A DNA stretch of 64,000 nucleotides from Naegleria gruberi (Eukaryota), in NCBI GenBank assembly GCA_000004985.1, contig GG738874.1, one strand, 5' to 3'. The notes under the pieces were generated by a model. It was not told the origin of the DNA, did no database searches, and saw nothing but the letters and a program-made list of their open reading frames with translations. This document shows positions 1-64,000 of the stretch, piece after piece (the first letter of the stretch is position 1; each line of letters begins with the position of its first letter). Position numbers and translations under genes: made by a program.

Positions 1-2298
1 ATTTCTAATGACGTCTGCAATAACAAAATCAAACTCCTTGATAAAATCTGGATTTTGGAATAGTTGAACAGTCCATTCTTCTTTTGTTTTTTGAATCCAC
101 TTGGAAAAAATCTGTTTTGAACCATTAGAAACATTCACACAAAGAGGAGCTCCTTCAGTTATATAGGTTTCGAACAATTCACAACACAGTATCTCCCTCA
201 CTCTCCCCAAATCTTCCTCCCTGACATATTCTCTCAGAATTGGTGTCTTTTCCTCGTCATTATGCTTACATTCGTATAAAGAAGAATACACCTTCTCAAC
301 ATCTCCAATAAATGCAACATTCTCAATAGAAAACTCGTGCTTTGAAAATTGTCTCAACAATTCAAATCCATTTTCATCAATATACACCTGAGTAAACTCC
401 TTCCCAAACAACTCAAAGATTGGTGAATCCATTCGTATATTACATCTCATTCGAATATTTGTTCCAGCATGAAACTCTTCCTTCTTTTGCCTTTTCAACT
501 TGAAACTCTCTCGCAAAGTCATTACTGTTACAAATCCTCCACCAACACCAAAGATTTCCAAAAGCAAAGCCACGCACTCAATTGGTAAATTAAAAAATGG
601 AGAAATGAAAAAGAAAGGTGAAGCCCTTTCGTCTATCAAATGTTCAATTCTACCAGTTTCTATTTGAGCAAAACCTCTCAGTATCATCATTATAATATAC
701 AGAAAAGCAAACACAATTTGAATAACCATCTCAAATCGAAAGTATAACGGATCATTTTTAAAAAAGTATTGAATTAGTCCATTCTTTCGAATAAGCATTT
801 TTCTATTGAAATACATGTCAATAAGGAGAGTGATTAAGGCAAACACTGTAGCGAATACTATTGAAATAACGGCTAACACCTGGGCTACTGTAATAAAAAC
901 AGATAGATCTGCAACAAGTAAAAGTGGTGATAAAACTCCCAAAGCTGCGAGAGTTGTCAACAATATTGAAATCTTGACGAAGATTCTAAGTTTTGTCGAC
1001 TTGGACCACTTCAGGGATGTTTTGGTGTGATCATTATTTGTGGAAGTAATTGTGGAAGTAATTGTGGAAGGACTCGAGGTAGGAGAAACTATTTGAGAAT
1101 TCGAAAGGTTTCCAATATTTGAAAAATCCATCCTACTAAACCTTTTCACCAAACTCTCATCCATCACTTTCATATCTCGTATCGATTTTCTCTTAATATC
1201 ACAATAGACCTGATTATACACCTTCCTATTATAGAAAAAAAAAAGTGAATTTGTAAAAAATAGAATGAAAACTATTCCACAAATTATCACTGGTAGATAC
1301 AGAATCATTAAAATGTAATCTTCCCCGTTGAAATAATAATATAAATCCTTTGCTTCATTTGCTAAAATGTGAGCTACTACTATATATGGAACGAAATGTC
1401 TGGTTGACCTAGGTTTCGTATTATGGAAATAAATAGTGAATGGAGTAAGAATGAGTAAAACTAAAAATAAGATAATTGTCGTTAATAGACCTAGAATGTA
1501 ATGTGCAACAGTTGCAACTTTTTGTAAAGTCAATCTATTGTCAATTAGTTTATCAGATAAACTAAATTCTGACGAAACTTGAACGAATTCAGGTCCTTCT
1601 TGGTAAGACGAATCTAATGGAAACTTCATTTGCTTTCTATATTTGCCAACGAATGCATTAACTCTCAATTTGGAAGAATCCAAATCAACAAATTTACAAC
1701 CTGATTCCTTTTCCAAATTAGTTACTCCAAATAAATTGTTCAAATTGATTTGGAAATATAATTCAGTTCCATACAATCTTCGTGTACAATTATCTGCCCG
1801 ATAAACAAATTCGTCTTGTTTCGTATTTGATTCATAACTTGGATTCACTATTGAACCATTCACAAAATAGGTTGAATTAACAATAAATTCTTGATCCCTT
1901 AATAGAATTGACTCGCCACTAATATTCATCCTTGCATTCATCTCGAAACTATTCAACGAATCCAAATATTGATAAGCAATCATCCATCTATTCGAAATAT
2001 ACCATGTTCCATTAAATTGAAAATCCAGAGAAACTCCAAACATTGTCTTGTGTAATATATTTGCTGTAACAGCAATCAGTACCATTTGAATGTAATGAGT
2101 CGTTTCATTTTCCTTGGAATGAGACGAAACTAATCTCCATCGCCCAAAAACATTAGGTTTCATTGGAAAGTCATGATATTCAGCTAAATTTTCGTGACCT
2201 CCCCTGACTGACTGGCATTGGAGCCACAACATCATAAGCGTTAATATTCCAATTCGTGAAAGAGTGCCAAGTTTCCAATGCTTGTTTGTTATCTCCAT
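1..2298 (-). CDS. Multi-pass transmembrane protein with C-terminal RGS (regulator of G-protein signalling) domain. N-glycosylated ectodomain, then TM bundle, then RGS. Partial: C-terminus runs off the window start.
   Basis: Hand translation of the minus strand from ATG (revcomp of 2296-2298) runs stop-free to position 1. It is not in the ORF track because it is truncated by the window edge. Signal-like N-term MEITNKHWKLGTLSRIGILTLMMLWLQ. Many NxS/T sites. Several hydrophobic 20-aa segments. C-terminal FSKHEFSIENVAFIGDVEKVYSSLYECK... matches the RGS-box EFSEENxxFW signature. Confidence 0.6.
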   Translation of the reverse strand, partial: MEITNKHWKLGTLSRIGILTLMMLWLQCQSVRGGHENLAEYHDFPMKPNVFGRWRLVSSHSKENETTHYIQMVLIAVTANILHKTMFGVSLDFQFNGTWYISNRWMIAYQYLDSLNSFEMNARMNISGESILLRDQEFIVNSTYFVNGSIVNPSYESNTKQDEFVYRADNCTRRLYGTELYFQINLNNLFGVTNLEKESGCKFVDLDSSKLRVNAFVGKYRKQMKFPLDSSYQEGPEFVQVSSEFSLSDKLIDNRLTLQKVATVAHYILGLLTTIILFLVLLILTPFTIYFHNTKPRSTRHFVPYIVVAHILANEAKDLYYYFNGEDYILMILYLPVIICGIVFILFFTNSLFFFYNRKVYNQVYCDIKRKSIRDMKVMDESLVKRFSRMDFSNIGNLSNSQIVSPTSSPSTITSTITSTNNDHTKTSLKWSKSTKLRIFVKISILLTTLAALGVLSPLLLVADLSVFITVAQVLAVISIVFATVFALITLLIDMYFNRKMLIRKNGLIQYFFKNDPLYFRFEMVIQIVFAFLYIIMMILRGFAQIETGRIEHLIDERASPFFFISPFFNLPIECVALLLEIFGVGGGFVTVMTLRESFKLKRQKKEEFHAGTNIRMRCNIRMDSPIFELFGKEFTQVYIDENGFELLRQFSKHEFSIENVAFIGDVEKVYSSLYECKHNDEEKTPILREYVREEDLGRVREILCCELFETYITEGAPLCVNVSNGSKQIFSKWIQKTKEEWTVQLFQNPDFIKEFDFVIADVIRN
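1038..1072. repeat. Short tandem repeat, 12-nt unit ttgtggaagtaa x ~2.8, inside coding sequence (encodes TSTITSTIT on minus strand)
   Basis: Direct reading of 1031-1075. Confidence 0.6.
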
Positions 2299-2591
2299 TT
2301 TTTTCTATTTCTTGTTTTTTTGAAATTGGAATAATGCAGTCACGTAACACATATGTTGTGTATTATCATTTGGTTACATCTTTGTCATTTATCTCCACTC
2401 ATGAATGGGTTTGTTTGGAGTTATGCAAGGTGTTGGTTGCATATTTGAAGAAAATCTCTGTAATAAAAATAGGAAATGAGCATTGCAGTAATTGAGAATA
2501 TCTCTTGACATAAATAAGAATTTTTAAACTTTATCTCAGAATATGGCAATAAAGTACAGAAACTCGGCTTTTTAAGGTTTATTTACAAAAT

Positions 2592-4469
2592 TTAATCGGT
2601 CACAACTGAACGAGGAGGGAGAGAAGGCCCATTAAATTCATAAAATACATCGGTCAATGTGATATTTTCAGCATTAATTTCTGCCATTCTAATGACCTTT
2701 GTATTAGTCTTGTTACAGACCATTTGGATTGGAATGTGAATCTTCATGGATGATTTCTTAGAGGCCTCAAAGTCCTTTGTACTGAATTCATATCCTGTAT
2801 CAGGAACACCTGCAACCAGAGGATACAGATATGGACAGAACATGTGTAAATCTGGCTTATCAGATGGAATGTTATGCTCAGAAGGAACATAGACTGTTGC
2901 CCTTTCATATTTGTGTTTCTTTTCCTCAATTCTCTTACTTAGCATGGTTGGCCTAGTGAGCACTGAAATTTGTTTGGAATTGTTGTGTCTTTGAGAAGTT
3001 ACACTCTTCTTCTTATTTGGTATTGGAGAAGCAGATGTGGAATTGTCATAATTTCTGATATGAGATGCTTCTGAAGCATTTTGCTTTGGATTTTGGTAGG
3101 AGAAGGAAGAGAAGTGTCTCTTAAGCTTTGAAGGATAAAAGACATCATAGCTCATCATGCCATCTGGGTTGAAATCTTCTTCGAGTGATTCACCCATTTC
3201 CATGGTATTTTCAACATAGATTGGCTCAGGGAGGTTTTGATTTACAGAGTGAGAGGAGGTAGCATGTGTTGGGAGAGACTTAGACCCCACACTTTCAACG
3301 TTGCGAGGGGTTGTACGAGAAACATAATTAGGAGCTTGTTCATAGTTTGACCCATTGATTGACAATAAACCTCTAGCCAAACGTCTAGCAGTTTTTTGTT
3401 CAGATTGTGGTGATTGTGAAGAGGAGGTAAAGGATGTCTTGGATGATGAATTATAGTTGAATGACCCAGTGAGGAAGGTGAAAATTGTAAAAACAAATAA
3501 AATTCCCAAAATTATTACTGCAGATCTCATGATAGTATTTCTCTTTCTATTATCAGGATTAGAATTATCTGTTGTAGACATGGTATAGCTAGAATAGACA
3601 ACAGCTAATTGAGATTGAAGATAGTGATTTTCATGAACTAGTTTTTCGTTTTGTTCTTTGAGTGATTTGATGGTAACTTGTGCCTCGTCGAGCTTTTTTT
3701 GAAGACCATGATTTTCATCTCTCAATGTTTCCAATTCCTTCTTTTTTCTGTCTCTGGAGACCTTGGCTGTATATCTATTTCTGAGTTTCTTCTTTTCTTC
3801 CTTTTGTTGTTCTGTCAAATCTTCTGCATTTTCCAAGGCGAGTAATCTTTTCATGTCTGCATCAATTTCCTCAGCATCTCTTTTTCTTGCATTATTAGCA
3901 TTCGATTTTTTTCTTGCCTTTTCCTCATCACTTTCAGAACCAGATGAAGTTTGCTTGGAAGTTTTACTGTCTGATGATACCTTCTTCTTCTTTCTAGCAG
4001 GTGCCTTCTTCTTGGTTGCTGTAGTGCCACTTGATTGTCCACTTGTTGATGATTGATCTGTTGTTGTTGTTTGTCCACCAGTAGGAGACAATGAATTACT
4101 ACTCACGGACCCTGTCATGAATTGTGTAGGTGAAGTATTGAATGCACCAAAGAATGCATTCGAGAACATGGATGGATGCATAGCATTCTGTAACACAGCT
4201 GGATAGTTATTGTTAAACATTACAGGAATAATAGGACCTGTTGTGGTTGGAAAGGTAACTGAAGGATTTTGATTATCTGCTGACATCGGATTATAAAAAT
4301 CAAATGTGCCCATGTCTGATGGCATGCCATAGAAAGCGTTTACATCTACCACTGTTGGCTGTTGTTGTTGTTGAATATCGGATGTTGTTTGTTGTTCATC
4401 CTCACCAAGAAGTGATGTAAAATCAAAATCTTCATCCCCTCCCGAGAGAAGTGTTTCATAATTGTCCAT
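2592..4469 (-). CDS. Membrane-tethered bZIP transcription factor (ATF6/CREB3/OASIS-like). N-terminal Q/S/T-rich activation region, basic region + leucine zipper, single TM helix, luminal S/N-rich tail.
   Basis: ORF 2592..4481. The first in-frame ATG is at 4469 (MDNYETLL); the track start at 4481 is a TTG. Basic motif KKLRNRYTAKVSRDRKKKELE fits bZIP N-x7-R. Heptad leucines LETLRDENHGLQKKLDEAQVTIKSLKEQNEKLVHENHYLQSQL. Then hydrophobic AVIILGILFVFTIFTFLTG. RRLARGLL just C-terminal of the TM resembles an S1P RxxL site. Confidence 0.7.
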   Translation of the reverse strand: MDNYETLLSGGDEDFDFTSLLGEDEQQTTSDIQQQQQPTVVDVNAFYGMPSDMGTFDFYNPMSADNQNPSVTFPTTTGPIIPVMFNNNYPAVLQNAMHPSMFSNAFFGAFNTSPTQFMTGSVSSNSLSPTGGQTTTTDQSSTSGQSSGTTATKKKAPARKKKKVSSDSKTSKQTSSGSESDEEKARKKSNANNARKRDAEEIDADMKRLLALENAEDLTEQQKEEKKKLRNRYTAKVSRDRKKKELETLRDENHGLQKKLDEAQVTIKSLKEQNEKLVHENHYLQSQLAVVYSSYTMSTTDNSNPDNRKRNTIMRSAVIILGILFVFTIFTFLTGSFNYNSSSKTSFTSSSQSPQSEQKTARRLARGLLSINGSNYEQAPNYVSRTTPRNVESVGSKSLPTHATSSHSVNQNLPEPIYVENTMEMGESLEEDFNPDGMMSYDVFYPSKLKRHFSSFSYQNPKQNASEASHIRNYDNSTSASPIPNKKKSVTSQRHNNSKQISVLTRPTMLSKRIEEKKHKYERATVYVPSEHNIPSDKPDLHMFCPYLYPLVAGVPDTGYEFSTKDFEASKKSSMKIHIPIQMVCNKTNTKVIRMAEINAENITLTDVFYEFNGPSLPPRSVVTD

Positions 4470-4990
4470 TGTAGATCTCAAATAATAATTATTCTTCTAC
4501 AATTCTTTTCTTCACTAAATAGTGTTGCCGACTGGTACCACCACGCACAAATTATTGTAGTAGTAAAAATTTCAGAGAGAAGTCTCTGGGTGATGAAGAA
4601 AATTGGCCGTTAAGTAAATTTTTTTAAAGAAGAAATTGCTGAGGGTCATTTTTGATGAAGGCTTTGATACAACATGTTCCAGAGCGAAAATGGCTCACTA
4701 TTAGGTATGGTTGAACACGTGTTTTCTTCTTGCCAAGTCAATACACTATTTTTATAAATTGATATGGAAGAGGCTTGGAAGGAGGATTTTCAAGGAAGAG
4801 AGAATATACATTCTTTGAACGTTGCCAAACTATTGAAAAATACGTGTTTTTTTTGAAGGCTATTTGCCTTTTTGTAATATTGATTGTATTTAATATTTAA
4901 ATGTACAGAAATATATTGAAAGATTACAACATTGCCATAGATGGTTCTATTTAAAAAAATAACCAAATGGAAAATTGAGATTATTAAAAA

Positions 4991-5583
4991 ATGTCTGAAA
5001 ATCCAACATCGACTAAAACCTCGCGAGAAGAACACATTTTCAAATCGGAGGATGAAATCCAAACCAATTATTGGTTCATCATTGATGGCATGGTTGTCGA
5101 TTTTTCGGATTTTCTGTGGGGACATCCAGGTAAGAGTTTCATCATTATCATTTGATCCTATTATTTTGTCATAATCATCTTGATGCTGATGATGTGATTA
5201 TTGGAATATTTTAATGGTTACATTATTTTCCTTATTTATTATAATTTGTCAAAATGATGACGATTTGATTTAATTGTGATGATGATGATAATTGTTTGGG
5301 GTGATCTTTGGAAAATATCATGAAATTCATTTGTTGCTCCTCTCCATTTCATAATTCTTAATTGGATGTTGAAAAATTGTCCTTATAACTTTCTGTTATT
5401 GAACTTTGAAATGAATTACATTGTTATTGTAACTACAATTTAATATATTTAGGAGGACCTTCTTTTCTTAAGGAATGGAATAAAAAGGATGCCACTCAGA
5501 AATTTAAGTATTTTTCACACTCTGAAAGAGCTTGGGAAATGGCACGTGAGATGTCAATTGGAAGACTTGAAAAAAAGGAATAA
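4991..5583 (+). CDS. Cytochrome b5-like heme-binding domain protein (~90 aa), two exons: 4991..5129 and 5453..5583. Intron 5130..5452 (gtaagag...tttag, 323 nt).
   Basis: Exon 1 MSENPTSTKTSREEHIFKSEDEIQTNYWFIIDGMVVDFSDFLWGHPG ends at donor cag|gtaaga. Exon 2 completes HPGG-GPSFLKEWNKKDATQKFKYFSHSERAWEMAREMSIGRLEKKE. HPGG and the downstream HS motif are the cyt b5 heme ligands. Phase 1 on both sides. Confidence 0.8.
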
Positions 5584-6068
5584 TTGGAATGCTCTTCATC
5601 ATTCGAATAAACTAGGATTAGTGACAACTATTTCAGTTTATTCCTTTTGACACTAAGGTGATGGCTATCGTTTTATTTGAAAAAGGCAATCATGAGAGGG
5701 ATGCAGACAGGATGCTTCATTCCATTACAAACAGAGAGAATCGTCCAGTGTGCTGTATCAGAAATGATTTAAGGTCGTTGCTGTTGTTGAGCTGTTAGAA
5801 GTCACCAATTTGGGTGATTGTAGCTATTGAAAATGATAAGTTATTGTTCAGTTAAGCGAATACCCTAATGCACTATCCATAGACGAAAGTGTTGCCTCCA
5901 TTCTAGTGCAATATTTTGAAAAGATATCAAAGTTTGAAAGACAAGTGACCACTCACTTTAATGAATCTTTAAAGTGATGTTTCACCATGTTGTGGATACC
6001 CTACCGAAATACAAGATAGAAACCATGTGTCAGCATCAACACTTTAAAAACCTTAAAAAAACAAAAAG

Positions 6069-7124
6069 ATGAATCCTGCTTTCGTTTCCTTTCGAACACA
6101 ACCAAAATTTGGTCAGACATTAATTCCCATTGAGATTCGTTGTGGATTCTCCCAGCTAGTCACGATTTTGAATTATAATCCACATGAGCCACAAACTGTT
6201 TCGACATGTGTTGCATGTGTTTCGAATAGTACTCAAGAAGTAACAAACTCTTACAAGCAACATTCGCATGCGAATTACCTCAATACCACATGTTACAATT
6301 CCATTCCACAATTTGCTGTCCAACATGGGAAGGAACAATGTCTTTCGAAACGAAACGAAACTAATCTTTATCCACCTTCTCTTCACTATGAATGTGATAA
6401 ACTCTATCAACGTTACCTTGAAACAACCCAATGTAAATCCAAACCGCCACCAATTGACAATTTCATTGAGGATTCTTCAAAAAACGAGTCCACCAAATCA
6501 GTTGACAACCCTTTCAGTTTAGAGTTGGATTGTGAAGAGCTGTTCGCTTTTTGTAATGCCAATGGGCACGTTTCTAATTGTGATGTGGGCATGTCTCAAA
6601 ATGAAACTGATGGGGAGCCATCGTTTCGACCATTTTCAGATACAGATTCTAATAACATGTTTTCATTTTCACCTCATACAATTGTACAACTAACAACAGA
6701 AACTAATGATTCAGATGCAATTCCATCAGAAATAACAACTAGTGTTGGAACAATCCTAACAAAACATTCTTCCAACCGTGTTTCGAATAAGAAAAAGAAT
6801 AAGAGAAAACGACCATTGAGTGCTCAAAGTCTAAAATTGAACAAGAAGGTGAAACCTAGCTCTACATTGAACTCGAGTCAAATTACTTGGCATCACGTGA
6901 GTATTGACTCCAAGATGAATCAACAAGAGAATACTTTCGTATACGAGAATTCGTTTAACATGTTCGAAACTTTCTCACCAGCAAATAATCCTTCACCAAT
7001 TACTACACCATCCAACTCAGCTAATACATCACAAGAGTTTTCTTCAATAATCATTGAAACACCAGAAAGTATTTCAAAGAAAATGAAAAGAGGAAGACCA
7101 AGGAAAGATTTTCAAATTGAATAG
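6069..7124 (+). CDS. Hypothetical N/S/T-rich nuclear protein with C-terminal AT-hook (KRGRPRK) and basic KKKNKRKRP patch
   Basis: ORF 6069..7124 with ATG start. GRP AT-hook core at C-terminus. No other recognisable domain. Confidence 0.5.
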   Translation: MNPAFVSFRTQPKFGQTLIPIEIRCGFSQLVTILNYNPHEPQTVSTCVACVSNSTQEVTNSYKQHSHANYLNTTCYNSIPQFAVQHGKEQCLSKRNETNLYPPSLHYECDKLYQRYLETTQCKSKPPPIDNFIEDSSKNESTKSVDNPFSLELDCEELFAFCNANGHVSNCDVGMSQNETDGEPSFRPFSDTDSNNMFSFSPHTIVQLTTETNDSDAIPSEITTSVGTILTKHSSNRVSNKKKNKRKRPLSAQSLKLNKKVKPSSTLNSSQITWHHVSIDSKMNQQENTFVYENSFNMFETFSPANNPSPITTPSNSANTSQEFSSIIIETPESISKKMKRGRPRKDFQIE

Positions 7125-7198
7125 ACTAAACTATTCTTTACAATTCATCTCAATAACAACATTAATGTTATTGCAACGCTTTGCACAAAGTTCAATAA

Positions 7199-7600
7199 AT
7201 GCAAAACGACCATAATCCAAATAGATGCATCAAATGTCATCAGACGATAATCACATCAAAAAATGAGTTCAAGCGCCAACAATCACCCAGCCGTTGGTCT
7301 TTTCTTTTCTTCCTTCCTCTCCCTCTTTATCTTCTTGTAAGTAATTCTGCCACCTTTCATGCCAACCATCAACATAGAATGATGGGCGGATTTATTGTTC
7401 TCTTCATCTTTAACGTTACCAAGTGGATGGCGAATAAGAAAAATCTCGGAGGAGTTACTCAGTACCCTGATGAATATTTGAATTGGTTCTTATTTGGAGC
7501 AGTTGCTGTGTTTTTCTGTTGGGGTGCTTCGTGTATTGTTGTTTATAAGAATTTGAGATCGTGTATTACTTTTATGAGACTTGAAAAAGTCAGTGCCTAA
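7199..7600 (+). CDS. Possible small membrane protein (hypothetical). The C-terminal half has two hydrophobic helices.
   Basis: ORF only. MMGGFIVLFIFNV...WFLFGAVAVFFCWGASCIVVY. No homology recognised. May be a partial exon. Confidence 0.25.
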   Translation: MQNDHNPNRCIKCHQTIITSKNEFKRQQSPSRWSFLFFLPLPLYLLVSNSATFHANHQHRMMGGFIVLFIFNVTKWMANKKNLGGVTQYPDEYLNWFLFGAVAVFFCWGASCIVVYKNLRSCITFMRLEKVSA

Positions 7601-7903
7601 AGTGTTTAGTTGGAATGAAACGAAACACATAAATTTTCTACTACCTATTGTTGATGTAAAATATATTGAATTGATTAAATGAATAATTCCTTTATTGTAA
7701 TAATCTGAAGTAAACTATTTAGTAATTATTATTGAATCAATCCATAACTGTTCTATAGAATAATTTTTATGTGAATTTTTTAAAATTTATTTCAAAAATT
7801 GAAATTGTGAATGAAATACAGAGGTTTTTGGTGATAGAAACAATAAGTCTGTATTTCCTTTGTGGTGTGAGTGTGAAATCGTCCTCTTCATATATAAACA
7901 AAA

Positions 7904-8691
7904 TTACTTCTTCATTCCTTCAATTCTCTTCTTGAAAGCAGTCATGGTTCTTGGAAGACCAGTTCCAACCAAAAAGTCTCTCAAAATTCCAGGAACCCAA
8001 ATGTTCAATTCAATATTTACAGAATATGTGGCTTCAACGTTACCATTACCCAAATCGACCAATGTCCAACAACCTCTATTCTTGGCAAATGGACCATGAT
8101 CAGTTTCAACCCATGAAAATCCGTTATCACCATCGACTCTAAGTCTGAGAGTATATTCAGTGTTGATAATACCACCAACTGAAGCCTTCCAGAAAACATC
8201 AAAGGTTCCGTCTTCATTATCCTTGGTCTTTCTAGCTTCCACACATCCTTCAATGCTAAATATTGTCAATAATGTAATAATTAGATTTTGATTATTATTA
8301 TAATTTTACACGAGTCATCACATTGTTAAATAATATTATTAATATTAATAATTAACGAAAATTGTCCGGTTATTCATCACCAAGAAATATAATTAATAAT
8401 AATAACAACAAATATAATATGTTAAGAATATAATGTTATGAATCATCATCATCAACACCAAAATAACAAAGTAAACAACCCACACTTCAACAATCAAAAC
8501 ACTTACAATTCAGTATACTTTTCACAATTAGAAATAACATCCAAACATTCCTTAACGGTAACTCCTTCAAAAACAATCTTTTCAGTGGCACCTCCACCCA
8601 AACCGCTGCTTTCCTTCTTTTCTTCCTTTCCTCCCCAGATCCAATTCAACATTTTTTTTAGATTCTCAAATAAATCTACTTGGTGGCGCAT
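7904..8691 (-). CDS. SRPBCC-fold (COQ10 / polyketide-cyclase-like START) lipid-binding protein, 2 exons: 8691..8507 and 8255..7904. Intron 8506..8256 (gtaagt...tttag, very AT-rich).
   Basis: ATG at 8691 (revcomp of 8689-8691). Exon 1 ...FEGVTVKECLDVISNCEKYTE ends at donor tt|gtaagt (phase 2). Exon 2 (F)IEGCVEARK...DHGPFAKNRGCWTLVDLGNGNVEATYSVNIE carries a GPF..W block typical of COQ10/SRPBCC. Confidence 0.5.
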
Positions 8692-9165
8692 TTATCGTTG
8701 TTTGGAAAAAAGCTAATAGAGCGCATTGTGGATTTTTGCATGGAGCTCTTGGCAAATGTTGTTTTGTGCGCGTTACAACGGAGGACTTTGATGATAAGCG
8801 ATGATGTAAGTGTTACCAACAGCTTTTTGAGAGAAGTTTGTTGAAGTGGGTTGTTGGTTGACTAGTAAGGGAGATAGGTAAGTTCTATTTTGAGAATTGC
8901 TTTGGAAGGATTTTAGGAAGTGAAATGAACAGATTGAAGGTTTCGAAAAAAGGTGATGAATTGGAAAGTATTGATATTCGAATGTAAAGTGTTCCTTAAT
9001 TGATCTCTTTTGAAATAAATTCAAATCATCAATAATTCCAATTATAGATATTTCTATAAAATATTTTGTCCAGTTAAGATTTTGGAATACTATAGTATTA
9101 ATAATAAATAAATTTGTATATTATTGATATAATTTCCTAGATTTCTTATTTTCTTAGGTTTCTAC

Positions 9166-11002
9166 TTATCTTCTATTGTTGTTGGAATAGTATTTCTTAT
9201 TGTTTGAATTCTTCTTATTCTTATTATTATTACGATCCTTCGAGTAGCTTCTTTGAGAGTATTCCTCTTCCTCATCTTCATGATAGTGACGATTATTGTC
9301 ATTATATCTTTTATCATATCTATCATCGTCTTGATATCTATCATTATCTTGATATCTTCTATTATTGGATTTGTAATTGTAGTTATTATTATTTCTATTA
9401 TTCCTGCTATTACTATTATTATTGTAATCTCTATCTTGTTGTGATTGACTATAATTATTAGATCCCTTATATTTCTTATTCTTTTTAAATTTCTTCGAGG
9501 AATTTTGAGAGACATTCACATGAATATATTCATCCTCAGAGGCACTATTAGCTTGATCAAGCTTTCTCTTCTTTCCACCTTCCTTATGTTCTTTCAGCTT
9601 GGTAAATACCTTATTGAGCTGTTCCTTTCTACCTGAATAATCTGCTGGAAGGGCACCTCCATAGAGAAATTCATCACTCACCTTGCCAATATCCTTGGAA
9701 TGAACTTTGTTTTCTGGAGTGGCACACTTGTATGATTCCAATTCATGTGAGGTTAATTTTCTCCTTGTTCGTTCAGAGAGTTTTATGGCCATATCTCCCA
9801 TATCTAGAGCATTGTTCCAAGCAGTATTTCTATCACGAGATCTCGTATGTCTTGGGTCGATTGATTCGTAAAATCTTGAATCATTCGATTTGAAACTTTC
9901 CTTATTAAGCTCAATTTGGTCATAGTCAATTGGGAGAGTGCAATCACGAATAATGTGACCAACACCTAGGCAATTATAGCAAATCTTGTTAGAGTTTGGT
10001 GGTTTGTCCTCAATTTTAGGTTTTTCTACATCAATTTTTAAAGTTTTCAAATAGTTGGCATCGAAATTAATCTTCTCGGTGGCAAAGAGAGGATTGGCCT
10101 CTATAATACCAGAGCATAGCGTTACATTTTCCCTTTTTCTTCCCTTCTTTGAATGATTAATATATTCTTCATCTAATAATTTTTGAATCTTGTCAATTAA
10201 ATTGTGCGAAACATTTGTGAAAGATATTGAAATAGTTGATTCCTTTTCAGAGCTAGAGCTAGTATTTTCCGAAGCAGAGTTTTTTCTAAATGTTCTAATA
10301 GGTGCTTTTTCTGCACTTGGTGTAATTGCTAGTGTTGGTGTCTTGTTTGCCAACAAGTTGACCATTTCCGTTGTTGCAGAGAATGATGATGGTTGTTCTT
10401 CCTCTTCTCCTTCTTCTTCTAAATTTACTGTACAAGTTGAAATTGTTTTATCGGGAATAATACTTGGTTGAACAGATTCCTCTTCCTCCTCCTCTTCTTC
10501 TTCATCACTCTCAAACCCAGTATCTTCCTGTTGACTCTGTGAATCATCAATCATAATCACATCCTCTACTATCGATTCTTCCAAATCTTGTCTTGTTGGT
10601 GATTCCTTTTCCACATTATTTTCTTCCACTCGATCATTTCCATCATTATTGTTATTATGATTATTAATTTCTTTTTCCTCCTCATTATTATTATCACGAT
10701 CACTGATGATGATTATTATTATTACTAACAACAAGAGCACTAATTGGTGTTATCAAGTCCTCCTCCTCATCATCAATATTAATCAGTGATTGAGTTTTCT
10801 CCACTTGTATCGGAACTTCCTTATCATTTACACCATCATCATCATCATCAAATATATTACTATTTAATTGTAGTGATAAATTGTCTCCAATGGTTGGCAC
10901 TGTCGATGATGGTGTTGCACAGGCACTCATTTGTGAATCAAGAACTTCTACCACCTCAGGAATACTATCCGAAATGATAATTGCATGTTGTTGATCTGTC
11001 AT
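9166..11002 (-). CDS. CCHC zinc-knuckle protein (ZCCHC8/Air2-like?) with acidic poly-E stretch and a C-terminal RD/RY/N-rich low-complexity tail. Two overlapping minus-strand ORFs (11002..10700 and 10740..9166) differ by one frame, which implies a frameshift or unconventional junction near 10745-10790.
   Basis: CYNCLGVGHIIRDCTLP is a C-x2-C-x4-H-x4-C knuckle. Upstream ORF starts with real ATG at 11002 (MTDQQHAIIISDS...). Downstream ORF has no ATG before the knuckle region. The only GT..AG pair giving the right phase is 16 nt, too short for an intron. Confidence 0.55.
9170..9480. repeat. Coding low-complexity (AAT/GAT/AGA-rich), encodes N/D/R/Y repeats (RYQDNDRYQDDDRYDKRY...). The antisense frames give spurious I/Y-rich ORFs.
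   Basis: Direct reading. ORF-track entries 9204..9461(+), 9253..9444(+) and 9162..9515(-) are alternative frames of this tract. Confidence 0.6.
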
Positions 11003-11329
11003 TTTTTTTTCAAATTAAATTTAATATATTTACATAATTAAATTCTTACAATTAATTTCAATTCCAATATCAAATTAATTCTTTACAAAATTAGAATATT
11101 TCTATTAGAATGTGAACCACAACCGAATTCAAATCACATGATTCTCAATTCTCTCACCGTTTCAAATATGGAAAATGTTCATAAAATTGCTTGTCGAAAA
11201 ACAAAAAAACACTTTGAAAACTTCCATCAAACGAACTTTCTAATACTCTACAAAATTATTCGAATTTAACTTCTTCCAATTCCTCTTCTTTCTGCTTCTT
11301 TCGAAAAACAAAAAACTAAAAAAAAAAAT

Positions 11330-13135
11330 ATGAGAATAAGCAGAGCCAAGGTTGTAATCTTTCTCGTGTTTGGATTGGCCCTCTTCTTGATTCCCTTCAC
11401 CTATTTTGTATTGTTACAGAATAAGCATGTGCAGGAGGTTCTTAGGACATCTCCTCCCCCTCCACCGAGATATAAATTATTGCAAGAATTAACGACGAGT
11501 TATTCGAGGAGTATTTTGTTTGATTCGGAATCATTGCAGGATGGCAATAAACAATTACCGGAGGAAATTAGTAAATATTTGGAAAATGTGATGGAGAGGG
11601 CACAATTTCCGGCCGCTAGTGGAATACCACAATTGATGACCATTGTTGAATCGGAAAATGATTTTAAATTCGTGGAAAACTTGATTAATTCGGTGCATAA
11701 TTTTTATGAGAGGAAGATTGAGACTTATAATGTGGATGCAACGGTGCAGAAATCTCCAAACTTTCCAAAGAGTGGACTTATTCATGATCAAGTTTCTAAC
11801 TTTGCAACTGATGCCGAGTCAGTTTATTGGATGATTTGGAGTGCCTTGACATCTCAAGATTATAGGAAAGTAATTATTTGTAATGTAGGAATGAGTGAAG
11901 ATCAAGTAAAGATTGCAAGCAAGTGGAGAAATGTTCAAGTTGTCAAGGTTTCTACATATGAACTGCCCGAACAAATGAAGAAGAATTTAGAAATCAAGAC
12001 ACTTATACTCTATTTATTATTGCAGAATTATCATTCTGTTTTATATTTGGATCCGAGGATTCAACTTCGTGAAAATTTGGACGATTTGGAAAATATTCTC
12101 AACTCTCAAGGATATGTCCAACTCACAAAATCAGCAATATCAATGGCTCAGGATGGATCTTGTACTGATTCTGTAATTGGATTTGTACATGGCAGTAACA
12201 AGTACGATATCCTTGTTGATACACTTACTTGTCAATACAAGGGTGAGAATTGCAAGTTGATGGACATAATGAAAAAGGCAGGATCTCATTGCAGCTCTGA
12301 ATACTTCCCAATAGATTACATCTCAAGTGAGAATCAAATACAAAATGTGCAATTACTAGACGAAAAAGCAGTAGCTGTAGTAATACCATTTTTAGAAAAT
12401 CAACTCGGAAAAATATTGGGAAATCTTATTGAGTGGAACGAGCCACAATATGCTCCATGTGGTAATAAGAAGGATCTGAGGAAAACTTTTGATTTGATTT
12501 TTTATATGAATAAGGACGTGAATCAAGGTATTGAAAACACTTTAATTGAATCACTTTCAAAAAAGAAATCTGTAACAAAATGTTTCAGACAAGTAAGATT
12601 CTTGTATGCTCATTTGAATGAGGAAAAACATGACAAGTATCCATTCGGTCCAACCAATCAATTTTTTGGCATGTTGGTAGATAATGCAGACTTTTATACG
12701 ACATATTCACACTTTCTTTATTTGGAACCTGATGTCAAGGCATTGAGGCCATTCTGGTTGGAACATGTTACTTCAATACTCAAACATTACGAAATAGTCA
12801 AGCCAGATTTTTGGGTTATTGGATCACAGTTCAGAGGAGGAGGAAAAGTCTGGGCTTTGATTAATAGATTCCACGTGAATGGTAATGCTCTCTACACCAC
12901 AGATGCCTCATTCAGATATTATATGAAAATGATTAGAGATCATGCTCACGTCTTTGATATGGATCCATATGAATTTTTACTCACCTATGACAATTTCCAA
13001 CTCACAAAGCACGTGTGGAATAGAATGATATTCCATGAATTTATTCAAAATTGGTACAGAACTAGGTGGCCAGAAAAACAGTTACGTAAACTATTCCCAA
13101 GAACATATTTAATCCATGGTGGTTACAGAGAATAA
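11330..13135 (+). CDS. Type II (signal-anchor) membrane protein with large luminal domain; possibly a Golgi glycosyltransferase-like protein (hypothetical)
   Basis: ORF 11330..13135 with ATG. N-terminal KVVIFLVFGLALFLIPFTYFVLL anchor followed by PPPPPR and a 550-aa cysteine-containing globular domain. No family recognised by eye. Confidence 0.5.
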   Translation: MRISRAKVVIFLVFGLALFLIPFTYFVLLQNKHVQEVLRTSPPPPPRYKLLQELTTSYSRSILFDSESLQDGNKQLPEEISKYLENVMERAQFPAASGIPQLMTIVESENDFKFVENLINSVHNFYERKIETYNVDATVQKSPNFPKSGLIHDQVSNFATDAESVYWMIWSALTSQDYRKVIICNVGMSEDQVKIASKWRNVQVVKVSTYELPEQMKKNLEIKTLILYLLLQNYHSVLYLDPRIQLRENLDDLENILNSQGYVQLTKSAISMAQDGSCTDSVIGFVHGSNKYDILVDTLTCQYKGENCKLMDIMKKAGSHCSSEYFPIDYISSENQIQNVQLLDEKAVAVVIPFLENQLGKILGNLIEWNEPQYAPCGNKKDLRKTFDLIFYMNKDVNQGIENTLIESLSKKKSVTKCFRQVRFLYAHLNEEKHDKYPFGPTNQFFGMLVDNADFYTTYSHFLYLEPDVKALRPFWLEHVTSILKHYEIVKPDFWVIGSQFRGGGKVWALINRFHVNGNALYTTDASFRYYMKMIRDHAHVFDMDPYEFLLTYDNFQLTKHVWNRMIFHEFIQNWYRTRWPEKQLRKLFPRTYLIHGGYRE

Positions 13136-13323
13136 AGGTAACAAGTTACACTTTTTCAAAACACGTCAAAATCAAGATAAATACAGAACAAATACTAAAA
13201 TTCATAGTGGATTGATTGTGATATTTAAAAAGGATAATATTTCAGTAGGCAAGAATTTAAAGTAATCTTATTATCAAAAGCTGAGTTATTGCGCATTGCG
13301 TAATTACATAAATTTCATAATCC

Positions 13324-14367
13324 TCAATGCTTACTCTTCTTTGCACCACTCTTAGCTTGTGATGACTCTGCGAGTTTACGCTTATTAGCTGAATTTGAAA
13401 CAGATTCTCTCATGTAGGAATCGACATAAATGATTGGATCATCAAAATCCATTTCCTTCATCCACTCCTTAAATTTGTTGGTCATCTTTGATTTTCCATG
13501 CAAAAATGGCCAATACCAATGATAACACAAAGTATTGTAAACTCTCTCAGTATTCAATTCTGGTGGTATTTGATCTTGTTCTACACTAATAAAGTGATTC
13601 ATAATTTCAAACGTGTCCGCACTCGTTCCCTCTACATAACCGTCCTCTGCATAGAAAATAAAATTGTCAAATGCAAAAACTCTCTCATCAAAGTGAGTTA
13701 TTCCTTGGATTTGATTGTAAATACCGGTAAATGAAAATTTCAAGGGATAACCAAATCCCATATAGACAGTGGCCTCAATTTCAAAACCTCCTATCTTTGC
13801 ATTTAATTCAGGTTTTAACTGCTTGATTGAGTGGACAATGATTTGCTTGCATTCACCTCCTTTCCAGAATTGTGAGACATCTTTAATCTCATAAATAGTG
13901 CCACCATCATTAATAATCAAGTCACAATTATAATAGTGTGAAAATAGTTTTTCGTGAATTTCAAAGGCCATAGATATTCTGGAAATGGTTTCTTCAATTT
14001 CCTTAACATATGGCAAGGTGTCATTTGCACAAAACTTGGAAATTACACTTGTCAAATTTCTCTTTGGAATTAAACTATTACTGATGAACTCTTTAAAAAT
14101 TGCCTGCATTGATTCATAATTTTTCAACTTGTGTGAAACCTTTCCTCCAATACCAACCATTTGATCCAAAAGACCAACTTGTTCATTAGAAAGCTTGAAA
14201 ACATTGGCCATGTAAAGTCTTGCAAAATATTCGGAAGAGAATACTGCAGAAAATGTTCTACTAATCAGAGGTGGTTCATTTCTCAACCAATCACTCACAT
14301 TGGAAAAGGAGAGGATTTTCTCTACTATCAATTCTTGATTAAAAACTGGATGGGAACTTGGGTGCAT
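13324..14367 (-). CDS. Hypothetical protein (347 aa), no recognisable domain
   Basis: ORF 13324..14367. ATG at 14367 (MHPSSHPVFNQ...). Confidence 0.45.
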   Translation of the reverse strand: MHPSSHPVFNQELIVEKILSFSNVSDWLRNEPPLISRTFSAVFSSEYFARLYMANVFKLSNEQVGLLDQMVGIGGKVSHKLKNYESMQAIFKEFISNSLIPKRNLTSVISKFCANDTLPYVKEIEETISRISMAFEIHEKLFSHYYNCDLIINDGGTIYEIKDVSQFWKGGECKQIIVHSIKQLKPELNAKIGGFEIEATVYMGFGYPLKFSFTGIYNQIQGITHFDERVFAFDNFIFYAEDGYVEGTSADTFEIMNHFISVEQDQIPPELNTERVYNTLCYHWYWPFLHGKSKMTNKFKEWMKEMDFDDPIIYVDSYMRESVSNSANKRKLAESSQAKSGAKKSKH

Positions 14368-14544
14368 TTTTTTTTATCTAGTTTTGGGTCGACAATTAGT
14401 TTTTGTTACAATGTATGTCCAATTTTCAAAGAAAAAAAATTGGTTGCTTTTAATATAAACATAATTAAAATTACTTCTGCTTAACCACTGCTAGCCTGGC
14501 CCATAGTTAAATACGAAGTAAATGTTAAAAGATATTTCCCGTGA

Positions 14545-14617
14545 TCCCCCTTAGCTCAGTCGGTAGAGCGTCAGACTGTTAATCTGCAGGTCGGTGGTTC
14601 GAGCCCACCAGGGGGAG
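14545..14617 (+). tRNA. trnN-GUU: tRNA-Asn (anticodon GTT)
   Basis: Cloverleaf folded by hand. Acceptor TCCCCCT/AGGGGGA. D-arm GCTC-AGTCGGTA-GAGC. Anticodon loop CT-GTT-AA. T-arm GGTGG-TTCGAGC-CCACC. Discriminator G. No intron. CCA not encoded (eukaryotic). Confidence 0.9.
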
Positions 14618-14721
14618 ACAATGTTATTTTATTTTTTTCTTTTCATTACTAATTAAATTCGCAAAGCTCAATAATGCATTAACTTCTTTTTTTTTGTCAC
14701 TTCTGAGGTTTGATTCGAATT

Positions 14722-15828
14722 TCAATAGCATGTCTTTCTGTTGATAATTCCACTTCCATATTCAGCATACTCTTCACTTCTAATCCAGGTGGATTCAAAA
14801 GTTGAAAGGGATCCTAAGATATTAGCACCAATCCAAGCTGAATATTTTCTTTCTGGAGGTGCAACAACTTTAACCTTATTATCAAAAGCTAATTGATTCA
14901 ATTCCTTCAAAATTCTCTCTGAAAATCCATCAAACATTGTACTTCCTCCACTCAATATTATATTCTCAAAAAACTTGTTTTTCATTTTGGCATCAGTATT
15001 CGAATTAATCGAGTCAATTACCATTTTGTGAACGCCATCCAAATCCATTCCAATCATTGATGGTTGAAACATTATTTCTGGGCACTTGATGCATTCACTT
15101 CTAATGCACAGATTATTTCCATCAGGTAGCTCATAATTTTTCCCAGAACATTCCTCATTCAATTCTCTTTCAAAATCCAATGCAACACGACATGTTTTTT
15201 CCTTAATATCTGTGACTAAACTTCGATCTCTGAAAGTATTACCACTATCTTTTAACAGTTTATCCATGTGGTCTGTTAGCTCATTGCCCGCTAAATCCAT
15301 TCTTCTTACTCCATTTCGAATAATACATCCCTCATAAATAGGTACTGAACTAGATGTTCCCTCTCCACAATCCAAAACAACTCCACTCGATCTTCCAGAC
15401 GAAATCAATACCAGCAATGCATTCGGACAACTATTCATAAGTGGAACTTTAAATTTTTCAAATAACATCTCAGCCAACTTTCTCCTATTTTGTTTCGGAT
15501 TAAAACAACCTTCTCCCAAAATTATTCCCTGATTCTCAGGCTCAACCCTAAGCTCATTAAAAAACACATGTTCAAATAAAATTTCCATATCATCCCAATT
15601 TGTAATCACATCACGATCCATTGGTTTGGAAAGTTTGAGAATGGCCTTCTTAATGACGGCTTCATCACCCACAAAAACATTCTTCATGCCAGGAATGATC
15701 ATTCCCTTTATTTTTGGTCTGCCAATATAGGGAGGAAAGACAGCCCGTGGAGCATCCCTGCAAACAAATCCTGCACGAATGTTGCCGAAACCAATGTCCA
15801 TACAAATGGCTCTGTCCAATTCTGTCAT
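14722..15828 (-). CDS. Divergent actin-family protein (actin-related protein, Arp)
   Basis: ORF 14722..15828 with ATG. DIGFGNIRAGFVCRDAPRAVFPPYIGRP matches the actin N-terminal phosphate-1 loop. C-terminal KYSAWIGANILGSLSTFESTWIRSEEYAEYGSGIINRKTCY matches actin [29 protein letters not shown]...HRKCF. Confidence 0.85.
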   Translation of the reverse strand: MTELDRAICMDIGFGNIRAGFVCRDAPRAVFPPYIGRPKIKGMIIPGMKNVFVGDEAVIKKAILKLSKPMDRDVITNWDDMEILFEHVFFNELRVEPENQGIILGEGCFNPKQNRRKLAEMLFEKFKVPLMNSCPNALLVLISSGRSSGVVLDCGEGTSSSVPIYEGCIIRNGVRRMDLAGNELTDHMDKLLKDSGNTFRDRSLVTDIKEKTCRVALDFERELNEECSGKNYELPDGNNLCIRSECIKCPEIMFQPSMIGMDLDGVHKMVIDSINSNTDAKMKNKFFENIILSGGSTMFDGFSERILKELNQLAFDNKVKVVAPPERKYSAWIGANILGSLSTFESTWIRSEEYAEYGSGIINRKTCY

Positions 15829-15995
15829 TTTTTTTGTAAAGTTTAAAGTTCATCTATGTAAATATCAACACCTGAGAAATCTTTACAATTTTTAATACAA
15901 TTAAATATAATAATTTTCATAACAATTTAAAAGATACTTTCCTTTTATGAAAACACGTGTTTGTTTAAATTATTTCAATTATTATTTAAAAAAAA

Positions 15996-16801
15996 ATGTT
16001 TTGGTTAATTGGCTTGGGAATTGCACTGATTTTATGTCTCGCTCGACTTTTTATGATCCTTCCGAAGAGGATTAAAGAAGGAAGTTTTAAATTGGATAAA
16101 TCAAACAAGAAATTATCATCACCATCATCAATAATTAAAACTCTTGTTGTTTTGGGTTCAGGAGGTCATACGGGAGAAATGATGGATGTTATTCAAACTC
16201 TTGATCCGAAACGATACAAGTTGGAATTTGTATTGGCTGATACTGATTCTACGAGTGAGAAGTTTGTTAGGAATTTATTGAAGGATAAGACTGATTTTGA
16301 ACCTCTTTCTTTCCATTACATTCCGAGAAGTAGAGAGGTACATCAGTCTTATTTTACTTCTATATTTACAACTTTGAAAGCCTTGTTTTATACTACTGTG
16401 ATTACGAATGTAAATATTAATCCTGATTTGGTAGGTTTCATTGTTGGATGTGTTTTGAAATTTATTAAGGAATTATTAATGTTTAGATTATTGTAAATGG
16501 ACCAGGAACGTGTATTCCAGTTTGTTTATCTGCTTATCTTACAAGAGTGAGTTTTTCTTTAATTTCCAATATTTTGACTATTGATATTAATTAATTGAAA
16601 TTATGTGGAATACATGTTTCAATTCAGTTTTTGGGTATTAAACATGTAAAAATCATCTTTATTGAAAGTGTTTGTAGAGTAGAATCATTGTCAGCCTCAG
16701 GTAAGATAATGTATCTCCTTGCAGATAGATTTCTTGTCCACTGGCCACAACTCCAACACAAATATAAGAATGTAGAATACCACGGACGAATGTGTTATTA
16801 A
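15996..16801 (+). CDS. ALG14: ALG14 (UDP-GlcNAc transferase membrane subunit), 3 exons: 15996..16430, 16487..16546, 16628..16801. Introns 16431..16486 (gtaggt...gtttag, 56 nt) and 16547..16627 (gtgagt...attcag, 81 nt).
   Basis: VVLGSGGHTGEM is the Alg14 signature. Exon 2 IIVNGPGTCIPVCLSAYLTR and exon 3 FLGIKHVKIIFIESVCRVESLSASGKIMYLLADRFLVHWPQLQHKYKNVEYHGRMCY align to yeast Alg14 (PDVIICNGPGTCVPLC / FVESFARVNTLSLTGKIL...VQWPEL). All phases 0. Confidence 0.85.
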
Positions 16802-17012
16802 GGAGTAATTTAACACCCAATTACACACTTAATATAATTTTAACAGTTTAATTTTACCAATTTCACTTTTAATTTCGAATCAATAGTATAATAACAATCA
16901 ATGGAAATATTCCAAATGGTCCCAAATAGCAAGATGGCAAACTTCGTTAAAGTAATCGTTTATGAAACAGTAAAATTGAGCGCCTTAATTCTTCATCATC
17001 AAAAAAAAAGCC

Positions 17013-19094
17013 ATGAGTCATCGGTTTGATGAGTTGGCAAGTATTGACACTCTATCGATTCCCTCTATTGATGATGAGGACGATATGATGTTATATAAAA
17101 AGTATTTAGGAGAGGATGAGGAGCTGATTCAGCTGCACAACCTTGATACCAAAGTGGGGAGTAATAGAAAACCTTATCAACAACAAAAGAAGAATATAAG
17201 GAGAAGGGAATTTGGAGAAATTGTAGAGGAGGTAATAATCAATGATGATGAAATCTCTTCTTCCGGATCAGAAAAGTACATATCACCACGAGAGAACAAA
17301 TATTTGGATGAAGTTAATGAATTACTTGGAAAGGCTAAAGCTGAAAGAGAAAATTCACCAACAAAACAAACAACCCCGGACACTGCTCGTTTCCTCACGA
17401 AAATTAAAAAGTCTTTAGAGGATAACTTGGATGATGTTATTGAGGAGAGTACACGACTTTTAAAAGAAGCCTTACCAATGTTTTCCTATGAAACCAAGCA
17501 AGGGACGAGAGAAAACTTTTCCGACATGATTAAGAGGCAGCAAAAAGCCACTGCAAAGAAGGAAGAGCCATCTTCTTCATCTCTGTTTACTTCTGATTTT
17601 GATGATGATATTCCAATGATGACAATTTCAAAACCAATTAATGAATTTCCTAATTACTCTTCCGAGTATAGAAATTATGAAGTTTTTGAATCAAAAAAGA
17701 ATAAGAAACTTTTGGATAAGGATCATGATGATATCTCAACAAAATTCTTCCCTCACCTTCATGAAACAATTCAAAGATCGACTCCACTCAAGAATAGGAG
17801 ATTAAAAGCAAATGTTGTGAAAACTCCAAAAGTAAATCCAGATCAGAATAATGAGTACTATGCAAAATCAACTGAAATTTTACCAAGCAATATGGAAAAT
17901 AGACATGTATATGAAATAGATGAAGATCCATCCCCTAACAAAGAGGAAGAACTCAAGAAGGATAAACCTCAAAGGCAACATCTCGATTCAAGACAGTCAC
18001 GATTTACAGGACCCAAGAAGCAACGAGAATCAGTACAGAAAACAGAAAATAAGATACCAAAAAACGAACAAAAAGAGGAACCAAAAGTTGTTGAGACAGT
18101 TCCAGAGGTGATTGAGGACAAACCTCTCATTTTTGAATACATTAAACCGAAAGTGAGAGAAATTGAGTTTGCATCTCCTTCCTCTCCAGTTGAACCATTT
18201 GAACAGGTTGAATCAATGGAAGAACTAAGTGTAGAAGAGACTTCTCCTCGTGTGGTAAATATGATGAATCAGAATCTTAATGTTTTTCATGATCCAGTTA
18301 ATATTCAAGAAGAACAACCAAATCAAGTTTTCAATGAAGAATCACAAGAAACAACAGATCAATATGAAAAGAGAGAAGAACCACTCACTGTACAATCATT
18401 TGAAGAGTTCAACTTTGACTCCAATGAAATATCACCTGCCATTAATGAAGAATCAAAGCTTGAAACAGAAGAAACTATCCTCAATAAGGATGATGAAAAA
18501 CAAGAGGAATCGTTCTATGAAAATGAATCTCCAATGATATCCAGAGATTTGGATAACATTGGTTTCCAAGATATCATAAGAGATTTGAACTTTACAACTG
18601 AAACCATTTTAAGAGCTTGTTCTTCGTCAGTGGTTGATATTGAGCCAATCAATATTCCAAACTTTATTCCTCAAGAGGAAGATCAAATAGCCAAAGAAAA
18701 CACACTGAACCATGATGAGCCTCACACTCCAGCAAGAGAACAAGTACCTATAGAGGCATTAATTCCATTCTCACCAATGATTTATGACCAATACAGTCCT
18801 ATCCATAACATTCCATCACCTCAAAGTCCAATTGAAACTCCCCAACCAACCCCTCCAAAGAAGAAGATTTCCTCCAATAATTTAAATAAGAAAAAGACCA
18901 TAGCTACACCAAGAGAACACAATGCACCACTCGAAGAATCATTCATTCCCTACTCTGGAGTAAGACACTTACAAAAAACCACCTACAACCATTCCACAAT
19001 TGATTGGTATTTAAATTTGTGCAGTAACAAGTACAGTAGAACTCCCTCCACAAGTCAAAACAATACAGATAAGGGCGTGGTCAAGTGGGTGTAA
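17013..19094 (+). CDS. Hypothetical acidic, S/E/K/P-rich intrinsically disordered protein (693 aa)
   Basis: ORF 17013..19094 with ATG. Low complexity. No domain recognised. Confidence 0.45.
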   Translation: MSHRFDELASIDTLSIPSIDDEDDMMLYKKYLGEDEELIQLHNLDTKVGSNRKPYQQQKKNIRRREFGEIVEEVIINDDEISSSGSEKYISPRENKYLDEVNELLGKAKAERENSPTKQTTPDTARFLTKIKKSLEDNLDDVIEESTRLLKEALPMFSYETKQGTRENFSDMIKRQQKATAKKEEPSSSSLFTSDFDDDIPMMTISKPINEFPNYSSEYRNYEVFESKKNKKLLDKDHDDISTKFFPHLHETIQRSTPLKNRRLKANVVKTPKVNPDQNNEYYAKSTEILPSNMENRHVYEIDEDPSPNKEEELKKDKPQRQHLDSRQSRFTGPKKQRESVQKTENKIPKNEQKEEPKVVETVPEVIEDKPLIFEYIKPKVREIEFASPSSPVEPFEQVESMEELSVEETSPRVVNMMNQNLNVFHDPVNIQEEQPNQVFNEESQETTDQYEKREEPLTVQSFEEFNFDSNEISPAINEESKLETEETILNKDDEKQEESFYENESPMISRDLDNIGFQDIIRDLNFTTETILRACSSSVVDIEPINIPNFIPQEEDQIAKENTLNHDEPHTPAREQVPIEALIPFSPMIYDQYSPIHNIPSPQSPIETPQPTPPKKKISSNNLNKKKTIATPREHNAPLEESFIPYSGVRHLQKTTYNHSTIDWYLNLCSNKYSRTPSTSQNNTDKGVVKWV

Positions 19095-19224
19095 AGATGA
19101 ATTATTATCATTCAAATTGTACCATAAGAATCAACAAGAACGGATTCCACCATAGAGTCAACCCATTAATATTTTACACAACCAACAAACATTTTAAACA
19201 ATTTAATTAAATAAAAAATTTTGA

Positions 19225-19503
19225 ATGATAACAAAAGGCGCCAACACATCTCGTAGAATTATTGAAGACCTTCCCCTCTCCTACTTTATCCTTCGTGCAC
19301 AAAGTTTAAAATTATATCGTCAAACATTGAGACAAACACAACAAATACAAAGAGCCGATACAAGAAGAGAGGTTCGTCAGCAAGTCAGACAATTCATCGA
19401 CCCGTACAAACATAACAAGGACGTTGAGTTGGGTAAACGAGCACTTTCGGAAGCACGTTCTCAAATTAAATACTTGGAACAACTTATTTCTATGAGTCAA
19501 TAA
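19225..19503 (+). CDS. LYR-motif (Complex1_LYR family) small protein, probably mitochondrial
   Basis: 92 aa. SLKLYRQTLRQ contains the L-Y-R tripeptide with downstream basic residues and conserved F (RQFIDPYKHNKD), typical of LYRM/ISD11-like proteins. Confidence 0.6.
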   Translation: MITKGANTSRRIIEDLPLSYFILRAQSLKLYRQTLRQTQQIQRADTRREVRQQVRQFIDPYKHNKDVELGKRALSEARSQIKYLEQLISMSQ

Positions 19504-19608
19504 TAGTAGGAATACATAATAATCATCATCATTCGAGAAGAAAATAATTCATTTGGAATTTATATTGAATATTTAATAATTTGGAAATATAATTTTTGGA
19601 ATTTAGAT

Positions 19609-20313
19609 ATGACTATTACTAATCGATCATCACAATTGCTCATCACAAAATCATACAATGAATTTTTGTATTATTTAAAGAGTATTCATCAACAGCAGCG
19701 TCAAGCAACAAAATTTACTCCGTATCCCTTGTTGGGAATGGATTTGGGAACAAGAAATATTGGTTTATCCTTGACTGTTCGACAACAATTGAAAGATTCG
19801 GATGATTTAAAGCTGTTGGTTCGGTCTCTTTCTAATTTTTCACAACACAACCAGAATACTCTAAAAAGGACGATTGTTAAAGCAAAGCCATTGACCACCT
19901 TATCAATGAATACAGATTTGGAACCAGAATTAATGTATAGAGATCTTAGTTTAAATATTGAGCAATTATGTGAAAAGTTTAAAGTGAAAGGAATTGTGGC
20001 AGGTTATCAAACGAATTATAGTTCATCTGATGAGTTACTCACAGTTTTAAATAATATGATAATTTCTGGCGATTTTCTCTACTCAATGCCAATACTGTTA
20101 CAAGATGAAAGCAGATCCTCGTTTGAATCTTACATTCACTTGGTAGATCAGAAAACAAATGCCAATCACAATATGGGAGTCATGGATGCCTTCAAACGAT
20201 ACAAGCAAGATATTGATACTATGAAAAAGCAAGACAAGATGAAACTAAACTCTATCAGTGCTGCTGTCATTTTGGATAGAGCAATTAAGGAAATTCAAAA
20301 AATAAACAAGTAG
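19609..20313 (+). CDS. YqgF/RuvX-like (RNase H-fold) putative Holliday-junction resolvase / pre-rRNA nuclease domain protein, likely organelle-targeted
   Basis: LLGMDLGTRNIGLSLT matches the YqgF N-terminal G-x-D-x-G-x-x-x-x-G-x-A catalytic motif. C-terminal NSISAAVILDRAIKE matches the YqgF SAAxIL tail. The 40-aa N-terminal extension is presequence-like. Confidence 0.55.
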   Translation: MTITNRSSQLLITKSYNEFLYYLKSIHQQQRQATKFTPYPLLGMDLGTRNIGLSLTVRQQLKDSDDLKLLVRSLSNFSQHNQNTLKRTIVKAKPLTTLSMNTDLEPELMYRDLSLNIEQLCEKFKVKGIVAGYQTNYSSSDELLTVLNNMIISGDFLYSMPILLQDESRSSFESYIHLVDQKTNANHNMGVMDAFKRYKQDIDTMKKQDKMKLNSISAAVILDRAIKEIQKINK

Positions 20314-20356
20314 AATTGATTATTCTTTCATTAAAAATCAAAGTAATCAAATAACT

Positions 20357-22481
20357 TTATTCATAGATAAAGAGACCCTTATCTAAACCACATGAAGCAA
20401 TTTGAGAACCATCAATATTCCAAGTAACACCTGTAATAGAACTGGAATGGCCATTCACAACTAGAACAGCTGATCCCATAGCCTTTGTTGTTTGAGGAGT
20501 CAAAGACCAAATGAATAATTTACCATTGGTGCCTCCAGCGGCACAATATTCACCACAAGGAGAGAAGCATGCCTTATTGTAAGCAATGGTATTCTTATAG
20601 TCAGTATGTTTCAAGGTATCGAGAACCTTTTGAGTCATTCTCAAATCATAAATGTTGAGCAAGTTGTCCTTACCATTACTCAACAATTTAGTGCCGTCCT
20701 TTGAGAAACTGACACTGGTAACTTGTTGGCCATCGTGAGCTCTCTCAATTTCAGAAATGAGTTTAAATGACTTCATATCCCACAATCTAACAGCTGAATC
20801 AAAGTGAGCACTAGCAATAGTGTCACCTCTGGAAACTTCTACATCATTGACACTGGACTTGCAAGTCAACAAGGTCTTTTCACAGGTACCATATTGGAGT
20901 TCCCAGAATTTGATAGTTCTGTCGTGAGCTCCAGTAACAACCTTCTTAGAGTCTGGTGAAAAGTCAGCTCCGTAAATCTTTTTAGTGTGACCAGTGAGTG
21001 TGTGTCTTACACGATCATTTCCCAAATTCCAAATTCTACAAATTGAATCAGCACAAGCACCAAGAGCCAATTGACCAACACTGCTAAATTTCACCTTGAT
21101 TACACTGTCAGTAGATCCGTGAAGGGTAGTTGTGAAATTTCCTGATTTGGAATTGAAAATTCTAATAGTCTTATCACTACAAGCAATAGCGACACTGTGA
21201 GTATCCTCTGAAAAGTCAATACTATTAATTTGAGTATCAATAATTTGTTTACAGACAACTGTCTTTGGAGGAGTGATCAATATCTTTTCAGCATTATTAG
21301 TGGTTGTTGAAGGAGTATTGATGTTCATCGAAGTTGGTAAACCTGCTTGACCTCCTTGTTGTTGAGAAGATCCAACATTTCTAATCTTATCAAAGAATGA
21401 GAAGAATCCAGAGTCTCTTCTATCCTTTGGTGGAAGGTTATCTTCTGGACCTGGTGGTGTGGAAACTGAACCAGCAGAACCAGTAGTTCCATCCACTGAA
21501 GTATCCAAATTTCCAGTCTTGTATTTTGCTTGCAATGTTTGAAGTTGTTGTTTTTGTTGCATGACAGTCTTGTACAATTCATTGACTTGATTCATAGAGT
21601 CAACTTGTTTTTGCTTTTGTTCCACAACGTGATTGACCATCTTTTTGTTTTCTTCAGTTAATTCCTCAAGTTTTTTATCCTTTTCTCTCAATTCATTGAG
21701 AATGGTATCTCTTTCATTTCTCAATACTTCAATGCCACTTTCCTTCTTTTGAAGTCTTTCTTCCAACAATCTACTATTTTCTCTAGCAGTTTCCAATTCA
21801 ATCATTAATTTTTCATATCTAAAATTTCACAAATTTGAAACGAATTATGTTGGTAAGAATTTGATAGCTCTTAGAAATGATACATACTGAATCTTTTGAT
21901 CTTGTTCTTGATTCTTCAATCTCTTGACTTCATTATTCAAATCAAGAATAGTTTGAGATGATTCAACCTTTGCTCTAAAAGCTGATGTCAACTCTTCTTG
22001 AAGGCAATACACCTTTTCTTCCAATTCCTTGACTCTTGCAGAGGATACACCACTTGATCCTGGTGATGATGGCACAGACATTGATGTTGGTGCTCCAGAC
22101 TTTAACTTGGATAATTCTTCCTTGTAAATATCATTTTCGGCTTGAATGGAAGTTAATTTCTCCTTTGTTGTTTGATGTAATTTTCTGGTTTTTCTCAATT
22201 CTGTACAAATACTTTCATCTGTGTTGGAAATGATTATTGTTATGATTTAGAAAATAATTGTTTTTGTTGATCGTGATCAGAGGAATGAAGAGATGATGAA
22301 AGATCAAAATTATTTAAAAATAGTAAAAAATTGATCGGAATACTATGAATTACTAGTTTAGTGACAAAAACTCACATTGTTGAATCAAATTACTAAATTG
22401 TTTACTCTCCTCTTGGTTCCTCTTCTCCAGAACGGCAGAGAAGTTTGTCTTCCAACATGGTGAGGTTGTGAGTGCGCTCAT
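20357..22481 (-). CDS. ATG16: ATG16 (autophagy E3-like complex subunit): N-terminal ATG5-binding region, coiled coil, 7 WD40 repeats. 3 exons: 22481..22376, 22218..21888, 21818..20357. Introns 22375..22219 (gtgagt...acacag, 157 nt) and 21887..21819 (gtatgt...ttttag, 69 nt).
   Basis: Exon 1 MSALTTSPCWKTNFSAVLEKRNQEESKQFSNLIQQ aligns to human ATG16L1 [43 protein letters not shown] matches DLNNQMQRKDREMQ. WD region RVRHTLTGHTKKIYGADFSPDSKKVVTGAHDRTIKFWEL / HFDSAVRLWDM aligns to ATG16L1 RLRHTLTGHSGKVLSAKF...SGSHDRTLKLWDL / HFDKKIRFWDI. Splice phases 1 and 2 are consistent. Confidence 0.85.
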
Positions 22482-22664
22482 TTTTATTTTAATTGTTATT
22501 AGAACGTGATAGGAAGACCTTCGTAATCAATCTTGATTGGAGGTTACCAGAATGTGATCGAACAAGGAAAAGCATAAGCTCAAGGTTTACTATTTGTAAT
22601 ATCAATATTAAAAATAAGAATGAACAGTGGTACTTTTTGAATATATTTTATGGTTTATGAAAAT

Positions 22665-23042
22665 TTATTGCATGGTAACAGCGAAACGTCTAACTGGGAA
22701 GTTGGCTTCCTTCTTTTGGGTCTTCAACAACTTCTTCTTCAATTGATAAGTCTTGAGGGATCTTCTGAAGGCACGGGTTTGCTTAACTCTCAAATCCTTT
22801 GGCTTGAACTTGGACTTTTCATAGACCTTCTTCAATTCATCTCTTTGCTTACTGACGATAACAGTCTTAATTCTAGCAATATTCTTTCTGACGACCTTGA
22901 TGTTCAAGAGGTTGGCAGTGGAAGCACCAGTGACCTTTTGGACTCTCAATTGGAAGAGTTCTTGCTTCATAGCATCCAATTGCTTCTTGAGGTCTTCGTT
23001 GGACTTATCTCTCAATTCGAAAGCTTTGACTTTTTGGACCAT
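22665..23042 (-). CDS. RPL35: 60S ribosomal protein L35 (uL29)
   Basis: ORF 22665..23042 with ATG. MVQKVKAFELRDKSNEDLKKQLDAMKQELFQLRVQKVTGASTANLLNIKVVRKNIARIKTVI aligns along its length to eukaryotic RPL35. Confidence 0.9.
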   Translation of the reverse strand: MVQKVKAFELRDKSNEDLKKQLDAMKQELFQLRVQKVTGASTANLLNIKVVRKNIARIKTVIVSKQRDELKKVYEKSKFKPKDLRVKQTRAFRRSLKTYQLKKKLLKTQKKEANFPVRRFAVTMQ

Positions 23043-23783
23043 TGTCTATTGATGTTGTTATTATTATGATGAGTTGTGGTGAATAAAAGAATTATATTTG
23101 TTCAGCAAAATTAACGACAAGGTGATACCTACGATTTTCTGATTTTTTTTTTCAACAAAGTTTTAAAAATTTCTGGATGACTTTGAGGTGGTGTAGTTTA
23201 CAATGAAAAAATACTCGTTAAAAATTAAAGCAAGCAAAAAAACAACATTGGCTTCAAAGACAAGAATGGCTTGATAATTATTGCTGCACCAATATTGAGA
23301 ACCATAGCAGTATTGCTTCTTTCTCTTTAATGATTTGGAAACATTATTTTTATGAACTGTGTGATTGTGATTAATACCTTGGATTTTTTAAATTATTGTT
23401 ATATCCATTCCGATTTAGCAAATCGTCAATAGCTAAATAGTAGTAATATCATCATTGATAACATCCTTCTTCTCCTCCTCTGCTCACAACAAGTATCACA
23501 GATGAACAAGAACAACAAATATTAATAAAACCATCAATAACAAATTTCTTTAACAATTCCTTTCTACTCTCTTCTCAACGATCATTCTCCAATTCAACAG
23601 TTTCCTCCTTCTCTCCAATCGAAGAGAAATAATAAAAATCATTCACTTCTTGTCCACGTTGTTGCTGAAAAAGCACTTGCTTCCAACTAAATCCTCCAAT
23701 TGCGCCCGAATCGGAAGAGAGAATTAACCAATGTCCTGCTTCTCTTAGCAGTTACAAACGCATAAGAACAATCATTCAAAAAA

Positions 23784-25474
23784 ATGCCCTCAAATATTCT
23801 TGGTGTACCAACGAGTGGTATGCTTCCATCATCATCTTCTGCAAATAATAAACAGAAAAAGATAAAGGATTATCAAGGAAGAATTTATATATTTACACAA
23901 AAAGAATTGGGTAATGATACTGATTATTTAAAAATTAAGGAAATTGTTGAACAAAGTGGAGGTGATGTATCTGAGATTAAAGTTGAAGGAAAACCATACT
24001 TGATCGCTTTGATGAAGAAAATTGTTGGAGATTTGAAACCACCACACGTTTTTTTCAATGATGAATATATTGGAGTATGTTTTTAATTTATTTTGGAGTG
24101 AATAATTGAACAAATTAATTTCCGATCGTGTTCGTTAATATCGGCATTCCATCCCATTATTTCTTTTATTAAGGGCTTGGAAGAGATCAAAAATTTAAAG
24201 GAAAGTGGGTTATTAACAGTCAAGATTCAAACATGTAAGAATGCTCTCACTCCAGGAGAATTGTACAAAGTCTACAGAAAACAAGGTGATTTATTTGTCA
24301 TTTCACCAAATCACTTGTATTTCCCTCGTAAGTAGTTTAACAATTTAACATGCATGATAATAACATGATGAATATAGCTCCTTCAAAGAGATTGATTACT
24401 TGTTGCATTACACTCTACAATAGAACAGACAAATATACGGCCTATAAATTAAAAACAACATGCCCTAACAGATATATTGTAAAACCAAAGAAGGGTATTG
24501 CTCCACCCAATGGAACAGCTCAAGTTGAAATTACCATGCAAAAACCAGTTACAACTGATGAGAAGGGAGATAAATTTAGAGTGGAATCACTGGCACTTCA
24601 ATACTACAAACCAGAAATGGAGGATCAAGTTGATGAATTGTTCAAAGAAGCTGAAGAACGAAGAGTTGTCAAACAAAAGATTTCTTGTCGTTTTGAGGCT
24701 CCTCCAACAGGATTCACAGTAAGCAATAATGAAGATGGATCAATTACTGTAAAGAAATCTCAATCATCTGTTGATATTTTTGATGGTTTTCCAATTGATC
24801 AATTTTCTCAAGCTGTCAAGAAACAAATTGAGATTAATAATTCCAAACACAAGCCTCAATTTAATATTCCTGTATCAACAGAAGCCAAGCTAGAGACAGT
24901 TGTTTCTGCTACCTCACCACTCTCTGAACTCATTTTTGAATCTCCAAGAAACTTTGAACTTCCAAAACAATATTACGAAACCCCTACTGAAACCGAAAAG
25001 AGCCCTGTAACAACACAATCACCAACTATTGTCAAATCTACTTCCAATGATTTGGCCTCTCCTATCGCTGATGAAGAATCAAACAAATTGGAAAAGTTAA
25101 AGAGTAGTTCTGAAAAAATTGTACAACAAAAGACACAACAAAAAGCTGAAACATCAAAAGGACTGGAGGAATTGTACAAGGAAGAATATAATCGATTGGA
25201 AAAGGAATATGATCAAATTATTAACAAGTTAAAAACCTCAGAGCAAAGAGTGAAGGAATGCGAGCTCACCATTGATAGTCTCAATGAAAGATTGAGAGAA
25301 AGTGAACAAAATTTAGAAAAGGAAAGAGCTAAGAAGAGAGTTGATGTCTCTGTATTGGAATCATCCCTTGGAAATCGTTCAACCTTAGAATTTGATGAAA
25401 AGAATGGCTACTCACTCATAGGAATAATTGCAGTAGCTCTAATTTGCCTCTTGATTGGTAAATTAATGCCTTAA
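23784..25474 (+). CDS. VAP (VAMP-associated protein; MSP domain + coiled coil + C-terminal TM anchor) with an N-terminal Cys-less glutaredoxin/SH3BGR-like thioredoxin-fold domain. 3 exons: 23784..24074, 24174..24327, 24378..25474. Introns 24075..24173 (gtatgt...attaag, 99 nt) and 24328..24377 (gtaagt...atatag, 50 nt).
   Basis: Exon 1-2: RIYIFTQKELGND...KPPHVFFNDEYIG|GLEEIKNLKESGLL is a Grx/SH3BGR-like C-terminal PxxF(I)NGxxIGG block with no CxxC. Exon 2 end DLFVISPNHLYFP and exon 3 PPSKRLITCCITLYNRTDKYTAYKLKTTCPNRYIVKPKKGIAPPNGTAQVEI align to VAP-A [53 protein letters not shown]. C-terminal coiled coil and IGIIAVALICLLIGKL TM. Alternative: the Grx-like ORF ends at TAG 24333 if intron 2 is retained, with VAP using an unseen upstream exon. 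Confidence 0.65.
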
Positions 25475-25672
25475 TTTTTGTAATTTTACCAATTACAATG
25501 TCTAATGTGTACATTAAACGAGTAAATTTTGTTGTAAATCATTGAATTCAAAAATAATATTTGTGTTTACTGTCAAGTTGTAAGATTTGAAAATTGAATC
25601 ACTTCAAATTGTGCTCACTCTTGCTCTCATATTGTTGTTACTTAAATATTTACAAATTATCATAATGATGAT

Positions 25673-26555
25673 TTAGAATCCACAACATCCATGTTCAGAA
25701 CTCTTCTTTTCTTCATCCAAGGTAGTGACACCAGGAGTGTTGCTCTTCTTTCCTAATGTTTGGTGTTTGATACATGTTTCAATCAATTTTCGGAATGCAA
25801 CATGAATATTATAGTCATTCTTAGCTGATGTTTCAAAGAATGGAATTCCCAATTGATTTGCTAAACTTTCACCTTCAGCTGTTGAAACAACTCTGTCCTT
25901 TTCCATATCTGCCTTATTACCACACAAAACAATGCAAATACCTTCTTGTGTGTTTTGCTTTACTTCCTCATACCAACTCTTAACATGTTCAAATGATTCA
26001 CGATTTGTCACATCAAACACTATTAAAATTCCTTGTGCACCCTTGTAATAACCTGTGATAAGTTGAGGTTCAATTAGGTCATGTACAATATGAAACTTAC
26101 CTGCAGTAATACTACGGAATCTCTCTTGACCAGCTATTTAGATTGATGATAATAAAACGTTATTCAATTATCTAATGACTTTTTCATTAATCTTACTGTT
26201 CAAATTATTTAATATTCCGAATATAATTTTGAATATTACATACCCTGTATCCCAAATTTGAATTTTAGCTTTGTAATTTCCAACACTCTCCTTTTTTAAT
26301 TTAAAATCAACTCCAATACTATTACGATAATTGTGATCGCTATTTAAATTTCTTCGGTTTGAAATCAAACTTACGTTGCCATATGATTCTAATTTTAATC
26401 ATCAAGTATTATTTTCCAATTCATTAACGATGAAAAACACCTACCTCTAGAAATCTATCATCAGAATATCTTAAAAGCATACAACTTTTTCCTACCGATG
26501 AGTCTCCAACCACCAATAATTTACAAATGAGATTATAGTCAACATCATTCAACAT
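25673..26555 (-). CDS. Rab-family small GTPase (Rab1/Rab8-like), 5 exons: 26555..26445, 26388..26375 (14-nt micro-exon), 26339..26245, 26133..26101, 26052..25673
   Basis: Exon 1 MLNDVDYNLICKLLVVGDSSVGKSCMLLRYSDDRFLE (P-loop GDSxVGKS), donor gag|gtaggt. Micro-exon AATCATATGGCAAC is flanked by ag| and |gtaagt. Exon 3 DHNYRNSIGVDFKLKKESVGNYKAKIQIWDT (switch I TIGVDF). Exon 4 AGQERFRSITAG (switch II WDTAGQE). Exon 5 YYKGAQGILIVFDVTNRESFEHVKSWYEEVKQN...GNKADMEKDRVV...ETSAKNDYNI...GCCGF (NKxD, SAK, CCxx prenylation). The exon-3 donor is non-canonical as read (see findings). The micro-exon is inferred from frame only. Confidence 0.75.
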
Positions 26556-26952
26556 TTTAATTCTTTTTAAATTGAAAAATATACAATGAAAACTTCGGAA
26601 TGTTTTTCCAACAACTATTATTAGCTGATGATATAAAATTACAGAATACCAAGATGAGAAGTAGTATAAATATTGAAAAAGACTTTGCAATGATGATGAA
26701 ACTCTCTTCAGCACGTTTGATACTCCTTTATCCAGATATTTTTTGTGGTTATTATTTTGTGCTTTTTGCTGTTGTTGGATTAAGAGAAGGAGTCGGCTTG
26801 ACAGTTCTAATTGGAAATGATAAATTAGATTCGAATTGGAGAGGACGTGTGAGAAAAGTTAGACATAAACTACATAAAACAGTAAAGAAAAAAAAAAAAA
26901 AATCGATTAATTGATTAAGGAGATATTAAGTCAAAGTTCATAATGAATGAAA

Positions 26953-27026
26953 GCAGCGATAGATCAGTTGGTTAGATCGTAAGCCTAACACGCTTAAGGT
27001 CGCGGGTTCAAGCCCCGCTCGCTGTA
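26953..27026 (+). tRNA. trnV-AAC: tRNA-Val (anticodon AAC, expected A34-to-I)
   Basis: Hand fold. Acceptor GCAGCGA/TCGCTGT (G1-U72 wobble). D-arm GATC-AGTTGGTTA-GATC. Anticodon loop CT-AAC-AC (CCTAACACGC as in eukaryotic Val-AAC). T-arm GCGGG-TTCAAGC-CCCGC. Discriminator A. Confidence 0.8.
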
Positions 27027-27144
27027 TCCTTTTGCTCAAATTCTTGTTTGGTTAAATTGCAATAATATTTTGACAGTACCAGTGTGTAAACAACAGGTAC
27101 GTAGATTTTGAATTTGAATGAGGTACCGTTTTCACTTAGAATAT

Positions 27145-30100
27145 TTATTTCTTTTCAGATTCATCTATTACAGAATTTTCATAATAATTCTTGAGTTCTT
27201 GCTGTTCTTGTTCAACAAGCTTGTTAGAACTCGAAGGAGTATGATAGGAAACTTCTAGATCACATCCAAGTGGATTTTCATGATGTTTCTCCTTCAATAA
27301 ATAGGTTTGAGAAAGTCCTTTTCCTTTCACTTCAACCATTCTCTCTTCAAACTCAAATAAATCATAAACTCTTCCATAGGTAGATCTGGAAATTTGAATT
27401 CTTCCTGGAAGTGAAGTTGATTCCATTCGAGAGGCAGTATTGATTGTATCTCCCCACAAATCGTAGGCAAACTTTTTAAATCCAATCACTCCACCAACTG
27501 CATCTCCTGTGTGAAGACCAATTCTCAAATTAATGGCTGTGTTATTACTCTGATTGATATTTTTCAAGAAGGACATGATTTCAATGGCAAATCTCAACAT
27601 TCTTTCTGGATGATCCGATGACTTGCTTGAATGTAAACCACTCACACAGAAATAAGCATCTCCAATGGTCTTAATCTTGTCAACCAAGTGAACTTCTGTC
27701 AACTTGTCAAATCCTTGAACAATTAAATTCAATATTTGTACCAACTCACTTGGTTGTAATTTTGAACTCCAAGCTGTAAAGCCAACCATGTCACTGAAAA
27801 ATACAGTGATATCATTCACTTTTTCATATAAATTCTCTTCTCCATTTTTCAATCTTGAAGCCATTGACATTGGCAATATATTCAATAATAAATCTTCACT
27901 CTTCTTCTTTTCCTCTGCAATCAAAATACTCTGTTTCTTTTCAGGTGTAATATCTCGAACAAAAACAATCAAAATTTGCTTCTTTTCATGAATTGAAATT
28001 GAAACTGAAACTTTTGAGGAGAATGAAGTCTTGTTCTTTCTCAGAGCCATTGCTTCAAATGCATCATGACTTTCACCTGTTGAAATTAATTTGGTTATTC
28101 TTTGAGAATACTCATCTGTGAATAGAGATTGAATGGAGAGTCCCAAAACTTGTGACCTCGAATGTCCAAACATTTCCTCAGCTGAATTGTTGAAAATGGT
28201 GATATTTCCATCCTTATCACAAATAATGGCAGAATCAACACCTCCATTCAAAATAGTCTTGACCATTTCAATCTTGTCTTCCTTTTCATCGGAACTCATC
28301 TCAAATTTGGACATTAACTTTGTTATCTTTGAGGATGAAGGAATAGAATTACTCATGACATAATCTTTCAAAATCAAATTATTGTCAATCAATTCCAAAT
28401 TTACATAATTCAACATCATTCTCAAACATGCTCTTTCCTTCCAATATCTTTTCAATGAAGAGTAACAAATCAATGCGTATAAAAGTGTGGCAACAAAGCA
28501 CAACACAATCATGCTAGCTGTTAGGCCAATACTTGAAATCTTCTCGTGTTCTACAAGGGTGGATATAAGAAGTTGTAAATTGGTAGTTATTGTTTGTGTT
28601 ATGTAAAAAATGTCTGTAAAATAAGCAGTCACCATTTGTGTCATACTCTTTTGTTGCCCAAAGAATACTTCGTTGTAATCTAAAGACTTGGTAATATAAT
28701 CCGTCAGTGCAATGGTCAAACTATGACAAGGATCTTCCATAGGAATGGTATCGTTACAAAAGTCTCCTAATATATAGTCTACATCTTGATATTTTCCAAC
28801 AACGGCTGATTGATAGGATGTTGATTCATCACCCACAATCACATAATTCCAGTAAGTTCTCAAGTCAAGTAAATCTTGCTTATTTTCCTCATTGAATATC
28901 AAAGGCAAAGTAGTGAGGTACTTTACTCTTTGAAAGTACCAAAGTAACCTAAAGTTGGTTCTACTTGTTCTTAGGGAAACTGCATTGATTGAACCAACAA
29001 CATTCATAGATTGGGAACTATTTTTGGTATTTGATTGTAGCTCTACAACAACCAAGACGGAACATAGGCAAACAATTATGACGAGTACAAAACTTCCCAT
29101 CATTACTAAATTTCTCATTTTAAAAAAGGAATTAGACGAGCTTATTGAGTCATCAATTTTCTTGTCAAAATTGTGATAAACCTTTCCGACTTCGTCTTTT
29201 GCAATCCTTCTGAATACCTCCCTTAGCTCAGTGACTATTCGTCTGGCATGCACAAAGATAATGGAAAAGTAAATCATTACAATTAGTAGATACGTGGTTA
29301 GAACAGAAATCACAGTAATCCATAATTGCTCAAAATTAGCTTCCAAAACATCAATACTTTCTTCAACAAATTTTGAACACAGACCATTAAAAGCTAGAGA
29401 CATGGATATTCTATTGTAAAATAGAAATAGGTATGGATAATTATCATCTAAATGGGATGTTAACACCTCAATATTATTAAATTGCTTCAACAACGTTTTA
29501 CCGTGTGTTAATATTGAAGACAAGTAGAATTGAATAGATGTATTGGTAGACTTATATCCTGGAATATCGCTTGTTCCGTCCAGTGATTCATTAGCAATAG
29601 GAAGTTTAAGATCATACTGATTTTTCAAATATTCCTTAGCAACTTCAGGCATTAACAAATTATTATCGCCTGCATAGATGACAGTACCAACTGTATCTAA
29701 CAATGTCTTTGTGTATATAATTGTAGAGTTGAGTAATTTTTCAGTATTGTTTCCTCTTGAATAGAACTCGGTTTGAAGAGCTCCTATTTGTGCCAATAAC
29801 TTGTAAGGCACAGATGTCATTAAGCATACTTTCTCTTGCATGGACATTCTTTGGTTAATACTCTGAGAAAATGAAAAGGCTATTGGAGCAACAATACATA
29901 TAGTAGACAATGAGACAACACAAAAAATGAAAAACAATACAGAATACACAACCGTTGACATTGGTGTGTTAATGGCTGTGCGCAAGATATGATCTTTTCT
30001 ATCTTCATTATCCTCGGCAGTTACACTTACAGAATCCCAATTTTCCAAGTTGGCTCTTTGTGAGTCTATACTGAATCTAGAGGTAGTTCCTTTGTGAAAT

Positions 30101-32037
30101 GATTCGTGGGCTTTGGATATTTGGAGAGTTGATCTATTCTTCTTATCATCATCATTGTCCTGTGCTTCTTCAAATAAATCTCTTGCCAAATTGATTTCCC
30201 ATTTGTATTTTTCCAAATATGAGGCATAGGATCTGAGAAGTGTCTTGTTGGATCGGTTGGCAATCAATAAATTGTCATAGATGGTGTCACATTCATTGTA
30301 AATGGAACAGCTTGTTCTATTGATGTGCTCCAATTTATCAATGGATGGTTTGTCATTCAGTAATTCTTTGAAGAATGATTTGTGACATCTAGATAAGGAT
30401 TTGACTTTCTTTTCAACCACTGCAAGTTTTCTCAAAACTTCAAGATTATTTCCATGGAATGCATGATATTCAATCTCTTCATTTCTCAACATGATGTTGA
30501 ACAATTGAGCTAGTGATGGTGAATTTCTTTGAGCTTTTTGTAAAAGAGCCAAACCAATACTGTATGATTGAGAATCATCATATTCCTCAATTCCACCAAA
30601 TGAAACAAATAATGCACTCACAATCATCAAATCAACATTTTCAATTGATTTCACAAATGTATTCACACTGTGCTTGGCCAAATCAAAATCACTTCCTTCT
30701 TCTGTTTTGAGCTCTGATTTGCAATTCATTGAAAATCGAATGAAGAGTGCCAAATTGTCTTGTCTCTTTTTGGAATCATCCAATGTTAATAAAATATTTG
30801 AACTATCTGCCTTGTTGGAAATTAAATTTCTGATTGATTTCAATTTACGTGAAATGAAAAAGTGAGCACCAATAAAACCAAGAATGAATGAAAGAATGGC
30901 AAGTACACAAGTAACAACAGTCATAATTCCACCAATCACTTGTTGGTCCAATGAAGTTGAAATGAACTGCAAAATTAATGGTGAAATTGGAGTGAATGCT
31001 TTCAATGAAATGAAGGCAATATATAAACAATTCTCCCATTTCCTGAAGAATGGCAATGTTTTCAACATGATTACCAATAATAGTAAATTCATGACAATTT
31101 TCAAAATTGAAGCAATGAATGAATATTGAGATGTGCAAAGAATGGTGGCAACTAAACTCAATTGATTTACCAAATTGAAGAGTATGAATGTTGAAGTTGA
31201 ATACATGGAGAATAAAATCTTTCTATTCAATTCAGCACTTGTTTCAACTGTCAAATAACTTGCAAGCATTGTCAGGACAATATTCAACAGAATACCTATG
31301 CATGCAATGGCCGTAAATATGATTTGTAGCACTGAAGAGAAGTCTTCATTTGGAAAGTAATAGAGTGATCCAATTGAAGAAGTACTTGGAGTAATTAAAA
31401 TACAATGAACTGAGAGCATGAATAAGGAAAAGGTTCTCTGAAATATCAATGAATTCAAAACAAATGATTTGAACTTTTCAAAGAATTTTCCTCCCTTTCT
31501 TGATGCCCATTTACAATAATAAATGGCCAATCCTGTCATGATTTGTAAAACAACAAACAACACAGATAAGGCAACAATAAGATAATAAGGATAGAATTCA
31601 GAGGCCAAATTGAGTGGAAAATACAAAGCTCTCCAAATCCAACCTGGAATCACTCCCCACATCTTGTTAGAAATGCCACTTGTCAATGTTGTTGAGTTAT
31701 CATCCACCAAAGGTGTTGTAATGGAAGAAACAATGATTGAATTATAAATCAAATAGGCATGATAGAATATCATCCAAAAGAACATGTAAGTATTCTCTTT
31801 CCCAATCAATGACTCTTTGGATCTTAGTGTGGTTACAAATGAGAACAAACTAATTCCTGCAGTATTCACTATGCTTTTCCCTGACAAGGAGGAAGCATAC
31901 GAACCAGATGTGGCAGAAGTCCCTCCACCAAACTGAGAATTACTATCACCACCATCATTAGTGGTTCTATTGGGGTGAATAGAGAATTGAGGTTGTGCTA
32001 CTGTCGAACTTGTAACTGGATGTACTCTTGACGCCAT
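27145..32037 (-). CDS. Transmembrane class III adenylyl/guanylyl cyclase (1630 aa): two multi-TM blocks, PAS domain, C-terminal cyclase catalytic domain
   Basis: Single ORF with ATG at 32037. About 12 hydrophobic helices in residues 60-400 and again near 700-760 and 880-1010. PAS-like MFGHSRSQVLGLSIQSLFTDEYSQRITKLI...ILIVFVRDITPEKKQ. Catalytic ITVFFSDMVGFTAWSS...VDKIKTIGDAYFCVSGLH...INLRIGLHTGDAVGGVIG...YDLWGDTINTASRMES carries the metal-binding D, transition-state N/R and GDxY motifs of class III cyclases. Confidence 0.9.
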   Translation of the reverse strand: MASRVHPVTSSTVAQPQFSIHPNRTTNDGGDSNSQFGGGTSATSGSYASSLSGKSIVNTAGISLFSFVTTLRSKESLIGKENTYMFFWMIFYHAYLIYNSIIVSSITTPLVDDNSTTLTSGISNKMWGVIPGWIWRALYFPLNLASEFYPYYLIVALSVLFVVLQIMTGLAIYYCKWASRKGGKFFEKFKSFVLNSLIFQRTFSLFMLSVHCILITPSTSSIGSLYYFPNEDFSSVLQIIFTAIACIGILLNIVLTMLASYLTVETSAELNRKILFSMYSTSTFILFNLVNQLSLVATILCTSQYSFIASILKIVMNLLLLVIMLKTLPFFRKWENCLYIAFISLKAFTPISPLILQFISTSLDQQVIGGIMTVVTCVLAILSFILGFIGAHFFISRKLKSIRNLISNKADSSNILLTLDDSKKRQDNLALFIRFSMNCKSELKTEEGSDFDLAKHSVNTFVKSIENVDLMIVSALFVSFGGIEEYDDSQSYSIGLALLQKAQRNSPSLAQLFNIMLRNEEIEYHAFHGNNLEVLRKLAVVEKKVKSLSRCHKSFFKELLNDKPSIDKLEHINRTSCSIYNECDTIYDNLLIANRSNKTLLRSYASYLEKYKWEINLARDLFEEAQDNDDDKKNRSTLQISKAHESFHKGTTSRFSIDSQRANLENWDSVSVTAEDNEDRKDHILRTAINTPMSTVVYSVLFFIFCVVSLSTICIVAPIAFSFSQSINQRMSMQEKVCLMTSVPYKLLAQIGALQTEFYSRGNNTEKLLNSTIIYTKTLLDTVGTVIYAGDNNLLMPEVAKEYLKNQYDLKLPIANESLDGTSDIPGYKSTNTSIQFYLSSILTHGKTLLKQFNNIEVLTSHLDDNYPYLFLFYNRISMSLAFNGLCSKFVEESIDVLEANFEQLWITVISVLTTYLLIVMIYFSIIFVHARRIVTELREVFRRIAKDEVGKVYHNFDKKIDDSISSSNSFFKMRNLVMMGSFVLVIIVCLCSVLVVVELQSNTKNSSQSMNVVGSINAVSLRTSRTNFRLLWYFQRVKYLTTLPLIFNEENKQDLLDLRTYWNYVIVGDESTSYQSAVVGKYQDVDYILGDFCNDTIPMEDPCHSLTIALTDYITKSLDYNEVFFGQQKSMTQMVTAYFTDIFYITQTITTNLQLLISTLVEHEKISSIGLTASMIVLCFVATLLYALICYSSLKRYWKERACLRMMLNYVNLELIDNNLILKDYVMSNSIPSSSKITKLMSKFEMSSDEKEDKIEMVKTILNGGVDSAIICDKDGNITIFNNSAEEMFGHSRSQVLGLSIQSLFTDEYSQRITKLISTGESHDAFEAMALRKNKTSFSSKVSVSISIHEKKQILIVFVRDITPEKKQSILIAEEKKKSEDLLLNILPMSMASRLKNGEENLYEKVNDITVFFSDMVGFTAWSSKLQPSELVQILNLIVQGFDKLTEVHLVDKIKTIGDAYFCVSGLHSSKSSDHPERMLRFAIEIMSFLKNINQSNNTAINLRIGLHTGDAVGGVIGFKKFAYDLWGDTINTASRMESTSLPGRIQISRSTYGRVYDLFEFEERMVEVKGKGLSQTYLLKEKHHENPLGCDLEVSYHTPSSSNKLVEQEQQELKNYYENSVIDESEKK

Positions 32038-32659
32038 TTGTTTTTAAACTGATAAATTGACTAGATTGAGTTTTGCACCCTTACTTCATAAGTTATTTAA
32101 TGTCGTACTGTCTTTTCTTATTATCTTGTGATTGTCCAATGGTATATTTATCAAATAAGGACACTAAGATTCTGATTTAAAGCGAATGTTTCGAGCTTTT
32201 TTGGTATGATGGTTCCGAAGGGAGATATGCATCATGATAATTTGTTGTGAAGTGTTGTTACATGGCCACAATATTGAATTGTAAAAAGCTAGATCGTATG
32301 AAGTGAATCTAGCTTGTCAACACTTGTTCATTTTGTTTGGAAGGTATGGCTTTTAATTTATAATAATTGATGATTCATGATGTATTGTCTTCCGATCAAT
32401 GGTTTACTGATTTCCAATTTCTGATCAGACTTGTTTTTGCCTTTTTACTATTTAATACCACACTACTTTTTGATATCTTTGTTCGCAATATTTCTTACTT
32501 CATCAACTTAAGAAGAAAACCCATGATTTAACCACAAACAAAGAACTCATAATTTTGTTTTTTTTGAATCATGCTTTTAAAAGTAACGGATGGTTGGCGG
32601 GAAATAACAAGCAAAAATAATTGTTGTCCACACAAATTGCAATCTTTCATATTAAAAAA

Positions 32660-34105
32660 ATGGTAAACAAGAAACTGGCGTTTAGTTTGATAATTTTACT
32701 CCTGTCACTGATCACGGTTTCATGTACAACTGCAATTTTCAATCTTCCATACACTACCATATCAACATCAAATTCCTTTTCGTTTCCTAAAGCAACCGAT
32801 TCTTGTTCTTTAATTGTTTCATTTAATAGAACTTTATCCGAAGCTTTACTTTTCACAATGAACAAATATTCAACTTTTGATTATAAGAATCTTCTTCCTG
32901 ACTCTTCATTTTCCTTGCTGGGTGTTTATGAAATTATATTGAGAGCTGATTATTTGGATTTTGAAGAACTTTCGTTTGACTTGAGTTGTCAAAATGGAAT
33001 TACGAACGTTAGCCCACAGAATATGCGTATTTATACACTAGAGTCTGGTAATATCTTTAAAGATACAAATTCCTATGCTTCTATTCCAACAAATATTGTT
33101 TACTCAACCAGTTTTCAATCAAATTCAAGTTATTCAAAAATTATTGGATTTGCTGGAAAAGTTGATAGTGGAATTGCAATTATTGGATATGTTAGTAATT
33201 TCTTTGGACCTTATGAATTTAAATATCGATTAAAAATTGATTCAAATGTTCAAACAGTTGAAGCACTAACTCTTTCCTTACCAAATATTCCTCCACAATT
33301 GATACCTTATGGACTCTTACTTGATTATACTGGATTTTATTATGATTCTAATGGATATACTTCACTGTATGCATTTAGTGTTAGTAGCAGTGGTGTTACT
33401 CTTCCTAATTTTAAAGGGGCTACTTTACAATATTCATTCCAAGATGGAAATACTTTTAGAGATGTGAAAGGAAATGCAATTCAAATTTTAAAGAGTTCTC
33501 TTGCATGTTTTATCTCAGCTGATGGATATTCCTTTACAAAGATAGTTTCTACTGTTACATCTACAGCATTGACATGTAGTGGCTTTTCAAATGTTCAATA
33601 TATTGCAATCGCTGCTACACCAGCAGTTGCAGGTGCTAGTAGTAGTTCAGGATCAAAGGGTTCAGCCATTCAAATGTACAGTGGAAATTATGTCTATACC
33701 AATACGATTTATTCGAAAGTTTATTACGAAATTAATGTGGAATCAGGAAAGACTTTGACATTGAGTAGTATTTCATTAAATACAAAATCTAATGGAAATG
33801 CATACATTACCATTGATTCAGGAGGAGATAGTAGCACTATGGAATTTATTTTCTCAACAACACAACTTTTCAGCTTGACTTATACGAATTACAACAGTTA
33901 TTCGAAAACAATTTATGTTTCAGTTGAACCTTCTTCCAGTTCAACTAACATTTCATTTTTACCTTACATTTCAGATTATTACAATGTTTGGTCCTATCGA
34001 CTACCTGTTATCATTACTGTTTTGGTAATTATTCCATGTTTCACCTTATTTACCATCATTACTGTCATGATAACCATCAAGAAAAATTCACGTCAATCAC
34101 AGTGA
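32660..34105 (+). CDS. Type I membrane glycoprotein (signal peptide, S/T/N/Y-rich ectodomain, single C-terminal TM + short basic tail), hypothetical surface protein
   Basis: ORF 32621..34105 (track start is TTG). First ATG at 32660 gives MVNKKLAFSLIILLLSLITVSC signal. C-terminal LPVIITVLVIIPCFTLFTIITVMITIKKNSRQSQ. Confidence 0.5.
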   Translation: MVNKKLAFSLIILLLSLITVSCTTAIFNLPYTTISTSNSFSFPKATDSCSLIVSFNRTLSEALLFTMNKYSTFDYKNLLPDSSFSLLGVYEIILRADYLDFEELSFDLSCQNGITNVSPQNMRIYTLESGNIFKDTNSYASIPTNIVYSTSFQSNSSYSKIIGFAGKVDSGIAIIGYVSNFFGPYEFKYRLKIDSNVQTVEALTLSLPNIPPQLIPYGLLLDYTGFYYDSNGYTSLYAFSVSSSGVTLPNFKGATLQYSFQDGNTFRDVKGNAIQILKSSLACFISADGYSFTKIVSTVTSTALTCSGFSNVQYIAIAATPAVAGASSSSGSKGSAIQMYSGNYVYTNTIYSKVYYEINVESGKTLTLSSISLNTKSNGNAYITIDSGGDSSTMEFIFSTTQLFSLTYTNYNSYSKTIYVSVEPSSSSTNISFLPYISDYYNVWSYRLPVIITVLVIIPCFTLFTIITVMITIKKNSRQSQ

Positions 34106-34190
34106 AATCAACTAAACTTTACAATTATCTAAAAATAAATACAGGTTCAGTTGACTATCTCGTTGTTTTAAATGAAAAGACATAAAAAAA

Positions 34191-35617
34191 ATGTTTGCAA
34201 AATTAAGCTCAGGATCTTTTAATTCAGTTAATTTTAGAGAGGTTTTGAATTCTGGGAAACTACCATCTAGTTCTTCAATTACATATGAAGGAATTATGAA
34301 GGAATATTTCTATCGGACAGGAATGAAAGTTTCGGATCAATTATTGGAAAGCGCCTATTCGGTTGCCATTGATCATGATCCAATTACTTTGGAAAAACAA
34401 ATTCATTTGGCTTTAGGTCTTCACAGTTGTAAAGATGGAAAGAATGAAAGAAAGGATTTAAATTTGGTGGTATGTGAAATATATTTAATATTTATTTTAT
34501 AATATTTTACAAAATATTAAAGATTGTTTTGGATATCAGTGGATCCATGTCAAGTTCCATGTCTGGAAAGGGTTCAGAATCAAAAATGAAAGTTGCCAAC
34601 AAAGTAATTTGTGAAATAATTGATAATTTGAAAGATTTTGAAAGATTGGGAATTGTTTTATTTGATGATAAGGCAGAAACTTTTTTACCATTAACTATAG
34701 TTCAAGATTTAGAAAAGAAATCACTTAAAGAGAGGGTAATGAAGATTACTGAGAAGGGATCAACAAATTTTGAAGCTGGAATGAAAAGAGGAATTGATCT
34801 TTTTTCTACAATGGATTCGTCTGATTTATCCAATTCGAATAGAATTATTTACTTGACAGATGCTTGCCCAAATGTTGGAGGAACAGACAGTCTTGATGTT
34901 CTCACAAAAGATGCTAACAGTGGACCTTATGGAATTCTTTCAACTTTTATTGGAATTGGTTTAGATTTCAATTCTGAAATTGTTGAAGAATTGACCAAAG
35001 TTCGTGGTTGTAATTATTTCTCAGTTAAATCCTCTGAAGAATTTAAAAAGATTTTGAATGAAGATTTCAATTATATTGTAACACCAATTTGTTACAATGT
35101 CAAATTGACACTTGAATCAAAAGATTATGAAATTGAGAAATGTTTTGGAACCAATATGGCTGAGCAAGCAACAGGTGAGATTATGAAATTAGATTCATGC
35201 TCAGCTGGTCAATTGGATGAAAGAGGTGTTAAAGGTGGGATTGTTTTATTGAGATTGAAACAAAAAAGTCAACCAATTGAGGATTCTATCATTAAATTGA
35301 CACTTTCATATGAAAATGAGGAGGGAAAGAAATTTAGACAAGAAAAACAAGTCACAATTAAAACTGATCTTGATGGAAACTTGTATGAAACCAATGGAAT
35401 TAGAAAGGCTGTAGCCTTGGTGAGATATGTAGAAATTGTGAAGGATTATTTGGACAAGAAGGGAAACCAACACTCAAAATCAAATACATCTCCAGAATGG
35501 AATTCTAAATTTTTACAATTATCAGAAATTTTTACCAATGAAATGAATGAAATAGGAGATGAACTAATGAAGCAAGAGCTTGAAGTTATCAACAAACTAA
35601 TTTACTATTCCAAGTGA
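34191..35617 (+). CDS. von Willebrand factor A (vWA) domain protein, 2 exons: 34191..34469 and 34523..35617. Intron 34470..34522 (gtatgt...attaaag, 53 nt).
   Basis: Exon 1 ends KDLNLV|. Exon 2 begins IVLDISGSMSS (MIDAS DxSxS) and continues ...GSTNFEAGMKRGIDLF...IIYLTDACPNVGG, a vWA fold, followed by a ~200-aa C-terminal domain. Phase 0. Confidence 0.75.
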
Positions 35618-36292
35618 TTGTTTCAATAAATTCCATCGAGTTTAAATTATGACTGATGCTGCCAATAGACCTCATCTTCCAGTAATTGACATCTGGATCG
35701 ATTTCATCCTCAATGGTAACTATTATGCTTCACTTAATATTTTCATCTATGTGAAGATATTTCAGATTTCCTCATAGATATTCCTCCACAATAAAGTTTC
35801 AATGCTCGGTTTTATCACCTCTAACTAATTCCCCAGAACATGACACTTTCATATGAAAACTTTGCAAACATCTTTCACTAAATAAGGAAATATCAGGTAG
35901 CATATATTTCAATTTTGATGGGAAAGGAATTAATTCCTTCAATAATAATAAATAAATTAATCCAAATGTGTCCTCCACTCGTAGATCATTCTTGAATAAT
36001 TCCCAATCATGATTGCTTTTAGAATTTCAATTTTTTGTTTCATAGAAAATTCCTCAGATGGTGCATTCGAGTGGAAAGAAACTTTCTCCTGGTGAAAGCA
36101 TAACAATCTTCTCATCAAAATTGCATGTTGTACTTTCGGTAGAAATGTTAGACGAAAGAAGAACTAAAATTGTCAAAAATGTGGTGAGTTGTTTTTGCAT
36201 TTTTTTAAAGAACACAAAATTTTGTTGGACTTTGAAATAAATAACAAAAATACTTGTTATCACTAACAAATTACAGCAAAAAAAAACCAACA

Positions 36293-37207
36293 ATGACCAT
36301 TGGAAAGAATAACCGCGTTTCAGAAGATGGCTCCTTTCACTCCAAACCATTATCCCCATCTTCATCCTCCTCTTCTTCATCTACCATTAAAACATCAAAG
36401 ACATCAAAAAAAGACAAGCAACAATCAAAGGCCAGGAAAATTGGTAAATATAAAAGTTTGGCTTTAAAAATCAAATCAGATTGGGAACCACTTCTTCATA
36501 AAGTGATAGAGTCTTTCTGTCAAGACGACTCTTCTTTAACAAATTACGGTGCACCAAGTTGTTTCTATGCTCAATTTAGTTTGTTCAGTGCTCAAGATAA
36601 GAGTAATAACAGTGATCAAATTTTCATCTTGAACAGGAGAAGTAAATCGAAAATATATGCCCCATCAGCAGAAAAATGTTGGTTTTTCCTTGTGAGAGGC
36701 AATGAACTCGACAAACCCTACGAATGCACGCAAGATAAGACAGTTGGACATTATTTTGTTCAAGATGAATGGATACAGCATGGTACTGGTGAAGAGTGTA
36801 AATTAGGATTTGTGGTTAAATATCAAAACGATTTGTACATACATGTGGTGAGTGAGCTAACTTTCATGGGAGTGATTGAGAATATTGGTAAGGTGAGAGA
36901 AAATACAAACTATTGTAATGTTAAAGAGTATGAACCTGATGAAATGTTAAATCTAAAACAGAAACCAACTATGAATGAATTATACCCCTCTCTGAAATAT
37001 TGCAATGCTGAAGAATTGACACAGGAAGATGTAAATGAGAGTCAGCTTGATAAACATATTCAAGGTTTCATAGATCACTTTTGGAAAGGTCGACAAATCA
37101 AACCTTCATTTGAATTATTTAAGAAGGAGATTAAATCCTTGGCCAACTCAATGCTAGAGAAGGATTCAGAGAAAGAGTCTGGCTACGAAACTGAGGATCA
37201 AGATTGA
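36293..37207 (+). CDS. Hypothetical protein (305 aa), S-rich N-terminus, no recognisable domain
   Basis: ORF 36254..37207 (track start TTG). First ATG at 36293 (MTIGKNNRV...). Confidence 0.45.
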   Translation: MTIGKNNRVSEDGSFHSKPLSPSSSSSSSSTIKTSKTSKKDKQQSKARKIGKYKSLALKIKSDWEPLLHKVIESFCQDDSSLTNYGAPSCFYAQFSLFSAQDKSNNSDQIFILNRRSKSKIYAPSAEKCWFFLVRGNELDKPYECTQDKTVGHYFVQDEWIQHGTGEECKLGFVVKYQNDLYIHVVSELTFMGVIENIGKVRENTNYCNVKEYEPDEMLNLKQKPTMNELYPSLKYCNAEELTQEDVNESQLDKHIQGFIDHFWKGRQIKPSFELFKKEIKSLANSMLEKDSEKESGYETEDQD

Positions 37208-38219
37208 ATCATAATCCCGAATCTCTCAATAGATGAGTAAATAATAATTTACTATTCATGAATAATATTAAAACTTTATTAAATAGAGATGGTTGTAATG
37301 TTTGGAGTGTCCAATTTGTTAGAATTTCTATTCAATGAAGATCACACATTAAAATGGTGCAACTACTAATAAAAACTCCAACAATGGGACACTCAAACAT
37401 GACAGCCATCGAGTGTGTTTGTTCTTTTTTCAAAATCAAGAGTGAATTGGTCTCAATACAACTCTTTTTTGGTCTCAAAATAAAATTCCTTTTTGAGCAC
37501 TTTTTAACACAACACTGGAAATACTCATCCATCTCATATTTGATCTAGATTAAGATAAAAACTCAGATAAATTTGATTAACAAAAGGTTGACTGAGAGTT
37601 TACAATTTTAAATGTACTCAGCAAGGCATCCACTTTCAAAGTTGTCAAAAAAGACATTTGACTTGCAGGTCCATACCTCAATAGAGATATCGATCTCATC
37701 ATTTGGTCACCACACCACCAACCTCAATCCACTCTAGTTCTCCACCTTCATTCTTGTTATCTTCCCACTCACGAACCATCACAAAACGTGAGGAAGGAAA
37801 TGCCGTATTCGTTTTTGGCGGCAATTTTTCTCACGCTTGAATCAAAACAAGCTAAAAATAAAACAAAACATTTAAATCAGAGTTTCATCATCAGAACAAA
37901 ATTCACAAACAAACAGCAACGGATTGTTACGTTTATTTTAGATCAAGAAACAGCAGCAACAATAGAAAAGATTTTGATCAGTTAATTTAAAAGATTTTTA
38001 ATTATCATCATCAAATAGGAGGATTTAATTATTAAACAATAATATATACACGTGGAAGTATTAATTTGCCTTGACTATTACTACCGACGATATTTATTAA
38101 AATCATTATCATTGAGACTTGTTTTGGTTTGATTGTTGATAAGGACAAGTTCAAGGCACTCTTCATCATCACAACTACTTGTGAATATTCTCTTGTAAAA
38201 GAATCAACATAATAACAAA

Positions 38220-39780
38220 ATGCTTACATTACCAGTAGAGCCGGGCTATAGCATGGGAAGTTTTAGGATTGGAATGCCCATTTCCGAAGCTATTCAGCAT
38301 TTGAAACAGTATGTGGATCAAATGGTCAAGTTTTTCCAAAACAAACAAGCTGCCAGTGAATTGGTAATGATTCAAAGTAATTCTTCATCATCAAATAATG
38401 CTGAGGTAAATGTTCCTTCATATTCTATAGTGAGTTTGGATGATAAACCAAATGCTGTGGAAATTTTGTACAATGAAAAGGATCCTCTGAATAATGATAC
38501 TATTGTGAAAATTGTTGAGGAAGATATTGTATTATATTTCGAGTCAAAAACACAACGATTGAAGTTAATTCAAATCAATAACGTTAAAAAAGTTAAATTA
38601 TCATATGGTGCTAGCATATTTAGTGGTCCGAATGTTGATGCTAGTTTTGTAAAGTAAGTACTATTCACAATTTATTAACAAAATTCTCATCAATATCTTT
38701 CTATTTAAATAATATTTCTTTAATAATAACAATAGTATTTATAATGTATTCGGTCCAACTTATCCAGGCGAGTTTGACACAAAATCAAACACGTACAAGT
38801 TGACTTATCCTGGTCTGACTTTTGTATTCCCAATCCCTCCAATGTTTTCTCATTTGTACTCAGATGGTAAAGAGTTACCAATTGAATTCCCAAATAATAC
38901 CACTCCAATAGCCACCACCATTTATCTTTTCCATGGTCATGATCTTGCAAAACCCAAACTACCTCCTGTAAAATCAGAATGTACTACCAACATTACAAAT
39001 GGATCAAATTCTAAAAATAAGGAAGAAAATAGGAAGAGAATTGATTCAGCTACTCCTGACAGTTATTACGAGCCAATTATTGTCAATCTTGGAAGGGGCA
39101 TTGAATTATCTTACTCAAAGAAGAAAATCAAATTTGGTTATTCAACTCAAGATGTTTTAATGATTCTTGGAGCTCCAGATAAGATTTATTACAAGAGGAA
39201 TGACAAGTTGAGAATTCACGCTATAGGAGCAGGCCAATCTGTAAATGGACGTTTACTCTCTGAAAAGGAAGAAGTTGCCCAACCAACAGAGCACACTAAT
39301 GGATACGAAAGAGTTCTTCAACGTGACAACTCCCTTAATACCATATTGGCACCATCAACTAATAATAGATCCAAGCAAACTGTTGGAAATGACTATTTTT
39401 ATAATTATTTTAGTATGGGCTTTGACATTATGTTTGGAGGAAATACACACACAGTACAAAAGATAATGCTTCACACTAACTTCCCTGGCAGTGTTGATTT
39501 TAATACGTACTCTAAATGTAACTTCTCCATTCCAGTGTCACAATTCGAATTTCAAGAGAAGAGGGAAAATCAATTTATTGGTCCAGATGAAAAGTTTTCC
39601 AATGTTCAAAAGATACTTGATGGCACTCCTTGTAGCAAACCAATTGTTCATGACCACACCAAAGCTAATAATCCATTTGGAGGAACCAAATTCTTTGCTT
39701 TTAGAAATTGTATATTTGAAGTGATTAGTAGAAATGATCATATTAATTCATTGACCTTATTTAAGGATGAAAACAGCTAG
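38220..39780 (+). CDS. UPF0183 family protein (PHAF1/C16orf70 homolog), 2 exons: 38220..38653 and 38736..39780. Intron 38654..38735 (gtaagt...acaatag, 82 nt).
   Basis: MLTLPVEPGYSMGSFRIGMPISEAIQHLKQ aligns to human PHAF1 MLDLEVVPERSLG...FTLGMPLAQAVAIL. KIVEEDIVLYFESKTQRLKLIQINNVKKVKLSY to [81 protein letters not shown] to [49 protein letters not shown]. Splice phase 2. Confidence 0.8.
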
Positions 39781-39791
39781 CAATAAACTGT

Positions 39792-41060
39792 TTAGTAACC
39801 AAAATCATCCATTCCATCATCGTCTTCTTCCTCTTCTTCATCATCCCATTCTTCTTCTTCATCATCTGGGTAGCCATAAATATCATTGTAATTGTAGTTA
39901 TTTTGTCTGTGGTGTTCATCCTCTCCTTCTTCACTGTCTTCATCATCTGGATACTCATTGTTTGGATTGCCAGATGCATTGGAATCTTCAGAATCATATT
40001 CATCATCTTGAGCAAAACCATACTCATCCTCCAAATTACTTTCAAGCCATAATTGATCATCAAATCTTTCAAATCTCAATACATTTTGTTGATCTTCATA
40101 ATTTTCAGAGTCAATATCATCCATCTTTGTACATGTTTCAACAGTATAGTAATCAACTTCAAATTCATTATCACAAATATTTTGCATTGATTCAGTGGCT
40201 CCCTTTCCATAAATTTCATCCAACATGGAAGCATAATTTGACAAGTCAACCTTTTCTTCCTTTTTCTCTGTTTGTTCTCCAGATAAAACTTGCAATTCCA
40301 CAATTTGCTTATTTCCTTCATTTCTCATCTCACTAATTCTCAACATTCTCTTCTTCTTCATGTCACTTTCATGAGCTTTAGTTCTCTCAGTAGTTTTAGC
40401 TTTAATATTTGTGACTTGTTTGAGTGAAGATTGTTCCGAAAGCTTTGTCTTTTCTTCCACCACTTTCTTTTCACTCTTCACAATGGTAAATTTATAGAGT
40501 GAGAATGATGGCTCCAGAGAAAAGGATGAAGAATCCTTCTTCTTATTCAATGAAGTAGAAGCAAATTGCTTCTCCAAATCAGACATTTTAGTCTTTTTCG
40601 ATTGTTGAATAGATGGAATGTAAAATGTTTCCAAAGGTTCTTCATTTCTCTTTCTCTTGACACAAAACACCTTTGTTGCAGATGCACTCTTACTCTTTTC
40701 ATCAATTTCTTCAATGAGAGGTTGATCCTTCTTCTTAGTTGCTTTAGCCTTGATTGATGGCTTCTTTTGTTGAGGAACAGAGAAGGGTGTTGGTTGAGCA
40801 TAATTAATCTCCTCTCTATATTTCAACCAGAAGGACATATCATCAAGTGTGAGTCCTTTAGGTAAATTGGTAAATGTCTTTTGTTCCGATGGTTTTGTTG
40901 ATGCGGTAACTCCCAATGATTTGTCCATGTCATCAAATTGATTATTTAAAGCCTTTGCTTTTTGTTCAAAATTACTAGTACTTGATGGAGCATCTGATGA
41001 TGATGATGGTGCACTATTAGAATTGATACCCGAAGATTGTGCTGATGATGAAGGTAACAT
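39792..41060 (-). CDS. IWR1: Iwr1 / SLC7A6OS-like protein (RNA polymerase II nuclear import factor)
   Basis: ORF with ATG at 41060. N-terminal KVFCVKRKRNEEPLETFYI aligns to SLC7A6OS VLRVKRKRSAEPAEALVL. C-terminal EVDYYTVE...DEYGFAQDDEYDSEDSNASGNPNNEYPDDEDSEE matches the Iwr1 motif DDYVYDIYYLE...[23 protein letters not shown]. Confidence 0.65.
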   Translation of the reverse strand: MLPSSSAQSSGINSNSAPSSSSDAPSSTSNFEQKAKALNNQFDDMDKSLGVTASTKPSEQKTFTNLPKGLTLDDMSFWLKYREEINYAQPTPFSVPQQKKPSIKAKATKKKDQPLIEEIDEKSKSASATKVFCVKRKRNEEPLETFYIPSIQQSKKTKMSDLEKQFASTSLNKKKDSSSFSLEPSFSLYKFTIVKSEKKVVEEKTKLSEQSSLKQVTNIKAKTTERTKAHESDMKKKRMLRISEMRNEGNKQIVELQVLSGEQTEKKEEKVDLSNYASMLDEIYGKGATESMQNICDNEFEVDYYTVETCTKMDDIDSENYEDQQNVLRFERFDDQLWLESNLEDEYGFAQDDEYDSEDSNASGNPNNEYPDDEDSEEGEDEHHRQNNYNYNDIYGYPDDEEEEWDDEEEEEDDDGMDDFGY

Positions 41061-41381
41061 TTTTTTTGAATTTATAAAAATTAAATTACTTCACATACTT
41101 CATCTAGTTTAATAAATTAAGTTTAATTGAACATGAAGAAGAGTGGGAATGAGTTTAAAAAATGTATTTTTAATAAGCATTTTCAAAAAGGTTCACAATT
41201 AAAGGTGTGAACCAATTTGATTATAAGAAGAATATCAGTTGTGGTGTTGAGATGGTTTTTCATCTAGAATATTGTCAACCACGCAAATTTGTTGGACATT
41301 ATCATGCTTGTTATGTCTGTAATATTTTGAATGATATTCAAATGTGATTTCTATGGATACAGTGCAGATCAAATTGTGTCA

Positions 41382-43865
41382 CTAATCAAATAAGTTGAAT
41401 GTGTTTGATGCTCCATTGTCATTCTTCTTTCTATCTCTGAATGGGAATGGAATAAATCCAGGAGATTGATCACCAGCCAAGTGTGGAGAAGTGTGAGATG
41501 GAGGAGAGTGATGATTTGGAGTTTGTTGTGGTGGAGAATACATTGAATTACTAGTTGGATATCCAACTGGAGAAAAACCAAACGGATTATAAACAACATT
41601 AGGATTTGGCATTTGAGCAAATCCTCCCAAGAATGGCGTTCCTGGAGCAGTTCCCCAATTGGCCTGTGGATTAGAGGAAATTCCACCATTATGCCAATTT
41701 CCAAATACACTGTCATAAACAGATGGAGCATTGGATTGTTTTTGTGGTGGTGAGCTTAATAACTTGCTCATCAAATTTGACTTTTCTATTGGTGAACTTA
41801 GTCCATTATTTACAGGAGTTGAAATTCTCTGGTTGAATAATTGATCATTGATGAATGGTGAATCTACATTGTTTCTCATGAATGGCTTTTCGATATAGTC
41901 GTTTCCAGCTTGGCTTGAAATGTTAAGCTTGGAAAGTGATGAAGGACTATCATTTTTCATTTCTGGAAGGGATGTGCTGTCAGTCTTCCAAATATTACTG
42001 CCTCCTGCAGGAGTAATGAAGCCATTGGTGCTTGTTGTAGCATTGTTAGGAAGAGCAGTAAAACTCTTTGGTTCAATATGTTGATGGTCCAAAGTCATAC
42101 TGTCACTAATGTCATCCACAATAATTTCATCATTAATATCATCCAACAAGTCTCCGTTAATTACAATACTCTCGTCATCAATTTTATCGTCATCTTCAAT
42201 ATCATCTTCAAAGCTTGCTGTTGAGAAGGCTCTGTCATATTCTCTGTAATAAAAACTGATAATCTTGTCATTGATGAGTTCATTCATTTGCTTTTGGAAT
42301 ATCTTGTTCAATGATTGTTTCACATTGGAGTTTTCATTTCTAGTTGAAAAGGTTCCAAGATTACCATTCAATGGATTGTATCCTAGAATGTCGTGATAAA
42401 ATCCATTTTCTCCATCATCAGCAAGTCTTTGATCATCGACAATTTTAGCATATAAGAAGCAAAGGTTATTGCACAATGCTTCATTATCATAGAGGTAGAT
42501 TTTTCTATTTTGAAGGAAATATTCAATGTAGAGTACCAATGAATTGTAAATATCAAAATTCCTAATAGAATCAGATTCATAAAGATCTGAATAGTGGGAG
42601 ATGAGCTTGGCAAAGAAAGCTTCGTTGAAAATCTTACTATAATTATTGGAATTTTGTTGATCCACAAACAAGTTCATGATTGTTGCTTTGAAAAAGTAGG
42701 AGCTGTCATTTTCAGGAACTTCTGCAAAAATTTCCTCAATAATATTCAAATTATCATCATCCAATTCTTCAATAGTAGATTGAGATTGGAATAACTTTCC
42801 ATGGAGAGTTAAAAGTTTGAAACTAGGTTTTCCTTTCATCTTTGGAACGTTATTCTTGAAAAGAAGAATAATATTATCTCTAGCAGATTTGAATGGTCTG
42901 TGAATACAGCTCAAACTTCTATAATATCTATAGATGGCCAAAAAGTAGTCATTTTGATAGGTGGAAATTACAGCCAATTGATTCCAAGCATTGCCGAAAT
43001 TGTAAGATAATTGAACGGCTTTCTTGTAGTACTTTTCACTCTTTGAAAAGTCCATATTCTTAGCATTTAGCAAGGTTTTATATCTGAACAAGTCACCTCG
43101 TTGGAGAAGAACTTTTTCCTTCTGGAATAGTTCCGAAATCTTTTTATAAAACTCCTTATACTCCAAAATACTATCATTAAGAAACTTGATGTATAGATCC
43201 TTTCTCTCCTTCAATACAGGGTTTCTTCTGAATAATTCAATCAATTTGTAATAAAAAGTTTTCCAAATTTGCAAAATCAAATCATACTTCTTGTCATACT
43301 CTGTATCGGAGAGTGCAATATTTTGATATTGTTGAATACAAGTTGAACGAAGAGAACAAAAGTCTTGTGGTTCTCTTTCTCCGCTAAGACTTTTAATTAC
43401 ATTAGGGATCTTTCCTTCATCTGAGAGGAATGCCAAGTATTGTTCCTCATGTTTTTTAACTAGGGAGCATTGAAGTTTAGTTGATTTTTCATTGCTTGGT
43501 TTCGGAGTTGGATTTGATGGATTTTTCAATAACTGTGGAACAGCAGTTACATTGTTTGTTCTAGTTGATGATGTTGTTGTAGTTACATTATTAGGTATCA
43601 TCATAATATTTCCGCGTTGTTGCTGTTGATTATTTGTACTAGATGATGTTGCTCTACCGTTTGATGGATGACCACTAGTGGTTGTTGTTGTTGCTGGTTT
43701 TTCTTGTTGTTGGGCAGTTGTTTTTAGGGTGAGAGGATTTTTGTAGAATCCTTTTCCTTCCACTCCTTGTTGTATTTGTTGTGGTTTTTGCCCACCATTA
43801 TTAATACCACCATTGTTTTGCTTGTTGTTGATCATCGAACGAGGTGGATTCGTTGAGGATGACAT
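41382..43865 (-). CDS. SMG7/EST1-like 14-3-3/TPR-domain protein (nonsense-mediated decay / telomerase-associated family)
   Basis: 827-aa ORF with ATG at 43865. Q/N/T-rich N-terminus. Central block YNFGNAWNQLAVISTYQNDYFLAIYRYYRSLSCIHRPFKSARDNIILLF matches the EST1/SMG5-7 hallmark (...G.PYNQLAVL....AVYYY.RSL....PF..A..NL..LF). Acidic D/E tail. Confidence 0.6.
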   Translation of the reverse strand: MSSSTNPPRSMINNKQNNGGINNGGQKPQQIQQGVEGKGFYKNPLTLKTTAQQQEKPATTTTTSGHPSNGRATSSSTNNQQQQRGNIMMIPNNVTTTTSSTRTNNVTAVPQLLKNPSNPTPKPSNEKSTKLQCSLVKKHEEQYLAFLSDEGKIPNVIKSLSGEREPQDFCSLRSTCIQQYQNIALSDTEYDKKYDLILQIWKTFYYKLIELFRRNPVLKERKDLYIKFLNDSILEYKEFYKKISELFQKEKVLLQRGDLFRYKTLLNAKNMDFSKSEKYYKKAVQLSYNFGNAWNQLAVISTYQNDYFLAIYRYYRSLSCIHRPFKSARDNIILLFKNNVPKMKGKPSFKLLTLHGKLFQSQSTIEELDDDNLNIIEEIFAEVPENDSSYFFKATIMNLFVDQQNSNNYSKIFNEAFFAKLISHYSDLYESDSIRNFDIYNSLVLYIEYFLQNRKIYLYDNEALCNNLCFLYAKIVDDQRLADDGENGFYHDILGYNPLNGNLGTFSTRNENSNVKQSLNKIFQKQMNELINDKIISFYYREYDRAFSTASFEDDIEDDDKIDDESIVINGDLLDDINDEIIVDDISDSMTLDHQHIEPKSFTALPNNATTSTNGFITPAGGSNIWKTDSTSLPEMKNDSPSSLSKLNISSQAGNDYIEKPFMRNNVDSPFINDQLFNQRISTPVNNGLSSPIEKSNLMSKLLSSPPQKQSNAPSVYDSVFGNWHNGGISSNPQANWGTAPGTPFLGGFAQMPNPNVVYNPFGFSPVGYPTSNSMYSPPQQTPNHHSPPSHTSPHLAGDQSPGFIPFPFRDRKKNDNGASNTFNLFD

Positions 43866-43982
43866 TTTTTAATCAAATCAGCAACTTTATTAATAGAACG
43901 AAACTGCGTTAACTTTTAAGTTGTATTGTAATTTGCACACAATACCAATTTTGTTTAACACAAACATTTTACCTTGCGATTT

Positions 43983-46583
43983 TTATTTCGTTGTTTCAAT
44001 TAGGGAATGAATAACTTCTTCACAAACCAGTATCCACTCTAATTGTTCAGTTTCAGTTTGTGTCTTCATTACCAAATCTCCACGGCTGGTCTGTGTGATT
44101 GTAAAGCTCAGTTCCGTGTCTGATTTCTTAACATTTGATTTGGCTGTAAATTTAATTTCTTCTGGGTTGATAGATTTGATTGTCTTGTACACTTTCAAGT
44201 GAGGATCCATACTTCCCAACACTATCCAACGTTTTTTCCAAACATCCTTGCTTGCTTTCTGTAATTGAAAAGTTAAAATACTTGAACTAAAAAAACACTT
44301 ACCTCACTTCTGGTCATGACAAGTACATTTCCACACTTGATCATTTCGTTGGTGAGACTATCCTCTTCTTCCTCTTCATCCAGAGAGTCATTAAGATTTT
44401 GTTGATGTTTCTTGAACCCTCCCTTGATTGGAACGACAAGCTTTCCTCCTGTTTTTTGTCCTATTCCTTTAACAGTTTGATTTTGTGAGAGTTGATTCAA
44501 AATACTACCCTCCTCAAATTTAACCTCCTTGTTGTTTGTTAGGAAAACATCCAACTCATCCTTAATCATCTTACTTTGGTTTTCCAACATTTGTACATAA
44601 TCTTTCAACTCTTGAGTGGTGAAATTCATTTCCAACTCACTAACATCCTTCTCTGAAATATTAGAAAGAGACTCACTAGATGAAACAGTATCGGCTGCTT
44701 GAGATTGTTTTGGTTGCTCTGTGGATGTAGGATTTGTAATGAGTTGGTCCATATAGTCTCTAATTTCATTAGATGCAGTCTCCACTATTCCCTTAATTTC
44801 CGATCTATCTTTTTTAATTTTCATCAGCTCGTCAATTACTGTTGTCACTGCACTAGAGTACTGTCCATGGTCTTGCAAGAGTTCATCCTCAGTATTTTCA
44901 TTACTAGCTACCTGAGTGGAGAGCTTCAACTTGAGGTGTTCATTATTATTTTGTAGTTCCGTGCATTGTCTCTTATATTCAACCAGTTCTGAAATGAGAG
45001 AGGAAGTTTTTTCTCCCATTGTAATATTCAGCTGGTTTTCTCTTCCTTTCAAAATTTCCACTTCAAGTCTCAATCTCTGAATTTCATTTTCCTTGTCTTG
45101 TATCAGTTTATCCTTTTGTTGAACTTGCTTTAACAGTAAAGAGTTTGCATAGCTGAGCTTTTCATTATTATTTTTGGAAGCTTTAAATGCAGACAATTCC
45201 GATTCCAAAGACAAGTTTTGTGCTCTCAAGTCGTTAATTTCTTGCTTGGCAACTGCTAGTTGCTTTCTATATTCAGAGTCACTAGTTTCCAAATTGACTT
45301 TTGGTTTGTTTTTAATATTTTTAGCACTGTGACCAAATCTTAGGGATGAAATTGTTTCTTCCTCGTTAATTGTACTCGGTGAGCAATTGACCATGAGTGT
45401 GGTTCTTGCATTTCCTCCAAGGGCATCTTGTAAAAGTTTAGTTAGTTTACTTTCTCTGTAAGGTACGTGGGTGCTCTGCAAACGTTGTCACACCATTATA
45501 ATAAGAAAACTTACATTCTTCTCAGTTAAGGCGTTAATAACCTTAGCTAGAGTGGCAAGACTCTTATTGATTGTCTTGGCTTCCTCTAATCTCAACCCTG
45601 TGGCTTCAGTCTTGGAAACTTTTTCCTGAAAAAATATGAGAATGAGTTTTAAAAGAAATCAAAAACATACACTTCCCGCAAGATCTACAATATACAATTT
45701 GGAAACTATTTTCTGACCTTTTCTAGTGTCATGTTGTGTGACAGTTATTGAGAAGATGGTGTGACTTCTACTACTGTCTCTATTCATTTCTGATAATTGA
45801 TGATTAGATTTACAACAATAATTCAAAACTTACTAGTTGAGGAAATTTTCTTATTCTTATTACCAATTTTCATCAATCTCAATACTTCCTCCTCGCTAGA
45901 CACGTACAACTCTGAGAGATCTTCCACATAAAAGTTCTTTTCGTTAGTGTCTTCCTTTACATTTAAATTTTGTTTTGAAGCTATCATACAGAGATTATTT
46001 AATCACAATCTCACTAAACTTACGTTCGAATAAATCATACAATTTTTCCATGTAAACCTCAAAGAATGATACTTTGACTGTGAACTCTACATGGTCTGGT
46101 GACTGATCTATTGCCTCAAACAAACCACATACCATTCTTGGAGCGATACCTCTCTCATCCTAAATAATTAAATCAATGAATATCACATATGATGTATTAG
46201 AATCCACAATCCATCAATACTACAATACATACAAGTTTGTTCTTCTTCGGCAAATTCATCATGGTGTATGTTTTACCGGAACTAGTTTGACCATAAGCAA
46301 AAATCGTACAATTGTATCCCTTGATAATATCTTCAATGAGAGGTTTTCCGACCGATTCAAATACACTAGATTGACTTGCTGTAATTCCAAATACTTCATC
46401 AAAAGTAAAAGTAATACCCTTAGAGGGCAGAGTCACTGTCTCGTGATCATTAATTTCCATACAATGTCTTCCTCCTGCTTCCATCTCCAAAGTTGGTCTA
46501 AATCTACAAACAACTTGCACCCGACTCCTCGTAAAACTCTGACTCGAGGTAAGGGATGAAGAGCTAGAGCTGTGATGATACAT
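43983..46583 (-). CDS. Kinesin-1-type motor with coiled-coil stalk and C-terminal PH domain (770 aa), 7 exons: 46583..46233, 46159..46024, 45980..45834, 45789..45671, 45625..45515, 45475..44303, 44258..43983. Introns 73, 43, 44, 45, 39 and 44 nt.
   Basis: Motor: [10 protein letters not shown]-loop [15 protein letters not shown]. Exon 2 [15 protein letters not shown]...[18 protein letters not shown]. Exon 3 [36 protein letters not shown]. Exon 4 [10 protein letters not shown]...[10 protein letters not shown] (switch II DLAGSE). Exon 5 EKVSKT...[15 protein letters not shown]. Exon 6 [34 protein letters not shown] plus a 330-aa coiled coil. Exon 7 [24 protein letters not shown]...[14 protein letters not shown] is a PH fold. 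All donors GTAAGT/GTATGT, acceptors YAG. Phases consistent. Confidence 0.88.
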
Positions 46584-46756
46584 TTTTTCGAGTTTGATTT
46601 TTTTGATTTGTTAAGATGAGGCGCGTTTTGTTGTTTTTGCAGTTATATTGTTGGGTAATAAAAGTGATTCTCCATGATCATCACAATATGTAATTCAATG
46701 TGATATATCTCTGAAAGCATCTACGTAGATGTAGATTGGGTATTATCGGAATGTTG

Positions 46757-48757
46757 CTAGATAAAACTTGTCTTTTCTCTTTCCATGTTTTTAAGGTGAG
46801 AGGACCATTGTTTGGAGAGTCGTTCTTGCTGTTGATATTCTGAGGCAAGTCGATTGGCACGTTCCTCTTCACTCTCGAGGGAGGGCATTACTACAACAAA
46901 ATCAATGGATAGTATGAAACAGGCAGCTTCGGTGGCAGTTTGGAAAATGTTTCTCTTCACTCCACACGGTTCTAGAATGGTGGAGAAGGTTATCTTGTCA
47001 ATGTATTTCTTTCCATTGTTGCCACTGGTGTGATGTGGTGGCAGGAGACTCATGATGGAATTTCTTGAAAGATTGAGTCCACAATAGGTATTTCCACTTT
47101 CATGTTGTAAGGATAGTGTCTCAATAACTTTGGATGCATTGAGTCCAGCATTGTCACACAGAATGAAAACAATTTCCTCTAAAGATTTTCCAAATGATTT
47201 CATGCACTCGAGAATGGATAGGGCGTGGCTATTGGTGGTTTTGGTTGACTTGTCAAGACAATACTTGTGAAGGAGAGTTTTTAAATGCATTTCAGTGGCA
47301 CCTCCACCGAGATGGCAAATAGGTTCTCTGATAACATTTTCTAAAATACACAATGCATCGTGCATACTTCTCTTCGATTCTTCCAGAATATTTTCCTCTC
47401 CTCTGAGTACGATGGTCATTGTTTCATCATGGCCTGACTTTTTAAATCCAGACAAGATACAGTAAAAATCCTCTCCAACAGTTTTCTCCTCAAACATGGA
47501 ACATGTTCCATACAATTGTTCATTCTCATACATGGTAGAAAGATCTTCAATGGAGGAGAATATCTGACCACCCAATGACTTGACAATTGATTCAATGGTT
47601 TTAGAATCCATCTTTCCAAGTGAGGTGATTCCATTTTGTGTAAACCACTGAGTGGCAATATCTCCAGTAGTTTGTAAATTAAGAATAAGATCACACTTTG
47701 TGTTGGTAATGACGTCCAGTTGTCTCTTTAGCAAATTCCACTCTGTTTCAATAAAATTCTGATATTGGATTGGATTATTAATAACAATTCTAGCAAATTC
47801 TTTCTGGTGCTTGAGTTCCAATTCATGATTGAGGATGAGGATTTTTGGATTTTCAATTTTCTTTTGTTGTTGTTCATATCCTGCATAGTAAAAAGGTCTC
47901 CTGAAACAAATTCCCTCAATTACGAAAGAATCTTGTATTGAAGAACCAGGAATTGGGCAAAATTGAATATTCTCAATAGAGAATGCATCTCCTATTTGAG
48001 AGTTTCTTTCTTGTTGAACTGTTCTCAATTTATAGTATGAATCCACCAGTAGTGAGGCAAAAAAGGATGAATGATTTTTCAAAATCTTACTATTGAAAGG
48101 TACTCTCACAAGTTCAATCAAAATATTTCTAGTACTTTCATTCCAATCCTCCAGATTAAGATGCAGCTCAATTTCCTTCAATTCCTTCTCTACAAGTTGA
48201 TGTGCCAGCTGAAAATCAATATTAATTTCTCTCAAATTCCAAGAAAACAAACCTTATAGCTCTGTATAATAGTATGAACATTGTATCCAAGATTCAGTAA
48301 ATGTTTAGCTTGCCTCAACAAGGCACAAGCCAACAATACCACACTTGTTGTTCCTTTCACATGTCAATAAAAAATCAAGCAATGACAACCTACCATCACC
48401 CACTTGTTCATCCTGTGTCTGGCTAATATTCACCAATAATTCAATTACAGGTTCCGTACTAAATGCCCATTTGATACTCTCAACTTTTGATTGTTGTTTA
48501 TCATTTGGTCCTTTTTTAATTTTCCTTTTCAAATATTGAAGAATGGTGGCTCCATCGTTGGTGATTGTGATTTTACCACTCTCCCTCTCACAAAACAATT
48601 TATCTCTTCCGAATGGTCCATAGGTAGTTTTCAGAATGGATCCGATTTTAAGAGCAGCCTCTATATTATCTAAAACAACTTCTAATCCATTCCTTCCTCC
48701 TGCAATGGAAGATGAAGAAGCAGAAGAAGAATTTTCGGAAGTTATTGTTCTTTGCAT
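46757..48757 (-). CDS. Divergent group II chaperonin-like protein (TCP-1/CCT family fold; BBS-type chaperonin-like candidate). 2 exons: 48757..48394 and 48252..46757. Intron 48393..48253 (gtaggt...ataag, 141 nt).
   Basis: Exon 1 ...ALKIGSILKTTYGPFGRDKLF...ITITNDGATILQYL...QTQDEQVGDG matches the chaperonin equatorial N-terminus (LGPxGxDK, TNDGATIL, QDxEVGDG). After splicing (phase 1) the protein continues GLFSWNL..., so the canonical GDGTTS phosphate loop is absent. Later ICHLGGGATEMHL (GGGAxE) and C-terminal TEAACFILSIDFVV are chaperonin-like. Confidence 0.65.
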
Positions 48758-48887
48758 TTTTATTAATAATTAGAAATGAAGCACACAATATTCATAGCAA
48801 CACAAGAGTTTGTGCTTTGTTAATTTCTTCCACATTTTCATTCAACAATATAGACAACATTAGACAGTTGTAACAAAACTTGAATAA

Positions 48888-49247
48888 TTGATGATCAAAG
48901 CCTTAATGGAAAGAAGACAAACGTTTAAAAAAATGCCTTACAGAGAAGATAGTGATGACGATGATGAAGATATTGAGGAATATGAAGATGAGGATGATAG
49001 AGAGGAAGAAGAATATCATCGTCGTAAGGAAAGAGAAGAAGAGGAGGAAGAAGAACAAGATCCAATAGTTGAGGAGGACGAAGAAGAAGAGGAAGAGGAA
49101 GAGCCCGAGGAGGAAGAAGAAGAGCACCAAGAAGAGGAGGAACATGAAGAAGAAGAGCATGATGAGGAAGAGGAACATGAAGAGCATGATGAGGATGAAC
49201 ATTACGATGATGAGGAAGAGGAAGAACATAGAAGAAGAGGAGGATGA
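48888..49247 (+). CDS. Acidic poly-E/D ORF (119 aa) immediately upstream of and overlapping the Sec8 reading frame. Uncertain: either an N-terminal extension of Sec8 separated by a 1-nt frameshift, or a spurious or separate ORF in a GAA/GAG repeat.
   Basis: ATG at 48888 followed by DSDDDDEDIEEYEDEDD...(E)n. The +1 frame over the same repeat reads K/R-rich and runs into the Sec8 ORF. Confidence 0.3.
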   Translation: MMIKALMERRQTFKKMPYREDSDDDDEDIEEYEDEDDREEEEYHRRKEREEEEEEEQDPIVEEDEEEEEEEEPEEEEEEHQEEEEHEEEEHDEEEEHEEHDEDEHYDDEEEEEHRRRGG

Positions 49248-49250
49248 AAC
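48950..49250. repeat. Coding GAA/GAG/GAT trinucleotide-rich microsatellite-like tract (poly-Glu/Asp in frame 0, poly-Lys/Arg in frame +1)
   Basis: Direct reading of 48950-49250. Confidence 0.7.
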
Positions 49251-52200
49251 CCTAGAAGAATTGATCAGGTTGGAAGAAGCAGTGCAAGAGGTACTACAAG
49301 GTATTCCCGAATGTTACACTAAGGGTACACATGTTTCTATTGTTGGACAATCATTGAAAAATGTTTCCTACATTGAAGATTTGGAAAATTTGAATGAACA
49401 TCATGAAAAGCTTTCTGAAGCACTCTCGGAAATGGTCTCTTTTAATTATGAGGAATTTAACAAATCTATTAGGAACTTTTCAGATATTCTTCAAGAGTTG
49501 AACGGATCACAGCAGAAGATACAAAAGTTGCGAGATAATGTGAAAAAGACAAAAGTTTGCCTCAAATCACACGCAACAGATCTTTCAACACTGTATACAA
49601 ATTATCTTCAACATTCAGAATATTTGAGAATTTTGAATATTGTAAATGAGGTCAAGCAAGTTCCCGATAGAATCTCTGTACTTATTGAAAAGAAACACTA
49701 CTCATCTGCTATTAGACTTTCCAAAAAGTGTCACCAATATTTGAAGAATAGCCCCGAATTGAAACACATTAAGGGATTGGAGGATATAAGAAATCAATTG
49801 AAAAATTTTGAAAAACAGTTACCTGACAAGATGATTGATGCTCTCACCACACATTTGTATAGCCTTGATGTGGAAAAATGTACAATACCAAAAGAGCAAT
49901 TGCCAAAATCACCAATGCACGCGAGACCAATCTCGATCACAGAGGAAAGTATCAAGAAGAAAATTCAAAACGAGCGTATGAACACCAAAAAGCAAGGTTT
50001 TCAATCTGTCCATGAAAGAGCCTTTGCTATGGTACAACAAAAGAATACAGACTCTTTTGATTTGGCAGATAATACTGATTTAACATTCGATCCAGAGCAA
50101 GACAGTAATTACTTTTTATCCATGATTATTGATGGACTTGATACGCTTGGTAAATTATCACTGCTTCAATCTAGAATGGTTCACAGTTTAAAATATGATG
50201 TGAGGTCACTTATTGAAAAGCAAATTCTTGAATTTGTTAACAATTTAGAAGAGCAAGGTGCTGATTTTACATGGAATATTTCTCAATCCATGCTAAAAGA
50301 GAGTAAGTCAGCAACCTCTATCCAACAGGGTGCAATTTTGAAAAAGCTCTTTAACAGAATTTTCTCAAACATTGCCCAATTATTGGAAAAGTATAAATTC
50401 ATGATTGGGATTATGGAACTGAGAGCTGCCAGTTTAGATTTCAGCTCATTGACTAACACATCAGAGGATACGATGGTTGCTACACCGGTTGACATTAAAT
50501 TGACCAAACCAGTTATTGAAAAAATTAAGAAGGCTATTAATGAGAAAATCGACCATCTAAAGATCAATTTGAAGACAAAAGAGCCTAGTAATTACATGTC
50601 ACTGTTATCAGATCATTCATCAAAAACCAAGGAAGCTAATAATCTTTACTTGTCATTACTGACAGACCTTTCAAACAACTTTTTCAAGAAAAATATGGAA
50701 GAAGATTTGAGGGTTAGAGATGTCATTTCTTTCTTTGAAGGCCAATTAAGCTTGAAAATCACAAAGCAAACAGCCATGACAGATTCTATCAAGGAAAAGT
50801 TCTCCTCTCTCATCACAACCAGTGTTTCCGATTCAACTACCCCTCATACTTTTACAGCCACATATGTATGGAAGACAGCCCAAGAGGAAATCAAGAATGT
50901 TCTTAAGGATATTCTTGGATTAACAAATCTATCTAGTCTAGTTGAAACATTAGGAAGCAAGTCTTCTACTGAAGCGCTAAAGAATATTATCGATACGGGA
51001 GCTCCTTCCTCACACGACGACTACAAGATTACATTTAAATATTCATTCAATGTTGACTACTACGAGCAATCAAATGAAAAGAGTTCAGATTCAGATGTCT
51101 CTCCTATTATTTCACATTTCTCGAAATACTTTTTGCTCTCTCCATACAACATGCTTTGGGTTTACAAGGAAGTGTCAACTTTTATTGATCAGTGTAAGAC
51201 TATTGTTGTGGATGAAATTGGAAAAAATGATTCAAACGAATATCAAAGCCTTAAGGTGTTTTGTGATGATATTGTTAGGCACTATTTACTTTCTGTTGTG
51301 AAAACAGATTACAGAACAAAAATGAATGAACTATTAAGAAAGGACTCTACTGCCTTCAATTGTGTAAATAGCAAAGATTTTGCAAGTTTGCTGCCTAACT
51401 CAAATAGAGAAATTTATAATCAAAAAGAAATCTTTCTGGGATCTATTAGTTGTATGAGATGGATTAGCGAAATTATAGTTATAGCTAAAACTATTCCAAT
51501 AATCAAATATGAATTTTATAGTACCATAGAATTAGTTTTGAAGAGATACCTTGATGAATGTTATACCTTCTTTGATTTGGCCCTTTCTTCTAGCTATTGT
51601 CAACAAATTTTGAAACAGAGTAGAGATTATAGTTCTGTACTTGTAAATGAACCCCTTTTCCAAAAAGCACAAAAGTGGAAACCTCTCAATTTGAAACGTA
51701 AGGCTGTGGATCCAGAGGAAATTAGAAAGATTTTCGAACAATTAGTGGACAAACCAATCAGTAATATTACCTATGATTCTTCAAGAAAAACCCATGTCAT
51801 TGATAGAACATCTGGGTTCATGTCTCTTTCTGCTTTAAATGGTACTTTGGAATGGGTTTTGGAGAATATTTACTTGTGGCACTTTGATATCATCTCACTA
51901 ACAGCCAAACAAAACACCTCAATGACTGACTTCCATCACGCCTCAAAAGACAAGCTTTTCAAGCACACCAATAGATCAACATCTCTTTTGCTAAACTCAA
52001 GCTTTCAAGTTGTTAGACAATTGGAAGATTATTATGAAAAATTTGTAGAGTTATATAATGACTGTTTGTTGGCTATTAAGATTGATTTGAGAATTCGTTG
52101 CCTTTTCTCCGTAAAGAAAAATTTGGTACAAAATTTAATAGATTCCGACCATCCATATAGTAGTGAAGAGTTGACTGAACAGCCAGAATCATTTGTGGAG

Positions 52201-52764
52201 GAATTTAATAAGGATCTATTAATGATTTATCGCTCATTGAGCACATGTACATCAGAAGAAAAACTCAATTATGTTTTTTCAGGCATTGGAAAATTCATTT
52301 CTGGTCTACTAATCAATTCTCTGGTTACAGCAAGTAAATCAAGCTCTCCTAAATTCTCAATTGAAGGTATACAAAGAATGAAACGTAATATCACAGCTCT
52401 CCAACAACAAATCAGCTATGTAACATCAAAACAGGAATTATCCTTCAATTCTGTCATTCAATATTATGAACTTTTACTTTTGGACGAGATTGGTCTGATT
52501 GAGCATGCCAGAAATATTCACACCTTCACTCGAGAACAATATCTTTCCATCTTTAAATGTACAACACCAAAACAAAGTATTGACAAGAAAAAGTTCGAAA
52601 GGGACTTGGATGGAGCAATTCATAAAAGTAAGCTCATCAAGAAATCCGCATCCTCAGCTACACTTAGCCAATCCTCAATACCTACCACACCAACTCTCAA
52701 ACATTCCACAACTGCTACTTCTACACTCTCCACTTCCTCATCAAAACAACAACTCAATAATTAA
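49207..52764 (+). CDS. SEC8: Exocyst complex component Sec8 (EXOC4) homolog. Start conservatively placed at the first in-frame ATG (49207); the ORF is open from 49069.
   Basis: ILNIVNEVKQVPDRISVLIEKKHYSSAIRLSKKCHQYL...LKHIKGLEDIRNQLKNFEKQLPDKMIDALTTHLYS aligns to human EXOC4 [38 protein letters not shown]...[31 protein letters not shown]. About 1180-aa helical protein consistent with CATCHR tethering subunits. S/T-rich C-terminal tail. Confidence 0.72.
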   Translation: MMRKRKNIEEEEDETLEELIRLEEAVQEVLQGIPECYTKGTHVSIVGQSLKNVSYIEDLENLNEHHEKLSEALSEMVSFNYEEFNKSIRNFSDILQELNGSQQKIQKLRDNVKKTKVCLKSHATDLSTLYTNYLQHSEYLRILNIVNEVKQVPDRISVLIEKKHYSSAIRLSKKCHQYLKNSPELKHIKGLEDIRNQLKNFEKQLPDKMIDALTTHLYSLDVEKCTIPKEQLPKSPMHARPISITEESIKKKIQNERMNTKKQGFQSVHERAFAMVQQKNTDSFDLADNTDLTFDPEQDSNYFLSMIIDGLDTLGKLSLLQSRMVHSLKYDVRSLIEKQILEFVNNLEEQGADFTWNISQSMLKESKSATSIQQGAILKKLFNRIFSNIAQLLEKYKFMIGIMELRAASLDFSSLTNTSEDTMVATPVDIKLTKPVIEKIKKAINEKIDHLKINLKTKEPSNYMSLLSDHSSKTKEANNLYLSLLTDLSNNFFKKNMEEDLRVRDVISFFEGQLSLKITKQTAMTDSIKEKFSSLITTSVSDSTTPHTFTATYVWKTAQEEIKNVLKDILGLTNLSSLVETLGSKSSTEALKNIIDTGAPSSHDDYKITFKYSFNVDYYEQSNEKSSDSDVSPIISHFSKYFLLSPYNMLWVYKEVSTFIDQCKTIVVDEIGKNDSNEYQSLKVFCDDIVRHYLLSVVKTDYRTKMNELLRKDSTAFNCVNSKDFASLLPNSNREIYNQKEIFLGSISCMRWISEIIVIAKTIPIIKYEFYSTIELVLKRYLDECYTFFDLALSSSYCQQILKQSRDYSSVLVNEPLFQKAQKWKPLNLKRKAVDPEEIRKIFEQLVDKPISNITYDSSRKTHVIDRTSGFMSLSALNGTLEWVLENIYLWHFDIISLTAKQNTSMTDFHHASKDKLFKHTNRSTSLLLNSSFQVVRQLEDYYEKFVELYNDCLLAIKIDLRIRCLFSVKKNLVQNLIDSDHPYSSEELTEQPESFVEEFNKDLLMIYRSLSTCTSEEKLNYVFSGIGKFISGLLINSLVTASKSSSPKFSIEGIQRMKRNITALQQQISYVTSKQELSFNSVIQYYELLLLDEIGLIEHARNIHTFTREQYLSIFKCTTPKQSIDKKKFERDLDGAIHKSKLIKKSASSATLSQSSIPTTPTLKHSTTATSTLSTSSSKQQLNN

Positions 52765-52926
52765 TTCCTATTTATAAAATTTGTTTTGCTCACAATGATT
52801 GCAACGTACTATAAGATTGGAAGCTCAACAACAATTGGCAAGACAACCACTAATCAACTCTTTTTCTTCTTCACCATAATTTTTTCTAAATCCTTATTGT
52901 TTCTCAATAAAGGAATATTGTTATTA

Positions 52927-54259
52927 TTATATCTTGATCGATTCTTCTGAAACAATTGAAACCTCTGGAGCTTGATGAATGGATTGATTCTTATTGGACT
53001 TTTTAGAAGAATGTTTGGAATTAAGCTGAGATGAATGCTTGGAAGACTGTTTGTTACTGAATTCATTTGCAACATTCTTATTGAGATCTGACAGTACCTT
53101 AGTTGTATCTGTAAAAATAGGATGATACAATGCAATGGCAACACATGCAAAAAGAATAATCCCCACATTATTAAAAATCGAATAGAATAATGTCAAATAA
53201 ACCCAATCAAATAGAGCAATAGCAAAAGCCATTGAAACTATTTGGAGCAATGCACAGAGAACGAGAAATATTTCAAGAATAATCACCTTAATAATTGGTT
53301 TTCTTGATTTCTTTCTATTTTCATTGGAAGCTGTTTTTGTAATAATTTTCAAAAGTGAAGCTGCTGACAACTATTAAATACAATAAATCTTATTCACTTG
53401 AAAAAGAACTTACATTGGAAACTATTGTTTGAATCAAAATTTGAGAGACAAATACTATATATCCAGCAATGAAAAAATAATTCTGATACTCCTCAACAAT
53501 ATCCAAACGATTCAAGATTAGAATAATGCAAGTCAATGCAATAATCATACTCAAAGTAATGGAGAATAGAATTGTTATAGTATTTACAATTATGGTAGCT
53601 CTCTGAACACCTTTCGAATAAATCAATCCACTCGTTATTCGAACAGTATTTAAAAATACATTATCCACAAAACACATTATCAACATCATGACTACACAAT
53701 TCATCAATGCACAAAACAATTCCAAAGCTCCAAAAACATGCATTGCAACATATCTTCCTTGTGAAATTCCAGCTTGTTCAATATTCGAAAGGAAACTATT
53801 ATTATACATATAGGTAACATCAAATCCCCTCTCCACAATCACACTTTCATTGAAATTCGAATAGACATACGAATGAATTTGAGTAACCATTGACAAATTC
53901 AATGAATCATACAAAGTCCTACACACCAAAGACGAAACCTGAACTAGACACAATAAAATAACACTCCCAATCATGACATGTTGATTTCTCTTCATACTCT
54001 CCCTAACACTCCTCATCATTAAAAAGAAAACTATAAACAATATCAAACCAATCAACAAAAGCATAAAGAATGAATTCAATGGAATGCTAATACTACTTGT
54101 GATGATTGGTTCCAAATCAATGACTTGTGCTTTTGTTGAATTGGTAGTGTCAAAGGTCTGTTGTTGAATAGTCATGATGTCAATGGAGGAGAAGGTTGTT
54201 TCGTATGGTGAGCTAGGCATCATCGAGTTTCGAACATTATTTCGAATAAATTTCATCAT
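52927..54259 (-). CDS. Multi-pass (about 7-9 TM) membrane protein, hypothetical receptor/transporter-like. 2 exons: 54259..53414 and 53370..52927. Intron 53413..53371 (gtaagt...ttaatag, 43 nt).
   Basis: ATG ATG at 54259. Hydrophobic helices FFMLLLIGLILFIVFFLMM, IGSVILLCLVQVSSLV, VAMHVFGALELFCALMNCVVMMLIMCF, ATIIVNTITILFSITLSMIIALTCIILIL, YFFIAGYIVFVSQILIQTIV. Exon 2 IIKVIILEIFLVLCALLQIVSMAFAIALF, VGIILFACVAIALY. Phase 0 junction ...TIVSN|LSAASLL. Confidence 0.55.
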
Positions 54260-54734
54260 GGTTTCTCTCTTGTTTTATAGGGAAATACGAAAGTAATACT
54301 TGGGTATTGCTGATGTAGTAACAGAGGGTGAGAGTGTTTGGAATTTTCTTTTTAACTTTTGAAAACCGTTATCACCTTCGCACTGAAGGAATATTTATTC
54401 AGAGTTGAGTAGTGACAGATTGCTACTGATAAGAGAGGGTGATGTGGATTTGGAAAAAGTTTACTTTTATGAAACATTTGGAAGAAATATTCCATAAATG
54501 AGATGTCGTTATTTCTCATATGGAATTTACAATAAAAAAATTTACAAATTACATTTTAAATTTTGATTAAATGAAAATTTTGATTATGAATACAAATTTA
54601 ATTTCAAAAAAGAAATATTTATAAATTCAATATTAAATATTTTTGTAATCTTCTTCAATTATCATTCATTTTGGAACGCACTTGGAGGGAATGGACTTTC
54701 TATCGCACCATTAAAAAAAACAAAATCAAAAAAA

Positions 54735-55871
54735 ATGGCGCCACCCAAACTCTCCACCGAAGAGGAAGAACGAAGAAGACACCTCGAACAAGAAGTAACC
54801 TCATCTTTGCCTTTTCATAAGGAACTGGGAGAGGTGATTATTAATGCGAAGGGAATTTATAAACATTATAATATTGCTGGGAGAACGGAATCGGTTCGGG
54901 CTTTGGAAGAAATTAATGTGAATGATGAATCAGAGTTTTATGGGATTAGGAGAGGTGAATTTGTGATGATCAGAGGACCATCAGGAGGAGGTTTGTATTG
55001 TGATGATGATGATTTTATTGATTGTTTTTTGTCATCTAATATATTTAAATAATCTATTTATTACTATAATGGATAATGGTCATCTATTTAATAACTATTT
55101 AATTTATTATTATTATTATTATGGATAATGATGATCATAGGTAAAACAACCTTGTTGAATATAATTGGAACAATTGATAAACCTAGTGGAGGTACTTTGG
55201 AAATATTGGGAGAACCAATTACATCAAAATCGAGTGATAATTATTTAGCTGATTTGAGATTGAGAAGAATTGGATTTGTTTTTCAAACATTCAACTTGAT
55301 TGCCACAATGAGCGCCTTTGAAAATGTTGAACTGCCCATGACACTGTTAGGTAAATTGAACAAGAAGGAGAGAAGAAAGAGAGCTAAAGAATTATTGAGA
55401 TTGGTTGGTTTGGAAGACAGAATGGCTCACTTGCCATCTGAGTTGAGTGGTGGTGAACAACAACGTGTCACTATTGCTCGTGCTCTTGCCAATGAACCTG
55501 AAATTTTGTTATTGGACGAACCAACGTATGTACATTTTGATGATTTAACAATTTTAACATTTATGACGATTGATGATCGGACAAAATGTGGATTAACTTT
55601 TCATCATGATAACAATAATTTGATACGGTATGGAATAATAATTAGAGGTGACTTGGATACAAAGAATACAGTAGAAATTATGGATTTGTTATTGAGAATT
55701 AATTTAAATAAGAAGACAACCTGTGTCATGGTTACTCACAATCCCGATGTAGAAACCTATGCTGATCGTGTTTTATTTGTGAGTGATGGAAGATTTGTTG
55801 AGCAAGCTCTCAATGAAATCCAAGTTCCTTTAATTTTCGAAAACTATTCAAACTTTTTGAAATCAAAATAA
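54735..55871 (+). CDS. Bacterial-type ABC transporter ATP-binding protein (LolD/MacB/FtsE-like ABC ATPase, 288 aa). 3 exons: 54735..54990, 55141..55525, 55646..55871. Introns 54991..55140 (gtttgt...tcatag, 150 nt) and 55526..55645 (gtatgt...aattag, 120 nt, in-frame and stop-free).
   Basis: Walker A is split by intron 1: GPSGGG|GKTTLL. Q-loop FVFQTFNL. Signature LSGGEQQRVTIARAL. Walker B ILLLDEPT, then (across intron 2) GDLDTKNTVEIMDLLLRINLNKKTTCVMVTHNPDV (D-loop, H-switch). LGKLNKKERRKRAKELL and HNPDV..ADRVLFVSDGR closely resemble LolD/MacB-class proteins. Confidence 0.85.
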
Positions 55872-55983
55872 TTTATTTGTAAATATTGTCAGATTGTACA
55901 TGTAATAGTTGCCAAATCAATTTTTGGCGCCCAAAATCTACAAAAATAAAAAACCTCAACTGATTTTCTCAATAAGAAAAAAA

Positions 55984-56196
55984 ATGATGCAAAATGACCC
56001 TGTCTTGACTAAGCGAGAGAAGGTCAAACAACGAATGGACAATGAAATGTATTTGAGACAACATCCCGAACTTAATAAATTAATTTCAAAAGCAGTGGAA
56101 CACATTCTCGTCAAGAAACCAGAAGCTAGTGACTTGCATGAAGAATTGTGCAACTTTTTCAAACAACCAAATGTGAGAGATCTTTGCAAGGAATAA
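55984..56196 (+). CDS. Small (70 aa) protein with RIIa/DPY-30-like dimerisation-docking motif (hypothetical)
   Basis: First ATG in ORF 55909..56196. YLRQHPELNKLISKAVEHILVKKPEASDLHEELCNFF fits the X-type four-helix bundle pattern (Y..L...L...P.DP..F...F) of RIIa/Dpy-30 domains. Weak. Confidence 0.35.
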   Translation: MMQNDPVLTKREKVKQRMDNEMYLRQHPELNKLISKAVEHILVKKPEASDLHEELCNFFKQPNVRDLCKE

Positions 56197-56229
56197 AGTT
56201 AATAGAGTTTTTATGTACATAATATATTC

Positions 56230-57970
56230 TTAATCAAAATAGTCTTCACTATATTCTTCTTCTTGGTCATTGGTTGTTTTAGCTGTTTGCTTGAAAACAG
56301 TGGAAAAGTAAGTTGGAAGGGCTTTTTGTTGGAGTTTCTCGCATTCATCTGTAAAGAAGTGGAATTGTTCCAGAATTTCTTGTTTGAGGGTACCTCTTGG
56401 AATGGAAAGGGAGAAGAATTTATGTTTGAGCAATTCACTTGCTTTTGGACGATCAGCTGGATTACTATATTTGTATAATAATAAAGGTGTAAATATATAT
56501 TAATATGAATAAAAAAACAACTGTACTTACACTTTGAGACAATTCGTAATAAGATCTTTCAATTCTTCTGAAACTTGCAATTCTGGTATGACCTTTGTTG
56601 GTAATGTATCTAAATTCTTCACAATAAAATCAGTCAATCTATATTCGCTGTAAAGTGCTTCTGGATCAGAATCTGAATTTTCAGAATGTCCAGTTGATGA
56701 TAAAATACTCTTTCTAAATTCTCGTTCCCAAATATTGTATCCGAAAATCATTTCCAAAATACACATACCCAAACTCCAAATATCAGGTGCATGAGATCGT
56801 TTATAGGATGGATCTCCCTTTAACATTTCTGGACTACAGAATGTTAATGTTCCCACAACAGAGTTACGAGTTTGTGATAATGTTTGTCCTTTCTGTATAA
56901 CCTTTGCTTCGCCAAAGTCAGCAAGTTTGATTAAACCACCAGCTAACAAGAAATTGTCACATTTCAAGTCACGATGGTAAACATGTGTAGGTATCTCCTC
57001 GTGTATATATACTAAAGCTGATATAATTTGTTTAAGATAATCTTGAATTAAATCTTCAGTAAGACCTTTTCCAATACGTTTCAATACACTTTTCAGTGAT
57101 CCACCAAGCATTAATTCCATCATAATGTAGAAAAATTCTCCATTTTCATGATATCCAAAACATTTTACAATATTTGGATGTTCCAACGATTGCATTACCT
57201 GAATTTCCTTTTCAATTTTTTCCTTGTATTCCTTTTGCTATATACAAGTTAAAGATCAACAATTTTCAAATAGCAATACTTACTCCTTTAGAGACGTGTA
57301 TCTTTTTAACGGCCATTGTCTTGGAGTGAATCTTATCATAGACCATTTTAACTTCTCCGAATGCACCAGAACCCAACAATTTCATCTCAATCCAACCCAT
57401 CTGTTCTTCAAAACTAACGAGTGGTTTGTTGAGTTCTAAACGTAATTTGATAGGTTTAGAAGATAACTTTTCTTTACATGATTTGATTTGATTCATAGTC
57501 TCTGCAACAACATAAACCTCCACTTTCGGATCATAGACATCCAATCTAACACTTGTTGATTCATCAATATTGAATATTTGTTTACAGATTTGCATAGCAT
57601 CCTCTACACTTCCTCTCATGTTAATATTAGCAAATTTGTTTGCTTCCCCAAAGGACACTAGACACTTTTTCTCTTTCGGTGGCTTATTACTACTTTGACT
57701 CTTCTCATCAGGATCATCTATAATTTTAATTGTATCAAAAACCTTCTCGATTTCTCTTTCCGTTAAAATTGGTGTTGTTGGAGTTTGCTTTTTTAATGAA
57801 GGCGATCTAGCCGAAGGTGAAGAGCCTGACAAATTATTAGAGCTTCCTCCCAACACAGTATCCCTCTGTGGTATTCTAATATCAACTTCATCGGCCTCAG
57901 CTGATTTACTCTGCAGAGTGAGCGTCTTGTTACTACTGCTAATATTGATAAAATTTAGGAGGCGAACCAT
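56230..57970 (-). CDS. Ser/Thr protein kinase with N-terminal PB1/ubiquitin-like domain (542 aa). 3 exons: 57970..57284, 57237..56531, 56464..56230. Introns 57283..57238 (gtaagt...tatatag, 46 nt) and 56530..56465 (gtaagt...atatag, 66 nt).
   Basis: Exon 1 KCLVSFGEANKFANINMRGSVEDAMQICKQIFNIDESTSVRLDVYDPKVEVYVV (PB1-like), then LGSGAFGEVKMVYDKIHSKTMAVKKI (subdomains I-II). Exon 2 SLEHPNIVKCFG, HRDLKCDNFLL (VIb), LADFGEAK (VII), GTLTFCSPEM (VIII), DIWSLGMCILEM (IX). Exon 3 VNPADRPKASELLKHKFF (XI). Phases 0 and 2. Confidence 0.85.
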
Positions 57971-58313
57971 TTTTTTCTTCTCTTTGTGGTGGTAGCGGAA
58001 AAAGAGAGTTTGTGTTTTCCTTTTTTTTAGCTATGAAAAATGTTGATGTGTGGTATTGCGATATCTTCATCATCATTCGATCGGAAGGGAAAGGAAATGA
58101 TCTCTCTTGTTGTTGAAGAGGAAAATCAGGTTGAGAGAATAATTGTTAGAGGTGCTTGTTTGATATTTACACTTGATGGTCAAGTTGTAGTTGCTGGATT
58201 TATAAATTTAGATGAGAAATTGTTGGAAACGTTGATTGCATCAATATTAATTATTATTTAATAATTTTGTAATTACAGAGATATTACTAAGAATAGAGAT
58301 TGACATAATCTTG

Positions 58314-59519
58314 TTATTGTTGATTCAATTCGTTCAATTCCTTTGGATAAATCAATCCATGAACAGATCTGATTTCATCCATAATTTCCATAACAGAGAT
58401 GGTTTCACTGAGTGGCATAATTGGACTCTCAATGTTACCTTGTTGGATCATTTCCAAAATGTGTTTAATTTCATAGAAAAATCCAGTACCTTCCTGATAA
58501 TCAACACCCTTTCCAGAAAATTCAAAAGTTTCAGATGTAGATTTGATGAGGGAGAAACTGACAGGTCTGTGGAATGAATTATTCACCACAATCATTCCAT
58601 CAGTTCCAGAAATTTCCAAAGTTCTTGTACATTCATTGACAAAGGTAGAATTGAAGGTACCAAAGATTGGTTTTCCATTTTCGTGTTGGAATTCAATTAA
58701 TCCACTACACTGATCGTCTGTCTTGGTTTCTGGATTAATGTGCATGCTTGATTGGACTTTGGAGAGTTTGTAACCAAGAGAGGATGTAATCATTGAGATG
58801 GCAGAAATACAGTACACTCCACAATCCAAAAGAGCTCCACCTCCCAGGTCAATATTATACAATCGATGATTCTTATCTGAATTACGTTTCTCTCCAACAA
58901 ATCCCAAACTCACATTGATATTTCTCACTTGTCCAATCTTGCCCTCTTGAATGAGTTGTATAATCCTTCTTGAGACTGGGAAGAATCTTGTCCACTGTTA
59001 TTTTCCAAGTGGTTGAATCAAAAGAAGAGGTCATTTTTACAATGAGATAATCAAAAACTAACAACCTACCATTCCTTCCATCAAAAAGACATTATTTTTC
59101 CTTGCCAACTCAACCAATTCCTTTGCCTCTTTTGCATTAATTGTAAATGCCTTTTCACACAAGACATGCTTTTTAGCTCTTAACTGGTTCGAAATCAAAT
59201 TCAATATGTGTAAAACCTACTCTAAAGCCATTTTACAATGTTCATAGTGAAAGTAGTGAGGTGATGCCACGTAGACAATATCAACATTTTCATCAGAGAA
59301 AAATTCATCATAGGACGCATAAACTTTCATATCACCATCCTCTTGCTTGAGTTTTTCACCAAATTGTTTTCCTCTCTCCAAATCTCTCGATACAACTGCC
59401 ACTACTTGGACCGAATAATTTGGGCCATAATCATTCTTCAGCAATGATTCACAAAAAGTCATGGCAATAGCTCCGGTTGAAAGTATCCCGAATCGGAGTG
59501 TGAATGGCGTTTGAGACAT
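58314..59519 (-). CDS. DHDH: Dimeric dihydrodiol dehydrogenase-like oxidoreductase (Gfo/Idh/MocA family, DHDH homolog). 3 exons: 59519..59221, 59178..59070, 58994..58314. Introns 59220..59179 (gtaggt...gttaag, 42 nt) and 59069..58995 (gtaggt...ataacag, 75 nt).
   Basis: Exon 1 FGILSTGAIAMTFCESL...VVAVVSRDLERGKQFGE...VDIVYVASPHYFHYEHCKMAL (Rossmann GxxGxG-like + ATPH). Exon 2 EAKKHVLCEKAFTINAKEAKELVELARKNNVFLMEGM aligns to human DHDH [36 protein letters not shown]. Exon 3 WTRFFPVSRRIIQLIQEGKIGQV...GGGALLDCGVYCISAISM aligns to [23 protein letters not shown]...GGALLDLGIYCVQFISM. Confidence 0.85.
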
Positions 59520-59632
59520 TTTTTTTTCTATTGTAATTGCTATGAGTATTTTCTTTGTAAAACAGAATCATCTCTAAACCTTTAATGAAAAGATTTCGTT
59601 CCACTAATTGTTATTTATCATATATGGAGTTA

Positions 59633-61810
59633 CTACTTCTTAATCATTGAAGAAATAGTCTTTTGTACAATGCCAGATCCAGAAATGTTGACTTTCGATG
59701 GGAACAGACTATCAAGGAATGGGATTAGTTGCAAATTGGCAAAGAATCTATAGTTTTCAACTGGTAATATGTCTGACAAGCTCTGTGAAAAGGAAGAGCA
59801 CACCTCTTTGAATTCTTGTTCCACTTCATTCAAATTCTTTGGTATTGTCTTATCGAAAATGCATTGTAGCATGGAGAGCATTGTTTCGAACATGTGCAGG
59901 CAAGCATAATTGGCATTGTTTCCAACTGGGCACTCTTCAGACAGATTTCGCATGAATTCCAGTGAATGCTTCAATAGGGGAATAAGTTGTTCAGTTGGTG
60001 GAATACCTTCGTAGGAGAGAATTGTATCTTTAGAAAGTAATTGATAATTAGTAACCTGAGTCAAAATGAGTAAAAACATCTTCTTGAAGAGGTCTCTCAC
60101 AGCTTGAGACATGTTGAAAAATGGTTTGGATTTAACGAATTGAGAAAAGCAAGGTGGGAAATAGTGCTTGGTAGTCTGAAGAAGTGAGTGATGAGTAACT
60201 TGATTCAAATCTAGGGAAGGAACATTAGTAAAGAAACCAAATTTATCCAGCACCATTTCTACAACGGTGTTGATATTGGTAGGATTGAGTGAAGACTTCA
60301 TACAATTGTTAAAATCTCTCAGGAGGGAATTGCTAAACAAGTAATTTGAAAGAGAAGAATCAAAGATTTCCTTCAATTCTTGGGATATCTGTACAGAGGA
60401 TGGATTGAAAATGTTTCCTTGAATGTATTGAACCATACTTTGAGGAACACATCTATTCATACAAATAAATAAGGTAATGAGAAATACTGAAATGTCGTTG
60501 CATGGTTGTTTGAGTTGGAATTGAATCATCTTCTTGATGAGGAAGGAAATTGTCTTGGAATTGGTTTGAAGAACATTGTAGAGTGGTACAATTTCCTCAG
60601 GACAAATCACTTCAAACTTTTGATTTTGTTTGGTGAGGTTGACTCCAAACTCGTCGAGCAGTTCCTGGAACTCTTCCACGGAGGAGAACTTTGTGAAAAG
60701 TAAACTTGAGGCTTCTGTTTGTTCAGCAGTCAATTTGTGTGATACATTTCTGGAGATGTGTTTGTAATTTTCAACAGAGAATTGGCTGTATTGCTCAACC
60801 TTTTGTGAGAGACTTTCAAATGATTCTCCATTCTTGAATTCTCTTCTCAATACTTTTGCAATATCGAAAATGTAAAATCTTTGAATTTCCTCTGGTAAGG
60901 TAGTATAGAGATAGACCTTTAGGAAATCTTCATTAGATTCTTGAGAATCAAGAATTGAAACATCAATATCAGTGATACCTTCATCTTCCAACATCTTTTT
61001 CATACTCTCCATCTTTTGCTTATTCGTAGGAGTTTGTTGTTCCTTTTCCAATTGTCTCTTAGTTGATTCTTCCTCGAGTTGTCTAATTTGTTCATTCAAT
61101 TCCTTGTTAATTTGTTGAATTTTGAAACTTTCAGCCACTTCCCTTTTATGTTCTTCAAGTAATCTCTTCTCAGCCTCATAATCAAAGGACATGACATTGC
61201 CAAATGAAAAATCAATGACAGGCTTGTTTTCTGAAGGCTTACAAAACTGTGCATAACAATCATCATTGAATAAATCCATGCTATCTTCAGTATTTACAGG
61301 TGAAAGCTTGTTAGAGGTTTGTGACATTTCAATCATTACTTCATCCACAACTTGTGCTTCTGAATAAGATTCGGAAGGCTTGATCACTTCCTCAATATTC
61401 TTCTCATTGCTTCGATCATCAGCTCTAGATTCCAAAGATGATGAAGATGACAAAGATAATGATAAGGAAGTTGTCGAATCAGAGGACAATTCGTCCATAA
61501 TAATGACATTCTGTTGTATGTTGAGTGGTACTGGCGATTCAACAGATGATTCATCATCCAATACAACTTCTTCAATAGGAGGAGGAGCAGAGAAGGCTTC
61601 CACAACAATAGCCTTTGTTTCTTCAACTTCAATCTTTCTCACTTTTGGTTTGGAGAAGAAGGTGTCGAGCCTGAGTTGTTTAGTGTCGTCCTTCTTGGGA
61701 GTGTTGGATCGGGAGGGTGAGACAAGGCTTGATTTTCTCTTCTTGTTGTTTGCAGTGGGCGATTTGAGTGCAGACTTTGGTGGCATTTTTTTTGATGTAA
61801 TTTGAAACAT
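59633..61810 (-). CDS. Hypothetical protein (725 aa): basic KKRK N-terminus, S-rich and acidic linker, coiled coil (KREVAESFKIQQINKELNEQIRQLEEE), large C-terminal helical domain
   Basis: ORF 59633..61810 with ATG at 61810. No family recognised by eye. Confidence 0.5.
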   Translation of the reverse strand: MFQITSKKMPPKSALKSPTANNKKRKSSLVSPSRSNTPKKDDTKQLRLDTFFSKPKVRKIEVEETKAIVVEAFSAPPPIEEVVLDDESSVESPVPLNIQQNVIIMDELSSDSTTSLSLSLSSSSSLESRADDRSNEKNIEEVIKPSESYSEAQVVDEVMIEMSQTSNKLSPVNTEDSMDLFNDDCYAQFCKPSENKPVIDFSFGNVMSFDYEAEKRLLEEHKREVAESFKIQQINKELNEQIRQLEEESTKRQLEKEQQTPTNKQKMESMKKMLEDEGITDIDVSILDSQESNEDFLKVYLYTTLPEEIQRFYIFDIAKVLRREFKNGESFESLSQKVEQYSQFSVENYKHISRNVSHKLTAEQTEASSLLFTKFSSVEEFQELLDEFGVNLTKQNQKFEVICPEEIVPLYNVLQTNSKTISFLIKKMIQFQLKQPCNDISVFLITLFICMNRCVPQSMVQYIQGNIFNPSSVQISQELKEIFDSSLSNYLFSNSLLRDFNNCMKSSLNPTNINTVVEMVLDKFGFFTNVPSLDLNQVTHHSLLQTTKHYFPPCFSQFVKSKPFFNMSQAVRDLFKKMFLLILTQVTNYQLLSKDTILSYEGIPPTEQLIPLLKHSLEFMRNLSEECPVGNNANYACLHMFETMLSMLQCIFDKTIPKNLNEVEQEFKEVCSSFSQSLSDILPVENYRFFANLQLIPFLDSLFPSKVNISGSGIVQKTISSMIKK

Positions 61811-62544
61811 TTTTCATTTATTTAAAATTTTAAATGTAACGGTCAGATTTTTGAAACTGCCAAAATTCAGCAAGCCAAGATAACAACAAGATCATGTGAG
61901 GAGTTCTCAACTCTAAACTTGACTTTCCACAATTTAATCCAACAATTCCCTTTCAAATTATCTACACCGATATTATCGAATTCCAAAAAGGAAGGCCACC
62001 AATCGATTCTCGTCCAAAACAGCAAATTTTTTAAGCAATTACTCCACTCTACTTCCATCAAGTTAAAAAGAACGAACTCAATTTCCAACTCTCTGATAAC
62101 ATTAAATAAAAACAATTGAAACTCATAGAAGAAAACAAGCTAACCTCAAACAAGCAGAAAGAGAGTTTATGAGTTTCGTATTAGCAAACTAAAGAGAATT
62201 GTATTATTATTAGGGTAAGTTATCAAGTCAGTAATCTCTGAGCAAAACAACAAACTTCGTCATCATATTCAATTTGGAAATTTTATTTCAATATTAATAA
62301 CAATTAACCGCGCCGTCACTTATCTTTCGTATTTCTTCTACTTTGACTACTCTCAATTTGAATATCAAATAATGTCAACTGATGTTTTTTTGATGGAATG
62401 TGTATTGAAATATAATGTATCAAAACGGTATCATCTCTAGTCATTTGTGAATCTACTCACCCAACTATTAATGTCTGCATTGGAAGAAACTCTTTCGAAT
62501 ATCTCTTCATTCAACTAAAAAACAAATAAGCAACAACAATAAGA

Positions 62545-64000
62545 ATGACCAACAACACTCAGACTTCGCCACCACCTGAGGCTGGTTCTCCAGAATCTAA
62601 TAGACCTTCATCGCCAATGAATTCTTCCACCACTACTTCTTCATATTTAAATGACAATAATTCATCACCACCTTTGGAAGGAGCAACTAATCAAACTAAG
62701 AACACAACGACTGCATCTTCGCCTCCTATTCATATCTCAACAACAGATACATCCTATTGGAAACAAAACAAATGTTTCGTCTAATGTTTCCATTAAGAAA
62801 GTAGTAACCATTGCATCACCTTCTTCAGTAAACAAACCACCAGCTCAATCACAAGCTGGTATTGTCAATCAGAGCGAAAGTGGTAGATCAGGAGGTTCTT
62901 TCAGTCACAGTAAAATCACCGTACGAACATGTTGTGGTGTGGTTGAGTTGACTTCAATGAAATTAGCTTGTTTACTTGGTATGATGGTTACAGTAATTGG
63001 TTTATTAGTTTTGGCAGCTGTTGCCATTGCTGCCTTTGTTACTGCTAGCTCAAAAGCAACCGACATTTTGATTGCTGTTGGTAAAGCTACAACTATATTC
63101 GAAAGTTCAAATTCAATGGTTCTGAAATATACCTATACTGGATATTCATATGATGGTCAGAATATTGTCGTTCAGGAACAGTATAAGAATTCATCAACAA
63201 CTATGAAAATACTCCTTCAATCAATTTTTAAGAATTTGGACGATTCTACCATTCAAACCATGTTCAATTCGACTGTTATTGAATCTTCCAATTCATTGGA
63301 TTCACAGAATTCTCAAATTTTATTAATGATTGGTTACAATCAACAGAGTGATGCCATTACAAGAATTAATTCAGATACCTATTCCACTATTTTGTCAACT
63401 TTCCAAGATGGTTTGGATAAGTTGGTGACATTTGTGCAACAATCTGAAAAGAACAAAGACACGAGTGTGTTGGCAATTACTTTGGTTCAATTGATTGTCA
63501 TTGCTATTTCATTATTTGTCATTTTGCCAATCATTGTGTTTGTCTTTACTTATGCCATCAATCGTGACTCTTTGTATTTGGAGAAGATTCGTCGTGCCAA
63601 TGCCATCATGTTGATGGACACTATGGAGGATGATGGATTGAGAACATTATTTAAGATACATTGTGAAAAGGAAAAGTCAACTGAAAACTTTTTACTTTTG
63701 GAAAAGATTCAATATTATAGATCATTGTGTGAACGTTCATTGGATTTACAAATGAGATTATTTGGTGATGCCAATATGTTGAGTGATGTTTCGAGTGATA
63801 TTTCAGCAGAATCTGCTCATTCTACAAAGAAGAGGAGGGAATCTCCACTCGAAAAGGAATACACAGAAATTGAAGCTAAAAAGTATGAAGTTGCTTTTGA
63901 GATATTTACTGAATTTTTGGAAGTTACTGGTGATATGGCTGTCAATATTTCTCATGTTCTAACTGATTCTGTTAAGGATAAGCTTGATAAGTATAACGAC
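62545..64000 (+). CDS. Transmembrane RGS-domain protein. S/T/P/N-rich N-terminus, 2 or more TM helices and C-terminal RGS box. Partial: runs off the window end. Apparent +1 frameshift in an A-run near 62765-62775 between the N-terminal ORF (62545..62784) and the main frame.
   Basis: ATG at 62545 (MTNNTQTSPPPEAG...). Main frame open from 62651 to 64000. TM helices LACLLGMMVTVIGLLVLAAVAIAAFVTA and LAITLVQLIVIAISLFVILPIIVFVFTYAI. RGS: DDGLRTLFKIHCEKEKSTENFLLLEKIQYYRSL...YEVAFEIFTEFLEV (EFSEENxxFW-type). Removing one A from aaacaaaacaaa gives ...SYWKQTNVSSNVSIKKVVTIASPSS. Confidence 0.55.

Follow-up and report, generated by a model that had tools for sequence, protein, structure and literature searches.

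The window analysed here, a stretch of 64,000 nucleotides from Naegleria gruberi contig GG738874.1 (GCA_000004985.1), contains a seven-exon gene (43983..46583, minus strand; ATG at 46583, TAA stop ending at 43983) whose 770-aa product combines an N-terminal kinesin motor with a C-terminal PH domain. The first-pass annotation of this DNA gave no strand for the gene; all features described below lie on the minus strand. Exon 1 (351 nt, 46233..46583) encodes a Ser-rich N-terminus and the start of the motor, including the P-loop GQTSSGKT (46269-46292), and is followed by intron 1 (73 nt, 46160..46232, GTATGT...TTTAG, phase 0), exon 2 (136 nt, 46024..46159), intron 2 (43 nt, 45981..46023, GTAAGT...ATAG, phase 1), exon 3 (147 nt, 45834..45980) and intron 3 (44 nt, 45790..45833, GTAAGT...TCAG, phase 1). 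In exon 4 (119 nt, 45671..45789) lies switch I, NRDSSRSH (45761-45784). Switch II begins in the same exon and is interrupted between DLAGS and E by intron 4 (45 nt, 45626..45670, GTATGT...TCAG, phase 0). Exon 5 (111 nt, 45515..45625) and intron 5 (39 nt, 45476..45514, GTAAGT...GCAG, phase 0) precede the long exon 6 (1173 nt, 44303..45475), whose coding sequence runs from the last part of the motor through the neck linker, a helical stalk, an IAK-like motif and an acidic linker to the first PH strand. Intron 6 (44 nt, 44259..44302, GTAAGT...ACAG, phase 0) falls within the PH domain, after strand beta1, and exon 7 (276 nt with the stop codon, 43983..44258) supplies the remainder of this domain.

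All six introns are of the GT-AG type and keep the frame, such that splicing yields a single open frame of 770 aa. This product is identical (100% letter match) to the public entry EFC43403.1 / XP_002676147.1, 'kinesin-1 [Naegleria gruberi]', UniProt D2VIS7; the gene is therefore already annotated and not new. The orthologue in N. lovaniensis likewise has six introns, located at the same codon positions and in the same phases (0,1,1,0,0,0), and its internal exons have the same lengths of 136, 147, 119 and 111 nt. Comparison with an environmental contig that is 98.15% identical shows differences of 0.72% in exons, 8.68% in introns and 2.66% in the 3′ flank, a 12-fold higher divergence of introns than of exons. 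The arrangement of seven exons and six introns of 39-73 nt put forward at first pass is thus borne out, as is its set of ultra-short introns with GTAAGT or GTATGT donors (five introns, of 39, 43, 44, 44 and 45 nt), and the protein strings that it quoted (46 and 15 letters) are all present in the spliced protein.

The motor domain occupies aa 20-343 (45311..46526, a span that takes in introns 1-5) and matches the Pfam family PF00225 (Kinesin) over aa 48-342 with E = 3.9e-109. The P-loop (GQTxxGKT), switch I (SSRSH) and switch II (DLAGSE) are all intact, and the protein is a member of the kinesin superfamily with, as judged from these motifs, a catalytically intact motor. In a phmmer search of the PDB the top matches are all kinesin-1, with 356 bits for Neurospora kinesin (1goj) and 282-321 bits for human, rat and fly KIF5; among other families KIF3B is next best with 261 bits and KIF1A reaches 228 bits. 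Consistent with this, nearly all of the family-named proteins from outside Heterolobosea among the 120 best database matches are kinesin heavy chain, KIF5 or dictyostelid Kif3. Helix alpha5 reads SKLTKLLQD, as against SVLTWLL in reference kinesin-3 sequences, and no FHA domain was found in a Pfam scan of the protein.

To place the motor, we built neighbour-joining (NJ) bootstrap trees on 330 trimmed columns with references taken from the supplements of Wickstead et al. (2010; PMC2867816). With additional kinesin-1 sequences picked for their likeness to this protein, and without Dicdi_kin2 and two other X11 members, the clade of PH-bearing kinesins containing this protein is recovered in 100% of bootstraps and groups with kinesin-1 in 99.7%, a value that falls to 92% after the addition of divergent paralogues. 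Grouping of this clade with kinesin-3, the outcome named at first pass as contrary to kinesin-1 likeness, has 0% bootstrap, kinesin-3 itself being recovered at 99%. Canonical kinesin-1 by itself forms a clade in 18% of bootstraps, or in 75% with the divergent paralogues added, and a sister relationship with the Naegleria K1-1B pair appears in 48%. A second clade of divergent PH-bearing paralogues (P0139 and P0161) is the sister of the clade under study (98%), and may correspond to Naegr_71914. The only published superfamily phylogeny that takes in this gene, listed there as Naegr_34430 with an HMM score of 469.5 and the architecture 'KISc', the PH domain having been missed, assigns it to the tentative group X11, a small separate group that includes Dicdi_kin2 and two others and lies outside the well-supported Kinesin-1 node (Wickstead et al., 2010; PMC2867816). 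The first-pass view of a motor that is kinesin-1-like and not kinesin-3 is hence upheld by the PDB scores and by our trees (92-99.7%), but membership of kinesin-1 proper is at variance with the published tree. With fungal Nkin/Kin1, animal KIF5 and dictyostelid Kif3/Kif5, this protein shares the highest similarity of its N-terminal motor and a joint position in the tree, and the motor appears to be kinesin-1-related, a placement either inside kinesin-1 or as its sister being compatible with our own trees.

The neck linker, a 14-residue segment at aa 340-353 (45281..45322), aligns with KSIKNKAKVN and KTIKNVVCVN of reference kinesin-1 (pattern KxIKNxxxVN), and by this alignment is kinesin-1-like; as in kinesin-1, it leads directly into a long helical stalk. 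A different string of 22 letters had been quoted at first pass as the kinesin-1-style neck. This corresponds in reality to alpha5/L13, which is conserved in all kinesins and is not diagnostic of a family. The stalk (44534..45280) comprises helices at aa 354-480, 491-534 and 563-602 in an AF2 model of the exon 6 product, with pLDDT > 90 over most of the first helix, and heptad periodicity is evident in the first (z = 4.3) and second (z = 3.6) helices; the model is of a monomer and so says nothing direct about dimerisation. We also considered whether the stalk is homologous to the conserved cargo-binding coil of kinesin-1 (LEQLTxVxxQL). A 12-residue segment aligned at this place, but the global hhalign probability is only 4.8%, and we do not claim homology; in this respect the protein differs from kinesin-1, as no such coil is detectable.

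Beyond the stalk lies a conserved 12-residue tail motif (aa 633-644, 44408..44443), in which a short Pro-containing element, with a GG after it, occurs close to the C-terminus at the site of the kinesin-1 IAK motif. Across orthologues the consensus is K(L/V)(V/I)VP(L/I)(K/R)GG(F/Y)KK, represented here by KLVVPIKGG, and in eight out of eight tails the position is invariant and the sequence nearly so. The position equals that of kinesin-1 IAK ([RK]I[AV][KR]P[LI]RGG, with forms such as QIAKPIRPG and RIAKPLRGG). A loose pattern spanning both forms of the motif gives a single tail match in 65 of 125 proteins and none in 6250 shuffles, and hhalign aligns the two locally with P = 7e-4 over 17 columns, a short comparison that is partly circular because the tails were cut around the motif. 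The position occupied in IAK by Lys or Arg is Val in this protein, a difference from kinesin-1 that bears on function, as the Lys of IAK is central to its role in animal kinesin-1. The motif is followed by a conserved acidic linker rich in Ser, Asp and Glu (aa 650-665, 44345..44392), with a net charge of -4 to -10 across orthologues.

The PH domain (aa 665-766, 43998..44347, including intron 6) has the seven strands, C-terminal helix and invariant Trp of this fold. An AF2 model of the tail places the strands at residues 39-117 and the helix at 121-142 (model numbering) with pLDDT of about 90, and the top 50 Foldseek matches in the PDB are all PH domains, with target-normalised TM-scores (TMt) up to 0.82, among them those of Akt, pleckstrin (C-PH), SKAP55, CERT, ASAP1 and TAPP1. 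The profile search suggested at first pass gave a divided answer: the protein itself scores 16.2 bits against PF00169 at full length and 21.7 bits with the tail alone, under the cut-off of 25.1, but all eight orthologous tails match (best E = 1.2e-14), P0125 and P0126 score 41.1 and 37.1 bits, and the Willaertia protein has a precomputed PF00169 match. An E-W pair in the C-terminal helix is invariant in orthologues. The earlier reading of a tail that ends in a PH fold is therefore confirmed, and on the strength of these models and matches the PH domain is genuine. Its ligand is less easily read, since likeness within the PH superfold says nothing certain on this point. We compared the domain with Akt K14, R23 and R25 and Grp1 K273, reference positions for phosphoinositide binding. 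According to the sequence alignment, with Akt and Grp1 numbering, the equivalent of R23 is an invariant Lys and that of R25 is R, K or V, whereas the beta1 Lys (Akt K14, Grp1 K273) is replaced by V, I or M in all orthologues. Of the K-Xn-(K/R)-X-R motif spanning beta1 and beta2, the beta2 part is present as W-K-x-(R/K/V)-W with an invariant Lys, and the beta1 Lys is not. The PH domains of the orthologues are net basic (+1 to +10).

The architecture is kept in Naegleria, Willaertia and Acrasis, and among the matches listed the combination of this motor with a PH domain is found in these Heterolobosea and in metagenome and SRA contigs; by Pfam annotation, none of the canonical kinesin-1 matches listed carries a PH domain. 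When a profile of the tail was compared with 1.84 billion representative sequences, the only kinesins among the best 150 matches belong to this clade and no kinesin-3 was found among them. For this reason, this clade probably gained its PH domain separately from kinesin-3. Within N. gruberi, canonical kinesin-1 paralogues (Naegr_33335 and Naegr_72809) exist beside this X11 gene, and the kinesin-3 models carry no PH domain (Wickstead et al., 2010; PMC2867816). A 2024 preprint on Naegleria microtubules gives four N. gruberi kinesin-1 genes (jgi_68781, 72809, 79591 and 88151); in the accessible portion of its supplements, one match to '34430' did not show a jgi_34430 entry. Neither NAEGRDRAFT_34430 nor 34430 occurs in the main texts that could be searched, and the literature searched holds nothing specific on a PH-bearing kinesin-1.

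A C-terminal PH domain had been described at first pass as normally a kinesin-3 feature. Kinesin-3 proteins such as Unc104, KIF1A and DdUnc104 do share it, but it is not unique to them, since KISc-PH proteins occur in the kinetoplastid groups X1 and X2 (Leishmania and Trypanosoma) and as the 'divergent' Naegr_71914 (Wickstead et al., 2010; PMC2867816). These proteins resemble the one described here in joining a non-kinesin-3 motor to a PH tail within Discoba; however, their motors are divergent or ungrouped (PMC2867816), whereas this one is well conserved and kinesin-1-like. The likeness to kinesin-3, by analogy, would extend to direct, lipid-mediated binding of membrane cargo with avidity provided by the dimer. 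It ends at the motor, which is of another family, at the lack of an FHA domain and at the PH domain itself, which is not specifically like that of any kinesin-3. The proteins also differ in size, KIF1-type kinesin-3 exceeding 1500 aa and the protein here, at 770 aa, being far shorter.

The reading that we favour, with some confidence, is of a membrane-binding, plus-end-directed dimer built from a kinesin-1-related motor, a kinesin-1-type neck, a helical stalk of ~250 residues, a disordered tail with an IAK-like motif, an acidic linker and a PH domain. The stalk, to judge from its heptads, would dimerise the protein, and the dimer would walk towards microtubule plus ends. Its two PH domains may attach the motor directly to an acidic-lipid membrane or a membrane protein, with no need of adaptors or of light chains, which are partners of kinesin-1 in animals only, and in the absence of cargo the IAK-like motif could fold onto the motor heads and hold the motor off. 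Naegleria amoebae lack cytoplasmic microtubules, which are built only for mitosis or in the transient flagellate stage (PMC9036621), and for this reason the protein would act in flagellates or at mitosis. A vesicle role is less obvious without interphase microtubules, which counts against conventional transport. We more tentatively suggest a wider scheme, in which a kinesin subfamily belonging to Heterolobosea, sister to or inside kinesin-1, would have kept a kinesin-1 neck and an IAK-like autoinhibition, replaced adaptors with a lipid-binding PH domain independently of kinesin-3, and be used only while cytoplasmic microtubules exist.

Two alternatives concern the identity of the protein. Its PH tail might be an artefact of fusing the models of a kinesin and a neighbouring PH-domain gene, as could be supposed from two Naegleria models (P0002 and P0163) that end before the PH domain. 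We regard this as very improbable. The last intron splits the PH domain, leaving beta1 in exon 6 and the rest in exon 7; its position and phase are conserved; the same architecture recurs in N. lovaniensis, Willaertia, Acrasis and several environmental contigs; and the truncated models terminate in ...DVSI..., as we infer that read-through of a GTAAGT-type donor would give. On intron conservation, the exon and intron divergence and the intron within the PH domain, the artefact was rejected. Less credible again is that the protein is simply a kinesin-3 motor of the Unc104/KIF1 type, in which a PH tail would be expected. Only the C-terminal PH domain speaks for this identity, which the PDB scores (228 bits for KIF1A against 282-356 bits for kinesin-1) and the 0% NJ bootstrap exclude, and the missing FHA domain, the alpha5 sequence SKLTKLLQD in place of SVLTWLL and the lack of kinesin-3 among the best 150 PH-profile matches point the same way.

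The other two alternatives accept the architecture and question its use. The PH domain may be a protein-binding module for a small GTPase, a phosphoprotein or a cytoskeletal partner, so that the motor is recruited by a protein receptor or cross-links microtubules to another structure. We consider this unlikely but worth keeping in mind: no orthologue has the beta1 Lys that is canonical in high-affinity phosphoinositide binders, the PH score of this protein is under the Pfam threshold, and specific phosphoinositide binding is a property of only a minority of PH domains; against this, the basic pair of the beta2 W-K-x-(R/K) is conserved, the domain is net basic and the nearest folds with solved structures belong to lipid-binding PH domains, although fold does not predict ligand. 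Slightly less probable is a reading in which the protein, instead of carrying vesicles, has a structural or organising role in the flagellate or mitotic apparatus, for example by anchoring or sliding cortical microtubules against the plasma membrane. The restriction of Naegleria microtubules to mitosis or the transient flagellate (PMC9036621) favours this reading, and two membrane-binding PH domains on one dimer could provide a tether between microtubules and membrane. However, the sequence bears no sign of microtubule cross-linking, nor was a second microtubule-binding region found in it, and a kinesin-1-like neck linker followed by a long stalk is typical of transport motors.

Should the favoured mechanism of a lipid-attached, kinesin-1-like dimer hold, the protein would join a kinesin-1-type engine, possibly with tail autoinhibition, to a lipid cargo module in the style of kinesin-3, and would constitute a natural experiment in motor design, showing that membrane attachment can be reached convergently. 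For reconstitution in vitro, it would supply a simple kinesin-1-like transporter that works without adaptors. The protein bears on how cytoplasmic transport is arranged where microtubules exist only in mitosis and in a short-lived flagellate stage. It is a lineage-specific variant that leaves current understanding unchallenged; free shuffling of domains in kinesin tails is well known. The analysis further exposes a problem of annotation: the PH domain has been lost from at least two Naegleria gene models, apparently because the last intron, of 44-59 nt, was missed, the ...DVSI... ends of the models of the P0002/P0163 type fitting read-through of its donor, and the protein entered the kinesin census of 2010 as a motor only.

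The kinesin gene on the minus strand of the window (ATG at 46583, TAA ending at 43983) consists of seven exons that splice into an open frame of 770 amino acids, and its six GT-AG introns of 73, 43, 44, 45, 39 and 44 nt all have GTATGT or GTAAGT donor sites, as the first-pass annotation had read them; the protein strings quoted there are likewise all present in the spliced product. The gene is already annotated, since exactly this protein is public (EFC43403.1 / XP_002676147.1, 'kinesin-1 [Naegleria gruberi]', UniProt D2VIS7), and the motor matches 'Naegr_34430', a sequence in the alignment supplied with Wickstead et al. (2010, PMC2867816). The window is therefore nuclear DNA of N. gruberi. 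Three independent lines argue that the seven-exon model proposed initially is correct: it is identical to the published gene model; the orthologue at an N. lovaniensis locus (L003; 62% identical) has introns of 72, 52, 45, 47, 52 and 59 nt that agree in codon position and phase, with the four internal exons equal in length; and an environmental contig (L001) with 98.15% identity over window 43500-46364 has diverged by 0.72% over the exons, 8.68% over the introns and 2.66% over the 3' flank. The identity of this 2942-nt metagenomic contig (ENA ERZ929261, run ERR1078381), in which prokaryote-style gene calling has cut the gene at its introns, shows that a strain of N. gruberi, or a very near relative, was in the sample.

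The motor domain retains an intact P-loop, switch I and switch II and matches the Pfam Kinesin profile with E = 3.9e-109. Every kinesin-1 chain in the PDB scores 282-356 bits against it, with Neurospora kinesin (1goj) at the top, as against 261 bits for KIF3B, about 250 for KIF11 and 228 for KIF1A. When 5.8 billion proteins were searched, the best matches past the heterolobosean orthologues came mostly from fungi, dictyostelids and protists, and the family names among them are nearly all kinesin heavy chain, KIF5 or Kif3. The 22-residue stretch originally labelled a kinesin-1-style neck is in fact alpha5/L13, which is near-identical in kinesin-2, -4, -5 and -15 references; the true neck linker, a 14-residue segment, is kinesin-1-like (compare KSIKNKAKVN and KTIKNVVCVN).

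The tree set comprised 47 reference motor sequences from the alignment of Wickstead et al. (PMC2867816), which is trimmed to 330 columns, and to these were joined the window protein, four of its orthologues and 11 kinesin-1 matches (mafft --add --keeplength); family labels follow the Wickstead table for sequences looked up by name, and resemblance (marked 'like') for the flanking sequences captured with them. In NJ trees with 300 bootstraps, a distance method applied here to few taxa and with added kinesin-1 sequences that are the best matches to the window protein, the PH-kinesin clade (the window protein with its orthologues) was recovered at 100% and its union with kinesin-1 at 99.7%; canonical kinesin-1 without this clade reached 18%, and a sister relationship of the clade to the two canonical Naegleria kinesin-1 genes 48%. 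When two divergent PH-bearing paralogues (P0139 and P0161) were included in a second run, all PH kinesins grouped together at 98%, these with kinesin-1 at 92% and canonical kinesin-1 alone at 75%. A kinesin-3 identity, which would have overturned the initial reading of the motor as kinesin-1-like, was ruled out, with 0% for the PH-kinesin clade joined to kinesin-3 and 99% for kinesin-3 alone. These values argue for a kinesin-1 motor in the broad sense, either nested in kinesin-1 or sister to it. Strict membership is less settled: the Bayesian analysis of Wickstead et al. (2010, PMC2867816) placed the gene in X11, a small, well-supported group that includes Dicdi_kin2 as well and lies outside Kinesin-1, and a 2024 preprint with a rebuilt tree gives four N. 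gruberi kinesin-1 genes under other model numbers, of which this gene may be one.

The PH fold proposed for the tail can be regarded as secure on profile and structure-model evidence. The window protein alone falls below the Pfam PH cut-off of 25.1 bits (16.2 at full length, 21.7 for the tail); PF00169 is matched by eight of eight orthologous tails (best E = 1.2e-14), and further PH-kinesin members score 37-41 bits. In the AlphaFold tail model, seven strands are capped by a C-terminal helix (pLDDT ~90), and PH domains account for every one of its best 50 Foldseek matches in the PDB (TMt up to 0.82), including Akt, pleckstrin C-PH, SKAP55, CERT, ASAP1, TAPP1 and ARAP3. A fusion artefact was ruled out as the source of the PH tail, since the last intron falls within the domain, after strand beta1. 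Because of this intron, two other public Naegleria gene models, P0002 (N. fowleri, 647 aa) and P0163 (366 aa, JGI metagenome), end there with ...DVSI...; both, which also lack parts of the N-terminus, appear to run through the short intron, so that the PH domain is lost and the architecture hidden.

Between motor and PH domain, AlphaFold modelling of the exon-6 product gives long helices at aa 354-480 (pLDDT mostly above 90), 491-534 and 563-602, followed by disorder, and heptad periodicity clearly exceeds that of shuffled controls in the first two (z = 4.3 and 3.6), consistent with a dimerising coiled coil. Full-length alignment with N. lovaniensis, Willaertia magna, Acrasis kona and several environmental fragments reveals a near-invariant motif in the disordered tail, K(L/V)(V/I)VP(L/I)(K/R)(G/A)G(F/Y)KK, in the same relative place as the IAK region of canonical kinesin-1 tails, [RK]I[AV][KR]P[LI]RGG, although the functionally central Lys of IAK is Val here. 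A loose pattern spanning both forms has a single match, always in the tail, in each of 65 among 125 proteins, and none in 6250 shuffles; bridging forms such as RIVKPLRGG and KIIKPIKGG exist, and hhalign of the two motif regions gives P = 7e-4 over only 17 columns in a comparison anchored on the motif itself. Homology to IAK is likely but unproven. The motif is followed, before the C-terminal domain, by a conserved acidic Ser/Asp/Glu linker with a net charge of -4 to -10 (aa 650-665, window 44345-44392, minus strand), whose conserved Ser/Thr-Asp/Glu run resembles clustered phosphorylation sites of acidophilic kinases.

A search of 1.84 billion representative proteins with the tail profile gave 23 matches at E <= 1e-10 and three at E <= 1e-30, and those spanning the whole tail constitute the PH-kinesin family. 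P0139 (905 aa) and P0161 (994 aa) are longer kinesins with a related C-terminal PH domain (...QCGTVQ...PEWKSRWLVL...), no IAK-like motif and large loop insertions in the motor; they form a more divergent second clade, sister to the PH-kinesin family (98% NJ bootstrap), which may be the 'Naegr_71914, divergent, KISc-PH' of Wickstead et al. (2010). That study (PMC2867816), in which the window protein was entered as motor-only, had already noted KISc-PH in motors other than kinesin-3, namely in kinetoplastid groups and Naegr_71914, so that the PH tail, which the first-pass annotation treated as normally a kinesin-3 feature, is not exclusive to that family; this, the neck label and the less settled strict kinesin-1 membership apart, its observation is confirmed and its interpretation largely holds. 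No other kinesin, and hence no kinesin-3, was present among the best 150 tail-profile matches, and the N. gruberi kinesin-3 models in the Wickstead table carry no PH domain (PMC2867816). Most likely, therefore, a heterolobosean lineage gained the PH tail, separately from kinesin-3.

Kinesins commonly shuffle their tail domains. A conserved heterolobosean kinesin-1-like subfamily in which an IAK-like motif and a PH tail occur together seems undescribed, in that we found no account of it in the searchable literature. Its architecture of intact motor, kinesin-1-like neck linker, heptad stalk, tail motif, acidic linker and PH fold is kept in at least three heterolobosean genera. We propose that the window protein would act as a homodimeric, plus-end-directed transport motor, which the IAK-like motif may autoinhibit and whose two PH domains would attach directly to acidic membranes by avidity, by analogy with Unc104/KIF1A. 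A rival proposal is that it tethers membrane to microtubule. Another is that the PH domain binds protein rather than lipid, and its ligand is less certain than its fold: the PH domains of the clade are net basic and keep the beta2 pair W-K-x-(R/K), but all members have a hydrophobic residue at the beta1 position that, by our alignment to Akt and Grp1 numbering, corresponds to the Lys typical of high-affinity phosphoinositide binders. The protein would be expected to operate during the flagellate stage or mitosis, because Naegleria amoebae are described as lacking cytoplasmic microtubules (PMC9036621).

The order of chaperonin gene, kinesin and EST1-domain gene is common to N. gruberi and N. 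lovaniensis. On the upstream side, the immediate neighbour of the kinesin gene encodes a TCP-1/CCT chaperonin subunit; a large exon of it (window 46757-48250, minus strand; PF00118, E = 2e-74) ends only ~170 nt from the kinesin ATG, and the N. lovaniensis counterpart lies at L003 3876-5862. Downstream, an intron-less ORF of 827 aa (window 41382-43865, minus strand) starts 117 nt past the kinesin stop and has a syntenic counterpart in N. lovaniensis (L003 8771-11305). The ORF's EST1 DNA/RNA-binding domain (PF10373, E = 9e-19) suggests an SMG5/6/7- or Est1-like protein, and both of its ends comprise long low-complexity stretches rich in Asn, Gln, Thr and Ser.

What the first reader, a model, noticed from the sequence alone, without database searches (positions are those of the whole stretch)
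54735..55871. Bacterial LolD/MacB/FtsE-class ABC ATPase encoded in the nuclear genome with two spliceosomal introns (HGT candidate)
The protein is a stand-alone nucleotide-binding subunit of the type that partners with MacB/LolC/FtsX permeases in bacteria. Eukaryotic ABC proteins are almost always fused to TM domains or belong to the soluble ABCE/ABCF classes. Walker A is interrupted by a 150-nt intron and Walker B/D-loop by a 120-nt in-frame intron, so this is not bacterial contamination but a domesticated gene, whose membrane partner (if any) is unknown.
Basis: partly seen in the sequence, partly recalled or inferred. Interest (0 to 1): 0.6.

Follow-up and report, generated by a model that had tools for sequence, protein, structure and literature searches.

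The report
Conserved eukaryotic MacB-class ABC ATPase gene
This is a real, already annotated Naegleria gruberi nuclear gene for a stand-alone ABC ATPase of the MacB/LolD/FtsE class, but it belongs to an old protein family found across many eukaryotes rather than being a recent bacterial import, and its membrane partner and function are still unknown.

Summary
A three-exon gene (54735-55871, +) has a 150-nt intron inside Walker A and a 120-nt in-frame intron between Walker B and the D-loop. It encodes a 288-aa protein 100% identical to the NCBI entry 'abc transporter [Naegleria gruberi]'.

The class call is also right. The best sequence and fold matches are all type VII (ABC3) ATPases: MJ0796, Spr0694, LolD, MacB, BceA, YbbA and FtsE. 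It reaches none of their curated cut-offs.

The closest relatives are eukaryotic at 62-91% identity: other Naegleria, Willaertia, chytrids, blastoclads, an aphelid, amoebozoans, Cyanophora and Ancoracysta. A second eukaryotic paralogue family (B) comes next at 50-64%. No prokaryote exceeds 55%.

In a neighbour-joining tree the two eukaryotic families form one clade (85-89% bootstrap). Its nearest neighbours are mostly archaeal, but that placement is poorly resolved. Both introns are shared with N. fowleri.

The gene most likely energises a still unidentified FtsX-fold permease (TCDB 'Eukaryotic ABC3'). No such permease lies in the window or next to the gene in the other eukaryotic loci examined. 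The gene is ordinary as annotated, and the family is under-studied.

The parts
54735..54990 (+). Exon 1 (256 nt): start codon, variable acidic N-terminal region, conserved 'K.LGE' strand, and the first part of Walker A (GPSGG, 54975-54990)
   Evidence: The spliced protein equals P0001.
54991..55140 (+). Intron 1: 150 nt, GT..AG, phase 1, 18% GC, inside Walker A. N. fowleri has an intron at the same position and phase.
55141..55525 (+). Exon 2 (385 nt): rest of Walker A (GKT, 55141-55148), Q-loop Q134 (55284-55286), ABC signature LSGGEQQ (55443-55463), Walker B LLLDE with catalytic E212 (55506-55520)
   Evidence: all of these residues are invariant in 13 orthologues.
55526..55645 (+). Intron 2: 120 nt, GTATGT..TAG, phase 2, in frame without a stop codon, between Walker B and the D-loop. 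N. fowleri has an intron at the same position and phase.
55646..55871 (+). Exon 3 (226 nt): D-loop GDLD (55647-55658), H-switch H245 (55737-55739), family-specific C-terminal helix 'Q.PLI.E.Y..FLK', stop codon TAA
   Evidence: helix 278-287 in the model.
54260..54734 (.). A 475-bp AT-rich intergenic region shared with a divergently transcribed multi-pass membrane-protein ORF. It is the presumed promoter region. This is inferred only.
   Evidence: No functional test was made.

Best explanation
The locus is the Naegleria gruberi orthologue of a strongly conserved, pan-eukaryotic, stand-alone ABC ATPase, which I call 'family A'. Some source annotations call members 'ABC transporter H member 2'.

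The protein is cytosolic: it has no transmembrane segment, and its acidic N-terminus does not look like a targeting peptide. It is catalytically complete, with intact Walker A, Q-loop, LSGGQ signature, Walker B with the catalytic Glu, a TG.LD D-loop and the switch His.

By sequence and fold it is a type VII (ABC3) nucleotide-binding subunit. The most likely mechanism is therefore as follows. Two such subunits close around two ATP molecules while docked on the cytoplasmic coupling helices of an FtsX/MacB-fold permease (TCDB 'Eukaryotic ABC3', 10 TMS). They drive a mechanotransmission or extraction cycle on the far side of the membrane. The pair may be a homodimer or a heterodimer with the eukaryotic paralogue 'family B'. 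The substrate is unknown.

The gene is old in eukaryotes. It was inherited vertically within Heterolobosea and is shared with several other supergroups. It is not a recent bacterial transfer.

What is shown: the gene model, the class, catalytic-motif integrity, the distribution, the eukaryotic clade and intron conservation.

What is inferred: the cytosolic location, the FtsX-type partner, the dimer composition and the mechanotransmission mechanism.
For: - Gene model and identity to the annotated protein.
- Class: the NCBIfam top hits are LolD, DarD, MacB, YbbA, FtsE and DevA at 185-201 bits, against 160 bits or less for importer ATPases. The PDB sequence search is led by MJ0796, Spr0694, LolD, BceA, MacB and YbbA. 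The AlphaFold2 model (pLDDT 86.6) has type VII NBDs as its 20 best Foldseek matches.
- All catalytic motifs are invariant in 13 orthologues from at least four supergroups.
- Distribution: family A appears in Naegleria spp., Willaertia, Heterolobosea BB2, chytrids, Allomyces, Catenaria, Paraphysoderma, Amoeboaphelidium, Mayorella, Stygamoeba, Luapelamoeba, Cavostelium, Vermistella, Cyanophora and Ancoracysta.
- Family B appears in Willaertia, Acrasis, Pharyngomonas, Andalucia, Physarum, dictyostelids, Planoprotostelium, Streblomastix and Cyanophora.
- Both families occur in the same organism in Willaertia, BB2, Ancoracysta and Cyanophora.
- Tree: A+B form a clade at 89/100 and 170/200 bootstraps that excludes 82 prokaryotic sequences. 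Core identity is 68% within A, 54% between A and B, and 46% on average (55% at most) between A and prokaryotes.
- Both introns are shared with N. fowleri. Willaertia and Spizellomyces have other, lineage-specific introns.
- Precedent for a two-ATPase arrangement: the Promethearchaeota locus L065 encodes one permease with FtsX and MacB_PCD Pfam domains (1351 aa in the fetched ORF) followed by two different NBD genes. That permease is conserved across Asgard phyla.
- TCDB lists a 10-TMS membrane protein (C4LT38) in the family it names 'Eukaryotic ABC3', 3.A.1.207 (PMC7997004 text and supplement).
Against: - No FtsX/MacB-type permease was found. An FtsX HMM built here detects nothing in the 64-kb window or in the eukaryotic loci that carry family A or B genes. 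The same HMM finds an FtsX-domain ORF in 47 of 75 prokaryote-like metagenome loci.
- I could not search the N. gruberi genome or proteome.
- A search with the Asgard permease returned only Asgard proteins among the 120 listed.
- No Naegleria family B protein appeared in the top 120 hits, so the heterodimer idea is untested for this organism.
- Both families have fully canonical ATP sites, so there is no asymmetry that would signal an obligate heterodimer.
- Dictyostelid family B proteins are annotated 'non-transporter ABC protein'.
- The tree is neighbour-joining on 206 columns, with prokaryotes sampled through two peptide patterns, so deep relationships are weak.
Confidence: 0.6

Rival explanations
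1. A recent or lineage-specific horizontal transfer of a bacterial LolD/MacB/FtsE-type gene into the Naegleria lineage, later domesticated with introns.
For: The class is overwhelmingly prokaryotic, and the NCBIfam best hits are bacterial families. A stand-alone NBD is a bacterial-style architecture.
Against: - The top 120 homologues include named proteins from many eukaryotic lineages and none from prokaryotes, at 62-91% identity.
- The best prokaryotic hits are 38-55% identical and show no single donor phylum.
- The eukaryotic clade has 85-89% bootstrap support.
- Both introns are shared with N. fowleri.
- There is no compositional anomaly.
Confidence: 0.03
2. A soluble 'non-transporter' ABC ATPase that has lost any membrane partner. 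It would use ATP-driven dimerisation on a cytosolic target, as ABCE1, ABCF or SMC-like ATPases do.
For: - No permease was found nearby or in any examined locus.
- Dictyostelid relatives are named 'non-transporter ABC protein'.
- PMC3743828 notes that Dictyostelium ABCH proteins lack TMDs and 'may not function as transporters'.
- The family has eukaryote-specific N- and C-terminal elements.
- Conservation is very high (68% core identity across supergroups), which recalls housekeeping ATPases.
Against: - It has a single NBD, not the tandem NBDs of ABCE/ABCF.
- All structurally closest proteins work on FtsX-fold permeases.
- TCDB records a 10-TMS ABC3 membrane protein in its Eukaryotic ABC3 family.
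- Gene adjacency is not expected in eukaryotes, so its absence says little.
Confidence: 0.2
3. On origin only: the eukaryotic family derives from an ancient bacterial donor (an endosymbiont or an early transfer before the eukaryotic radiation) rather than from the archaeal host lineage.
For: - Bacterial hits are as similar as archaeal ones, with 55% identity at most for both.
- Only 72 of the 170 bootstrap trees that recover the eukaryotic clade have an exclusively archaeal sister.
- Type VII systems are far more diverse in Bacteria.
Against: - In the NJ tree the sister group is L065 (Promethearchaeota), MJ0796, and P0252, P0259 and P0269. P0269 belongs to a cluster with a Thermoprotei member; P0252 and P0259 are unidentified.
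- The most frequent bootstrap neighbours are P0269, P0252 (unidentified), MJ0796, L019 and L007 (uncultured archaea) and L065.
- The best PDB sequence hit is archaeal MJ0796.
- Homologues of the TCDB Eukaryotic ABC3 family are reported in Heimdall archaea and MK-D1 (PMC7997004).
Confidence: 0.35
4. Bacterial contamination or an assembly artefact in the eukaryotic assembly.
For: None beyond the bacterial-type architecture.
Against: - There are two canonical GT-AG introns whose removal is needed to restore Walker A.
- GC content is 32%, like the flanking DNA.
- The flanking genes are eukaryotic on the same contig.
- Orthologues with introns exist in the N. fowleri, Willaertia and Spizellomyces genomes.
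Confidence: 0

Closest known systems
MJ0796 of Methanocaldococcus jannaschii (PDB 1F3O, 1L2T, 3TIF), an archaeal LolD-like ABC ATPase
   Same: It is the best sequence match among solved structures (189 bits) and a top fold match (TM-score 0.89-0.90 normalised to the target, 44-45% identity). It has the same single-NBD architecture and the same TG.LD D-loop.
   Different: The Naegleria protein has about 35 extra N-terminal residues and a conserved C-terminal helix that MJ0796 lacks. It is encoded by an intron-containing nuclear gene with no adjacent permease.
Bacterial type VII ABC ATPases: LolD (LolCDE), the MacB NBD, FtsE (FtsEX), YbbA (YbbAP-TesA), BceA and Spr0694
   Same: Same NBD subclass by profile score, sequence and fold, so the same expected docking to FtsX-fold coupling helices and a mechanotransmission-type cycle. 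The mechanism is taken from reviews PMC5985334 and PMC12646458.
   Different: It scores far below every curated equivalog cut-off: LolD 201 against 308, MacB 193 against 966, YbbA 190 against 336, FtsE 188 against 265. It is not fused to a TMD as MacB is. There is no operon partner. Identity to any prokaryotic sequence is 55% or less.
Eukaryotic single-NBD 'ABCH' proteins of Dictyostelium and Tetrahymena, and the TCDB 'Eukaryotic ABC3 (E-ABC3)' family 3.A.1.207
   Same: One NBD and no TMD (PMC3743828, PMC2984421). Source annotations name family A (Rhizophlyctis, Thoreauomyces) and family B (Andalucia) proteins 'ABC transporter H (family) member 2'. Dictyostelid proteins fall in family B.
   Different: I could not determine which Dictyostelium abcH gene corresponds to family A, or whether one does. 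No dictyostelid appeared among the listed family A hits. TCDB defines E-ABC3 by its 10-TMS membrane protein, and I could not retrieve or test that for Naegleria. No function is published for any member in the library searched.
Asgard archaeal two-ATPase ABC3 operon (locus L065, Promethearchaeota)
   Same: Both of its NBDs are among the nearest tree neighbours of the eukaryotic clade. It has two distinct NBD genes, which parallels eukaryotic families A and B.
   Different: The two Asgard NBDs lie outside the eukaryotic A+B clade, so the duplications look independent. The permease (1351 aa in the fetched ORF) has no detected eukaryotic homologue among the listed hits.

Membership tests
ABC ATPase superfamily (Pfam PF00005 ABC_tran) | Walker A, Q-loop, LSGGQ signature, Walker B with catalytic Glu, D-loop and H-switch, plus a profile score above the gathering threshold | tested here: met
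   PF00005 scores 107.6 bits against a cut-off of 25. GPSGGGKT, Q134, LSGGEQQ, LLLDE212, GDLD and H245 are all present and invariant in 13 orthologues.
Type VII / ABC3-class nucleotide-binding subunits (LolD/MacB/FtsE/YbbA/BceA group) | The NBD is most similar in sequence and structure to members of this group rather than to importer or type IV/V exporter NBDs | tested here: met
   The top eight NCBIfam hits are all of this group (172-201 bits), and importer NBDs score 160 bits or less. PDB sequence and Foldseek rankings are led by MJ0796, Spr0694, MacB, BceA, YbbA and LolD.
Type VII / ABC3-class nucleotide-binding subunits (LolD/MacB/FtsE/YbbA/BceA group) | Works with a four-TMH FtsX/MacB-fold permease (Pfam PF02687, with or without PF12704) | not testable with these tools
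   No FtsX-like ORF lies in the window or in the eukaryotic loci examined. The N. gruberi genome and proteome could not be searched. The Asgard permease query listed only Asgard proteins.
LolD (lipoprotein-releasing ATPase, TIGR02211 / NF008639 equivalogs) | Score at or above the curated equivalog cut-off | tested here: not met
   201.2 bits against a cut-off of 307.75, and 173.4 against 360.
MacB (NF007826) | NBD fused to an FtsX-type TMD with a periplasmic domain, scoring at or above the cut-off | tested here: not met
   192.7 bits against a cut-off of 966, matching profile positions 18-226 of 648 only. The protein has 288 aa and no hydrophobic segment.
FtsE (TIGR02673) and YbbA (NF007879) | Score at or above the curated equivalog cut-off | tested here: not met
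   FtsE 187.7 against 264.85, and YbbA 189.8 against 336.
Eukaryotic single-NBD 'ABCH' proteins (Dictyostelium sense) | One NBD, no TMD, eukaryotic nuclear gene, and outside classes ABCA-G | tested here: met
   Single PF00005 domain and no TMD. A nuclear intron-containing gene. Orthologues are named 'ABC transporter H member 2' by their sources. The class is described in PMC3743828.
TCDB 3.A.1.207 Eukaryotic ABC3 (E-ABC3) | An ATPase associated with a 10-TMS ABC3-type membrane constituent in a eukaryote | not testable with these tools
   The family and one 10-TMS member (C4LT38) are documented in PMC7997004 and its supplement.
Recently acquired bacterial gene (HGT) | Closest relatives are prokaryotic, nested in a donor clade; patchy presence in the recipient lineage; possibly atypical composition | tested here: not met
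   The closest relatives are eukaryotic at 62-91% identity, and prokaryotes reach 55% at most. The eukaryotic clade has 85-89% bootstrap support. Composition is typical. Both introns are shared with N. fowleri.
Soluble ABCE/ABCF-type ATPases | Two tandem NBDs in one polypeptide, with class-specific insertions | tested here: not met
   There is a single NBD of 288 aa.

The most novel reading that the evidence does not exclude
Families A and B may together be the two ATPase subunits of an ancient eukaryotic type VII (mechanotransmission) ABC machine. [quoted passage not shown] The families appeared in free-living protists and zoosporic fungi, and no animal, land plant or Dikarya protein appeared among the listed hits. 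The membrane partner, cellular location and substrate have never been defined. On this reading the gene marks an unstudied, highly conserved eukaryotic membrane system.
Probability: 0.3. Interest if true: 0.6.

Novelty: already known. Interest (0 to 1): 0.3.

Why it matters
For the scan, this is a cautionary case. A bacterial-looking architecture plus introns does not make an HGT candidate when the closest relatives are a broad set of eukaryotes.

Biologically, the family is unusually well conserved for an uncharacterised protein, with about 68% core identity between Heterolobosea, fungi, Amoebozoa and a glaucophyte. [quoted passage not shown]

Finding the eukaryotic permease and substrate would extend that mechanism to eukaryotes. 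Naegleria fowleri also carries the gene, and it is absent from the listed animal hits, so it might be of some interest as a parasite-specific ATPase. That remains speculative.

Tried and rejected
1. Looking for the partner by gene neighbourhood. The eukaryotic contigs L001, L002, L003/L004, L087/L088, L089, L090, L091, L092 and L093 carry family A or B genes but no FtsX/MacB_PCD gene. Their large unannotated neighbours turned out to be Cys-rich, secreted or low-complexity proteins.

2. The divergently transcribed multi-TM ORF upstream in the window (52927-54259, minus strand). It has no Pfam match at E <= 0.1 (only sub-threshold Tetraspanin and Pex24p hits on its 3' part) and no match to my FtsX HMM. 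I rejected it as an FtsX-type partner, though it is uncharacterised.

3. Fishing eukaryotic permeases with the Asgard L065 permease. The 120 listed hits were all Asgard archaea or unnamed environmental sequences, apart from two partial entries labelled Neomarinimicrobiota, and none was eukaryotic.

4. Looking for NBD-TMD fusions among family A and B hits. None was found; all are PF00005-only. The long fused proteins P0221 and P0265 are not family members: P0221 sits in a bacterial gene cluster and P0265 is annotated as a bacterial subfamily B protein.

5. Plasmodium ABCI3 as a possible fused relative. This was a lead from memory. The paper text gave no domain information that links it, so I dropped it.

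6. Literature searches for FtsX, MacB or type VII systems in eukaryotes, Dictyostelium or Tetrahymena. They found no functional study.

7. The afdb50 fold library was unavailable. P0001 is not indexed for contig look-up. The Anjard & Loomis 2002 paper is not held.

8. Intron sharing beyond Naegleria. Willaertia has an intron two codons away from Naegleria intron 1 but not at the same site. Spizellomyces shares none.

Full report
**Observation.** The region 54735-55871 on the + strand holds a three-exon gene.
- Exon 1 (54735-54990) ends inside the Walker A codons (GPSGG|).
- A 150-nt GT..AG intron follows (54991-55140, 18% GC).
- Exon 2 (55141-55525) resumes with GKTTLLN and runs to LLLDEP|.
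- A 120-nt GTATGT..TAG intron (55526-55645) is in frame and free of stop codons.
- Exon 3 (55646-55871) starts with TGDLD and ends at TAA.

The 288-aa product is 100% identical over its full length to the public protein 'abc transporter [Naegleria gruberi]'. So the window is N. gruberi nuclear DNA and the model equals the existing annotation. Pfam ABC_tran matches at 1e-30. GC content is typical of the window. The neighbours are ordinary eukaryotic genes: a Sec8-like exocyst subunit, a CCT chaperonin, a kinesin-like ORF read from its translation, a protein kinase and a GFO/IDH/MocA oxidoreductase.

**Class.** Against NCBIfam the best models are LolD (201 bits), DarD, MacB, YbbA, FtsE, DevA and a bacteriocin exporter. 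Importer ATPases such as ProV, MetN and GlnQ score 160 bits or less. None of the curated equivalog cut-offs is reached.

Among solved structures the best sequence matches are archaeal MJ0796, Spr0694 from S. pneumoniae, an M. tuberculosis transporter ATPase (Rv1281c), then LolD, BceA, MacB, PsdA, YbbA, YtrE and FtsE. An AlphaFold2 model built on 13 orthologues has mean pLDDT 86.6. Its 20 best Foldseek matches in the PDB are type VII NBDs. All catalytic motifs are intact and invariant in 13 orthologues.

So this is a catalytically competent, stand-alone ATPase of the type VII (ABC3) class. It is not an orthologue of LolD, MacB, FtsE or YbbA.

**Relatives.** They are.

The best 120 hits in a 5.8-billion-protein collection are 62-91% identical. 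Those that carry names come from N. lovaniensis, N. fowleri, Willaertia magna, Heterolobosea sp. BB2, chytrids (Spizellomyces, Phlyctochytrium, Rhizophlyctis, Geranomyces and others), Allomyces, Catenaria, Sorochytrium, Paraphysoderma, Amoeboaphelidium, amoebozoans (Mayorella, Stygamoeba, Luapelamoeba, Cavostelium, Vermistella), Cyanophora and Ancoracysta. I call this family A. It shares a conserved 'K.LGE' N-terminal strand and a C-terminal 'N..Q.PL...Y..YL' helix that prokaryotic relatives lack.

An exhaustive HMMER search of 1.84 billion cluster representatives shows what comes next. It is not prokaryotes but a second eukaryotic group, family B. Family B is 50-64% identical in the core, has the motif 'GTSGGGKT', and carries long low-complexity tails. 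Its members come from Cyanophora, Streblomastix, Pharyngomonas, Willaertia, Acrasis, Andalucia, Physarum, dictyostelids and Planoprotostelium. It also occurs on contigs whose neighbours are formins, RasGAP, VPS9, adaptins and nucleoporins. Willaertia, BB2, Ancoracysta and Cyanophora hold both families.

**Prokaryotes.** A scan of one genome per prokaryotic species returned best matches of only 38-55% identity. They were spread over Acidobacteriota, Planctomycetota, Proteobacteria, Verrucomicrobiota, Thermoplasmatota, Promethearchaeota and unclassified archaea.

I built a neighbour-joining tree on 206 core columns and 177 sequences.
- Family A is a clade (bootstrap 90).
- Family B is a clade (bootstrap 68).
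- A+B together exclude all 82 prokaryotic sequences (89/100, and 170/200 in a second run).
- The nearest neighbours are most often archaeal: a Thermoprotei-linked cluster, MJ0796, two uncultured archaea, and both NBDs of the Promethearchaeota locus L065.
- Only 72 of those 170 replicates give a purely archaeal sister.

Mean core identities are 68% within A, 61% within B, 54% between A and B, and 46% between A and prokaryotes (55% at most). The method is simple and the prokaryotic sample was drawn through two peptide patterns. I therefore treat 'one old eukaryotic clade' as supported and 'archaeal origin' as only suggested.

**Introns.** N. fowleri has introns at exactly the same two positions and phases as N. 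gruberi. Willaertia has five different introns, one of them two codons from Naegleria intron 1. Spizellomyces has seven, none shared. The gene has therefore been resident and evolving as a normal nuclear gene in each lineage.

**Mechanism.** Every close structural relative is the motor of an FtsX/MacB-fold permease. The best-supported reading is that this protein dimerises around ATP on the coupling helices of such a permease.

TCDB recognises a family it names 'Eukaryotic ABC3' (3.A.1.207), which includes a 10-TMS membrane protein, C4LT38. Homologues are reported in Heimdall archaea and in MK-D1 (PMC7997004 and its supplement). In the Promethearchaeota locus L065, one permease with FtsX and MacB_PCD Pfam domains (1351 aa in the fetched ORF) is followed by two different NBD genes. 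That permease is conserved across Asgard phyla. This gives a precedent for a heterodimeric motor and parallels eukaryotic families A and B.

These steps are inferences. I found no permease in the window, none next to family A or B genes in the eukaryotic loci examined, and none with an FtsX HMM that does find an FtsX-domain ORF in 47 of 75 prokaryote-like metagenome loci. I could not search the Naegleria genome. The main rival is therefore a soluble, partner-less ABC ATPase. That fits the 'non-transporter ABC protein' label on dictyostelid relatives and the remark in PMC3743828 that ABCH proteins may not be transporters.

The acidic N-terminus (MAPPKLSTEEEERRRHLEQE...) and the absence of hydrophobic segments argue for a cytosolic protein rather than an organelle-targeted one. 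This is read from the sequence only.

**Comparison with what is known.** Single-NBD 'ABCH' proteins are described for Dictyostelium (PMC3743828) and Tetrahymena, which has two such genes (PMC2984421). Sources name some family A and family B proteins 'ABC transporter H member 2'. I found no paper that assigns a function, partner or location to this family, and none that discusses type VII ABC systems in eukaryotes.

**Verdict.**
- The class assignment is confirmed at subclass level, though not as membership of any named bacterial family.
- The HGT interpretation is not supported.
- The gene is already annotated and belongs to a known but uncharacterised kind, so I rate its novelty 'already known' and its interest modest (0.3).
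- The most novel reading still open is that families A and B power an ancient, unstudied eukaryotic type VII ABC machine. I give that a probability of about 0.3.

Noticed in passing
window 52927-54259 (minus strand): A multi-pass membrane-protein gene is transcribed divergently from the ABC gene, 475 bp away. It consists of a 289-aa ORF followed by a 147-aa ORF and has about seven hydrophobic segments. It has no Pfam family at E <= 0.1 apart from sub-threshold Tetraspanin and Pex24p hits, and no match to an FtsX HMM.
   Followed up: partly
L065 22-5693 (Promethearchaeota contig JAGXNO010000028.1): An Asgard operon encodes one permease with FtsX and MacB_PCD Pfam domains (1351 aa in the fetched ORF) followed by two different ABC ATPase genes in tandem. 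The permease is conserved at 42-95% identity across Promethearchaeota/Lokiarchaeota, Thor-, Hod- and Hermodarchaeota.
   Followed up: partly
family B proteins, e.g. P0177 (L003 6001-7230), P0174, P0201, P0208, P0375: The second eukaryotic paralogue family carries a short conserved motif, roughly [RK].P.[DS]Y, downstream of the NBD within otherwise low-complexity tails. It may correspond to the 'Q.PL...Y' C-terminal helix of family A and could be a docking element.
   Followed up: no
window 55526-55645: Intron 2 is exactly 40 codons long with no in-frame stop, so retention would insert 40 residues between Walker B and the D-loop. N. fowleri has a 101-nt intron (not a multiple of three) at the same site, so the open frame in N. 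gruberi is probably accidental.
   Followed up: partly
L091 3001-4111 (Willaertia magna): The annotated Willaertia orthologue needs an 18-nt micro-exon (GGGKTT) flanked by 52- and 58-nt introns inside Walker A. One of these introns lies two codons from Naegleria intron 1, which suggests intron sliding or an independent gain.
   Followed up: partly
window 48888-49247 and 49069-52764 (+): The Sec8-like exocyst gene begins in an extremely charged low-complexity stretch. One frame has Glu/Asp-rich runs and the overlapping frame has Lys/Arg-rich runs, so the true start and frame of the 5' end are unclear.
   Followed up: no
window 55984-56196 (+): A small 70-aa ORF lies immediately downstream of the ABC gene. 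Its only hit is a weak DUF2452 match (E = 0.065), and its status as a gene is unknown.
   Followed up: no
L093 (metagenome contig JAEEGL010739834.1, 18% GC): A very AT-rich eukaryotic contig carries a family A gene (58% identity) next to large membrane-protein ORFs of unknown family (542 aa and 1495 aa). Neither matches the FtsX HMM.
   Followed up: partly
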